Shown here in pieces: positions 1-64,000 of a stretch of DNA of 64,000 nt (positions are counted from its first letter, which is position 1; each line of letters starts with the position of its first letter). The translations under genes and the position numbers were made by a program. Source of the stretch: Marsupella aquatica (Eukaryota > Plantae > Marchantiophyta); NCBI GenBank assembly GCA_973895155.1, contig OZ316898.1:11183187-11247186 (forward strand), in the 5' to 3' direction. The notes below the pieces were generated by a model, which made no database searches, was not told where the DNA came from, and saw nothing but the letters and a program-made list of their open reading frames with translations.

Positions 1-727
1 CATACCATATGTGCTAACTACTACAACAAAAAATAGCAAAGTAGACCAACTTCTCAGATAGTCAATCAATGCTGACGAAATCAATGACAAAAGAACGAAA
101 AAGGACCCTCAGCTCCTACATAGTTGTAATGACATACTCCAGAAGTAGAGCCCAGGAACTCCGACCAACAGGAAATCTATCGACCCATACGCCACAATGC
201 GACTAAAGCAACCCACACCACATTATGGGCACTCACTTCTTGGTACGGAAACCAAGGAGGAAAACTAACATGCTATGCACCCTTGAATTTTCCATCGTCA
301 ACTCTCAAGTGAAGTGAAGCAGATCTCATTCTCCGAGGACACCTCCACCACACTCTCGAGAGAAATAGACAGGACCTGAGTTCTACCTCTGAAGCTTCCA
401 GGGTGTCATAGTTCTATATCAAGGACAATGTTCAGTCGTAAAAAAACACTCGGAAAACCAATATCTATGATACACTACGCACGGCCCGACACAGATTGCA
501 GACAGGTGGCAAGAACCCTATACTCCAACAGATGACACCGCCAACATTCTAGATCTAGCATTATTGTCACTAACACCACAGAAAAGCTTCTCGAGAATGA
601 CCAGTTCTACTACAATAGATATAAACACCGGAAACCGACCTGAATTGGTCAAAATGGGGGAACGGCACGGGACAGTCCTCGAATTTCTCATAGAGCAGTC
701 GCTATGGCCTCCAATCGAGATCCGCAC

Positions 728-802
728 CTGGGTTGCAGCCGTCTGCCGAACAGCAACGGAGCCGAGAGCAGCACCAATGATGGTAGCTGAAACCGCAGCC
801 AT
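728..802 (-). CDS. Probable first coding exon (transit-peptide-like) of a gene continuing off the left edge of the window
   Basis: ATG at 802 gives MAAVSATIIGAALGSVAVRQTAATQ followed by a CAG|gtgcgg donor. It has an MA start, is Ala/Ser/Thr-rich and lacks acidic residues, like a plastid transit peptide. No downstream exon was identified. It lies head-to-head with the gene at 1277. Confidence 0.45.
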
Positions 803-1276
803 CTCCGACAACAACAACGACGACAACAGCTCCAACGAAATGCGAACAGAGCCGAAACCCCTAGAATGCTCTCCTCTGCTTGGTGGAATGCAAAGCCTCG
901 TCGCTCGGCTGATTCCCTTGCTACCACTCTAGTGTCCGCCAAGCACGTTCGATTCTGCCGTTTTCATCTCGAGCAGATAAGGTATCTTCGTTCACCTACG
1001 AGGTCATTGCGATTACTCTTGTACCTATGCCATGGATGAACGGTGAGAGGGCACTCTTCCTAAGTGCATAATACGTAAGGGCATAACCTGCCTTACTGCA
1101 AGCAGAGTAATTATTAATTTCAACGTGTTTTCGTTTTAGCCAAAGTGGTGAGTGTCACCTGGTGTGAAGGAGAAAATGCTCGGAATATACTTTATCTACT
1201 TTTCCTACATTGATTTCTGACCCTTAGATCCAGTGTACACTTCTACAGTAGTCTTCTAGGGTACAGGGTTTAAGCG

Positions 1277-3305
1277 ATGGCGAGCGAGAGCTCTTCGTCC
1301 AGCGATGAAGACGAGGAACACAATGCTGCGTTACGCAGTGTCGCCATCGATTCCAATGCTGTTCTTCAATTCGCGATGCCCTCAGTTCAAGGTTCTGGCC
1401 GCAAATCTCGCCTATCGAAATTCTCCAGTAAGAGAACTACAAAAGTCCTTGAAGACGACGATGACACTGACGGAGATGGTACCGGTGGGCTGAAGTTGTA
1501 TCAAACTAGGGTACTTTATTCCTTTCCTTTCCTCCCTCCACCGCTCTCTGTCTGAAAGAGAGTTTGATAATTGAATCTAAACTTTCAAGGAGCAGCCGAT
1601 AGAGTTTCGGTTTAAGCACACGACTTCTTCTTCCTTTCTCATGTCTAAAGTCTTATCCAGTGGTGCCAGTCTCTCGTTGAATTATATTCTATGCCACAGT
1701 GTGTTTCGCACCCACCGACCATAGCCCCTTCTTCTGTCTCTAGGTCTTAGATTTGAACCTCAAATAGATGAAATGTGAAAGTGTTTTCCAGGATAATTGT
1801 GCGTTCTCTGTCAATAATCTCAACTGCTTTAAACGTTAGGTAGGCTGAGGGAGCACGGAAACGCAATTGCATCGAAATTTACTGCAGCTCATTGACGCAT
1901 TTCTAAGTTATTGGTTGAAAATGTGGACCCACTTCTGGACGTAGGGCCTGATTTTCAAAATCTTTTAGAGTAATTTAAAGAAAATTTGTTAGTCGCTGAT
2001 TTGAACGACTTCAGCTAAATTATTATTGTTTAGAAGATGAACTGATAAGAAGTGTATATGTTCTTGCACAGAATTTTGTGAGTTTGACCTCGGCATGTTG
2101 GCTTTGACCTGGATGAAATTTTATAGACTCGTTTTTTCTGGTCTGGATGCTGCTTGAGTGGCATGGTTCTGATATTTAATGATATCGATATCCTTAAGCC
2201 AGTCTGTTATACTCCAACTGTTGGGTCTCGTGGGCAGTAGACAGGATTACTCAATCATCAAGGTATTGTAGTGAATTTGTGGACTTTATCCATTGTGGCA
2301 GATTGCTTTGTCTGCAGGTTCAAGACCTTCTCCAGAACCACCTCGACAAAGTTTTTGAGGAAAGTGTAGGGGAGGTAGCAGTTGAACCTGAGAATGGTGC
2401 GAAGTCTGGTGGTAACGGAGCAGACGACGAGACTTATGATGACGAAATTCGTCTCTATGGCGATGCGCCTCTTGGTGTTTCCTTGAAGAGGTCCAGGCCA
2501 TCGAAGCGTAAGTCGTAGTAGGTCCATTTTCCCTTACCAAAGAGACTGCATTTTGTGATGTCATTCATAGTGCAGACTTCGCAGAGATGGTTTTATCTGG
2601 CTTGAAATCCTTCGTACGGACGTGTTTGGGTCCAAGTTTTGTACTGTGCATTCTTGAAGCATGAGAACGCATGTACAGAACTACGTTAACTGACCACTCA
2701 CTGGTAAGTTCCAGATTTTCAAGTGAGACTGCTACCTCCGCGATATGACAGTAGTGATGACGATTCAGCTGAGGTATTTCACACAAGATCTCTCAAAGCA
2801 TCGTTTCTGCCTAGGTCTAATATGTAACAAGGCTCAGTTCAATTCATGATCTTCACATGGCCAGTGAAGTCTGAAATGTGGATTCAGAGACATCGAACGT
2901 CACGAAGAAGTTGTGTTAGGATAGTGTGACTAATATAGAATCAAATTGGAGTAAGCAAACTTTCTTTCTAAAGCTTTCTGAATCGGAGACTGATCGTTCA
3001 GCTGATGTGCTTTACAGCGGGAGTCTCGTTTCCAGGTGGCAGCTATTGAGACTTCGGAGGTCATATCTCAGGCAGAGAAAGCCCGGGCAAAAGCTTTTGC
3101 CAGATTTCTGGAAGCAGAAGAGGCCTCCCGAAAAGCAGACAAAGCTGAAGCAGAGCGAGTAAAACATTTGAGGAAAGAGCGAGGGGAGGAGTGGCTTCCT
3201 TCAATTGCTAAGGAAGCCATGATTGAAGTTAGAAATGAAACACAGAGAAGAAAAGCAATGACCTCAGAGGCGAAGATTGGAGTAGTTGCCATCTACAGGA
3301 TTTGA
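1277..3305 (+). CDS. Conserved plant protein of unknown function, CUSTOS (C12orf43)-like; 4 exons: 1277-1510, 2318-2507, 2715-2773, 3018-3305
   Basis: GT-AG junctions give one continuous frame: MASESSSSSDEDEE..LRSVAIDS..GLKLYQTR|VQDLLQNHLDK..IRLYGDAP..|..RYDSSDDDSAE|RESRFQVAAI..ERVKHLRKERGEEWLPSIA. The acidic/Ser-rich N-terminus and these motifs resemble CUSTOS-family proteins as I recall them. The gene structure is solid; the family name is less certain. Confidence 0.7.
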
Positions 3306-4851
3306 GAAACTAGATTCTTTCAGGCAGTGGGAGTCAACTGTCTGGTCAAGCTCTTTGGAAACAATGTACTATTCAGGGATGTCATGGTATGCGAGTACGG
3401 TCATGTGTACTATATGTGAGCTGGTGCATGCGCTGGCCTATGTCTGTGTTCGTCATTGAAAGTCATGTTTTCTCAAGGAGAGGAAACCTTTTGAGAGGGT
3501 TGAAGATGAAAGTGATTATGTGTCCCTGCACATCTGGTAACAGTGGTTATTATCACTATGATGGTTGTCCGTACTAAGTAAAACTTTTGCCCACATATTG
3601 TTATACAAGATCATACGAAAGTTTTCCCACATGGTCCTGCATGTTGCAGGCACATTTTACCCCTCGTGCACGCTCCTATTGAAGTTTTCTTCAGGTATGT
3701 GTACCGACCTCACGACAGCATTGGCATCTGGTTAACAGCAATTCCCAGTCAGCCTTATCTTGGAAAGATCCATATTGTTTTCTAATTGGAGGTAACGTAG
3801 GTAAGTTGTTGGAGGCCCATCGAGGACACGAAACACTGGCTCGAGACAGCGCCAAATCCTTGGCATCAAACCTGAACCATCGGGCTGAGCTGCCACTATG
3901 GACCAGCACGGTCTACTACGATCGTTCCACAGTTCAGGCCGGAGACAGACCTTAATTCTTCAGAAGAAACTCGAGAAGTACGAATTTGAGAATTTACATA
4001 GTTTGCATCAATATGCGAATGGTGTTAGTGTTTTTGAATTCATGAACCTCGTGGGTAAAATAATCATGAATGTATGTTAAAATGGCCTTCAATACATACG
4101 TGCAGCCCGTTCCTTAAATTCTGTACTAGGAACTTAATACATTCTTCTGGAGCTCAGCGTGAGAATTGAAACACTCTAAGCTCTAACCTAGTCGTAGAAT
4201 TTTCACTGAAGTGCCCATCCATCATGTGCTCCTGTTACATTGCTTAGTACAAAAGGTCTTGAAGGATAACTACGTGTGATCTCTTTGTCCAAGTAGCAGA
4301 CTAACTGGGAATAGCACCACAGTACTTCTAGGACACATGTTGAACTTCTAGTGATCAACCACAGCTTGTGCTCGAGCAAGAGTATCACGATCCTTAAAAC
4401 TTGAAGGCCCGAAGTTCATGCAGACCTAAGTTACCAGACAGATACCCTTAGTTGAGCACCGGAATCTGACAACATTACTTCAACAATGATAGTTGCTGAC
4501 TACGGTGAAGGTATTCAACAGAATATTTAACGAACTAAACGGAAGTGAAATGCAAAATTTGTAGCCACTGTTCAGTGATTAATCATAACACCGTTTCCAA
4601 GTCTGATCCTGTCTTATGACCAACAGAAGGTAATTGGTCCTTTCAGATATGTCCCTCACCGCATTGTCAAGGTTGCACTTTGACTTAGCCAACAATATCC
4701 TTACCATGCCACACCTCGTTGGATAATCAAGTTGACCAGCTTTGAACAAAAACCTTGCTCTAAAAGTTGGTCATGTCGAGCCCAGGTAAGCAGCCTTAAC
4801 GTCTTGTAGCCCCTCAATTAATATTCCCATCCAGGCAGGGATCCAAAAGAA

Positions 4852-7120
4852 TCATGATGATAGAGATGCTGCAAATGCCTGTATGAATTGGTTGATTAGT
4901 GTTGGATAACAGCTCTATTCGTACAGGTCCCTTCCTAACCTTGTCCACAACGAGTGCTCATGCTTATTTAACAGCCAGATACTTGCTTCATATCATCATC
5001 CAAGTTGAAAAGCAAAGACCGAGTGCCATCACTTCAAAACCAATTATCCTAACATATACCTGGCATGTGTTAATTGGTTTTGTACACTCACTTCTTGAGC
5101 TTGCCTTGAACACCCGACAAATGCTTGAACAAGCTTTGAGCAGAGTAATGGGTTCTGCATCTCCCAGCAACCACCCACAGCTCAGATGATAAATTGCAAA
5201 AGACATTTTTTTTGCGTCAATGTAGGGTCATGGGGAATTTCATTGCTGATGTGGTTCCCAGAAGTCAAATCACAGTGCAGTAATCGTAACGAACCTTCTG
5301 GTTTTCTTTATAGCACTCTACACAGTTAGCCCGCTCATTTGAACAGGGTGGAGCATGGGAAGGAGCTCTGTGAAGAACAGACAAATAAAGACTTGTTAGA
5401 GTGATACATAAGTACCATATTCCGCAGTTGAAAGCTTTCATTGGTGAGGGAAGTAAGGATAATGGTAAACATATATGCCATACTTTCAGCCGAATTAATA
5501 TAGGAAGGAAAAAGAGGAACCCCCGCGGGGGATATTATTGGCAACATTTCCAACATACTAAGAAAACTCTTTAATTAACCAATAAGTGTACCTATATTGC
5601 TTTTCTTGAAGCTCTCGAGCCATTTCTTGCACCTTTGCAAGCTCACGATCTCCTTGTTTCTGAAGTCTTTGAGCAAGTTGCTTCTAAAAATTCAAACATC
5701 ACTAGGTCAGATCTTTGACCACGACATGCAATTCTTAGCTCCATATTCATTACAGAAATCAGTGAACAGACACGTAACACAATGCAGTGTTGATCCATAG
5801 CAGATATATTGCGAGATCATCATTGTCCTTGACCAGTAAGCTGAAAAATGATCTCCTTCTCTTTGTAGGCTCTACCGTCAGCAGTAAAGCGTACACACAA
5901 GCAAATTAATAGAAACGAAGACGATATCTAAATGGGCCAATCATACTCGGAGCGTTGAAACTAATTTATAAGGAACCTCAATGCTGAATACGGGGGTGAT
6001 AAACTCACACTTTCGTCAATTGCCTGATAAACAGGGGCCAGCTCCTTCTTGAGATCAGCTACAGGCGGTTCTACACTAAGTGGAGTACCAAAAATACCAC
6101 CAAAGGGAGGAAAGTAGGGGTCCCGTGCTGGCCATCCTCCTGCTGATGGTCCATGCTGGACATCTGGTTCATGCCATTCAACGGTCTTCTCTTGAGGCAC
6201 AGGAGAGATTGAAGAGAACGGTCTTGGCTTTGCCTTTGCCTGTCTTCTCCTTTTAGGTCTCTTTTCTCCTTGCTCTACCAGTCTTTGCATGAGCTCAGGT
6301 GTCACCTGTAGAATCAGACTGTTAGCCCGCTCGTCCAGAGAAAGCATGATAGCAGAGGAAGAGAAGGGAATTAGAACAATATGCCGTAAATTGTGAATTT
6401 CTGATGTAACACCCATGTAGATGGTCTGCAAACTGAAGAGGTAGATTGAAGTCAGGAACACTGTCTTTACGAGTTATTCAAAAGAAGATTCCATCAGCAT
6501 TTAACAACGTGATCATAAGCGATATGCGTTTCTGGCAAATTCCAAACGAGCAACAACACACTGAAGAACCACAAAACCAGCACCTAACAAGAGAAGCTTC
6601 ACGAGCGTCTGCCATGGCCAATAACAAACAGCGCTCACAACACGACCTAATCTCATAGTAGACTCGGACGACCAGAATTGGAGGCATGACAGCTCAGGAA
6701 TCTCTTCGGAGAAATCTTGACAAAGTATTATATTATGAAGCTCCCAATATTGTTCACTGATAAGTTTTAGCATGAAGAGGTAGCTTGCTTTCCATCTCGA
6801 TTCAATACAATCCTTGAGGAATGGAGGACAATTCAGATACCTCGGGGCCTGCCACCCTCGTCACCCTTTCCTATGCTTAGGAAAGACCTGTGCGAGATAA
6901 ATTAAGTTCACGATCACCAATCTATCTTCCCAACTTCACTATCAGTAGCGACCACCTCACAACTCCTTCCCTAGCAGTCCTGAGGCCAAGCGTGTAAATC
7001 TGCCAACAGGACGGATCGTCGATTTCGAACGAACTATGAGCTCTCTTCCATTCCATGCATTTACTACTAAAGAGCACGACATTCGGAAAGATATACCTGC
7101 AACGCGAACGAATTGCTCAT
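4852..7120 (-). CDS. Twin CX9C (CHCH) coiled-coil protein, Mic19/CHCHD3-like mitochondrial intermembrane-space protein, ~191 aa; 6 exons: 7120-7097, 6305-6009, 5683-5592, 5367-5295, 5154-5092, 4878-4852
   Basis: Phase-consistent GT-AG splicing yields MSNSFALQ|VTPELMQRLVEQGEKRPKRRR...AIDES|KQLAQRLQKQGDRELAKVQEMARELQEKQYR|APSHAPPCSNERANCVECYKENQK|NPLLCSKLVQAFVGCSRQAQE|AFAASLSS*. A coiled coil is followed by C-x9-C...C-x9-C. The last exon is the least certain. Confidence 0.8.
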
Positions 7121-7668
7121 CCTGCCTGCCTGCCTGCAAAGTCCCGGTTTCTCGACAACTCTATTTCCTCCGGCAGAGCATAAGCTCTCGAATGCAGAGG
7201 AGAGGCGAGCAGAGAGGAAGACGAACCCGCAGAGCGATCAAGTGAGTCTTAGCTGCCCATAACAGGTGCAACGACGGACGTCCGAAGTCGTCAGATCTGG
7301 GACTTTTCAACACCCAGTGTTCAACAATTGGTTTCTGTTCTGGAAATGAATGGGTGAGAAGGACAACAGGGAAGAGGGATTATTGAAGACAGACAGACTG
7401 CGAAATGGGAAGGGTAATGACGTTTATTCTTGTCATCATTCCTCCATTGCAGCCGTGCGAAGTGGCAGGATGAGTTCTTCGCATCAACAGGCAACAGCTG
7501 AGCCTCTTGAAGGATGTGCAGTCCTCATTGTTTTGAATGAGAGAGCTTCTGTAGACGGATCGTATCCATTTCTGAGGCTTTGTGGGCGCACCCCATACAT
7601 ACTGCTTCGTACATAATTGTGGAGACATTGGGATTTGGCACAAATCTTAGCTAACTTCACTGCATGTA

Positions 7669-7790
7669 AACCAGGGTCTACATTTTCTCTTTGTAGCTTA
7701 GGAGTGGGTTATGTACCTAATAGAGTACATTTTAACCAGGGTCTACATTTTCTCTTTGTAGCTTAGGAGTTGGGTTATGTACCTAAAAGA
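7669..7790. repeat. Tandem duplication, ~65 bp x2
   Basis: aaccagggtctacattttctctttgtagcttaggagt(t)gggttatgtacctaa occurs twice, nearly identical. Confidence 0.9.
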
Positions 7791-7931
7791 GCCCAATCAA
7801 AAGCTTTTCCCTGGGTGGGTATGACCTCCTTGTGGGCTACCTTACAGTGGTGCATGCTCCAGAGTTGCTTTTTAATCCTCTCTTGGATGGGTTAGCTTTC
7901 AAGTTCAAGGCAAAAATAAAAGATTTTTGCT

Positions 7932-8500
7932 GGGCCTACTGTCTAGAGTGAAGCCTGTAGATGTGACTCCAAGTGAGGGCATACTTAACGGTCAGTGTGT
8001 ACACAAAAAGTGAGGGTGCACACAGAAAACAAGGATGGGGGCAAAGATGAAAAGGAAGTAGAATGGAATCCTCCTTTCTGCAAAGTTTTTTCTCCTCCTT
8101 ATCTCTATTTATGTTCAAGGAGTGGGTAACCAGGGTAGCATAGTGTACCTCACATCCCTTCAAGACTTTTCCCTTTGTGTTTTTCTGTACTTTATAAGGA
8201 TGCCTGTGTCAGGCTGTGCAAGGGCATTATGGGCACACAGTGCTCTCATTTTGGTGAGTTTACACAATGCATTATGAACAAAACTTTAGCATATATATAT
8301 ATATTCGTTTGGGCCTACGTTCTAGAGTGAAGCCTCCATAGAGTGATGCTAACTTAGGGCATGACTGAAAGTGAGGGTGTAGACAAAAGCAGAGGAGGGG
8401 GGGGGGGGGGGGGATGAATGGGAAATAACCAGGAATCATTTGTCTACAAGGTATTTTTTGGTCCTCACCTCTATGTATGTTCAAGGAAAGGGTAATCTGC
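7932..8500. repeat. Degenerate direct repeat, ~200 bp x2 (about 7932-8130 and 8311-8500)
   Basis: Both copies share, in order, gggccta..ctagagtgaagcct, aaagtgagggtg, ggaatc and ctctat.tatgttcaagga..gggtaa. Confidence 0.7.
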
Positions 8501-9289
8501 TAGTGTACATAAACTTGCATGAAGCATCAGAGTGGGCATGTAGGATCATAGACGAGGGTGCTAATACACTTAATGGCCTAAGAAATTTTGATTTGTACTG
8601 TTTTTAGTAACGGCAGAGGGTTAGTTTCATAATTCCTCATTCAAGATCCCTCTTGTGCATTTTTCTCCACAAACACAACTCATTGTACAACCTGTGCAGT
8701 GGATTAAGACGATGTCTTTCATAAAAATCTAGACCCAAGGTTTAAGTTTATTATAGCACTCTTGAGCAAGCTCTTGGGAGTGCTTTACTATACACCTAAT
8801 GTACTCCTTAATTTTTCTTTTGGTAGGTTTTGGAGCTTCATGGAGAAGAATGCATAGTCCACATTTTGGTGCATTCACATAGGGATTCCTAAAATCACCA
8901 GTCACTTATTTAGTGAGTCACATAAATATAGAGCAACCAGTGGGAATGTTCTTATTGAACTCCTTCAACAAACACTGAAAACGACACTCCAATAGAGGAG
9001 GAGCTCTTCATCATGGGCTTGAATAGTGAGTAGGGTGGGAATTGAGGCCAGGTACACAGCAAATCCCAAACTCACAGCTCACTCATTTAGTGACTCACAT
9101 ATAGAGCAACCAGTGGGAACATATAGGACAAGGACACTCTGGGCAGAGGGTTACTAGGCTGGAACTCTGTGACCAAAAGTGAAAAAAATATTGAGTGACG
9201 GTAGCCGGGGAGTTTTCTAAGCACTCTGGGAGCAGGGTTGACACTAGAACCCCAACCCAGACTGTCATTATAGTATGTAAATGTGCTAC

Positions 9290-9658
9290 GGAAAAAGGTA
9301 ACAATCACGAGTTCCCAGGCAGGAGATTATGGGAAAATGGCTACACACTTATTCCATACCCCATTTACATCCTTATTACACTCCTTCAACAAAGAAAGAC
9401 ACTCCAGGAAAAGTTAGCCAGAAAAGCTAACAAATTACTAGTTTCTAGACAGGAGATTATAGAAATAGCAAGGACCTTTAAAAATGGTTACACACTGGTA
9501 AACTTTATTCCATACCCCATGTACATCGTGTTGTACTACACTCCAGCAAAAGAAAGATACTCCAGGAAAAGTTAACAATCACAAGTTTCCAGATATATAT
9601 TATGGAAATAACAAAGACTTCCAAAATGGTTACACACCCATAACCTTTATTCCATAAT
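9290..9658. repeat. Degenerate tandem repeat, ~140 bp x ~2.7
   Basis: Recurrent blocks aaaatggYtacacac, ttattccata and aaagaaagaYactccaggaaaagtta. Confidence 0.8.
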
Positions 9659-10790
9659 GCACTTTAGTTCTTATTAGGGTGTCTCAAAGCTTCAATATTA
9701 AGGATGATCTCATTCGACAGTAAAGGAATGGTCATAACTTTTTCACAACTTTATGTAAAAGTTTTTTTTGGTTTTTCTGTCACCAGCCTCTATAGTGACC
9801 AATAGTAATGGCATAAAACCCGTCCTTATGGCAAAATGTTATAGACTCTGAATTTCATAGTTATAAACTATTTGCCTCCATAACCCCTATGTAGGGAGTT
9901 AAGGTCCATCAAATTGTCACCTTTTAGACACCTTTGAGAGGCCCTACTACACTCATTGAGCAAAAGAAAGAGACTCCAGGACAGCTTCCTTAGAATGTCA
10001 TGGGCAAGTACAGATTCCGATCGGTCGTGAGTTCTGGACTCATGATGCCTGTTGGTCGAGAGAGAAAGAATGATAAACAATTGAAGTTGGCAGCCGCTTG
10101 ACCCTTTCTCTCTCCAATTCCAGGCAGAAGCAGCAGCAGCAGCAGCAGCACGCCTGATGTACATACGTCTGATGTACATACGAAGACTTTTCGAGCAGAC
10201 GAAGGAGGAAGAGGAGGAAAGCTCTGGTTGGATGTGGTCTGGATTTGGCCTAGCGAAGCTCACTGTACATACATACAGTCTCACGGTACTTACCTTTGGC
10301 CTCGATCGACCAACGAACTACTTCTGTTGCTCGAGTAGCCCTGCGGACTGACTCCGTCAGCGACTAGCGCAGTGAGATTTCCTCTGCTTCGTTTTCGCTC
10401 GATCTGCCTCTCTCGCTCGACATTGTTCGGGACTGCCGCTCGCCAGATTTCGCTTGAAACCGTGGTTTCTCGAATTGTCTGTGCTTCCGTCTGCTCTGTG
10501 TAGATCGAAAGCGCCATCGCCGGGGGCATCCGAGCTGGCCTTGGGTTTCAACGTTCGAATGAGGAGGAGGTTTCAAAATTCTGGACAACCTGACGGTCCT
10601 CGGGAATCGATCGTCAGTGCACGCGGTCGGAGGGGTCGAGCGGGAGCGGGCATTCGGAGGCCAGCTAGCTGTGTTGGGTCGACCGTTTGTACAGTGTAGC
10701 GGCTGGCTGCGAAAGCCATTTCTGTTTCTCGGTTTCCTTCCTTGAGACAGAGCGGTCTGCTGGCGATTGGATCAGGCGTGGACAGCCAAG

Positions 10791-12820
10791 ATGGTACAGT
10801 GGTTTGACTGCCATCCTCTTTTATCATTTCCTCTTTCTCAAATGTGTTTTGAATGAGTTTTAGGGTTCCTTTCGCGGCTGTGTAGTGTCGTGGATAGGAA
10901 TTTGCCCCTCGTGTCTCTAAGTGTCGGTATGGGGAGAGTGGTCTGTAAGGTTTACTGCGGTCTCAGAATTCTATCCTTCCCGATGCTTGTTCTGTGCGAA
11001 ATTGGACTCGGACCTTCCGATCTTTTGATACTTCAGAGCTTCTCCGATCTGTTGAACTCACATTCTCTAAAAGCTGCTACGTGCTCTATGCTAGATTTTC
11101 AGTTCTGAAAAAGCAGCATGAGCCTGCCCTCATGGGATTGATTTGGCCTTTCTAGGTGTGGACCGTGCTTGTGTTTAATTGTAGTGCAGAACTCTCGGTG
11201 CCTTCTTGCATCCTTTCTGGTTGAGTCACCCGGGCAATCTTTCTATAGCTTGCGAGGTCTTTTCGTCGCCTGGTTCTGTAAATTCAAGCTCCTGTTTATG
11301 GACTTGATCTGGTTGGAAGGAATGGGGTGGGACTAAAATGGAAATCATCCTTTAGGGTGTTTAGGGGCTTAGGCCAATCAACGTGATGTCCGCTTACATT
11401 TGAGAGCATGTCCTCCGGTTGCTTTAGATGCTGATCGAATTGTCTGCACGATTATTTGGGCCTTTGCTTCTTGGGATCTCAGCTCAAGCAAGTGATTGCC
11501 TTGTCTTTGGTTGGATTGACACTTTTGTCATTGGTCGGAATCGTACTCTCTCTGTCTCTCTCATTTCTCAGGGTCACCAATTGATGTTATGAAGATATTG
11601 TGCTGTGGCATTTGCTCACCCATGATGCTTTGTCTGAGCAGATTCGATTCATCTTACTACAAAATCGACAAGGGAAAACGAGATTAGCGAAGTATTACAT
11701 CCCTTTGGAAGATTCCGAGAAACACAAGCTTGAATATGAGGTGAGTACTTGCTGCAGAGATATATCGCAGATTGGCCTCAATCACCTCGCATTTGAATAA
11801 TTTTGCTGTTGCGGAACCTCCTAACCCTCGTCTCCGGGAACGTCCTGGGAACTCCAACGGACAGAAGCTACACTGAGTGACAAGAGTTTGTGCTTACTGT
11901 AGATTTGGCAGCTGTGCTGGAAATGACTCGCTATTTTTCATTGTAGGTCCACAGACTGGTGGTGAATAGAGATCCAAAGTTCACCAACTTTGTGGAGGTA
12001 CGTTAGTGTTAATCATTATGTTGCTCATTCACGGCATTGTAGGAATTTGAAAAACGGTCATCGTAATCTCCCTTTGCAAACGTTGCCGTATAACAATTTG
12101 CCGATCTTTTTACTTTATTTTCGAGGAGCCATTGCGTATCGTATTGTTTCACAGCTCAAATGTGCTTCTAAGTTAGTTCTCAGTGGACTCGTGTGCGCAG
12201 TTTCGAACACATAAGGTCATATATCGGCGCTATGCAGGCCTCTTTTTCTCTATGTGTGTGGACATCACTGACAATGAGCTGGCCTACCTTGAAAGCATCC
12301 ATCTCTTTGTAGAAATCTTGGATCATTTCTTCAGCAATGTTTGTGAGCTGGACTTGGTTTTCAATTTTCACAAGGTAAGCACTTTGCTGAGGATTTACTG
12401 TTTATGCAGGTTGTCTTTCTACACCAGTTAACATTGTATGTCGGAATTTCCTTGTTCATAAATTACTTAAATATGTTCAATATACTGAGATGACCAGCTG
12501 ATCTTTCCAGGACATAAGACGTTTCCGGACTCGTATAGCATGACGAATCTCATTTCGCTTTTGCTTTCTTCTCAGGTGTATTTGATATTGGATGAATTCA
12601 TTTTGGCTGGTGAATTGCAAGAAACGAGTAAGAAGGTATGAACGCGTGATCTGTTTCGGTGACATCTGTTCACTGGTTACATCATTGTGTAAGCCTCCAG
12701 GGTATCGGTCATATGTACTGTCGATAGTTGGAGGAGGCAGCGTATTATGGCGGTCCACTTAACATTGCGGTTTCAAATGTGCAGGCAATCATTGAACGAA
12801 TGAATGAGTTGGAGCTGTGA
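10791..12820 (+). CDS. AP2S: AP-2 clathrin adaptor complex sigma subunit (AP17), 140 aa; 6 exons: 10791-10793, 11642-11740, 11947-11997, 12201-12374, 12576-12635, 12785-12820
   Basis: Spliced product M|[33 protein letters not shown]|[17 protein letters not shown]|[58 protein letters not shown]|[20 protein letters not shown]|[11 protein letters not shown] is recognisably plant sigma2-adaptin. The start is assigned to ccaagATG|gtacag. Confidence 0.95.
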
Positions 12821-14804
12821 TTGTGTAGCCTGAGTTGATCAGCACGATGTGCCGCCCCTTCTCCAAACTCATTTTGGACAGGAAGGAGAGGTTCGATATT
12901 GTTTCAGCACACTCAAGGGCACAACTGTAGCTCGACTTAGTGTATCATTTTTTAGAGGTCATTATATATTTCATGGTCACGCCAATTTACTTTCTATTCA
13001 TTGATGATCTCACAATGCATTCTGTAGGGATTGGTTAGCATAAGCTTTCTGTACATGTAGGTCACAAGGAAGAAGGGAGCTTCTGGGTGCTTCACCGTTA
13101 TTATCATGCAAACGGTATCGATGTAGAGATATCAATTTAGTGATTCTCTGCGTCGAGGGCTCCATATTATCGGAGAGATTGTGTAGGATTATTCACAAGC
13201 AGTGAGGAATAGGCATCAATAGCCTTCCTTCTGTCTTGTTTGTGTTCAGGTACCTGGTTGGCAGTAAATGAGAACTTGGGAGAGTTGGGCGGCATGAGTT
13301 TCGGGGTTAGAGTGAACTTTTGTATGACCTCGTTACTGTCCTATATCCCTCAAATAGGTATTCTACCAGTTACTACACAACGCGCATATCATTTGAGTGC
13401 TCTATTTTCTTCATTCTATTTCGGGGTCTGCCTTGGAAGAAGCGTTTTGACTCATTGTGCATTTGATACCAAAAGAAAATGTTATTGAAGATTGGAAGAG
13501 TGTCCGCAATGCTGAACTAGGTCAGGGAGGGTTTCTAAGGGCCCAAGAGTGGCCAGTGGTCTTATTTTGTAACAAACCATTTTAGGGTATTCCGCTGCAG
13601 TATAATTGAGTAGCAATCAATTTGAGCCTTTAAACTCTTTTGTCGACGATAAATATACTCAAAAGGGTGACACTCGCTGAAAGTTGTGTCGTAGAGAGAA
13701 CATAAAGCCATCGCTGAGATAATAGCTTGAGATCGCAGTCTTGATACTTTTTTGTGTGGAACTACCTAAGCCAGTATGAGGATCCACGAACGGCGTTCAT
13801 GGCTGAGTTGGTTCTAGGACAAATACGTATGTTCAGTACTGCAGTGAGAAGGTGCTTCTTTGTCGGGACATTTGTTTCAAACGTACGGGAAAATTGACGA
13901 GTTTTCAGAGGTGTTTTTGTTCTGCGGAAAAATGGGGTAGTGGAAGGCGTGTAAATTAAATGAAAAAGGATCATGCTGTCAAATTCTATATGACAGGGAA
14001 GTATTTCACCACTTTCCCGGCACACGACCATGGTCTTGGAGTCAAGATTGTATAGACTCACGATGCCATCAGTACTGTAGGTTGCGCACTTCTTGCTCTA
14101 ACGATCTCAGATCTAAATGTGCCGGATAACGTCATATAAGCTCCAACCATTCAATATGAATCTCATGTCTGCGATTGGCAAGCTATGAGATCCAATCAGA
14201 TGGTCATAGACTCGTGACTGTATGTCAGAGTGTGTTACTGACCCTCCCATAAACAACCTTACTCATAGATCCAACTGTCACTCACGGCTATGTGTATGGT
14301 TTCTCTGATGTTCAATCGAGATCGTGAGTCCACACGACGAATGATCCAAAGTCACACTAAAAATGACATTACAGCGAAGACGCACTATGTAACAAAAACA
14401 CAAGCACAACAAATCATGGTCGTCACATACAGTTTGCGACCTTGGGATCATAGTAGGACAACCCACAACCCGTTCCTCATCTCCGTAGGTTCTTGGAAAG
14501 CCATTCCCCATAGTAAGTGCAAGATTCAAGAATTTTTATGGGGCGAACTTTTTGACATGATCTTGACCGGATCTTGGTCATGTAGCATCATCCCAATACT
14601 GACGAGGCCCTCATCATTCTGCACGTAAAAATCGAAGACAAGATTCGGTCACACACGAGCTGTGCGTGAGTATGTTTGTTACCCTCCATCTTTTCGTCCC
14701 GTGGTGCGTTGCACTGTAACCAATGGCGCCATTGAACACGTTGTGCCAGACGATGCAATGGAATAATCAGTAAATGCCCTCTCTCTCGCGGAAGGGGAGA
14801 ATAA

Positions 14805-17800
14805 ATGATGGCTTCGTTTGTTTATGAGTCTCTGGCCTTCCATAGCTTGGCATCAACTGCCAAATGGGAAAGCAGAAGGGAGGGATCCTTGGCTCAGGTA
14901 CGAGATCGTCGACGGCCTTTGAGCTCCAGACAGACTCAAGTGAAGGGAATAGTGAGGTGCGGGGTAGCTGAGAAGGATGGGGGACGAAAGGTGATCGTCA
15001 TTGGCGCTGGAGTGGGGGGATTGGCGGTCGGGGGAAAGTTGGCGTACGAGGGTTTCGATGTGCAGATTCTGGAGAAGAATGCAGAGGCTGGCGGTCGGTT
15101 GCAGTCTCTCTATGCTGAATTGGGAGAGCAGGAGACCTTCCGTTTCGATACTGGCCCAAGTCTGCTACTACTTCCTCAAAAATACCGAGACGCATTCACT
15201 GCTATGGGTACGAAGCCTTGCAACTTTCAGTGCTTTGAGAGTTTCAACGCCGATTCTCCCGAGCCATGGTATGGGATTGTTGATGTGGGGTAGTGGATCT
15301 CGTGTGACACTGACAGGTGAGAAGCTGGAGGACTACGTTGAACTCGAAAAGGTGGATCCCGTTGCATATAGAGTGTTCTTTGGCGAGGAGGAAGTCCCAC
15401 ATCACTTGGACTTGATGTACGATGTTCAGAAGATGTGTGCTCAACTGGAAAAGGTCGAAAAGGGCGCCGCTGCAAACTTTCTGCGCTTTCTTTCCAACGC
15501 GAAAGAAGCCCTTGACAAGGTCTTCCTCTCTGTTTCTCTGCTCCTATTGGCTGGCTAACTTTTCAGATGTGAATGTGATTTCAGGTAAGTCCCTTTTGAA
15601 ACTAGGTTAGTTAGATTCATTTCTTCCTGTAGTATCCAAGGAGCGTTCTATGCTCCCAACTTACGTACAAAGTCTGTAGAAGTATCACGATATTTAAAGC
15701 TGAGGATCCTGAAAGCTACGGAAATGCCATGGTCTACATCATGGCTTTATACGTAAGGATGTTAGGACCTTAATGAGAACAGGTCTTTTTGCACTCCTGA
15801 TTTATATGCTCCAATAAACGTTTCAGAAATTTTTATAGATCCGCAGTGTAATCTGTAAATGAAAAGCGACTTGCGTCCTTTTGAATCGCTTAAAAGTGGC
15901 AGTTGTGTAGAACGGTCCCTGTCCGCTGATTCGTTTTTTGTCGTAGTGATACGTTAGTTTCCGAATAGTGGAATCGCTACGACATGAAACTACCTCCGAT
16001 TCTCCCTGGACAATCTCCGCTGGTTTGTTTGCACCAAAGTAAATGCAATTCTTCTGAAACTGTTCCGTAAGTGAGTACGTCAGGGGATGTGGCAGCAATC
16101 ACAACCAAGATCAGCACATCTTCTTAGAGGCAATTACGCAGAGGGGATTATCAAAGGTTTTAATGAATTCAGGCAGAAACCTATCATTGAGTGGTTATTG
16201 TGGCTCGTTTTTCCCGTTTGTTTTATCCAGCTTGCTTTAGCGCTTTCACCTCCGTCCATGTGCTGTGGAAGGGCTTTTCTGAAAAGTGTTTATTGTCATG
16301 GCTAGTGTTTCCCTGGCTAACCCCTATTGTTGCTTACTCTTGGCAGGGAACAGAGAGCTTTATTGAGCGCGACTTTCGCACTTTTTGGGATTACGCTAAT
16401 ATCCCTCGTTTGTTACCCCTCCTCAAGCATCTCTCCCCTTTTGAACTCCTAGGACAGCATCATGCGCGCATGAAGAATTACTTCTCAAATCCCAAGCTTC
16501 AGGCTTTGTTTACCTTCCAAGTGAGTTTTGTGAATGACTTGATTTCCTTCAAGAAACCTATTGTTTAGATATTTGTATCCTCTGTGCTTCATTATTGATG
16601 TAGAGATCTCGGGAAATGCACGTACGAACTTGTAATCACTAGCATGTTTCTCTCTGGGCACATGTGGTGGTTTCCTCGCCAGGAGACAGCCAATAGCCTC
16701 TAAACCTCGAATGTTGAGCTCTAGATAGTTCCCTATCTCCACATACTTCAGGATCTTTTCACTCCGACTGATGACTCAATCAGAGAGCACTGTATGCAAA
16801 CGGATACAATGTTCTACACGGAGGCACAGCAAAGTTTTTTTATGGTGAACAATTGAGACACGGTGTCACGATTGAGGACAATTTTGGTGCATATGTTTGG
16901 ACTTCTATTACTGAGTTCAATATTACGGTATTACTTAGTGTGTTTAAATTTGCCTTCAGCTAATCATCGGGTGGATGGGTCCTTACGTAGGATTTGTACG
17001 TAGGTCTCACTCCGTACAATGCCCCCGGGGTTTTCAGCTTGCTGGCCGCGACAGAACTTACAGATGGCGTTTGGTATCCACTAGGAGGATTCGGGAAGGT
17101 GAGGGATGCTTTGGTACAAGCAGCCCAAAAGGCCGGAGCGAAAATACAAACCAAAACATCTGTAAAGAGGATTGAGCACATGAACGGCAAGGTAACGTTG
17201 TAGAGTCACTTTTCGATATTTGTTCTGAGCACATTGATTGAGATGCAATTGTTCCTGGACGTAGAAACTGCCGATCAGATGTTATGTTCCGTTGTCCTGG
17301 GTAGAAACTGCTTAAATAAGGATTTTATCACATTTTTTAATGGTTGAGAATATGGCTGATCTCAGCATGTGTAACAACCGGGAGTCGTACCATGGAGCCA
17401 GTGTTTCACGTTTCTTTGGATGTCAACAAAGTAGTCCAGGAGTCGACGTTGAAGAATCGCTTGTTTAATGATTGTGACAATAAGAGGTCTTGGAAGCCAG
17501 CCAGTTTGCTGTCTGAACGGAGAACTGATCGGTTCAAACAGAAATCAGAACGTAAATTAACTTGAATATTGTCTACAGGTAGTTGGTGTGACTCTTGAGG
17601 ATGGGAGCAATTTACGTGCGGATATCGTTGTGGCCAATGCTGATTTGCCATATGTCTACAACCAATTACTTAGCTCTGTAGGTGTGGGGCCATGATAATA
17701 CCCTGATCAGTTTATTTTATTTTATTGATTTTTAAGTGATATCTAGTGTTCAAAGGGTAAGAGGCGGCCTAAGGAGTATTGTTGGTCAGAGGCCACTCAG

Positions 17801-19453
17801 TCTTAATTCTTCTAGACGCTTTGAAGGTCTTATCTCTGGGATAAAGTCATTACCTGTCAATCATTGCAACAATGAATGAATCCAATTGATGTGAACGAGA
17901 GGTTTTGACAAAATTTCCTAGTTGGAGAGCAATCAAACAAATGTTTATAGATGATCTTCAGGACAGTGGCCCATGGAGGAGAAACGTTGGGAGAGGATAT
18001 ATCTCAGAAACGATAGACCCGACTGGGAAGTTGATCATCATCATGAATCCATCTCTTATCTTTAGCTTCTCTTTAAATGCAAATATTCTTGGAGCTAAGT
18101 TCTATTTCCATACACTGCAGTATAAGTGGCGGTCAGAATGTTGTGTGATTTTTCTTTACTCGTCTTCACGCGAAGTGTTGGTGTCCTTGCAAATCTATTT
18201 TGAGGGCACACTGGACTGGGCAAAATATCCATGTTGTAATCTGAAGCCCAATCATCAAGATTCGTAACTCTCCTCTGGCAGCCTGTCTGAACGATATTTC
18301 ATCACACTCTGTTTTAATTGTTTTTTATTTACCTTGATATTTGTGGAAACAGGGAACAAGCACGCAGAAAGACTAACACGATCAAAATACAGGTGACTCC
18401 TTATGAATTGTGTTTATCAGATCAGCTAGTCTAGGTCCAACTGCATTAGTTTCATTCAACTCTATTTGCGTTCTCTTCGTATGGTTGGAGTTCCCGAAAG
18501 AATTTGGAATTACACTCTCTTACAAGGAGGCTGATTTATTGCTGTGTGTGTAACAGTGCCAGTGTAATCTCTTTCAACTGGTCCCTGGATTGCCATCTGG
18601 GCGGGTTGAAGCACCATAACATATTCCTCTCTGAATCATATGAGAGAAGTTGGGATCGAGCAACTGACATGTCTACATTGTTGGACCAACCCAACTTTTA
18701 TTTGCATGCCCCTTCTCGGACTGATCCCAGTGTCTGCCCGAATGGTAATTCAGAAAACGATTGATTGAGTGTGTGCTGTCTAACTAAATGGCCGGACACC
18801 ATTTCATCAAGAGCTTTCTCATCATGGATTTGGATTCCTCGGATAAAGACTTCTCGTAGCCTGTCGCTGAACCTGAGTTGAACGGTAATTCTTAAAAGAG
18901 GCTAGAGTTTGAATTTTTGTTTGCTGCGGTCCCCTCTTTTGGTTCAGCCCGTAGCCCCAAAGGTTTGGTCTTTGTGATTGTTCAGGTTGAATTGTTTCGC
19001 ATCAGACTTATGATCCAATAGTAACTTAGCACCCTTTGCGCAGGTACTGATGCCATAACAGTGCTCCTTCCTGTTGCTCACTTTGGTGAAGGCTACAACG
19101 AACGCTATGCCGATGATGACAAGGCTATAGTAGACACTGCCAGGGAAAAAGTATTTGACAGGTTAAAGAGATCTGGCATTGGAGATATCTCTCCACATGT
19201 TCTTTCAGAGGTAGTGTATTCTCCGCCAATCTGGAGGGATTCTTACAACCTTCAACATGGGGCAACATTTGGTCTCTCTCATAATCTTCTACAGCTAGCT
19301 TATTTTCGTCCAGATGTTGCTGATTACTCAATTAAAGGGTTGTATTTTGCTGGGGCTTCTACTAGACCTGGCAATGGAGTCCCACTTGTGCTAATGGGGG
19401 CAAAACTAACCAGCAACAGAATTTTGGAAGATTGTAGGAAACTAACGATTTAG
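14805..19453 (+). CDS. crtI: CrtI-type (bacterial/fungal family) FAD-dependent phytoene desaturase-like protein with N-terminal transit-peptide-like extension, ~573 aa; 8 exons: 14805-15207, 15317-15519, 16347-16520, 16991-17191, 17579-17681, 18353-18392, 18557-18744, 19044-19453
   Basis: Exons sum to 1722 nt in one frame. Motifs in CrtI order: VIVIGAGVGGL, LEKNAEAGGR, RFDTGPSLLLLP, FTFQDLYVGLTPYNAPGVFSLL..ELTDGVWYPLGGF, DIVVANADL, HHNIFLS, FYLHAPSRTDPS, YNLQHGATFGLSHNLLQLAYFRP, GLYFAGASTRPGNGVPLVLMGAKL. Confidence 0.88.
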
Positions 19454-21994
19454 TTTATCTCCTATTCTTTGGCCTGTTAGGGTACTCTACGGGCTAGTGG
19501 ATTCTCCTTTATTGGAGGCTTTATGGACTCCCTGTTACTCATGATTTCTGTATGATCACTTGTACTGTTCCAGTGGCAATGAGGATGGCCTGTCGCAGGT
19601 CGTACTGTGGGCATGTTGTTGAGCTTTTAAGTGTTCAGCGTCTATGCCAGCAGCAAACTGCCTACCGTAAAGCGTTAGTCTATCCAGAGTAAATCCGTGC
19701 CTTCCTGCAATGAAAGAGAATGTGCAGACTTCTTTAGTTTCGATCCGAACACTGTACTCCTACAAGACTAACTTTAGACAATATTGTAGAGGAGCCCTTC
19801 GTGATTAAGCTTGAATTCTTCCCCCGTTCAGGTCATAGGAGCAACGTAAGTGCAGACCCGATAAATTTGCATGTTCTTATGCAGTGTCTTGAGCCGCGGC
19901 AGGGTGAAGATATTGGGAGAACGGGCATGAATGACAAAGAGTAGAGGCAAGATGGGTGACTATTTGTGATCGAGTCAGACGGTTCCTCATACTATCAAAT
20001 TCACTCTCTACCTCGTGATCAGAATGGAACAGGGCAGTGTTGGTATCCAGGACATACCAGGACTTATCCTCACCGTCAGCTCAGAGACACACGAGTTAGA
20101 GATAGTTGGGGCCATTCACCCCGGTCGAGGTATTCATTTACCGATTCTTGACCTACCTAGCACAATATAGAGCAATGACTAATTGCTCCTGTAAAACACC
20201 AAAATATCTGAGACGGAGCGTTTGTACCTTGTCATATACCCACGGAAGTACACAAAGGTATGCACAAACAAGTCGTCTCAGTTTGAGCCAGGTACGGTCT
20301 GCTTACCTCCCCATCCATGGCCTTCTCAGCAGTCTGAAATACAAAATCATCAGGCTTATTTCGTGAAAAACTCGCGGCGATGGGTTTCACGAGCTCAATA
20401 TAATAAGTGGAATAAGTAAATGAGCTCTCCACAAACCATGACAATTTGAGAGCCTGTGGCTGGATTATTAGGATATGTCTCATCAGCATTGGGCTTATAT
20501 CAATTAGTAAATTTGCTTTTCTTTTGAACTCTAGTTAATGTCATGATAAGTAAAGCAGGATTATTCTGTCCTCCAAGTATAGCGGCACTCATTAGCGTCA
20601 GATTCATATCCACGGTTCTGAATAATTGCTTTCTAGTCTACTACTAGACAATTGATATCCCCTGGTGTCCGACACAGAACGAATCCATCTCTTGAAGACC
20701 TTTTGCTTTTTGCTAGTCCCGTCCAAAGGAATAGGAATTGGAGTTCGTTTAATTGTCGTAACTGATGATAATATAACCTATCGTCCACGCTGGAAGGAAG
20801 CGGAATTCTAAAGACTTTATGGTATTTCCGTTCAATCGAGAAAGAATCGAAAGTTAAAAACGAATTGGAGGTGTTCTTATTGTAACTCATGACATTTCAT
20901 TCCATCTTTGGATGCAAGGAAGGAAGCTGTGTCTTGAAGACCTCATGCTAGTCCCGGTCCATCGGAACAAGTTGCAGATTTTCTAAGTGTGGCTCCTGGC
21001 GGTTTAGATATTCCATCTGTCGCAATAGAACAAGACCTTTTAAGAAATGTTTTTTGTTGGCAAGAAAGAAGCTTTAGATGTTTATTGACATTCATCCCTA
21101 GTAATAATAAGAGAGACACAGAGACAAGACCTAGGTCAATACATTGCAGGTAGAGTCAAAAGAAGTAGAGATCATCTCTTCTTCAACATCGACGAATAAC
21201 AAAAGGTAAGAACCATAAAGAACCGAAATAGTCGGTAAACTGTCAATAGAATATCTTCTAGAAAGGCCAGTGTGAAACTTTTGGGCATACTGACAGATTG
21301 CAGCCGAACCAAAAATGTTGGATGGTTGGTGGAGTCCATGCGCGATCATGTACCCATGAAAAGCATGTGAAGTAGGGGAAAAGCTACGAATGGAGGTGCT
21401 CCTGCGATGGGCTCATCCATGCATTTGAAACCAAAGGATCGTCCATCCCTGTAGCTGAGCCGGATCCCCTTAAAATAACAAGAAAAAAACCTCATCCCGC
21501 TGCTCCATCTTAGATTTCCAGAATATCTTTCAACGCAATAAACAATGACAGCAAACTCTAAGGCTCTTGGATCAAGGCATGACGTTGTCTCCACCAAACA
21601 CGCGTCTGATCCCAGCTACAGTGTTAAGCAAAACTACCCAACTAAGACCAACTCGAAGTATGAGGCCAAATCGAGAGCCTCAGATCGCCAATGTACTGCA
21701 GGCCACTATCAATTTCTTCTGTCATTGTCTGAGTGAGAGAAACCCATCTCCTTGTCACAACGGTACTCGTGATTAGACTCAGGAAAGGAGCGGAGCTGTT
21801 GATTAGTGTGGATGACGGACGGGCCGAAAGGATAACCATCTCCTTGTGCATGATGTGACGCGACGACTTAAAATATGATAAAGAGTGATTCGCAGACGAC
21901 TCCGCCACTTCAGACAGCTTCTGTCCCTTGCACAATCAAGTAAGCTGTGCTTAAAACTAAGGAGAAATATGTGAGTAGATTAAGCCACCACTAC

Positions 21995-22109
21995 CCATAA
22001 ATAGTACCATTTTCTTGAAATTATGGAGCAAAATGGCTGGATTTGCACCCCCATAAATAGTACCATTTTTTTCTGAAATTATGGAGCAAAGTGGCTGGAC
22101 TTGCTCCCC
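21995..22109. repeat. Tandem duplication, ~57 bp x2
   Basis: cccataaatagtaccatttt..gaaattatggagcaaaRtggctggaYttgc occurs twice. Confidence 0.88.
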
Positions 22110-22140
22110 AGATAAGAAGAATGAGTGACTGGAATAAAAG

Positions 22141-22263
22141 GAGAAATCTTCGACACTCTTCTCTTTTTAGTAGCTAGAGTCGAGAAATCGTGGTCACTCC
22201 TCTCTTTTAAGTAGCTAGAGTTGAGAAATCGTGGACACTCCTCTCTTTTAAGTAGCTAGAGTC
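22141..22263. repeat. Tandem repeat, 41 bp x3
   Basis: The unit gagaaatcgtggacactcctctcttttaagtagctagagt(c/t) is repeated three times with no spacers. Confidence 0.9.
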
Positions 22264-22990
22264 CAGTAGTGCCAACATTAATTGACAGCAAGCACTGAGC
22301 AAATGAGCCCAACACGAAAATGGTGCACTTTAGCGCTCTGGCGGTCCTTTGGATGTCAATAATTAGTGAGGACAAAAAGAAACCCATTTCACACTCTTAT
22401 AAGCCTAATGCCTGCTCTTAAACTAGAACTCCCCCTTCAAGAGCTATGGGTTACCCGTAGGATCCAAAAATAATTATTAACAATAATTTTTCCCTGGAAT
22501 AGTGGAACAGACTGGCACCTTAGAGGAAAGAAGTGACTGGAATGTGAAAAAGGGAGCAGTCTTTGACACCTCCCCCTTATATGGGACCTTGTGGTTTAAG
22601 AGATACACGAGCCCAATGGCAATCCTTTGGACCTCAATAATTAGGGAGAACAAAAGGAAGCCCATTTCGTGTTCCACCCCTGGATGGTACTTTTCTACCT
22701 TGATTGGCTAGTCAGGGTCCAGAGGCCTCATTGTAGACCATAACCCTTATTTTAGCTTCTCTTATATGGTTACATGTGTTTGCTTTCCCCTTGTTTTTTA
22801 CCCTTTATTGGGTCTCTAGCCTTTTGGATCCGGTCATCTCCCTCCTGGTATGGGGCCTTTTGTACTTTTTCCATGATTATACATATATCTGTTTTTTGCT
22901 ATTCATTTGCCTCATGGTTCCAAAGCTGGGATGGACTGACTCTAAACTTCAAAAACTTCTTGGATAACACTCTTTACACTTTTGAGCTAA

Positions 22991-23593
22991 CAGCTTTTTG
23001 CTAAGCTGCCCCCCTAACTGTCACCAAATGTGGCTGTATCCTGTCCCCCAAACAATTTTATTTCCCACTATGTCCCATTCCGTATCTGGGTTAGTATACA
23101 GTGTACACTGGCTTAACAGTGCCACATGGCAAGGCGTGAGTGGGCTGCATTTATGTGAGTAAAACAGGGGCAAAGGTCGGGCCGTTTTGGCTCCTTGCGG
23201 GTCTCACTACTCATGAGGGGAAATTCGGGCCTCAGTACTTGGTGATGGGAAAGTTGGGGGGCTGCTCCTCCCAAACCTGAGTACTTGGTGAGGGCGAAGT
23301 CAGGAGGGCTTTGGCTCTTACTGGGCCTCGACACTTTGTGGGGGGGTGGCCGGGCCATTTTGGCTTTTCCTGGGCCTGCGTCAACGGCCCGCCATGGGAA
23401 AGGAGGGGGACAAGGGGCAAGTCAAGGCGATTTCACCCGCAGCCCACTCACGCCTTGGCATGTGGCACTGTTAAGCCAGTGTAGGCTGTATGCTAACCCA
23501 GATACGGAATGGAGGGCATAAGTGTAAATAAAATTGTTTGGGGGACAGGATACTAAATTTGGACAGTTAGGGTGACAGCTTAGTAAAAAGCTG
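22991..23593. mobile_element. Non-autonomous Mutator-like (MULE) foldback element/MITE
   Basis: ~155 bp terminal inverted repeats (cagctttttgctaagctg...gcgtgagtgggctgc versus gcagcccactcacgcc...cagcttagtaaaaagctg) flanked by a perfect 10-bp duplication TTTGAGCTAA (22981-22990 and 23594-23603). Confidence 0.88.
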
Positions 23594-26500
23594 TTTGAGC
23601 TAAATGTGACCTGTAGACAAGTTATTGACTGCTTGCATCTGGTTTTCCATAAGCGTGTGGGTTGGTAAGTCAAGGCTTAAGCACAAACTACTACTGAAGG
23701 GCATCCTTGACAAAAATGAAACGTCCTTCCACAAAGTGGTAAGTTGTTGCTGGTGCCCAAATTACTTAGGTTGTCCTTAAAGTGCAACGTCCAATGACAG
23801 TTACTTTATAATGACCATTTTTGTACTCATTAGGAATGGAGCAAATGATGAAAAGTCTGAAACTTTTTCAGGTGATAGATTGAACATCAGAGAACTAGCT
23901 GGAAACTTTTGAGCTTAAGCAGGGATACAAAAGTTGTCCAAATATATGCACAACTTGTCTATTATAAACTAGCATTTTACAGGTAGGGGTGCCTGGAAAA
24001 ACTACTCAGGACATCCTTCTAAAAATGTAGCATCCATCAAAGATAGCCGGTCAGTGTGAATTTTGGGTGTAGGTGAAGAAACATGTGTCTTGCTGTTCAT
24101 GGGGATGGGCAAAACAAACCCCTTGTCCAATCCACGCTGAATGTTCCTGTGCTCTATATTTAGAGAGAACATAGAGGGTTTACAAGGAAAATACAAATTA
24201 TATTATATTCAAATGATTGGATTGTATTTGTGCATTTATAGAGATGAAAAGGAACTCAGCAATAGAAATTTTCGTTTCTTGCCTTGCACTCAATCCCAAA
24301 ACACGAGAAAAAGATTCATTTGTGAATCCTTTAATATTATATTGACGGGACTCAACTAGCACTACGATAACTTTTGTCAATTACGGTATTTGAGGCGAAG
24401 ATAGTACAGTATTTGTAAAGTCAGCTTAGACGTCTGCGAGTCGCAAACCCTCTTATTACGCTGTACCTCGAGAATAGAAACATTACTTTACAACTTACCC
24501 CCTCGGTCTGTGATATTACTATTGTTGTTGTTCTTATGATATGCGAGGCTTCCCATCGGTCCTATCCATGTCTGTACTTTTTCTGGGAGAGGAAAACAAT
24601 TGTCGGAAGTGATCATTCTCAGTTGGTTTGTTTTTAACAGCCAACACAATTTACGGGTCCAGAAACGGCCTGAGCCTGAGGCTGTGCAAAAGAAATCTAA
24701 TCCGAGCTGTGCGGCTGATCATGGCAGCACGGAGCTGTAGAATCCTGTCCATCAATCAACGGGTCGATCCATCAACTTTAGCATGTCTGATACGGCGGGC
24801 AAAGACTCGGTAAAAAAAGGAAGCCTCGGCTTTTGCACTTTACAGTTGAAGGACCCGTACAACATGGATATGGCGAGAAATTCCCACAGCCCTGAAAATG
24901 AGTGACCTTCCCTTGGGGACGATCGACAGACTGAGCGAGAAAGAAAACATGGGGCAGTTTGGTAACTCCATATACGAAAACAATATCAGTCAGATGCAGG
25001 CATGCAGGCAGGCACTAACTGTAGTACCAGATGCCGTCAATCCAAAACTGAAAAAGGCGAGAAAGATCTCTGCTAGGATCGCTGGAAAGAGGAGGAAAAG
25101 GTATGGAAAGGAGGGAGGATGCTGGGCTGTCAATCAGTGGTGGTCAGAGTTCACAATTGGTACCGGAGTTCAAATCCGAAGCTGCAGAGACTGAAAGGCA
25201 GGCTCATGTACTTACAGTAGTTTGCTTTTCTCCTGGAACAAGCATCAGATCGACCAGCAGCTGCTGCTCCTGCAGGTCGGGCATGCAGAGCCCCTGGTCT
25301 GAAAAACCATACGTAGCTTCTGCACAGGGCAGACTGTGCAGCCTGGGGAGGTGTGAGCGTGCATCTTTGTCACACATTTATTGTGTCTTAATGTATCTGT
25401 GATGCTCCTATGTTTACAGGGTGGCCTCCGTTTTTCCGAATTTAAACGAACTTTTCATATTTTCCGGAGTAAGAAAGTCGGTGGGACATATTGAAAGGAA
25501 GGCATGATCCCGCTCAAATCTATAAAGTCGGAACCTCCGGATCCTGCTACTTTCCGAGACAGCTCAACGTCTTGGCTAGACCTTGCTTTTCAGGCAGGGC
25601 ATAGACCCGGAGATGTTGTTCTGGATTCATTTTGCAGTGTCTGATAAATTTTTTGTTGTGGGGTCCTCTCGTAATCTGCTAGCCAGGCTACACGACTGTA
25701 GTTCAAGCAGGTGGTACTACCTTTAGTATTAATTAACAGATCATCGTCACAGGCCTCGATTAGATGAATATCGGTCCCGTGTTGGAAGACTTCAACTGAC
25801 ACTGACTTGCCTTCACTACGTACGCACCTGATACATGCATCTTAAAGCAGCTCACAGGAAGCAGTCCATTCATTCCGAACATGTGTCTTCAGATTGGAAG
25901 AATGTTGTTTTCAGATCCCAAGGAAATTTCGTTTGTAATTCCCAAATGGGACAAGAAAGCTTGGGAGCAGGCTAACTGTCATTGATTACATAAATCTATG
26001 GCTGACATTCATTTATCTGTAAGATTTGATTCCTATGAAATACCTTACATGGATATTGGCTCTTTCGGTAAATATTCACAGGAACTTAAATGTTGGGTGA
26101 AATTTACACTTTTTGACATGATTGTTGTAGAGGTGGCTTCTGATAAAATTTGGACTTGTTTCCACTGAAAAGGTTCCGTTTCCCTCCTGATCGACCAACA
26201 AATCTTGCAAAGGAGAAATTATGCTATCCCTGGTGCTTGTGATGTGGAGAACTTCAAACCAATATTAATTCACAAACGTGGGACTCCATTCGGACTCCAT
26301 TCCAAAGGAACTTTTTGGTGCATTGCTGCCCCGCACCCACATTAAAAGAGCCATCGGCAGGACGGTGAAAGGTTAGTAAGAGAGAGCATGCCATTGGAAT
26401 GCAAGTATGGACTGGCATGCACTCTAGTGTGCCTACGAATCTGGTATTGCAGTCCAGTCCAGTCTGGGCCGAGCAGCAGCAGCGGTAGCGGTAGCTACCC

Positions 26501-28393
26501 TGCCGGCCCTCCCTCCCTGCCTTTTCTTACCGCAACTAACTCGTACCGTTTTGGGGATTGCTTTATTTCGTTTCATCCCCTTGTACCCTAAGTTCACTAC
26601 CGCTTGATCGCTTTGTAACTCTTGGTGGCGAAGAGTGTACGTTGTTCCCTAGGATCTGAACATAACCATCTAATGAGTTCAAGGGAGCAGTACCATAGTC
26701 TTGGAAAGTGCTGTCTGTACAATCAAACAAACCAATGAACGATTGAAATCTTGGCTAAATCATGGCCTGAGTGACGAGTGTTGTACCCATCTTTGTTCTT
26801 CTGAATCACAAGAAACATGTACCCCGACGGGACTTCGAAGGGACCCGCTATGCGGCTAGCTAGCTACTGGCTACGTACTGCCTCTAGCATCTGGGTGCTT
26901 CAATATTTGGTTCTTCTCCAACCTCGTGTTCATTAGGTCTAACAAAAGACGCATACAGACAGATCGGTAGGACGCACCTGCCTGCATGGCTCTCACGCTC
27001 TCTCCTTTGCCCTTCAGAGCAGGCCTCGTCTCTCGAGTTTTATATGATTGTTGATTTCTCAATCGCGCCCGGGAAGTCTTGAAGCAGCATGGCATGGCAT
27101 GGTACCGTATACGAGACCCTACTGCACGCACAGGTGTATGAGGAGGATGACCGGTGTAGAAGGCATCGGAGGCGTGGAATCAGGTGGGGCAAGCAGTAAT
27201 TGACAGACAGTGAACAGACCTCGATCCGCTCCTGCAAGCGTGTACCGGGCCGGGCAAAGAAAGTAACTTATTAGACTGAGGAGGAACATGCAGCGAGGGA
27301 GAATAATATTGACTGCTGCTGGATCGAAAAGTACAGGATTGATGAGCTAGGCAAGATGTTCACCCGGGGCTGATCTGCCCCCCCCTCCAGCTGAAACAAG
27401 CGCCAACCGAAGATGCAAGTGGATAAGCTATGAATATAGCTGCGATCAGTCTGTTGTTGGGCCCTGTGCCAAACATGATTTGTCTGAAGAGGCCGGGAGG
27501 TCCTCGAGGAGAAGGAAGAAGAAGAGGAGCTAATAAGAGACCTAAAACTTAGGACTGGTTAGGATGACTGTAAAAGGTATTCCAGGTTACATACAGTACC
27601 TGACATTCTGGTTGCTTTCCATGAATGGAACGATGGCAGAAAAAAAGGCAGGGCAGGGCAGGGTCTGATCCTTGTATGCTATTCTAGCTACCAAAAGAAC
27701 GACCAACGAACAAAGTAGACCTCGGAAAGGGCTCATAATTTACAAAATGGCCTGACTGACTTGCCATGCTGCTGCTGTCTGAGCTCCGACTGCCTCCTCC
27801 TCACGTTCATTCCTTTTGCGTGGGAACACTGATTTAGCCGACATGGGGAAAATTAGTTGACGAATTAGTAACAGGTAGCAAATCAGATCTCAGTTCTACG
27901 CATGTATGTATTGGAAAAGTCATGGGCAGGTGCCTGTTCAAGCTAGCAAGCATTTGAGGAGAGCTGCTGGAACCTGCAGCTGCAGGATCCCGGAGAGCAC
28001 TACAAACTACCAACCGGGCCCACTTTGCCCTCGCGAGTAAACCAAAAGAGCGACGAGGCTTTAATATCTAGACAGCCCACTGTAGATGTGTTGGCATGGA
28101 CAATTGATAGGTCGGGAATGCCAGCAGTGGTCGAAAATTGCCATGTCGTTCGCATTAAAGTTTCCGTTCGAGATAAGCAAATGCCATGTCGTCGACCGTC
28201 ATAGCTGCTTACTGACAGTCCCTACCCGACCTCACTTCGAAACTTGCCGGAAGAAAAGCCTAGCTAGTGTAGTTAAACGATGTAGTGTAGTGAAAACAGT
28301 CCTAGGAGCGCTGCAATAACCTCGATCTTTCACAACATTGGTCTAGAAAGAACGGTCGTTCACGGCTCTACTAAGACAATGTACTGTAGCTAA

Positions 28394-28965
28394 GGGGCAC
28401 TTTACAAGACGTCGGGGGCGTTTGCTTCCTTTTCTACCAAAGCTGAGCCCGCAGCAGTTTCACATGCAAAAAACAGTATACCGGGGTTAATAGAGAATTT
28501 AGAAGACTTTTATTACCCGGGTTGATAGAGAATTTAGAAGACTTTTATTGCCCCCGACGTCTTGTAAAGGGAACTCTGGCCAGTGTAGCTAGAATCATTG
28601 ACTAGAAGACAAACTTGGGATCCACTCCACCTGAATCTTTGGCTAATGCTGGCTAATCTTTGGCTAATGCTGGTTCCTGTGGGTCCGCATTTATTGAAAA
28701 CTGCCCATAATAGGAATGGACCAAGCGGCCGGATGAAGGGACCTTCAACGGAGGTGGTCTAAAATTCTGGACAAAAAAGAGCTCCACCTCGGCAAAAGTT
28801 GGGCCCCACTGAAGTCCATGTAGGATCGGCAGAATCAATGAGCAAAACTGCCCCCGACGTTTTCTAAAGTGAACTCCAGCACTATCTCCCCAATGGATGG
28901 CCCGGATTGGATCTTGGATGTCAGAAAAGTGAACGAACTGCCCCTGACGTCTTGTAAAGCCACCC
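28394..28965. mobile_element. PIF/Harbinger (Tourist-like) MITE, copy 1
   Basis: TIRs ggggcactttacaagacgtcgggggc / gcccctgacgtcttgtaaagccaccc with TAA on both flanks. Extra internal copies of the TIR core lie near 28550 and 28850. Homologous to 44260-44817. Confidence 0.85.
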
Positions 28966-31900
28966 TAATAATTAGGCGCGTGATCGATCTAGTTCTATCT
29001 GCAACCAGGGAATCGGTTGTCTTTCTTGCCCGTCCGTGCCCCTTATTAGTTTCTTCATGGATCCTTCTTGAGATTTTCACTTAGTCGTTTCGTCTCCTTT
29101 CGCCAATTTCTATGAGTCTGTAAGGTCGCTTACTCGGCTATGTGGCCCAGATTCGGTTCCTACGGACAAAAAGACTGAAGTATTTGGGGGTCTCATAGGT
29201 CCAAATTTCGTAGTACTTAATTTCAACAAAGAGTGAACTCTGCCACTAAAACACGCAGAGACAAGAGTCGACTATAACATGACTCGGCAGGTTTCCGAGT
29301 CCCACCACTCCGCTGCGCATGTGGACTGGCCCCCACCACTCGATCTCTCCCTGCAGGCGACAAAACTCTCTTCAAGGGTACCCCCGGGACTGGTGTCCGC
29401 ACAGCACGCCCTGCACGGGTACCTATGTACCGCCAATCTCCTCATAGGGGGTCACGTACAGTTTCCTCGCCAAGTACTTTAATAATTTCCACGGTCTGTC
29501 GGTAGTATGCGGAGCAAAATATCAAATGCTTCAAGACTGTCTTGAAGAAGCAACTTACAACCACAACCAGAATACCAGAGACCACGCTAGCTGGCAAGAA
29601 ATTGGAGAAAAAAATGGTCTCACTGGTAAATGTACGATATGCATGATGGGGATTGCAGCGCCATCGACTGACGACTCAGCTCCGTGTGACATATCTTAAG
29701 CCCACTCGTCTCCTCGTGAAATGAGCAAATTCAGATTCATTACGATAGTTTTTTCCCTGGGCTTTTCGTGATGCTTCTGTTAGTTCATACACACGTAGTG
29801 CTTATCCATGTATGTACCTTACTTCTGTCATCTTCGACGACAATATTCACAATCATCTGCTACCTTGCGGTTCTCGCAGGTCCTGGTCCCAGACACAAAG
29901 TTCCTTGGTCCATTTGTGAGGGTTGGGAGCATCTTCATTCCAACCGATGCAAATCAGTGCATGCATTTTACACCACGGGTCCGGGAATCAAATGCGCAGC
30001 CAAATGCTAACGGAGATTTGGCCGAGAGGTGGATTCAGATATCAGAATTTTACATGTCATGATTGAGACTACCTCCAGTCGCCTATATTAAAGACAAGTT
30101 ATTGTGCACCTACCACCAGCGGAAATAGCTACGTACTCAGGACGTACAATAAGAGTCCTCGCTTTTTGAGCTCCCACGTTTGTTATTTGGTTGCCCACAT
30201 GCGGGGAGACTCCCAGCTCGTATACTTCCGTATGCTTCTTCCCCTGTTTTCTACTGTAAAGTTATAATCTTCTTGAGAAAGCGAACCTATGTTTAGAAAT
30301 GTAGAAATTTTCAACCTCAACTGCGATTGTAGACAGTGGGTGGCTTACAAGCAACCAAAAAATGCGAAACTTGACTGTGCTCGATCTGCGAAACTTAGAT
30401 ATTTCATTATGTTTCTCTCTCAATACCGATGCCCCTTGTACCATCGGCTTTTATTACAATGTGGAACTGGATATAATTGATATAGGAAGGAATGAATGGA
30501 GATGCAAAATTCGAGGAGGAACTCCTGATCACGGTAACCCAAATTTAGTTTGAACATGGCCTCGATCGTTGACGGCATTTCACTATCTGGTTTTATTTGC
30601 TTTGGAAATCAATCCGACGAAAATGAAATTGCAAATGATATGCTTCGTCCCAGTTCTCATCTCTCATTGTTTATGATAAAACTCATCTCAGTACGATTAT
30701 ATGGAATTTTGAAAGTAAAGATAATTGTTTAGAGGCCAAAAATAGGAAGTGCCCCCGGACGACAGTAGGATGATCCAAACCGAGAGTACTTGCTGCAGAA
30801 GATTTGGGACTTTTATCGGAGAAAACTATTGGCGGGGATATTCTTCTACATCCTTTAGTATCTGTCACCCAGTCATCCGGAAATTGGGCTAACTTACAAT
30901 GATTACTCAGAAAAACAATCACGGTTAGCCGAGTCACCTACTACACACCTTATTTAGTTTATACGACATGATGCAGGCCGGTCAGATTCGTGTTGACCAG
31001 GCGATCTGGACACTTTCTGTTACCGTAGGCGTGGCGGGGGAGCAGGCAGGAGCAGCAATGCTGACTCTTCCAAAATACCATTTTCAATCGAAGGTAATCG
31101 ATTAACCAACAGAGACATTTCAATCAATCAAGTTCCCCTCCCAGCTTACAAATCCCACACCCCCCTGTTCCCCAATTTGGTGCCGCCCTTCGTGGCGCGT
31201 CGTCGTCACCAGTGGGGTCAGGACGGACGCCGATCACATCCTTCGCTCACCCCCGAAAGCACACGCTGTGAACTCATCAGCTCTTTCTGGACCTTCCCCC
31301 GCCGGGACACACCGTTTCTGGCCCAGAATTTCCCATCGCTTGGCTGGGGATAATGTTGACCTTTCTGCAGCCTCTTCAATAATTCCCAAATTTCGTATCA
31401 AAAATATTGCATTCACACCAAAAGCCTTGATCTCCTCTCACTCAATTCTTTCTCATCACCAGATGATTGAGTGGCCGCACAGGCCTCTTCCAGTCAAGCC
31501 GCAAAGCGCCAGCCAGCCCAAAACTCCATCCAGTGATCCAGGCCGGACAATCGCCCCCGCCCTTCCACCCCCCTCTACGCCCTCTAGGCACTGGTCTAGG
31601 CCTGGTCGCCTCTAGGTTCCATGGCTCACATTCTAGTCGCTCTCCCCTCCGCCCCTGCCCCACCACCTCACCATCTCCACCACCCCCACGACCAGCAGCA
31701 CCGCCCCCGCGATCTAATCCCCGCCCGCCCCCGCGATCTAATCCCCCGGCCGCCCCCCTCAAATTCCAACAGTAAGTTCTATCGATCTACACTATCATCA
31801 TCATCATCATTCCACTGTATAATTATGCAGGGGTTGAACATTCTCTACCTCCGCGAATGCCGCGAGAGTCGCTGACCGCGACCGAGACTCCGGAGCCCTT

Positions 31901-34900
31901 TCGGTTGGGGAATGAACGGTAAAAAGGGAGATTCTGGCGTGTGGCCGTACGGCAAAGCCTTCGAGCATTCCGGGGGTCTGGGAGAGGACGGCGTGTTACA
32001 ACTGGAGACTGACTGACAGACTGACTGACTGACTGAATGGAACAGAGTCAGTCGGAGACTCGGAGTACAGTACCGTAATTATTAGACTGTAGAAAAGACA
32101 TTCAGCACAGTTGCAACTCAGACTACCTACGGCGGCCGACGGTGGAGCGTACCTTGAGTACGGCCTCTGGATTCCTCACCGTGCCGTGCCGTACCGAGCG
32201 GCCCCGTCATGACTCCGTCCGTTGTCGGGCCGTCGAGTCCAGTGACTCCAGCCCAGTCGACTACTGTGAAAACAGTATCCACTAGTCCACTACTACAACT
32301 CTGCTACAAGAGCCCAGCGTTGTTCTGCCGGGGTGTTTTGCTCTTATATACGAAAGTCCGACTACACTACTTCTTAGAAGGCTGGTTAAATTCACAGGGG
32401 TTACCCAGGGTTAGATTTCCGTGACACTTAGCCATGGTTAGGCACTAAGTCCAGTCGCACTAAGTCCAGTCCAAGGATTATAGAGTAACGGAAACCACTC
32501 CTGAATTGTTTCCTTTCCTCCCGTGATGCCACAGAACCCCAGGGCTAGTCTGGCATGGGGATTCTAAAATTCTCGCTGAAATTTGAATGAAAAATAGAGT
32601 AAAATGCAAGTGGCATATAATGACAGATGAGACTTTTGTTGTGTAAACTCAATAGAATGGTTCAAAAACCAATTCTCCGGCCTTGTGCTCGGGAACTCTT
32701 CTTCACTTGGGGGTAATGGGCTGTGATCCCCCCCCCCCCTCTTGGGGATGGATCCCTACACCTCATTTCCCAGGAGTTTGCTAGGGTGGTTAGAGGCTAG
32801 ACTCCCCAAGACAATTAACCATGGTTGAACTGTATATGGAGTGACAGGACTCTACTTCATAGCAGTTTGGTTTCAAAGGAGCTAGCTAGGGTTACTAGAT
32901 TGTCTGTGGAACTAACTATGGTGGTGAGTTTGGGTAAGGGACTAGAGAGGAAAGGGGCCCTCGTTTATTACTCATTTGTTACTGCACCACTTTCTGACGA
33001 CTTAAGATATCCTTTCTACCTCAGAACTTTCAACCAAGTTGTAGTAGTGGACAAGTTAGAGCCTGCTAACTTGGTGGCTTGGGTTAGAACCTTGTCCTGC
33101 GCTCATTGCTTGTCCAATTCAGCTCCCAATGTGTGAAAGTTTTGCAGTACCTGATGTGCATTATGTGTGGTATGTGCAAGCCCAGTGGGCCCAATAGGTT
33201 TGGGGTGGCTTTGCATACATAGGGAACAATGTGGGCCGTTAGTCTCTTAATATGCCACGCGGTATTGTTGCAGGTAACCTTTCATTTGTCTCTGGGGCCG
33301 TACAGACAGAGGGAAGTAGTGTTTGTTCAGGAGCCTTGCTTTGCTCAGGAGTTAGGAATAATTTATTGAGGACTTCTGCTTACGTAGGGGGTATATAAGT
33401 GTCGAAAAAGTTGTTTCAGATTTGAGGTCATCTTTTAAAAGTTAAAATCATCTAAATTCAAAAACGAAGCGGCCAATATGGACCACAAGTTTGTAAGCAC
33501 AAATTGCACTCGTGCACAGCTTTGCCGGCTGTGCAACTCTCCTTTTGGGTCTAGTTTCCCTTTTAGCTTCCCACAAAAGAGAACATTGTTCTCTTGCATA
33601 GGAGTCAATTAGTGTGAAGTAAACTTTGGCAGCTCAAGTTTCTCTTACAGCAAAAAACTATTTGCTACACCTCTTAATGAAATTTTGATTTTTGAGGGAA
33701 CGAACATCTATCAAATTTGTAATAATGTATAATTTCCTGCGAATTTCCTGGCCACTCCACCCTTGTGTGCAAAACCATTCAGGCCTTCTGCCCTAACCAC
33801 CTGTCTCATGCAAGACAATAACAAACCTTATCGGAGTTACTCACATTGACTTTTCTTGGTCATTGGAGTTAGCATTGTGGGGAAGCAAAGGTCAGCTATG
33901 AACTGTGGGTAGAGGTTACCATTTTAATAGGGCATCTCAAGCATTGGGTTTGGCGATCATCCTCTGCCCCCATAGGAAGCTGTTAACATGAGTCGGTAAC
34001 AGTTCTCGACTGCCATTTTAGGCAGTCCATAACTTTTGGCGGACTATTGGACTAACATACTTTCCAGTGGGATATTACTTGTCAGGTAGTTAAATTCAGA
34101 CGCCCTTATACATGCATGTGCTCTCAATAAGAGAGTTATATATTTGCAATGGAGGTAGCTGGGAATGGTGGGCGGACCATTACCTCTTTAACAAATGGCT
34201 GCTCATGAAGGGCTCCCCACTCCCACCCACCAAATATATATCTAAAGAAAAAACAACAACCACAAGCCCCCTAAGCCGCTCAACTTCTCAACACACTCAG
34301 AACAGTACTGCTAGTGTCTAGCCACACCTATCTAAACCAGGTAGATCAACTGCTGGGACCTCAAAATCTTAAAATGGGTAAAATAGTTGGGAATAAATAC
34401 TATAAGAGAGAACATACCCCACTATATAGACCTTTGTTCAGTTTCCTGTCACCAAAACCCTTTGTGGAGGTTGGCTATGATTGGTGGCTGAACTATTCCC
34501 ATTTTTTAAGACACATTGTCTTTGGGCTCTCAACCCTCCAGGTCCACACAAAAAAACCTTGGCCCTAAACTACCAGTTTTGGTCTCCAGTCTTGAGTGTG
34601 TGGACAACATTTTGTGTGTCCGCCAGTCTTTTTCCAGGAAAACACTCTTGACTAGCATAACAAATAGATTTGAGACACACTAACGTAGATAATGTAGATA
34701 TAAGCTCTCCCGCTTCCATCCCCTCGGCCCGCCCCGCCACCCCCCCCCCCCCCAAAGACAAACAGAAAACAACCACAAGACCTCTAATTCACTCAACTTC
34801 ACAGCACTAGCGGTAGTAGGGTGCCTCGCGATTTGTGAGTCAATAATAGTGGTTAGTTGTGCAGCGACTGTCCGCGGCATGCATCGGTGATTTGGATACC

Positions 34901-36462
34901 AGGGACGGTACCGTACGCGGAGGAGGGCTGGCGGAGTCCAGTTCAGTAGGCAAGGCACTACAGCAGTGATGGGATTCTGCTCGATGACTTTAAACTCCAT
35001 CACCGTATTTGGTGCTACGAATAATCGTACTGCACTACAGTTGATGGTGCCCCAAATAATAATAATATTGTAATACGATTTGACCGAACAGGACGGGGAG
35101 AATTCAATAGCGGAAACGACGTGCATTATTGCTTTTATACCGTAGACGAAGTGCTTATTAATAAGGACTTGAGCTCCTGGGCGAATGTTTTTCTCTGATG
35201 AGTTTTATGATTCTTTCCGATCCATGTGGTCATTGGGGTGGACCACTGGTCAGTCAAGATTCTTCCATTCATTTATTGTTGTTATCTCCATCCGGACGAA
35301 GACGACACTCGACAAGAAGGATCGGCGACGAAGTAATCCAAAAGCCAATCCTTGGCTTCTTGGCCCCAGATTGTTGTCCCTGTTGTGTGAGTGACCTCTT
35401 TGTGTCACCCACTGGTAGCCCTCCCATTAGTAGACCTGTAACTTTCCTAACTAGTGCTGAGCTTGTGACCTCCTTCTGGTTTCCATCGCCAGTAATGGCC
35501 GAGGCGAAACAGGAAAAACGAAAAGCCACCGCAAGAGAGATACTCAGCTGAGAGATTCTTAGAAACCAGGTTCAGTTAACAAGCCAGGTCAAACAATGCA
35601 CAAGAGGAGGAAGTGAGCTACAGAAGTACCCAACACAAGAATGGGGCAGACGGGGAAACGTTATGGCGAGCATAAAAGAATGGGGTCCGACCAGGTAATC
35701 AACCGTTTTCCCAAATTTGCAATTTTGTAACTCCTCTGCAATTCACAACGTACGTTGTTACATCTAATCAGACAACCGTAATGGACATAGACACAGAGAT
35801 CCATCCTCCTAAACGACATTACAACAGTCTCGACGCTACCAGTCGGTACAGGCACTACCTTGGCACTACCTTTGCTTTTGACTGACACCGTATGTACCAT
35901 CTGGCAAAGGTGAAAGGGTTCGAAAAGTGCGAATATGTTTGATGGCATAGAAAGTGCGATTGTTAGCAAAAAGTTACTGCCTGCTGCGAATCCTAGTAGC
36001 CTAATTGGTGGATTTGGTACTGCCTCTAACACGAGTTTCATGAGAAAGAACTGTGTACTGATGTGAATACGTGACAGCACAAGTACTGTAGCTAGGGGAT
36101 TGCCACGAATTTTCTTGGTGGAAGCTCAACAGCTATGATAATTATCCATGTCAATGGAGTATTCTTGGAGGCACTGCAGTGTAAGACTGGAAGTACTTTA
36201 AATCAGTGTTGGAGACCCAACAGTTCCATACTCCATTGCCCTTCAATTTCGCAACCTGCATAATTTGGCTTGCCATTGGATTTGCATGTGCTCTCCAACT
36301 TGGATCAGTGATTAGTGGGTCCAGGAATTTCGATGATGAAAACTTTACTCTAGAAGGAAAGCATAGCAAATAATGCCGATCTTGCTTGTTTCAGTTTTGA
36401 CATTTTCAAACAAACCTGTTCTACAGTGTAGAGTTCGTCGAGAGTAACTTAATCAGCAGAAT

Positions 36463-36496
36463 TCTCACTCACTCACTCACTCACTCACTCACTCAC
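36463..36496. repeat. (CTCA)n microsatellite
   Basis: About 8 perfect CTCA units. Confidence 0.95.
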
Positions 36497-38048
36497 GTAG
36501 GTCGTGACGTACAAAGCAATGGTGGTGTCATGACTCATGAGAGCTTCCAGCTTCAAACGTTCAGAGACCATTATCTCTGACAGTCCATGTTTGCAGTCCC
36601 GGGAAAGGGTAAACAGTCCTTATTTTACGCAAGCAGGTCCTGTACCGAGTTCGTGCGCATGCCAGGTGGCAGGAGTGGATGTGTCATAGACCCGGAACCG
36701 CGGAAGTCTCGCAGGCATCTGGGCCGCTAGACTTTCCAAAGAGAGAAATTACTGTACCCACCACTTTGATTTGATAATCTGCCCAATCCCTTGGGGGATA
36801 TCACAGCAACATACAGCCAGAAGGAAGGAACAACAATTCATGCAGAGACACCGGGATAAGTGCCGGTTACAGGCCCGTAACTTCATCTCTACAAGGGCGA
36901 ATCGAGCTGAACAGAACCCAACAGAAACTAGAACAGAATAGCAAGGCTGTTACTGGTAGGTTACGGACATGCAGATGAAGTTAATGAGCACTTTTGACAA
37001 TGGACAAGATGATGGGTTCTATCCATTAGGTCATGCTCACCTACAGGACCCGGATAACTGACGATTAGTACCCTGATTCGTCATCCTTTCCCAGCTCCAG
37101 CTTACATGAGAAGTTGAGAACCGTATGCGGTGTTTCCAGTCAAAAAGATGTTGAGAACCGAATTTATTGGCTTGTCTTGTGGCCAATAGAACCTGCTTCT
37201 TTCTCCTCGAATAAGCTACAGTGCTCGACTATTGATTCTCGCTTCGTATGAATTACATATTTACGACTTCATATATTCGGGCTGGCATGCAGATGATGAC
37301 CGTAACTTCAGGCAGTCCAGGAGTAACTGTCACGTTTTCTGCTTCCTTCTGAAATGTAGCTACAACATGCTGTTTCATCGAACGGACTTCTTTGCTATCT
37401 TCGAGGCAAAAAACGAAAATAAAGTAATGCTTGAAGACACCTCGCCTGCGACTCCGTGGTTGAAATTTACAAATGGATTCAATCGACCGAAGTGTCATTT
37501 GACTTGGCGCAATTATTATGAAATACTTCTCCCAAAAACAAATCTTATTTTAGATATTATGCTCGTGAGCCAAAGAGCTAAGCAATGCAATGAGCTTGGA
37601 GTAAAAGCTTGGAAAAAATCAACTTTTTGATTGAAAGGTGGAAGTTCAATAAAAAGTAAATAGTAAACAAATGAAAAAGGCAATGAGGGGCAAACCTTCA
37701 CTAAATGACATTTTTAGTTGAAAAGGAGTAAATAATGGTTTCTAATAAAAGAAGGTCATCTTGCATTGATAGCAAAACTTCAGCAACCTACAGAGTTTTT
37801 TAAAATGTTTTCTTCCATTTAATCTATGGGGTAAACCTTTTTAAACCTTGATATTTCATTTGAAAAACAAAAGCTCTAAAGGGAGAATACAAACGTCTTA
37901 CATAAAGGGCCAACCAGAGTACAAATGAACAAACAAAAGACATCCAAAACGGACATAACCAAACTCAAAAGAATTGAGAAAAGTTCTTCCCAGCATTAAT
38001 GGCTGTACAATACGAGAGGTCCTTACATACCGGGAGTTATGGTTTAAC

Positions 38049-38377
38049 AAGGAAGTTATCAAGTTAATTATTAGTCATTATTTATTATATGAAAAATACT
38101 TTTTATAAATCTTTGAATTTAAGTTTTAAAATTGGAAATGTAACTAAAATGGTTACATAGTGACAGTTTTAACCGTCTTGCTCTTTGCATTTCCAATGTT
38201 TTTACTTTTCTTTTTACGGCACGGTGTCCCAAAATTTACACCCAAATTGACACAAACACGAATGAAAACTATAAGTTTGATTCACAAAACCGACGAGTCT
38301 TGTTTGTTACGGTTGTTGTTGATGTGGCACGCTGTGGTGCCAGGAATTTTGGAAGGGACCTCTAGTGGGGTCCGTAA
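38049..38377 (-). mobile_element. Dispersed repeat family A (hairpin-ended), copy 1
   Basis: Ends in aattttggaagggacctctagtggggtccgtaa and matches the reverse complement of 61519-61838 along ~320 bp. Confidence 0.8.
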
Positions 38378-40507
38378 CTAATGCAAATTTAGGGTTTGCC
38401 TTGTTGCCGTTGTCTTGGCGCAAAGGGTTTGCCACCACTACATCTGCCAAAGTGCACTAACCATCACATACCACGGTAAGATCAACCCGTAACCATGGTC
38501 AAAAGCGGATTAATTAAATAAAGCTTGGGTGTACTAATAGGTTTATTCATAACCCAACTTTCCATGGCATATCTTGGACCAGGGGCCTCCACAAAATGTG
38601 TAATTTAGTTGTCCTTGTCACATCTTGCTCTACCTAAAGAGCCCCCAAGGGCAGTCTACGTGGATTAGAGTTAGTGCCATTTTCATATTTCCAATAAATA
38701 AAATTGGCCCTTAGTGCAAACATGGGCATGATGCCTTATTGCCATAAGATTCAAAATTGACGATGTGGATTTTCAAGGATATTGCATCTAGGCCTAGCAA
38801 AACAGGTTTGCATTTGCGAAAACCTTAACCCTGCCGTTGCATGCTGGTATCAATTATAATGTTTGAGAATTGCAAGAAAGTGATTGTTACCAAGGTCTCA
38901 CTCTAATGTGCAGAGATGGAGACAACGCATTCAAATACTCCCAGGTTTAATCGTTGGGATTAGATTCACCCGAACTGGATATACGTCATGGGCCGCACGC
39001 TGTCATGTTTATAGCATAGAAACGATGGAATATGGTTGTCTCCCATATGTAGATTTATCAATACGTTTGTGTTTTATTATAAAAAGGAGCCTAAAAGGTA
39101 GATAGAAGGCTCATATTCGTCGGGTCCACCAAGAACAGGCAATCTCGTTTCTTTACTACTTTTTGGTCCTCTTTGAAATGACACGTTTTGCTTGATCACT
39201 CATGGAAGGTACCTAACTCAGGTTGACAAACAACCCATCTTGCAAGTGATGAACCTGTGGTCGCCTATTGAGTTGCGCTGTGCTGTAGTCCATGCACTCT
39301 CGCGTGCCCATTTCTTTAGTGTCTTGTAATGCTTTTTTTAGTGACCAGCCCCGACTACGCTTTCTTTAGTGTCTTGCAATGTTTTTTTCTTAGTGACTAC
39401 CTGTAGCCCCGTGAGTAGAATGTTCTTTGCTCATGAGCTTTACCAGACCTTTTCAGTTTAGTAGGGCTTTTGTTCCATAATTGGTTTGTAACGTTGGACC
39501 GGCTGTTTCTTGGATCTTGCTCAGGGATTTTTCCCATGTTTTCCGCCTTTATTATTGGGTCTCCTCTTACCTGTGGGCTCCTCTCCAGGGGGTTTGACGC
39601 TTTTTTGTTCGGTGGTGGTAGTCATATATATATATATATATTTATATATATATTTATATTTATATATATATCAATTCCACAGAGGTAGTTTTGTTCTTAT
39701 TGCTGGGATAAAGAATGGTGGAGGAGAAGACGCTACTAATATTTGTGATCAAACTTTCCTACAATAATATCTCACCATTAGATGTTCGTACATTTAAGGA
39801 GAAAGGTCAGATTCAAGCTAATGGGTATGTGGCTAGGTTGGAAACTGGCGCTAACATGGATAATCGTTTTCAGTGAGGTGGACTATGGGAAACTTTTCCC
39901 ACTTAAAAACTTGTTGCTTGACACCTTATTGCAAATGTCTCTAGGTTTTTGTGTACAGTATAGCAAGCCCCAATAACATGGCATTGTGAGCCATCTTGCC
40001 CTTAAAAACATAGTACTTTGGCTTGAGTTTGGAGGGGTTGTTATTGTCTATAATATAATAAGGGATCTTGACTTTTTTGGTCGTTTGTCCCAATACAAAA
40101 AAGCTCATGGGCGAGAAAAATTTACAGCCATTGTATTCTATTAGCTGTTTTCACTGATCATTGATAAAAAAAATGTACACCTATGGCACATATGTGCTTC
40201 CCACTTCCCCATAAATGCCCTGGCCCAATGCCCTATGGGCCAGCTCTCCCTTGCACAGTGCAACGCACCAGCATAGGGCTAGTTGTCCATAATTCACTCA
40301 TAACAAGACATTAACATTCTTTCATACCTTTCATAATTTTTCTCTTTCCTTTTTGTAATTTTCATTTCTCTTTTCTTTTTAGATTTTCACTGCATTTATT
40401 GAGAAAGTGCAGCACAGTCAAGATCTAGGTTTGCACATTATGAACCTTCTCCAATATGAACAATAATAAAAATAAAATGGTGTAGGTCTTTAAATATGTT
40501 AATGTCC

Positions 40508-40648
40508 GCCCAGAGAGACATGGCAGTTCACTTGAGTAGTGACTCATAGGTCTTGGGTTCAAAAGTTATGACTGACTGGTCCCTTTGTGTGGGGTTTCAC
40601 AGATTTTGCCTTCAAATGTTTTTTAAAAAGGCTAAAAATAAAAATAAA
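40508..40648 (+). mobile_element. Probable tRNA-derived SINE
   Basis: ~140 bp with a weak A-box-like tggcagttcacttg, a B-box-like gggttcaaaag and an A-rich tail, flanked by a 16-bp direct repeat aaatRtgttaatgtcc (40492-40507 and 40649-40664). Confidence 0.6.
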
Positions 40649-42452
40649 AAATGTGTTAATGTCCCTTTTACCAGCAATATGAGCAACGATAGCCTCTAAA
40701 CAAAGTATGAACTAAGGCCCTCAGGGCAACATGGCACACAATGTCCTGTCAACAACAGAAGGTCATGTATATTTAATAGCTTTGTAATTTTCTCTTTCTA
40801 ATTTTCAGGGCACTATTGGAGACAAATGCACCATCAAGAGTTGGATAGGCTCATTTTTCTCCTACACAAGGTCTAAGAGGGTTTTTTTAATTTTTACCAC
40901 TCTTTCAGGTCAAACTAGAGGACAAGTTTCATAAAGCTCCATCCAAATCTGGACATTGCATCCTTTGTCAGAAAGCACCAAAATTGTCACAGAGAAAAAT
41001 CACAAAGAGCATTAAATTTGACAAGTTTATTTTACTTAGCAGTGGCCGTAGTCGCCCATTTGCTCTCTGGACCAGGGGACCAATTTAATGGGACTAACAT
41101 GCCCATTCTCTCCGGTAGATTTTATGCCTTATCAGGAACTTAACGCGATTCCTTTTGCTCAGGGGCTCCACAGGTCACTCCATCTGAGATGTGTCTTGAA
41201 TCTCTAGCACCCAATCGGTACGGTTACGCATCTTAACTTTATTCATTCGGCATGACGTGTGAGGATCTTTACATCAAATTATGGGTACAGGCAACAGGAA
41301 GAAGCGGAGATTGGTGAGATCGGCCCAATGCATGAGCAAAGCAAAGAGCGCTTTCTCTTGTCCGATCTTTGACAATAGATAATTATATATTTTAGTGAAA
41401 CAACTAGAAAACAAAAGTGCACAGTAGACAATTAGACCAGAGAATTCTGTATAAGCCACACACGAGAGATTCTCGTGTGGTAGCGTACTGACAGTTTTAT
41501 CTGTTGGATGGCAATCATAATTTTTGTCTCTATTGTTATCTTATGACCCCTTGAATGCGTGATGTTGTCTTTGCCCTGAACGACCTCAATGACCTGTAGA
41601 TCCTGAAAGAATAAAAAGCCCAGGTCCCAAAATACAGATTTTCATCCCCTCCAAGAGAATTATTTCGTGGTTTGCCCAAACATGTTTTTTCACACAGTTA
41701 AAATTATTTCAGGCCTCAGCGTACACCGTTCGATTTGCTCAATTCCATCAAGAGAAACAGCGTACAGCTTGAGGCCAGTCCACAGAGTGAGAAGACCCAA
41801 GGCAACCCTGAGGCAGGGCATGCCAAACCATTTGAAGTAGACTAACCTAAGAATCAGCAAAGCTAATCATACCACCAGTAAAACATGGACTGCAAGGGGT
41901 CTTGAACAGGTTGCGGCCAGGGAGGGAAGGAAGAAATTCACTATTTGGGAGGTGGCAGGGAGACCTAGGAGGTACAAGGCATTATGGAACTAAGACTATG
42001 CTATAAGTCATGGTGAAGTTGCAGCAAAACTCCCTATACCGGAATAAAGAGACACATGGTGTCCTCCAACAACGGATCCAAGGATGTTGTTGGAGCAGAA
42101 AGAGAAACCACTGCTGTTTGGTTGTTGTTGATGCGGCTTCCTGTCTTTTTGGCAGTGTGATATATAGTGAAACAAAAAATTCCCAGGGATATACCTTGGG
42201 ATGTACATTCCTCAGGGATCCATCAGTAAACCGAGCTTGACAATGGCCCTCACAATGAATCAGGATAGTAGTAGTTGGTGTTCTTTACAACCCCACAAGA
42301 GCCTGTCACATCAACAAGGACAATGACAACATGACAGGACAGTTGTGCAAAGAAAAGCTGCCCAAACCATGTTTGTGGTGAATTTTATGTAAAATCTGGG
42401 TCACCATGCTCTAAATCCTAAGTGTAAAATAAATTAGTTCGTGGACCACCTA

Positions 42453-42600
42453 TTAACGGAAAGCTTCAGATGACATCAACTCCTTGAACTCCTGAAAGTC
42501 CACCTTCCCATTAATGTCCGCATTGACTCCCTTGATCATCTGCTGACACTTCTTATAACTATGTCCTTCTTTCATGCCTAGGCTCTTCAACACCATCTGC
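42453..42600 (-). pseudogene. Calmodulin-like (CML) gene fragment, C-terminal EF-hand region
   Basis: Translates as QMVLKSLGMKEGHSYKKCQQMIKGVNADINGKVDFQEFKELMSSEAFR*, matching the plant CML C-terminus pattern (VL.SLG.K.G....C..MI..VD.DGDG.V.F.EFK.MM). The EF-loop is degenerate and EF-hands 1-3 are not found upstream. Confidence 0.75.
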
Positions 42601-42956
42601 ACGTAGACGAGGCCCTTCTTGAACCCTGCTAAGCTTGCTTCTCTTTCGTTCGCTCGTGCCTCATGCGTTGGACAATCTAACAGTAGCGAGAGGCATCACC
42701 AAGTTAGGAACTGCAATGATGGCATCATGGAAAGGAGTGCTGAGTGATCCAACATAGAATCATGTCCACTTCTTCCTTCGTGGCAGCAGAAGGTCGAGAA
42801 AATTATCACGATTACTTTGTCATCAGATCAACTTGCCGAGAGAGATTTAGTTATTATTCAATTGAAACACAATTCAGAATACGGGTGGGCAGCGGTTACT
42901 CAGGGTAAAAAAATGGAAGGTGGGCCTCCTACTAATTGAATAGTCTGTTACCTAGG

Positions 42957-43223
42957 GTAAATAAAATGGTTATTTTTAAAACAGTTTTACATCACGATTT
43001 ACGGCATGGCGTCAAACTAAACCCTAAACTCAATTTTACCAAAATCATGCCACAGACACGAATGTTGAAGCAATTTTATTTTGTAAATCAATCTGTACCT
43101 GTTTGCGGCACATCTCAATGACGTGACGCGCTGTGGAGTCTCAAATTTTGGAAGGGACCTCTAGTGGGGTCCGTAATTAAATAAAGGGAAAAAACATTTT
43201 TTAAACACTAACCATTTTATTTA
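42957..43223 (-). mobile_element. Dispersed repeat family A, copy 2, enclosed by a ~24-bp inverted repeat
   Basis: Same end motif ggaagggacctctagtggggtccgtaa (43150-43176). gtaaataaaatggtta..tttaaa at ~42957 is inverted at ~43200-43223. Confidence 0.75.
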
Positions 43224-44259
43224 CTTTTTGGTTTTTTGTAAATTCAATTAATTTGTACTATATTGTACTTTCACATTAAATTTCAGTAACCTTATAAGTC
43301 ATTGTTTAAAGTAATGGAACTTACGTACAGTAACTACCCTAACAAAAGTAACATGTCCCAGTCCTATCATCGCCATGCTACTATCCCCAGGATTGCCTGT
43401 TCTCAGTTTGTCTACCATGGTGCTGGGAAGTCGGAAAGCAAGACGGAAATAATTAAGCTTTCAGACCATTTTTTGTTGGCATTGTTGCTAGGTAATGGAT
43501 CTGGTAATAGTTTTTTCATTGCAACCGGTCTGGAGCTGGAGGAACTTGAGGCTGTACAAGAATAGAGGAGTGTGAGACTTTTGCTTTCAAGTACTTGACT
43601 GCATTGTGACTGGCGTGAGGAATAGGCATGAAGTCGGCTATCCGAAGGGAAAAATGTGGTTTGATCTTGATGACCTTCCCTGCTCTATGGAGGAAGTAAA
43701 TGTCATTTTACATTTACAGTAGAATTCCACAATTCAGCGAGTAAAGTTTTGTGCAAAAATATGGACATTTTTTTTTCAGAAGTTGTGTGATTTCTCCAAC
43801 GGAGCACTAATTCCAATAATCCAGAAATTTTGGCTGGCTAGAGGTAATAAGGTCCTGATCCACTCCCAGCCTACGGTCATCCTCATGTGTCCAACAGCCT
43901 TGCTAGACTCCTAGAATTGAAATGGAAATCTGCAAATTGGGTTACATGAGCCTCAAACATGTCTCACTCTGTTTTTTGCAGTTCACTTTCATGTCACTCC
44001 TGTCAAAGCATTTCACCATCAGGCATTTAGTTTGAAAGATTGCAAGGTATGCTAATTCAACCTTTCAACACCTTCTTATCTTGTTGTGAAGAGGGAGGCT
44101 TAGACTGAGCAGCGGGCTTTGTCCATTTCCTCCCCAACAGGTCCAGAGAGAGATCAAAACCCGTCAGCATTAATTACATGACCATTGGGCCAAATCAAAA
44201 TGTTCTCATACTTGAAATCCCTGTGGACGATTACACACCAATCTTGGGATTACGTCTAA

Positions 44260-44817
44260 GGAGGACTTTACAAGACGTTGGGGGCACTTGGGAGTTTTTT
44301 TTACCAAAGCAAACTGGAGGGCCATTGCACACACTAAATATAGTGTCCCTTGGCTAAAAGCATTTATTGAATCCTTTTATTGCCCCCAAGGTCTTGTAAA
44401 GCCAAGTGCAGCCAATGGTGCCAGATTAATTGACTAAAAGACAGATTGAGGACCCAGTCCACCTGAATGTCACCTAATCTTTGGCTAAAGTCTTTGTAAA
44501 TGTGAGAAGAGAATATCTTATGAAGGACTCGTGGGTCCCTTTTTATTACAAATGACTTAAAATAGAAATGGACCAAGCGGCCAGAAGAAGAGACCACCAA
44601 GAGAGGTGGTCTAAAATCTAGGACAAAAGAGTGCTCCACAAAAGCAAAAATTGGGCCTCACTGCATTCCATGTAGGATTGGTAACAGGTTTGGTTGAAAG
44701 TGCCCCCAAGGTTTTGTAAAGTGAACAGCAGCAATTTCTCTCAAATGGATGGCCTTGATCAGATCTTGGACACAAAAAAAATGTGGAAACTGCCCCCAAC
44801 TTCTTGTAAAGCCACCT
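44260..44817. mobile_element. PIF/Harbinger (Tourist-like) MITE, copy 2
   Basis: TIRs ggaggactttacaagacgttgggggc / gcccccaacttcttgtaaagccacct with flanks TAA/CAA. The interior (atggaccaagcggcc, gaggtggtctaaaat, ccatgtaggat) is shared with 28394-28965. Confidence 0.82.
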
Positions 44818-45886
44818 CAAGAAGCTATGTTGGGATTCAATACTTGACGTTGGGATCTTCTTGGAAAAGTATTAAAGAGTAATTGTCTCCTGAATGTAGT
44901 ATGGAACATCTTTGCCGAATGTGTAGCTCTCTAGCTGTGTAGGATTTCCCCTTAGAGGTTTGGGCTAGCAAATCAAGCCCGCTGAATAATGAAATGTTCC
45001 CTTCTCTTTGTTGTTATGGCTTTAAGTCTCTTTGTAATCCTTGAGTATTTTGATCTCCATGCCACCGTTAATTCAATTTAGGGTTTCACCGTTTCCTCTT
45101 AAATTTTTAAGGATTTGAGTTGATTAAACTAAATGTTTACATCACAAATATAGAGAATATCCCTTTTGCATATTGTGTGTAATCTACAGTGGTCCATTAA
45201 AGTTCAAATAATTATGGATATTTGCAAAATGCTCTCTCTAGAAGATTCTGCAGGGCCTTACTCCAACGGGGGTGTCGCACACCACATGAAAGTTTTTGGG
45301 GAATAAACTTTATAAACAATTAAAAAATCAGAGATATAGAGAATTTGTCTCCCAATTGTTTGGAATATTTTAAGATTTGGTTTAAGATACCATGTGATTC
45401 TAATAATTCTCAAAACTAGATTAGGCACCTCCAATGTTCTTCTACAAAAATATTGGAAAGTTTTTCACTAAACCCAATAAACAACCCTTTACTTATAAGT
45501 GCATTATGGGTAGGAAGAGAAGTGAGGACCCCAAGTTTTTATGAGGTCATGATTGCAGGTAGTATTCAAAATAATACACTAAGTTAATCACCAAGATTTT
45601 TTTCAAAAGCTTAAGTTCAAATGTTGCCAAAACCTTCATTGCAATTAGGATCTTCCTGTTCTAATAACATCCCCTTCACACTCCATCAACACGTGACATC
45701 AAATGTTCTTTTCTTTCTAGGCATGCACCCATGGATTATACATTGATATGATCGTGCAGAGTCTAGTGATGAGAGAAAAAAATGGATTTACACAATGTTT
45801 TGTCAAGAAAAGTATGAGCTTTTTGTGATACTTCATGTATCATGCTCACACGAGCAATACATGAAGATTTCCTTTCACTCCTTATA

Positions 45887-46048
45887 ACGCTTTTGAGACT
45901 TGGTGTAAGAGAGTCAAGCTGGCAAGCTTTTGAGACTCAAGCTGGCAAGAGCTTTTTAGTACAAGACTTGGTGCAAGACACTTGGTGACTTTTCCCAACG
46001 TTTTAATCCACGTACCCCAAGGCTCTTGCACCAAGTCTCAAAAGTAGT
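45887..46048. mobile_element. Small (~160 bp) MITE, Stowaway/Tc1-mariner-like
   Basis: cttttgagacttggtgtaagag (45890-45911) and ctcttgcaccaagtctcaaaag (46023-46044) are a 21/22 inverted match, with TA on both flanks. Confidence 0.7.
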
Positions 46049-46210
46049 TAGTTGAGCTAATTGAATACTGCCCGCTAATCACTCTGCAAAAATACTGTAC
46101 TTTCTTGGATTGTATACCTCCATACAACAAACTCTTGGAACTGGTGTACCACTTTTCTCTTCCTAGAGCATCATCTTCTACTTCAGTGCCACCAGGTAGT
46201 GAGATAATCA

Positions 46211-46549
46211 TGTTAGGTATTTACTCTTACATCTAAGGTTACAACATGTAACAATAATTAGACTAATCATGGTTAAAGATGTGGTTAGGTTAACTAAGTT
46301 GCACACTAAGTGTTTGCTAGGATAAGTGAAACTAAGGCTCATTGTTATTACAAAGTCACTTGAGAGATAAGGAGAGCTTACACTGCACGGAGACTTGGTA
46401 TGGCCGACGGGCTTAGAGTTCAGTTTAGCTCTCTTATGTGTTTCCGTGGATGTAACCTTGAACAGGTGAACCACGTATCTCTTGTGTCGGCTACTTGCGC
46501 GTTGGATGTGTCATGTGCTTACGGTTGTTATTGTTGTCTATGCTCAAGA
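46211..46549 (+). mobile_element. Solo LTR of the neighbouring copia family
   Basis: Starts TGTTAGGTATTTACTCTTAC and ends CTATGCTCAAGA. It is homologous to the LTR at 47412-47830, is flanked by a 5-bp TSD AATCA on both sides, and has no PBS after it. Confidence 0.9.
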
Positions 46550-46708
46550 AATCATGCACTAAGTGGTGGTTTTGCCTCACACTTTATCTGGCCGGCTCTT
46601 TATATCTGTGAGCGACTTTATAGGAATGGCACATGGCATGGATATGTGACACGGAAAATTGTGATTTCCATATAGCATGCTCATCCTCAAACACGTTACA
46701 TTCATTTT

Positions 46709-46930
46709 TTACGGACCCCATTAGAGGTCCCTTCCAAAATTCCAGACTCCACAGCATGCCACATCATCAAGATGCACTGCAAACAAGAACAAATTTGTTT
46801 CCAAATAAAAATAACTATTCAATCATTTCATGTTTGTGGCAAGTTCTTGGTAAAAATGAGAGCGCCATGCCATAAAACATAACGCAACTTTATGTGACAT
46901 AAAGGTTTTAGTTACCAGTTTAGTTACATC
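46709..46930 (+). mobile_element. Dispersed repeat family A, copy 3
   Basis: Begins ttacggaccccattagaggtcccttccaaaatt, the reverse complement of the ends at 38377 and 43176. Confidence 0.78.
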
Positions 46931-47411
46931 AAAATCCTGAGCAAATGGGTTCCTGTCAAACTCCTGAACCTGAATTGATTGAATGCAAGATTGGCATCAA
47001 GGTGGCAAGCGTTCGGAAAAAAAGATTGGAAGATGGACTGCACTATTATTAGCCATACAAGATTTGAATGTGACATGGGTGTGGAAGTTTAGGTAGACGA
47101 GTTTATAAATGAAGATTCTGGACAATCATATCAACAAATTGTGAGATCCAATTTCCCTCACTGCACAATGAACAAAATTTTGTACGCATTGACAAAGGGA
47201 TGATGACTAAGAAGCAAGAAGGCGAGAAAAAACAAGGACAATGAGACTGGCATGATGACTGTGGGCAAGCTGAGACCAAGAAAGGGTGCCAAAAAGGACG
47301 AGAACTCTGAGAGATTGAACTATTCACCTTTGCATTGATCAGGCGATTCCAATGCACCTTTCAACTTTTGGTACACTTTGTGAGGTCCCATCTCCCCTGT
47401 ATGCATATGGG

Positions 47412-47830
47412 TGTTGGGTATTTACTCTTACGTCTAGGTTAGGTATGACGTGGTTGGTACAACAACGTGGGTTGGTACAACTATGTGGTTAGGTACAACT
47501 ACGTGATTAGGTACAACTATGTGGTTAGGTACAACTACGTGATTAGGTACAACTATGTGGTTAGGTACAACTAAGTTGCACACTATATCATAAGAGGCAT
47601 GTGTGCTTGGAGAGGTAGAACCAAGGCTCATTGTTATGGAGCCACTTGAGAGATAGGGAGAGCTTACACTGTGGAGACTCGGTATAGCCGACGGGCTTAG
47701 AGTTCAGTAAAGCTCTCTTGTGTGTTCCCGTGGACGTAGCCTCAAGGAGGTGAACCACGTATCTCTTGTGTCGACTATTGTGCGTTGGGGTTCATGGGCT
47801 TGCCGTTGCGATCGTCGTCTATGCTCAACA
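47412..47830 (+). repeat. 5' LTR containing an 18-bp tandem array (~47450-47575)
   Basis: TGTTGGG...CTCAACA termini and about 7 copies of gtgRttaggtacaactaY. Confidence 0.9.
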
Positions 47831-47832
47831 AT

Positions 47833-47844
47833 TGGTATCAGAGC
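47833..47844 (+). promoter_or_regulatory. Primer binding site (tRNA-iMet)
   Basis: TGGTATCAGAGC lies 2 nt after the LTR terminal CA. Confidence 0.95.
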
Positions 47845-48982
47845 ATGCTTGGGAGGTGACGTGTGTTCGTGACGGGATTTCATTACGGTTTTTCCAGCAT
47901 TGAGTGTCGGTGGATTTCCCGGAGTTCCGTCGCATGGAACTTGGAGTTTATGGGCTCAACGGATAGATCGGGGCAAGAGCTTTCTAACGGTGTGAAGAAA
48001 TCGCTGAACGGAGCTCGTGGTGCAGAGAGATCTAAGTTTTCGTCGTTCTGGATTTTGTGAAGAAAGTTGGCAATCGACTCGGAGGGAGAAGCGTCAAGTG
48101 TTTTGACTCAACGGAGAGATTGAGGCAAGACGATTGTTTTGAGTCCGGGATTGGCTCTTTGATGCAAAGAGGAAGGCTAAGCAAAATCAATTACCTTGTT
48201 GGACTTGGTGACGGCACCAAGTGCAATTGATCAACATTCGTTGTTGACAAGGTACCATTTTTTCTCTTTGAAAAACTGATTCGAAATTGGCTATGACAAT
48301 TGAGAGAAATCTGTCATCTTTACCAATTTTTTTCTCCCTTGTTCTTTCCTCGTTTTGGGTGCTTCTTATATCGATCTTCACCGCCTCATAGTCTAGTTTC
48401 CAAATCTGAAATCAGATCTTGATTTCGTCAAAACCCGAGTGAGATATCTTGCGTTTGGTGTCGAGGGGTACATTCTACCGTGTGTATTTTCTGCGCGCGC
48501 GACCAGATTTCGACGACGAAGGGTGGTAGGGGGTTTTGGGGGTTCGAGGACACGTGTCAGCCCCTCGATTGTTCTTCCAAAATTCCCACAGGGCCTGTAC
48601 AAGGGTCATAGAATATTCCAAAAAACCAGAGAGCTATTTTTTGACCATCCGACAAAGATTTCATCCGCCGAACGGTAACTTTTTTGGTTATTTTTTGGCG
48701 AGGTCGTAGCCATTGAAGTTGGCAATGCGGCGCACCAATCACATCGTAATTCCGACAATGGGTTGTACTTGGTATTTCGGTTATTCCCTGAGGTGGTCAA
48801 AACGAGGGAGTTTCCCAAGGTTTTACCCACCTCGACCGAAATTTGAATAACTTTTCCGTCAAATTTCAATTTTGATTTCGGTTTTCAGTATTGGACTCCT
48901 AGCTTTGTGGGCTACGCGGTGGTGTTGAGTTTCAAGTTTTTTGAGAAGTTGTGAAAAACAACAATTTTTGTGATTTTCTCAT

Positions 48983-50023
48983 ATGAGTGATTCGGAGGAA
49001 TTTTTCGAAGACATGGAACTTGAAGCACGAGGATCACCGCGGCGGTTTCAGGGGCAGAGAGAGGAGCAGGAGGAAGAGCACGTGACACCGATACCATCAC
49101 CGGTGCGGCGTGTGGTGGAGGAAGCAGTACTACTACCGGAGCTCACGGTAGTGCCAAAGAAGAAGATGGGGACTTTCAAGCTTGGGGGACCCAAGTATGA
49201 AGTGACAAAGTATGATGGGCGCTCTGACTACTTGCTATGGGAGAAGCAGGTGAAGGGAGTGCTCTATGCGTCAGGGATGGGCCAACTGCTGAGCCCTCGT
49301 GAAGACGATGTTGATGAGAAACAATGGGACCGCATGCAGGAGCAGGGAGTGTGGTGTGTTACACTCTATCTCATGCCTCCCATCATCAAGCAGTTGGGTG
49401 CACATAAGGATTGCATGTCCTTGTTTGCGGAATTGCAGAGCAAGTATCACCGCAAGGAGTTGTCGAACCGGCTCTACACTTCCTACAAACTCATGAGTTT
49501 CAGGATGAAGGAATCCGGTACAAAGTTGCAAGACCATGTGGATGCTTTCAACGACATGGTCGTTGACTTGGAAAACCTTGGGGAGACTTTGAATGATGAG
49601 ACGAAAGCTCTGCAGCTTCTTAGTTCATTGCCTCCATCTTACCAGTCCCTATCACGAGTGTTGTTGCATCGTGATAGGGATACCATTTCATATAATGACG
49701 TGGTAAGTTCTCTGCTTAGTGATGATCTTCAGCAGAAGATGCACATCACATCACAGCCTTCATCATCTGGTGCTGCCCTCAATGTTAACCGTGGGAGGGG
49801 TATGCAGCGACCAACTGGGGACCGTAGAACCCAGTTTAGATCTAAATCCAGATCTAAGTCCAAGAGTAAATCCCCTCAGAGGAGGCAGGTGACATGTTGG
49901 AAGTGCAACCAAGTTGGACACTTCAAGCGAGACTGTAAGGGAAAGGCAGCGGAAACTTCATCGGCAAATGTGGCTAGGGCTGATGGAGAAGCTGATTTAC
50001 TCAATGATGAGTATGTTTTATGA
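48983..50023 (+). CDS. gag: Copia Gag, 346 aa
   Basis: KYDGRSDYLLWEKQVKGVL, the copia gag core LLSSLPPSY, and a CCHC knuckle CWKCNQVGHFKRDC. Confidence 0.92.
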   Translation: MSDSEEFFEDMELEARGSPRRFQGQREEQEEEHVTPIPSPVRRVVEEAVLLPELTVVPKKKMGTFKLGGPKYEVTKYDGRSDYLLWEKQVKGVLYASGMGQLLSPREDDVDEKQWDRMQEQGVWCVTLYLMPPIIKQLGAHKDCMSLFAELQSKYHRKELSNRLYTSYKLMSFRMKESGTKLQDHVDAFNDMVVDLENLGETLNDETKALQLLSSLPPSYQSLSRVLLHRDRDTISYNDVVSSLLSDDLQQKMHITSQPSSSGAALNVNRGRGMQRPTGDRRTQFRSKSRSKSKSKSPQRRQVTCWKCNQVGHFKRDCKGKAAETSSANVARADGEADLLNDEYVL

Positions 50024-52369
50024 AGCCGGGGGTATGCCCTATGCACGTCATCTAGGAGAGCAGATGATGTGTGGATTCTTGATTGTGCTTGCTCTTTTCA
50101 TATTTGTTACATTCGTGAGTTTTTCAGTTCTTACTCTATTTCAAACGGTTTAGTTCTGATGGGAAATGATCACTCCTGTCAAATTGAGGGAATTGGGTCT
50201 GTGAAGATTCAAATGTTTGATGGCGCTGTGCGCACAGTGTCCGGAGTCAGGTATGTACCTGGCATGCGTAAGAATCTGATTTCACTCGGTGTGTTGGATT
50301 CAAATGGTCATCATTGGAGCGTTATTGATGGTGAACTTCAAGTCAGGTTGGGAGAGACAGTGATTTTGAAGGGGAGTAGACAAAAGAATTTGTATGTGTT
50401 ACAGGGCAATACTGTATGTGGAGAGGCCAATGTAACCAAGTCTCACGAGGAGATGACTCAACTGTGGCATTCACGGCTAGGCCACATGAGTAAGAAGGGT
50501 TTGGCTATCTTACGGAAGAATGGACTCATTTCTGATTTGCAATCTTGTAAATTAGAGTTTTGTGAGCATTGCATTCTTGGAAAGCAGCATCGTCGTGCTT
50601 TTGGTGTTGGAACTCATCGTTCCAAAGCGGTTCTTGAGTACATACATAGTGACGTGTGGGGTCCATCCTCGACTCCCTCACACTCTGGAAAGTTGTACTA
50701 TGTATCATTTATTGATGATTACTCAAGATTTGTGTGGATTTATTTCATGACGCATAAGTCTGATGTCTTGTCCATTTTTAAGAAGTGGAAGGCCCAGGTG
50801 GAGAATCAGACTGGAAACACGATCAAGTGTTTGGATACAAGGGTGAAGAGTCCGAGGTCAGACAACGGCGGGGAGTACACTTCAATGGAATTTGAAGAGT
50901 ACTGTTTAGAACAGGGGATAACTCGCCATCTCACCACAGTTTATACTCCACAGCAGAATGGTGTCGCTGAGAGGCTCAATCGGACACTGTTGGAGCGGTC
51001 ACGGAGTATGTTGAGCCAATCAGGTTTACCACAAGAATTTTGGGCAGAAGCTGTCAATACCGCAGCTTATTTGGTAAATATTTCTCCTTCTAGTGCTATC
51101 AATTTCAAAACGCCGTTTGAGATGCGCTATAAGCGGCAAGCAGACTATCATGGCTTGGTAGTTTTTGGAAGTGATGCATATGCTCTCACACCGAAGCAGA
51201 ATAGGACCAAGTTGGATCCTACCTCCAAGAAATGTGTTTTTCTTGGGTACCAGAGTGGTGTGAAAGCCTATAGGCTATGGGATCCTATTGCCTGTAAGCT
51301 CGTTGTCAGTAGGGATGTTTCCTTCAATGAATCCAGATTATTGAAGGAGGGGGAGAATACTCAGGTCTCCCGTACTGACAAAGGAAAATCTCCTATCCCG
51401 GATCTCGTTGAGGGGGAGATTGGTTATGAGGTGCATGACCGGAGAGAAGGAGTTGCTCCAATTATGGAGCTGGTTCCTGTGCCAGAGGAACCAGAGGAGT
51501 TTGTTGATGCTGGTGAGCAGCAAGTGGATGCTGTTGAGCTTCAAATTGTACCAGCACACGCAGATCAACCGGAGTCATCGGCTAGAAGAACATATGGTCG
51601 CACTGTACGCGCTCCACCAAGGTATGGACAGTGGGTTGATTCATCTCAACTGCAAGAGGATGATTTTACAACTGATGATGAGGGTGATGCGTTAATTTTG
51701 GAAGAAGGGGAACCTTCTTCATTTCATGAGGCAAGTGCTTCAAAGGAGAAGCAGAAGTGGACTGCAGCAATGCAAACGGAGATGCAGTCACTAAAGGACA
51801 ACAAAACTTGGGAGCTTGTTAAGTTGCCTAAGGGTCAGCAAGTGGTGGACAGCAAGTGGATTTACAAGTTAAAGGATAATTCCATAGGAGGTGGATCGAA
51901 GGTCTACAAGGCTAGATTGGTAGCAAAGGGATTCACACAAGAGAAAGGTGTGGATTACAATGAGGTCTTCTCACCAGTTGCTAAGTACTCTACAATACGA
52001 CTATTGTGTGTACTTGTCGTAATGTTTGGTCTGCTGCTAGATCAGATGGATGTTGTCACAGCTTTCCTCTATGGCACATTGGAAGAGGTGATCTTCATGA
52101 GACAACCGCTAGGTTTTGTGAAGAGAGGACAGGAGGAATTGGTTTGCAGATTGCTAAAATCCTTGTATGGGTTGAAGCAGTCACCAAGACAGTGGAACAA
52201 GCGGTTTGACGATTGGATTCGGTCACAAGGTTTTCACAGAAGTGTATTTGACCCTTGTGTGTATTTGAAACCGGTAAAGAATGTTGTCTTTGGGTTCATT
52301 GTTTTAGTACTTTATGTGGATGATATGCTAATTGCAGCCTTTAGATTTAGGGAAGGTTGGTCATGTTAG
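50024..52369 (+). CDS. pol: Copia Pol (protease, integrase, partial reverse transcriptase); in frame with gag after one TGA; truncated
   Basis: WILDCACSFH (PR); LWHSRLGH..CEHC, IHSDVWG, RSDNGGEY, TPQQNGVAER (IN); YKARLVAKGF, QMDVVTAFL, LYGLKQSPRQW, YVDD (RT). Confidence 0.93.
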   Translation, partial: SRGYALCTSSRRADDVWILDCACSFHICYIREFFSSYSISNGLVLMGNDHSCQIEGIGSVKIQMFDGAVRTVSGVRYVPGMRKNLISLGVLDSNGHHWSVIDGELQVRLGETVILKGSRQKNLYVLQGNTVCGEANVTKSHEEMTQLWHSRLGHMSKKGLAILRKNGLISDLQSCKLEFCEHCILGKQHRRAFGVGTHRSKAVLEYIHSDVWGPSSTPSHSGKLYYVSFIDDYSRFVWIYFMTHKSDVLSIFKKWKAQVENQTGNTIKCLDTRVKSPRSDNGGEYTSMEFEEYCLEQGITRHLTTVYTPQQNGVAERLNRTLLERSRSMLSQSGLPQEFWAEAVNTAAYLVNISPSSAINFKTPFEMRYKRQADYHGLVVFGSDAYALTPKQNRTKLDPTSKKCVFLGYQSGVKAYRLWDPIACKLVVSRDVSFNESRLLKEGENTQVSRTDKGKSPIPDLVEGEIGYEVHDRREGVAPIMELVPVPEEPEEFVDAGEQQVDAVELQIVPAHADQPESSARRTYGRTVRAPPRYGQWVDSSQLQEDDFTTDDEGDALILEEGEPSSFHEASASKEKQKWTAAMQTEMQSLKDNKTWELVKLPKGQQVVDSKWIYKLKDNSIGGGSKVYKARLVAKGFTQEKGVDYNEVFSPVAKYSTIRLLCVLVVMFGLLLDQMDVVTAFLYGTLEEVIFMRQPLGFVKRGQEELVCRLLKSLYGLKQSPRQWNKRFDDWIRSQGFHRSVFDPCVYLKPVKNVVFGFIVLVLYVDDMLIAAFRFREGWSC

Positions 52370-52424
52370 GAAAAGTCAATGACCCTAAGGGGAAAAACCA
52401 AAGTGTGCACTGATTTCCCTTAGG

Positions 52425-52708
52425 GCCTTTGTGGTGAGCTTGTTTTTGGGCTTTTGTGTTTCACTTGGCTTGGTGGCTGTCATGGGTTTGCCTGGGTCCT
52501 GGTCTTTGTTTGGTGTTGTTGGCTTGTTGCCATGTCCTCTCTGCTGCGGCTTGTTGGGAGCCGGCGCTCTCGCCTTGGGGGGGCTTTGGGTGCCCTCATT
52601 TCCGGGCTTGTTTTTCTCGTCCCGCTGGTTTTCACCACGGGTGTCGTTGAATTCAAAATGGGGCCCTGTCGCTTTCCCCAAAAAACCACAAAAAAACAAT
52701 AAAAAATA
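52425..52708 (+). mobile_element. Possible 3' end of a non-LTR retroelement with an A-rich tail
   Basis: A G/T-rich tract ends in caaaaaaccacaaaaaaacaataaaaaata directly after the copia breakpoint. Similar-looking tracts occur near 37860-37980 (-), 39430-39620 (+) and 58925-59290 (-). No coding homology was seen. Confidence 0.4.
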
Positions 52709-53438
52709 CCAATGTGTGCACTGGCCTTACATCCCTACGTGCACATGGCTTAGATGTCACCCTTTTGGATGAGATTGCAGGCTGAAGCAATTTGGCCTGT
52801 TATGCAAAGTCTAGATGGTGTACACCTTTGGGTCTCGTGAATAAACTTCAAATTTGTTTCCATAACTCCAAATCCATTGATGGGGTGCTAAGAGAGCCTT
52901 TGTTTGTTTTATGTGACCTCCATATTGAGCAAACAATCCTTACTCAAAGACAGAAAACACATGTGCAACATCTAACAAGCAATTCAAACAAGTATTCAAC
53001 ACAGGAGATACATGGGCCACATCACTAGAGGCTACATCAACAGGAATATACAAGGAGGTTTATTGGACTCTAAGCTCATTGACCATATCAAACCTCTATA
53101 AACTATGATCTCCCTATCTCTCAACTTCCCCCCGAATTATGAGCACAAGTTCCCCTCACTAATTAAGTCATGCTAGTGAACAAAGTTGTGGCATATCTAA
53201 CCTTAACAAAATACCTGATTACAATCTGGGATTACAGTTAGATAACTGCAGACATAAGAGTAAATGTATACATTACTAATGTTTGTCATGCAAGATAGTA
53301 CCACGCCAATAACAGAATCAAATAAAACCAAAGCAAACCCTCTCCTCTTTGTAGGGGCAAGGGGAAAGAAAAACACAACCCACTCAATAGATGCTGAGCC
53401 GTCTACATCAAAACCACAATACCTCACAGTTTGAAACC

Positions 53439-53440
<2 letters not shown>

Positions 53441-53478
<38 letters not shown>
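53441..53478. repeat. (AG)n microsatellite
   Basis: About 19 AG units. Confidence 0.95.
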
Positions 53479-53481
<3 letters not shown>

Positions 53482-54309
53482 AACCCACAACAAAGCAAAG
53501 GTATAATTTGGAAATGCTTTGGCACAAAGCTTGGCACAATCATCCTGTCCCTTGGGATAATAGAAAACTAGAAGTCACAAAACTAGTAGTGTCAACATCG
53601 GCAGGCAGAGTTTATGCACTTTGAATGAAAATATCAAAAGTTCAAAATCAACAAGACTCTCCTCGTCATGCACCTTTAAATCTTGAAAATGGTAGTGTTG
53701 TGCTTCAAATAGACATGCTTCTGTCTTGCCCCTCCTATCAACGAAGCTATTGATAGTCTGGAACATCTAGATCATGGTGAGCCTCCATCAAAAGCTATGA
53801 TACATGGTTGCGCCTTTTTATAGCATGGTCATCATAATTCAAATTTGCAGTGTCCCTTAAATGACCAACATAAAAAAATCTAACCACATAGAAGGAATAA
53901 AACCAAAAAACATTTCAGTGTGAATGAAAATGAAGTGCCCAAAGCAAGAAGGGATACAATTTAGTCAATTGAAGTGCACGATTTCCAAGCAAGAAGGGAT
54001 CCAAATAGACAAAGGGGAAATGGAGAGGGCCTCTATCAATGCACTATGTTCAAGAAGACTTCCCTTTACAAACTCAGTAAAAAGTGTGAACCAATCCTAG
54101 CTCTTCATTAAAATGTTTTTTTCCTGGCATCGTCAGATCCATCCCTACCCCTTTTAACATCAATTGCCTCATAGTCTGCCCGAGCTGCCTGTAGCCTACC
54201 CAAATCTGACCAAGACAAGAATGTAATTTAAAGAATTGGATATTATCTTTAAATTTTGAAAAATTGAGTATAAATAAAATATATGAAATATTTATTTCTT
54301 TGAAAATTA

Positions 54310-54334
54310 ATATATATATATATATATATATATA
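54310..54334. repeat. (TA)n microsatellite
   Basis: About 12 TA units. Confidence 0.95.
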
Positions 54335-54649
54335 TTCCTATCACTTGGTTGTGCTTGGACTCTATGATCCAGTGGCCGTTATCATGCATCTCCACAACAT
54401 CTTTCCCTCACCTCGACACTTTTTCTCTCCTTAACATCTTTTTCTCTCATTGACATCTTTTTCACCTTGACATCTTTTCGTCACCTTAACATCTTTTAAG
54501 CAACACATGGGCATCGAGCTACAAATAATAAAACATAGCTACCCAAAACTTGAAATGTAACCCTCATTTCTCAGAGAAAAGGCAGCCAAGCTATTCCGTT
54601 GCCCCAAGGGGTCTTGGCATCGGGGTGGCCAAAGCCAAGTAAGCTGCAT

Positions 54650-55010
54650 GATATCTTCATTGGGCAATACAACATCTTTTCTCTTCACAACATCTTGGGC
54701 AACAGGATATCTTTTTTCTTCACGACATCTTGGGTGACACAACATCATTTTTCTTCATGACATCTTGGGCAATAGGACATTTTTTCTTTCACATCATCTT
54801 TTCTCTTCACAACATCTTGGGTGACAAAACATATTTTTTTCTTCACAACATCTTGGGTGACACATTGTCTTTTTTCTTCATGGCATCTTGGGCGATAGGA
54901 TATTTTTCCTTCACAACATCTTTTGTCTTCACAACATCTTGGGTGACATAACATCTTTTTTCTTAACAACATCTTGGGCAACACAACATCTTTTGTCTTC
55001 ACAACATCTT
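54650..55010. repeat. Degenerate minisatellite of ~35-bp units
   Basis: About 10 iterations of (cttc)acaacatcttggg(tgac/caa)...catctttt. Shorter acatctttt runs lie at 54395-54500. Confidence 0.85.
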
Positions 55011-55345
55011 GTGTGCAATGCATGCCAGGTATTGAGCTAGTATCCATAGGTCTCCATATAATTGTGATGACCAGTAGTGACTACACCCACTACTGTCACT
55101 TTGCTTACAAAATATTATGTAGAAGCCTAGTTATACTTGCTAGAAACATTGATTACTCTAGACTGCATTTGCACACTGTATTTTACGTTCCACTATCATT
55201 AAAATTGAGATTCTCTTTGTCGGAGATTGTATAGATTTTACTCTTCATTCATTGTCTCCATCTCTCTTGTTTCATCACCCATATTGTTTTTTAAATCTGT
55301 GAAACCAGAACGATGTAGCTTGATCAAAAAGCGTAAATCATAGGC

Positions 55346-56379
55346 TGTTGGGGAGGTATATGCTTGATGGGCCCTCTTATGTAACTTTTTAGCCTGTTGG
55401 GCAAAATGTTTTAACCTAATAGTTCCCTGCTACACTTTTGCATCAGTTGTTCTTCTAGCAGTCGCTCTAACCAAATTTTGCTTGATACAATGACCAACTA
55501 TGTTTTCAAAAAACTGTGGTCAACCATGACTGTAGCATTGAACTCTGCACCCAACCTTGCACGGTCTGGGCACGGTTGAAAACAGGTCAAAGGACATGGC
55601 CCCAGACACGGCTAGGGGAACCGTGGAATTGCGGCCACCGCTACCCAAACTTGCAAAGTGAAGACAATATGGATAATGTCTTTGGATTTGAACTACGAAC
55701 ACTACACAAACTGCAAAGTGAAGACAATATGGATTATGTCTTCAAATTTGAATTTCACGTGCTCCACACAAGGTTTTCTTTTACATCAGTTTGGAGGACA
55801 TATGCGGCTGTTATGATCCTGGTACTTCCACTAGCACTTTTCTGTCACTAGGCACTAGGCACTAGGCACTGGGCTTCAATCAACAACCTGAAGGTATCAA
55901 CAAAACCCAAGCATCAAGCATCAACAAAAGCCCAAGCATCGACAAAACCTGAGCGCTTCCCTCCCACAACACAAAGAATCAAAGAGCAAAAATTTTCAGG
56001 TAGCGGCAACAACCCCAAACCCCTCACACCACACAAATGTATAATACAGTATGTCTTCATGGCTAAACCTCCCCCCACCATATTTGGAACCCCGTCTCGA
56101 CATGTTGTTTGCCGCTCGGTTGGGAGCACAGTTCACTATGGCGTGGACTGTGGTGGACCGGACGTAAATACGATGTGTGAAACACAGGGCTTGTTGTGGT
56201 CAACTACACAGTTTGGCACCTCACAAGAACAGTGAGTACAGCTCATGAAGATGGGGCCTATTAGATTTAAAAAGTTTTGTAGGGGCCTATGCCATAAGAA
56301 AAGTTTTGTAGGGGCCCAACAGGTAAGGAAGTTCCACCAAAGGGCCCATCAAGCATATATCTAGCTGCTGGGCCCAACA
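55346..56379. mobile_element. Possible non-autonomous TIR element (~1 kb)
   Basis: tatatgcttgatgggccct (~55357) is inverted as agggcccatcaagcatata (~56341), with outer tgttggg/cccaaca. It contains a 60-bp tandem duplication at ~55648-55770. No TSD was established. Confidence 0.45.
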
Positions 56380-59300
56380 ACATAGTAAGCTACTGGTAAA
56401 CACTCTCATATGCGCAGTAGAATCTGGTGTCTATTTTGGATGCCTATAATGTTTGTGTTATAGTAAGTTGATATTTTCATTCAGATTTGTTGCAGTCCCC
56501 TTTCGTGATTATGGATACTTGTGGAGTGTAGCTGCGTAGTACTTCACAACCAAAGGTTCAATTTCCATGGCTCAAGATACTCAATTCACAATATTGGTGA
56601 TTTTTATTGTAACTAGCTCTTGAAATAGTTGTGCACATTTATAGAAGATGCCATTCTGTAAAATATATCATTGCGCAAAAGATGTGGTTGCACAAAAGAT
56701 GTCATTCTGCAAAAAAGACGTTGACATTATGTAAAAGATATGTTGTTATGGAAAAGATTTTAAAGTGCAAAAGGTTGTGTGGAGGAAGTCATTGAAGAAA
56801 AAAAGTGCCTTGGAGGCAAGGTGAACTTTTGAGCCTATGTCCATGTATTGCACAATTATCATTGGTATTGTTTTTGGAGGGTTTCATGATTCATGTTGTG
56901 CTTGTGGTCAGGTTGTCACTACAGTTGTGTTGCGGGTTTTTGAGTCAATTGTCATTTTAAGTGGGTTGTCAAGGTAGGCATGTGATTGTTGCGGAGGTGT
57001 CATTATTGACTTCCAGCTGTGTCATCCGTTTAGTTATGTTATGGTTGTGGAAGTGTAATTTGGGTGCATGATTGTTAGTGCAAGAATGTTGTCATTTTAG
57101 TCATTGTCATTGTTGTGAAAGTGGTGATCTTGGGGAGGGAAAGCATGGGGAGGTTGGATGCAAGAGGGGTATGAATCACTTGAGGCAACATGGGGTCCAG
57201 GTAGGGTGAAAGATGCTATATAGAGGGAGAATTTTTTACCTTTTTTTGTCTCCAGTTTTCCCCCCTCTCCCAAGCCCTACCTTCCTTTACTCTCCCTCTA
57301 CCTCCCTTGCCCTTCCACTTCCTCAGTGCCTCCCTCCCTCCCCCTCCACCTTTTTCTTCCCTCCAATACCATCAAAAAGAGAATTTGTTTGAAAAGAAAA
57401 GACAAAATTAAACTTTAAAAAAATTAAAAACTCTTTTACAAGACCAAAAAGACAAAAACATTTCTCATGTCAATCTACTTCCCATTTATTTGCTCTATGC
57501 CAAAAACCTTCATCTCCGGTCAATCTTTTCGTTTAATGCTCCATGCCAAAAAACTATTCTGGCGACAGGACATAGTATAGCCAATCTCAATCATGTACTC
57601 TAGCTAGCACATGTCAGCGGGTACTCTAGCAAATGTACTATATCTTGTACCCTACTGTTAAATCTATGGGCACCCATTTCACTCTTTCCAATAGTCCCAA
57701 ACAACCCTGGGCAAAATCTGACTGCAGGATAATGTTTCCTCCTTTTTCAGTTCTGTAAATGGACTGTGAGAGGAATTGGCAAGATCCTTTACTATCGTGG
57801 TTCATTCAATTTTTTCTTATGTTTGTTACTCCTTTCTAGCGGTGTAGACCAGGGATATGACGTTGATACGGTTTTCAAAAGTCAAGCTGCCAGGAAAAAA
57901 ATTTAAATGAAGATTTCTAAGTGCCTTATGCTTGATTTCCCCACCACACAAGAAAAGTGATTCTCAATGCCTCTATGCATCTTGGCAATGCTTTTGGGTC
58001 TTGAAGAATACTTCACTCATTCCTATGAACCTTTTCCCAATCTCCTGTGAGTATCCTTAAACAATTGGGTGTTAGGTGAAGTTAGAGAGATATGCTTAGT
58101 AGACCCCCTTCTGGAAAAAGTTTGCTTAATCAACCCCCTCGATACTTTTCTCCAATCTGGACCGTTGATGGACCCTTTGATCTCAGATCTGGACTGTTGA
58201 TAAACCTCAGGGGGTCGATCAAGTAACAACTTTCATTTTGGAGGTTGATCAAGCAAATACGTGAAGTTACATAACTTAATCTCTCTGTGGCATATAGAGG
58301 AATGCTTCCAAGCATCCAATGTTGTTGAACACAACCCGGATGGAATCACATGGATACCGTATATGAATATGTAGGAAAAACACTAGAAAAGTAAACCACT
58401 TTATTAAAAGATAAAATTTAGCTTTTTTGAGAGCCCATAAGGGTTTCAAAGATGGGATGTCATAGGGGCATCTTGAATTTCCAATTAACAAGAGAAGGTG
58501 CTACTAAAATTTGATGTTAATTTAGTGCTAGTTTTCCAAAAAAGCAAACACGTAAGGGATGGCCTTACAATCTTGAGTCATAAAATTCAATCTAGCTAGC
58601 ATTATAGTGGCTACACTTCAATGTACTCCAAACACTTTGACACAGAATTCCAGTTTCTGCACTGGTAAAAGCACTGAGGTACAAACATATCTTGTATAGC
58701 ACACATGTTCAATATGTCTCTTGCCACCACTAAAGGCACAACGTTGGTGAAAGGGCACCCCCTTTTATATGGATTTTCTGCACGTAAGTTTTCTGGCGCA
58801 AGTAATGTCCAATAAAGTGTTACTCATTATAGTGTTACTCATTGCAGAAAAAAATAATAAATGATCATTTAAACAAGTACTCATTTTATGTTTTGGATAA
58901 AAATATAGATGGGTAAATTTAAATTGTTGTTGAAAGGGCGAAGGTGTGCAGGTTTATTCCGGAGGCTGCTGTGGGGGAGACCAGGAGGGCACATAGAACA
59001 ACAACCCAAGAGAAAACCCTGAGGGTCCAAAGCGCGCCGAAATGGATCTCTGAAGAAATGGAAAGCACCCAAAGAAGAATACACAAACTTTTTACAGAAA
59101 ATGATCAAACAGAGTACAAAAGAACAAACAAAAGAGGGTCCAAATGGACAAATCCAAACGTAGTGAGCAATAGGGAACCCCTTAAAACCATGAAAGAGGA
59201 ACTAAAACTAAGAAGTGAGCACTAGGGAACCCATAAAAATCAAGAAAGAGGAACTAAAACAAACCCAAAGAACCCAGGAACACCACAAACCATCCTCAGG

Positions 59301-61518
59301 CTGAATATGAATCAGGGCCACTCACCTAAAAATACATAAAGGTATCTATCTTATTTACATAGATCTTACCGTTATTTTCTATGTATATACTCATATAAAA
59401 GTATGACATAAATAATATAATTTATTTCAGCGTTGTAGCAGCTTATTTTAATTCCACCGCTTTACAAAATTTTAGTAAAAATAATATCAAAATATGTATT
59501 TTGGATAGCACATGTTGTCTATAGTTTTTTTAGTTAACCTAGGTGATGAAATGTGGGCCACTGGTATTAATTTTGATGCAAAGTGTATATCAGTCATTAT
59601 GCACTAGAGTAAGTTGGGAGGTGTGCACCAATCAACCTGTTTGCATTAATTTGAGAAAAACAACACAGAGGGTCCCAGGACAGCCCTTTCATCGCTTATC
59701 ATCATGATCTAGCACAAGAGTCTGTAGTCCACAGTCAAAGTAGACAGAGTTTCCAAATGTTTCAGCTGGGCCTTGCCATTAGAAGAAATGCAAAGTAATT
59801 ACTAGTAGGTCTCTCAAACCTCAAAATTTAAATTTTAGGGACATTAACTTAGTAGTTCCCCATATTAAAGCCCCATTCCCTCCGCCACTACTCCTCAATC
59901 TTCTCCTCTGGTGAATAGTGTCTCAGCATAAAAGGTGGAACACTTGCCAATAAAAGGTGTTGCAGTCATTACCTTTTGTGGAGCTCAAAGCCCATTCCTG
60001 AACCTGTCACTTTACAATGCAAATTACGGGTAACATATAGCTCTTAATAGCCAGGGCAATTGTGGTTTAAGGTTAGGGATAGCAAGAGTTATGGACTCCC
60101 CAATTCAGGATGCAAAATTACCTTTCACATAAGAGTAGTCATATGCCCTTATCACAAGTCCTTAGGGAGTCTCAAAGCTGGGTCATTTGTGAAAGTTATG
60201 GATTTATGGTATATCCCATAACTCCGGTTATGAGACCCAGTTATGGGATTTTAAAAATGGGGTCTGGAGGTAGCATTGACCAACCCATAAGCCAGGCCCG
60301 AAGGCAGGAGTTATGGACTCAATTGTCTCATAGCCTATATTCTTTTGACAAATCTGATCAAGAATCTAGGAAACAAGAATATCGTTTGCCGGGCGGCCAT
60401 AGCACTCATGCTTGTTCAACAACCATGTTTGGACTGTACAACACTATGGCCCCTTCCACCAGTTTTGCATCCTTGAGCCCTCACACTCACCTCCCCAACA
60501 ACAACACATCCACAACAACACTAACAAAAATGATAACAGTCCACCAAATCAACCACCCAACCAAATTGATGAAACATTTGCATCCACAATCATCATCTCC
60601 ACATCACAAAGTTGGAATAACAACTCATCTTTGTCCCACTTGCAATTCTTTACCTCAACTTTCTAATTTGTGCAATGCACGACCAGGTTGCATTCTACAA
60701 CCAACCATATGGTCACAAAGACAATCATCACTTGCAATTATTCTAATCATCTTGATCTATATTGTGCAGTGCACAGGTATTTGCACTAAGGATGACATGG
60801 AGGCAATGACATTCTTGCAATGCAGTGGCACTTGGCTAGTATCAATTTGGCATTATAATGTGCAGTAATGCCTTTTGCTCTAAGGGGCTGTTTGTTTACA
60901 TAAACCCAAAATGGCCGGAACATATAGTGGTTGTTTTCTGAAAACACTTTTGATCACTGTTGGATTGGGGAAAACACCTCCATTGCAACCCTGGCCCCAT
61001 CCACAGTTGGGTGTACCCTTCAGGAACAACTAAGTAAAGGACTTTGAAATGAATTCTATTGTATCTAATAGTATGAAAAACAAGGACTACAGGAAAGGAT
61101 TTTGTAAAAGAATCCTTTGATAATTTTGAATTTAAAAGTATAGCTAATGACCAAACCAACCGCAATCAAACCAAGTCAGAAATTAAAGATGAGTCTTATT
61201 TTGAATGGATGGTAAGGATTTGATATAGATATCAATCTATGATGGACGTTAAGTCAACTGCTACAGCAAGTTTCAAGTGTCCAAAAAACTTTGCAAGGAT
61301 CCAAAAGCTTTGATCACGAATATATCTTCTTGCACTTAATCTCAAATATATCTTCTTAAACAAAATCATCAACCCAAACATGCTCAAAGAACTTTCCTTG
61401 AAAACATTCATATTGTAACAAATTCAGGTGTGACACTCCTTTTGAGTCCTCCAATTGTGAATGAGCCCCCCTCCTTGCCTCAAAGTGTGCCATTTGCCTC
61501 ACCCTACGATGTGCTCGA

Positions 61519-61838
61519 TTACTGACCCCCATGAGAGGTCCATTCCAAAATTCCTGGCACCAGGGAGTGCCATGTCAACAACAATCGCACCAAACAAGAC
61601 TCGTAAGTTTTGTGAATCAAAGTTACCGTTTCATTCATGTTTGCATCACTTTGGGTGTAAATTTTGGGACGCCATGCCATAAAAAGAAATGTAGAAAATT
61701 AGACTACAAAGAGTAAGAGGGGTAAAACTGTCACTATGTAACCGTTTTAGATACGTATCCAGGTTTAAAAATTAAACTCATATTTTTAAAGTATTTTTCA
61801 TATAATAAACATGGCTAATAACTAACTTGATAACTTCT
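61519..61838 (+). mobile_element. Dispersed repeat family A, copy 4
   Basis: ttactgacccccatgagaggtccattccaaaattcctggcacc... is the reverse complement of 38049-38377. Confidence 0.8.
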
Positions 61839-61840
61839 CA

Positions 61841-62404
61841 GGGGTCTCACTATATGGGGACCTCCCCATCACCTGCGACGTTTTTAGGCCTCGGACCTCC
61901 TAAAATGTAAGAAAAAAAAATTATTTTTTAATGAGTTCATGAGTTCTTTTAGCTTTCCAACATTGAGTTTGACATTGACAAATTCATGTCAGATTTTGTC
62001 ACAATACTAAAGAGATCATGAGGTTTTCAATCTCTCTAGCTTTCTAATGTGTGACATTGAAAGTGTTTGTCAAAGAATTAGAGCGATCATGAGTATTCAA
62101 ATTTCTCTAGCTTTCCACTCGTTTCACTTCCACAAAAATGACATATCATGTGCGACAAAATATATGGTCATTTTATTGGTTCAAAGGAAGCTTTCAAATT
62201 TTCTGATGAGAACGATAGGGTCTTTTAAATCCAATTTGGAGACTTATAAGAGCATTAGGGTTCTTATAACCAAAATTTGGAATATTCCAATTTGGAATAT
62301 TCCAACTTTATAGGGGTTGAAAAATAAAAATTTTCCTTACATTTTAGGGTCCGAGGCCTAAAAACGTTGCAGGTGATGGGGAGACATCCATATAGTGAGA
62401 CCCC
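61841..62404. mobile_element. MITE with ~90-bp TIRs (GGGGTCTC ends, Harbinger-like)
   Basis: ggggtctcactatatgg...tttttaggcctcggacctcctaaaatgtaag is inverted as cttacattttagggtccgaggcctaaaaa...ccatatagtgagacccc. Confidence 0.8.
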
Positions 62405-62802
62405 CAAGGCTTTCCAATGAACCTAACATTGATAGATTTTGTCAAGTACCAAGGAGATGATTAGTTTCTAATTTTACTCTAGCTTTCCAATTAGTGTGAA
62501 ATTGAGATATTTTTTCAAGACAATATTACAGAGGTCATGCATTTCTAAATCTTGATCTTGAACTTTCCAATGAATCAAACATTGATACATTTCATCAAGT
62601 ACTAAGGAGATTGATTATTTAGTTTTATTTTACAATGTGGAGCCAAAGGGGTTCTAACTATGTACAAGTATGTCGATTGGTTTTTTCAAACTTGCAAACA
62701 ATTAAAGAATACAAGCATTTTGATATAAAACATTGAGATATCATTGATAAACATCAAAATGACATCTCTTCCTTTGTATTCTGGTTTTTTGACGCTTAAT
62801 AC

Positions 62803-62965
62803 TTATGGCATGGCGCCCCAAAAATTACGTTGCTTTTGCCACAAACATGAATGAGCACTTTTGTACCATCAAAAATAGGATTGTTCCTGTTTGTGGCTGG
62901 TTGTGCTGATGTGGCGCAACCTCATGGTAGGGAATTTGCAAGGGACCTCTCATGGGGGTCTGTAA
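62803..62965 (-). mobile_element. Dispersed repeat family A, copy 5
   Basis: Ends ggaatttgcaagggacctctcatgggggtctgtaa and shares ggcatggcg and cacaaacatgaatg with the other copies. Confidence 0.72.
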
Positions 62966-64000
62966 ATACTTAATGATTACTCAAACAAGGCCTAAACAAA
63001 AATGTAGCCAGGGGGTCCACGGACTAATTGAGTGTGTGCAGGTATGCTTGTGCCTGTAGAATCTGAAGGGGGTCAGGTTTAGGGAATTCTTTATTGAACA
63101 TGAAAAATCATTAATAATTGCATCTTAATTGTAAACTACATGCAATTGTTTTGACATTGCCATATGCTCTTAGCTTATGTAATTCAGAAAGAGGATACGA
63201 GCATTACATGAAACTAAAGCATGAATAGACCTCCACGTTGTCTCTGAAGCCCAGATGGAATGGCAAAGCTTGGATGGACTTGCTCAGAACATATTTACTG
63301 ACTCAGATTACACTGTTTACACTTTTGACTGAAATGTGACATGTAAATGGTGTCCTTACCATTTGCAGCCGGTTACAATTACATTATACATAGAATCGGT
63401 TTACGGGGTACCTTGATGACTTGACTACTTTGAACCTGAACGACATGAAGACGTCATGCCATTACTCAATATCACAATGAAGTCTTGACTACTTTCTCCC
63501 CAAGGTAGTCAAAGTCATCAGCTGCTATTTGCGATCTGCAACCAGCTTCTGTTTTGGTGTAAAATTGATGATTGCTTTATGTAGTCCATGGGGATGGACA
63601 AGGACATATCTGGGCTTTTGTTTTGCATAACAGGGATAGTTTAATTAAATTTGCCTATTTTTAAAATTATTAATTGTAACAAGGGAAATAACAAAGGGTA
63701 ATCAGGGGAGAGGGTCTATAAAGGAATTTTTTCTATTCAAATATCTTAGCTTGATTATATGATTGTGATAATTGATGTATATTCTTCAACTCATTCCCCC
63801 TTGCTAAACTTGTACACCCAATAAATGGCCACAATGATAACATGACCCCAATGGCTGTATGGCAACACCAACATAGCGGCAATGAGGCATTGGATGACGC
63901 AACAACTTGGTTGCCTCTCCTGCAACTAGTTACCTACAGTAGTTTTGACATTTTTGTGCACCTCATGGACTTTGGGGAAGTGAAAAAATAAAAGAGGAGA

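Follow-up and report, generated by a model that had tools for sequence, protein, structure and literature searches.

CrtI of Pantoea ananatis (structure 4DGK) is the classic four-step phytoene desaturase, and its gene, which lacks introns and encodes no presequence, lies within a crtEXYIB cluster. Reaction type has changed repeatedly in the CrtI superfamily: CrtD, and AL-1 in its fifth step, perform 3,4-desaturation, CRTISO/CrtH cis-trans isomerisation, CrtO ketolation and the diatom CRTISO5 hydration. In plants, CRTISO is nuclear, plastid-targeted and present throughout the land plants, and PDS, an FAD-dependent carotene desaturase of the plastid, depends on plastoquinone and is inhibited by norflurazon. 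A 2025 review of algal carotenoids recognised a bacterial-type CrtI, among oxygenic phototrophs, in Gloeobacter only (PMC11857680). In contrast, we describe here a conserved, intron-bearing and probably plastid-targeted CrtI-family gene that occurs in glaucophyte, red, green and secondary algae and in liverworts. The literature searched held no description of a plant or algal CrtI-type enzyme, only automatic labels, reviews denying its existence and mentions of CRTISO; members of the clade bear automatic database names and are grouped with PDS in transcriptome tables.

The gene occupies positions 14805–19453 (+ strand) of the window, by which we mean the whole 64,000-nucleotide stretch of DNA analysed, and its eight exons yield a coding sequence of 1722 nt specifying 573 amino acids and a stop codon (Table 1). 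All seven introns are bounded by GT and AG, the joined coding sequence contains no internal stops and the reading frame fixes the exon 5 donor after position 17681. A sequence-only reading of this DNA had reported the motifs RFDTGPSLL, YVGLTPYNAPG, GVWYPLGGF, FYLHAPSRTDPS, GATFGLSH and GASTRPGNGVP, an N-terminal extension with IVRC and an ordinary plant AP2S gene alongside. All of the motifs are present in the gene model, IVRC included, and the neighbour is real, with Clat_adaptor_s matches of 90.5 bits at window positions 12177–12428 and 30.9 bits at 11585–11797. The presence of an intact CrtI-family gene at this locus, far beyond chance, is confirmed.

Table 1. Features of the CrtI-like gene, in window coordinates
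Feature	Position	Strand	Evidence
Exon 1	14805..15207	+	Start codon, presequence and FAD-binding Rossmann fold, to RFDTGPSLL; TIGR02734 1-67, 66.8 bits; Pfam NAD_binding_8
Presequence, ~58 residues, probable plastid transit peptide	14805..14978	+	Basic, hydroxylated; IVRC at residues 49-52
GAGVGG dinucleotide-binding motif, residues 67-72	15003..15020	+	Sequence; Rossmann-domain matches
Exon 2	15317..15519	+	TIGR02734 70-129; exon 2/3 junction in spliced X1 contig
Exon 3, with D217 and R223	16347..16520	+	Pantoea CrtI alignment; spliced X1 contig; without TIGR02734 match
Exon 4, YVGLTPYNAPG...GVWYPLGGF	16991..17191	+	TIGR02734 185-248, 55.7 bits; exon 4/5 junction in X1
Exon 5	17579..17681	+	TIGR02734 252-282; X1 contig stops at 17682, its loose end being the exon 6 start
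Exon 6, 40-nt micro-exon (13 aa)	18353..18392	+	Needed by the frame; also in Calypogeia and Marchantia; exon 6/7 junction in X1
Exon 7, HH pair 394-395, FYLHAPSRTDPS	18557..18744	+	TIGR02734 314-365; exon 7/8 junction in X1
Exon 8, C-terminal third and stop codon	19044..19453	+	TIGR02734 372-493, 102.5 bits; PDB sequence matches 4dgk (CrtI) and 4rep (CrtD)
C-terminal FAD-contact signature GLYFAGASTRPGNGVPLVLMGAKL, residues 536-559	19337..19408	+	Aligned to NLYLVGAGTHPGAGIPGVIGSAK of Pantoea CrtI
3' UTR, at least to 19600	19454..19600	+	X1 spliced contig continues through 19600

The window protein was searched exon by exon and its joined 573-residue model was the input for alignment, trees and dN/dS estimates; full-length profile scans, fold prediction and the ESM Atlas query were run on the Calypogeia orthologue P0171 (87% identical). 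Six of the seven exons scanned match TIGR02734, the NCBIfam model of the CrtI family (crtI_fam, phytoene desaturase family protein; curated cutoff 238.1 bits), in colinear order, with exon 3 giving no match and exon 6 being too short to scan, and these exon matches add up to about 305 bits (model positions 1–67, 70–129, 185–248, 252–282, 314–365 and 372–493). P0171 scores 403.9 bits over positions 1–492, above the cutoff, which upholds the earlier assignment to a CrtI-type protein. The gene is also, as read earlier, nuclear and intron-bearing, with a transit-peptide-like extension. The GxGxxG fold (GAGVGG) and the C-terminal FAD signature (GASTRPGNGVP, residues 541–551) are both present, and the GLYFAGASTRPGNGVPLVLMGAKL signature is almost invariant in 21 plant and algal orthologues. 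An AlphaFold2 model of P0171 (pTM 0.82) shows the three-domain CrtI/CrtD fold; its top Foldseek matches are 4REP (E 1e-39) and 4DGK (E 2e-31), the best structural match being the CrtD structure 4REP with a target-normalised TM of 0.89, and the ESM Atlas returned only "phytoene desaturase" family labels.

Several more specific assignments were tried and rejected. P0171 scores 82.2 bits on the CRTISO/CrtH model TIGR02730, against an equivalog cutoff of 586.9, and single exons reach at most 22 bits, so that CRTISO identity, named in the sequence-only reading as one of the outcomes that would overturn it, is ruled out. For CrtD, P0171 reaches 238 bits on NF045637 (cutoff 580) and 225 on NF042421 (cutoff 500), and TIGR02733 (cutoff 550) is absent from its matches at the 1e-10 threshold. 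The CrtO equivalog model gives 70 bits against a cutoff of 1000, HpnE scores are negligible for window exons and P0171, and rice PDS (5MOG), 12% identical, ranks 45 in the fold search. The classic bacterial four-step type was set aside on phylogenetic grounds, with Pantoea, Thermus and Sulfitobacter forming their own clade (100/100) outside the 44-row clade that contains the window protein, and their function is therefore not transferable by orthology; within the larger clade, a fungal/Protostelium/Anaerolineales branch stands apart from the plant and algal branch, which disposes of the fungal AL-1/CarB type.

In the ML tree, the liverwort sequences group together (100/100) with Spirogloea, of the Zygnematophyceae, as their sister (98/88), and both fall inside Viridiplantae (100/99), which in turn are sister to a red and secondary-algal clade (98/91), with Cyanophora basal (100/98). 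The members of the clade comprise a glaucophyte, red algae, stramenopiles, a chromerid, a chlorarachniophyte, chlorophytes, streptophyte algae and liverworts. In a search of 5.8 billion proteins, land-plant orthologues came from liverworts only, and none was found in a moss, hornwort, lycophyte, fern or seed plant. All seven introns occupy identical positions, in identical phases, in the genes annotated for Calypogeia fissa and Marchantia polymorpha, two of the seven positions are common to Klebsormidium, and the AP-sigma neighbour is also conserved in both liverworts, on chromosome-scale assemblies.

The CrtI family is familiar mainly from bacteria and fungi, which would speak for contamination of bacterial or fungal origin or for a gene recently transferred horizontally to the liverwort. 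This is, however, refuted by the seven spliceosomal introns at positions common across liverworts, the synteny with the AP-sigma gene in two further liverworts, a GC content resembling that of the window and a gene tree that matches the species tree of plants and algae. The sequence-only reading had already discounted bacterial contamination and had proposed a CrtI phylogeny, which was run and yielded a plant and algal clade with no grouping with classic CrtI. Its suggestion of inheritance from algae with loss in seed plants is borne out, although the loss is wider, the databases searched yielding no orthologue from mosses, hornworts, lycophytes and ferns either; its other suggestion, horizontal transfer into land plants, is not supported, as the gene tree agrees with the species tree all the way from the glaucophyte to the liverworts. 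The gene is vertically inherited, an old algal gene which, in the databases searched, is kept among land plants by liverworts only.

Spliced contigs of the sequencing run X1, from a close relative, match introns 2, 4, 6 and 7, and a loose contig end matches intron 5. The splice junctions proposed earlier for confirmation by RNA are therefore matched at five of seven sites in contigs that are probably RNA, introns 1 and 3 not being among these; the RNA label is a guess, no listed run is recorded as RNA, and X1 accounts for few of the sampled words. One X1 contig retains 115 nt of intron 3, and mismatches between X1 and the window are denser in the 3' UTR than in exon 8. The dN/dS ratio relative to Calypogeia fissa is 0.18 overall, 0.10 for the mature part and 0.51 for the presequence, and the gene is under purifying selection. 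It is best explained as a nuclear gene that is functional in its host, a leafy liverwort of the Jungermanniopsida related closely to Calypogeia.

The presequence is absent from bacterial and fungal relatives and variable between orthologues, and residues 1–55 of the P0171 model are disordered, with pLDDT values below 35. Orthologues from Phaeomonas, a Heterosigma-like alga and Chlorarachnion carry a segment resembling a signal peptide and, after it, a transit-like region, and such bipartite presequences in stramenopiles and a chlorarachniophyte suggest a plastid location. Judged from these sequence features, the liverwort protein is probably plastid-targeted. The catalytic residues proposed for Pantoea CrtI include D149 and R152 (PMC3382138), which align with D217 and R223 of exon 3, and H394/H395, Y423 and H425 of exon 7 align with Pantoea H322/H323, Y351 and H353. 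Conservation of these pocket residues is similar to that among accepted CrtIs.

Taken together, the best explanation, which we consider somewhat probable, is that the gene encodes a vertically inherited, plastid-imported, FAD-dependent CrtI-family enzyme whose most likely substrate would be phytoene or a later acyclic carotene. Such an enzyme would, as CrtI, be located at the plastid membrane surface, where a long polyene or isoprenoid chain would enter a tunnel beside the flavin, and two hydrogens would be removed per cycle with the electrons passing to O2 or a quinone. Its role would be auxiliary, low-flux or condition-specific beside PDS, Z-ISO, ZDS and CRTISO rather than a bulk bypass.

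A tie to carotenoid or isoprenoid synthesis is suggested by the nearest relatives outside the plants and algae, which show carotenogenic fusions or SQS_PSY-like neighbours. In Protostelium the protein carries a fused lycopene cyclase domain, and the Rhinocladiella gene model also contains an SQS_PSY domain; in the bacterial relatives the arrangement is SQS_PSY-like, CrtI-like, IspH. The bacterial synthase is a divergent SQS_PSY member (64–74 bits on Pfam, with weak HpnD/HpnC matches), and the 120 matches listed for its profile are metagenomic or bacterial. Its divergence implies that the synthase product may not be phytoene and, as CrtN-type C30 enzymes belong to the same superfamily, the liverwort enzyme might instead desaturate a non-carotenoid isoprenoid, either a C30 squalene-type chain or a prenyl side chain. 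We regard this as improbable, since fungal and amoebozoan members of the clade are joined to lycopene cyclase or have a phytoene synthase domain within their gene model, an enzyme residing in the plastid would be close to phytoene rather than squalene, and HpnE scores are negligible.

Inhibitor studies bear on how much carotene such an enzyme could process. Norflurazon at 5 µM bleaches and arrests spores of Marchantia (PMC9545484), which carries an orthologue, and at 0.5–2 µg/mL it kills green algae, for which a bacterial CRTI transgene is required for resistance (PMC6468381); the sensitive algae include Haematococcus (PMC6468381), in which we found the orthologue P0195. Bleaching of these two orthologue carriers indicates that PDS is not replaced by the CrtI-like enzyme in those conditions. 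The main idea of the sequence-only reading, a full second phytoene-to-lycopene route that is norflurazon-insensitive and carries substantial flux, is consistent with CrtI-family membership, the retained pocket residues and conservation across algae; these herbicide responses nevertheless leave it very improbable.

The same phenotype fits an enzyme acting downstream of PDS, and a different carotenoid reaction (3,4-desaturation, cis-trans isomerisation, ketolation or hydration) would also accord with CrtD 4REP as the top structural match and with the changes of reaction type within the superfamily. We consider this rather unlikely, given that the CrtD, CRTISO and CrtO models score far under their cutoffs and that, among the nearest relatives, those whose fusions or gene neighbours are informative resemble phytoene desaturases.

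More tentatively, the protein may represent an ancestral plastid CrtI-clade enzyme, outside the textbook set of PSY, PDS, Z-ISO, ZDS and CRTISO, that has been kept since the Archaeplastida ancestor for a distinct conserved reaction. One candidate would be an O2-linked, plastoquinone-independent carotene desaturation or isomerisation at times when the plastoquinone pool cannot take electrons; another would be a reaction on a novel isoprenoid. Were a distinct reaction to prove true, liverworts would be the sole land plants for genetic study of the enzyme. Should the protein prove to be an active carotene desaturase or isomerase, it would extend by one enzyme a pathway considered complete, would be relevant to herbicide and pro-vitamin A engineering, and would provide a clear example of ancestral plastid metabolism that liverworts retain and the other land plants sampled have apparently lost. 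In Marchantia the question is directly testable.

Among the closest known systems is the Marchantia orthologue, Mp1g19580, from a different liverwort class, with 72% identity, identical intron positions and the AP-sigma neighbour; its name is an automatic assignment and it is without mention in the searched literature. The closest prokaryotic relatives found, CrtI-like proteins of Chloroflexota (Limnocylindria) and Verrucomicrobia (37–41% identity), share the motifs QDLYVGLSP and RPGNGVPL with the liverwort protein but lack a presequence and are uncharacterised. The fungal AL-1/CarB-type desaturases (represented by chytrid and Rhinocladiella orthologues) and the Protostelium fusion belong to the same 44-row clade (100/99), are eukaryotic and, like the liverwort protein, show the FDxGP(T/S)x motif in its PSL variant; however, at 34–40% identity they form a separate branch, joined by an Anaerolineales sequence, they have no plastid presequence and they show linkage or fusion to phytoene synthase or lycopene cyclase. 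In the plants and algae examined, no fusion or linkage to carRA/crtYB was seen, and long orthologue models (Spirogloea, 1056 aa; Volvox, 999 aa; others) contain no extra Pfam domain and hence no informative fusion.

Pantoea CrtI shares with the liverwort protein the TIGR02734 model, the fold, the N- and C-terminal FAD motifs and equivalents of the residues aligned above, yet it is about 28% identical, falls in a separate, strongly supported clade and differs in presequence, introns and gene clustering. CRTISO/CrtH has the same superfamily and fold and, in plants, is likewise nuclear and plastid-targeted, but it differs in profile score and, unlike the CrtI-like gene, occurs throughout land plants. 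Plant PDS resembles the proposed enzyme in being an FAD-dependent carotene desaturase of the plastid and is set apart by its plastoquinone dependence, its inhibition by norflurazon and its low sequence identity.

Exon boundaries of the CrtI-like gene were determined by a scripted test and are collected in the table below together with other features. All seven introns, of 109-827 nt, have GT..AG borders and their GC contents (39-50%) can be set beside those of the coding sequence (48%) and the window (43%). The joined coding sequence of 1722 nt yields a 573-aa protein free of internal stops, and every CrtI motif quoted in the sequence-only reading was found within it. Elsewhere in the window, the first ORF (346 aa) of a Copia-type element encodes gag with a zinc knuckle and the next (766 aa) carries a Pol beta-barrel domain, integrase and RVT_2, while ORFs at 60110-60868 (+, 252 aa) and 5961-6461 (-, 166 aa) yielded no Pfam match.

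Features of the window, with exon limits of the CrtI-like gene from a scripted boundary test on 14500-19800, and of three prokaryotic loci (L002, L005 and L006, in their own coordinates)
Feature	Positions	Strand	Remarks
CrtI-like gene, exon 1	14805-15207	+	boundary test
Exon 2	15317-15519	+	boundary test
Exon 3	16347-16520	+	boundary test
Exon 4	16991-17191	+	boundary test
Exon 5	17579-17681	+	boundary test
Exon 6	18353-18392	+	boundary test
Exon 7	18557-18744	+	boundary test
Exon 8	19044-19453	+	boundary test
AP-complex sigma subunit gene	11585-12817	+	Clat_adaptor_s; aligned block 10843-13372
AP-complex sigma, visible exons	~11640-11740, 12190-12390, 12580-12640, 12780-12810	+
Copia-type LTR retrotransposon	48983-52369	+	two ORFs
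SQS_PSY-like / CrtI-like / IspH, L002	4985-8474		compact arrangement
SQS_PSY-like / CrtI-like / IspH, L005	4958-8432		compact arrangement
SQS_PSY-like / CrtI-like / IspH, L006	5006-8418		compact arrangement

Contigs from four sequencing runs were compared with positions 14700-19600. In one run, probably the source, this sequence is present unchanged as a single piece. The introns are present in DNA-like contigs from two runs of another organism. Run X1 comes from a relative with about 94-96% identity, and its RNA label is a guess. Its contigs skip exactly 827, 387, 164 and 299 nt, corresponding to introns 2, 4, 6 and 7, and a loose end at 17682 reads into the start of exon 6, corresponding to intron 5; a seeming 4-nt offset at intron 4 is accounted for by a Val-to-Ile codon apparently common to the relative and Calypogeia fissa. 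No junction was seen in X1 contigs for introns 1 and 3, and one contig retains the final 115 nt of the latter (16876-16990) with exon 4, which could reflect intron retention, pre-mRNA or DNA in X1, while other X1 contigs are spliced. Both organism C runs have several contigs that break off within exon 2 (15346-15421) and continue into unrelated sequence, and summed contig depth in bin 15356-15519 is about twice that of adjacent bins; a fragment of this exon may have a second copy elsewhere in that genome.

Among the X1 differences listed within the coding sequence, 13 of 22 are synonymous. Nei-Gojobori dN/dS between the window and C. fissa is 0.18 overall, falling to 0.10 in the mature enzyme and rising to 0.51 in the first 70 alignment columns. 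Against Marchantia polymorpha, synonymous sites are saturated, yet the proteins are 72% identical.

Databases were searched with single exons and full-length scans employed the closest orthologue, C. fissa P0171, the joined model being used in local scripts only. Of the seven exons scanned, all but the 13-aa exon 6, six match the crtI_fam model TIGR02734 in colinear order, at model positions 1-67, 70-129, 185-248, 252-282, 314-365 and 372-493, with exon 3 giving no match; the summed score is about 305 bits (cutoff 238), and CRTISO, CrtO and HpnE models score far lower. Pfam detected a Rossmann fold and Amino_oxidase. P0171 scores 403.9 bits on TIGR02734 and 82 on the CRTISO model (cutoff 587). 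Among solved structures, exon 8 matches by sequence only Pantoea CrtI (4DGK) and Nonlabens CrtD (4REP), the latter being best for exon 1. The same two head the structural matches of the AlphaFold2 model of P0171 (pTM 0.82, residues 1-55 disordered), whereas rice PDS ranks 45th at 12% identity. Another carotenoid reaction is less probable than the reading preferred below; on two CrtD models P0171 reaches 238 and 225 bits against cutoffs of 580 and 500.

In an exhaustive HMMER search, exon 8 retrieved full-length relatives, the best from Spirogloea and Chlorokybus (57% identity to the local model), and the Spirogloea protein led to liverwort proteins in a word-indexed search. Over the whole length (1-573 versus 1-570), P0171 and the model share 86.7% identity, against 72% for Marchantia and 68% for Riccia, which places the origin of the window in a leafy liverwort near Calypogeia. 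Among 5.8 billion proteins searched with a liverwort query, land-plant matches were confined to liverworts, followed by streptophyte and chlorophyte algae. The Spirogloea muscicola paralogue P0151 (1056 aa), with about 510 extra N-terminal residues lacking Pfam domains, may be a merged gene model, and Spirogloea carries at least three copies within one 90% cluster.

A maximum-likelihood tree of 56 rows (LG+C20+F+G4; ultrafast bootstrap/SH-aLRT), with which a quick tree of 78 rows agrees, unites the window protein with Calypogeia (100/99), liverworts (100/100), then Spirogloea (98/88) and Mesotaenium (90/89). Viridiplantae (100/99), with no resolved order at their base, are sister to a clade of Porphyridium, Vitrella, Heterosigma, Phaeomonas and Chlorarachnion (98/91), with Cyanophora basal (100/98); Cyanophora and Porphyridium lie on long branches and their exact position is therefore less certain.

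The sequence-only reading had placed the gene beside AP2S, and 12177-12428 indeed scores 90.5 bits on Clat_adaptor_s. In C. fissa, a 24-Mb contig carries the orthologue, downstream of a Clat_adaptor_s gene with 76% DNA identity to 10843-13372. The adjacency is kept in the same orientation in C. fissa and inverted in M. polymorpha, and constitutes microsynteny spanning the two main liverwort classes. The window, Calypogeia and Marchantia agree in the position and phase of all seven introns, and two of these positions recur in the 14-exon Klebsormidium gene. The gene is nuclear, old and vertically inherited; contamination or recent transfer is hardly credible.

The plant/algal clade joins two other groups in one 100/99 clade. 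The first comprises a chytrid sequence, Rhinocladiella, Protostelium and an Anaerolineales sequence. A lycopene cyclase domain is present as well in the Protostelium protein, as is an SQS_PSY domain in the Rhinocladiella gene model. The second consists of Chloroflexota and Verrucomicrobia genes (37-41% identity). At all three prokaryotic loci examined, the CrtI-like gene is flanked on one side by a divergent SQS_PSY-family synthase, its DxxxD motifs intact, and on the other by IspH; this order occurs in MAGs of Limnocylindria, Chloroflexia and Verrucomicrobia. The synthase matches no curated equivalog, giving just weak HpnD/HpnC matches. For the window enzyme, a non-carotenoid isoprenoid substrate is unlikely. 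Judged from these clade positions and the neighbours and fusions of its relatives, the window protein is a CrtI-family member of a branch tied to carotenoid or isoprenoid synthesis.

In Pantoea CrtI, D149 with R148 or R152 was proposed to be catalytic, and H322/H323, Y351 and H353 were described as part of a pocket (Schaub et al., PMC3382138). In the 56-row alignment the window protein has D217, R223, H394/H395, Y423 and H425 at these sites, and W216 at the R148 position, where accepted CrtIs also vary. Plant and algal orthologues carry N-terminal extensions of about 20-140 residues, few of them acidic; in bacterial and fungal relatives the Rossmann fold is preceded by 3-7 residues. In Phaeomonas, Heterosigma-like and Chlorarachnion orthologues a hydrophobic signal-like segment precedes a transit-like region, with Phe after the segment in the two stramenopile proteins, a pattern expected of complex-plastid proteins. 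These presequences make a plastid location likely.

We slightly favour a predicted auxiliary plastid carotene desaturase, which would act at some step and condition. The main idea of the sequence-only reading, a second one-enzyme route insensitive to norflurazon, is very improbable as a bulk bypass. Marchantia has an orthologue, yet 5 uM norflurazon bleaches and arrests its spores (PMC9545484); 0.5-2 ug/mL kills green algae, resistance in Chlamydomonas requires a bacterial CRTI transgene, and norflurazon selection is cited for Haematococcus (PMC6468381), which carries orthologue P0195. The enzyme is therefore no bulk substitute for PDS.

Sequences of the CrtI-like clade are already public. Our literature search found no paper analysing the plant/algal family, the Marchantia orthologue Mp1g19580 was absent from all text searched, and a 2025 review limits bacterial-type CrtI among oxygenic phototrophs to Gloeobacter (PMC11857680). 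The window gene adds to the known CrtI family, and the whole plant/algal clade is an unstudied branch, open to testing in Marchantia. The window protein is orthologous to no characterised enzyme; the classic CrtIs, drawn from annotated plasmids of Pantoea, Thermus and Sulfitobacter, form their own 100/100 clade apart from it.
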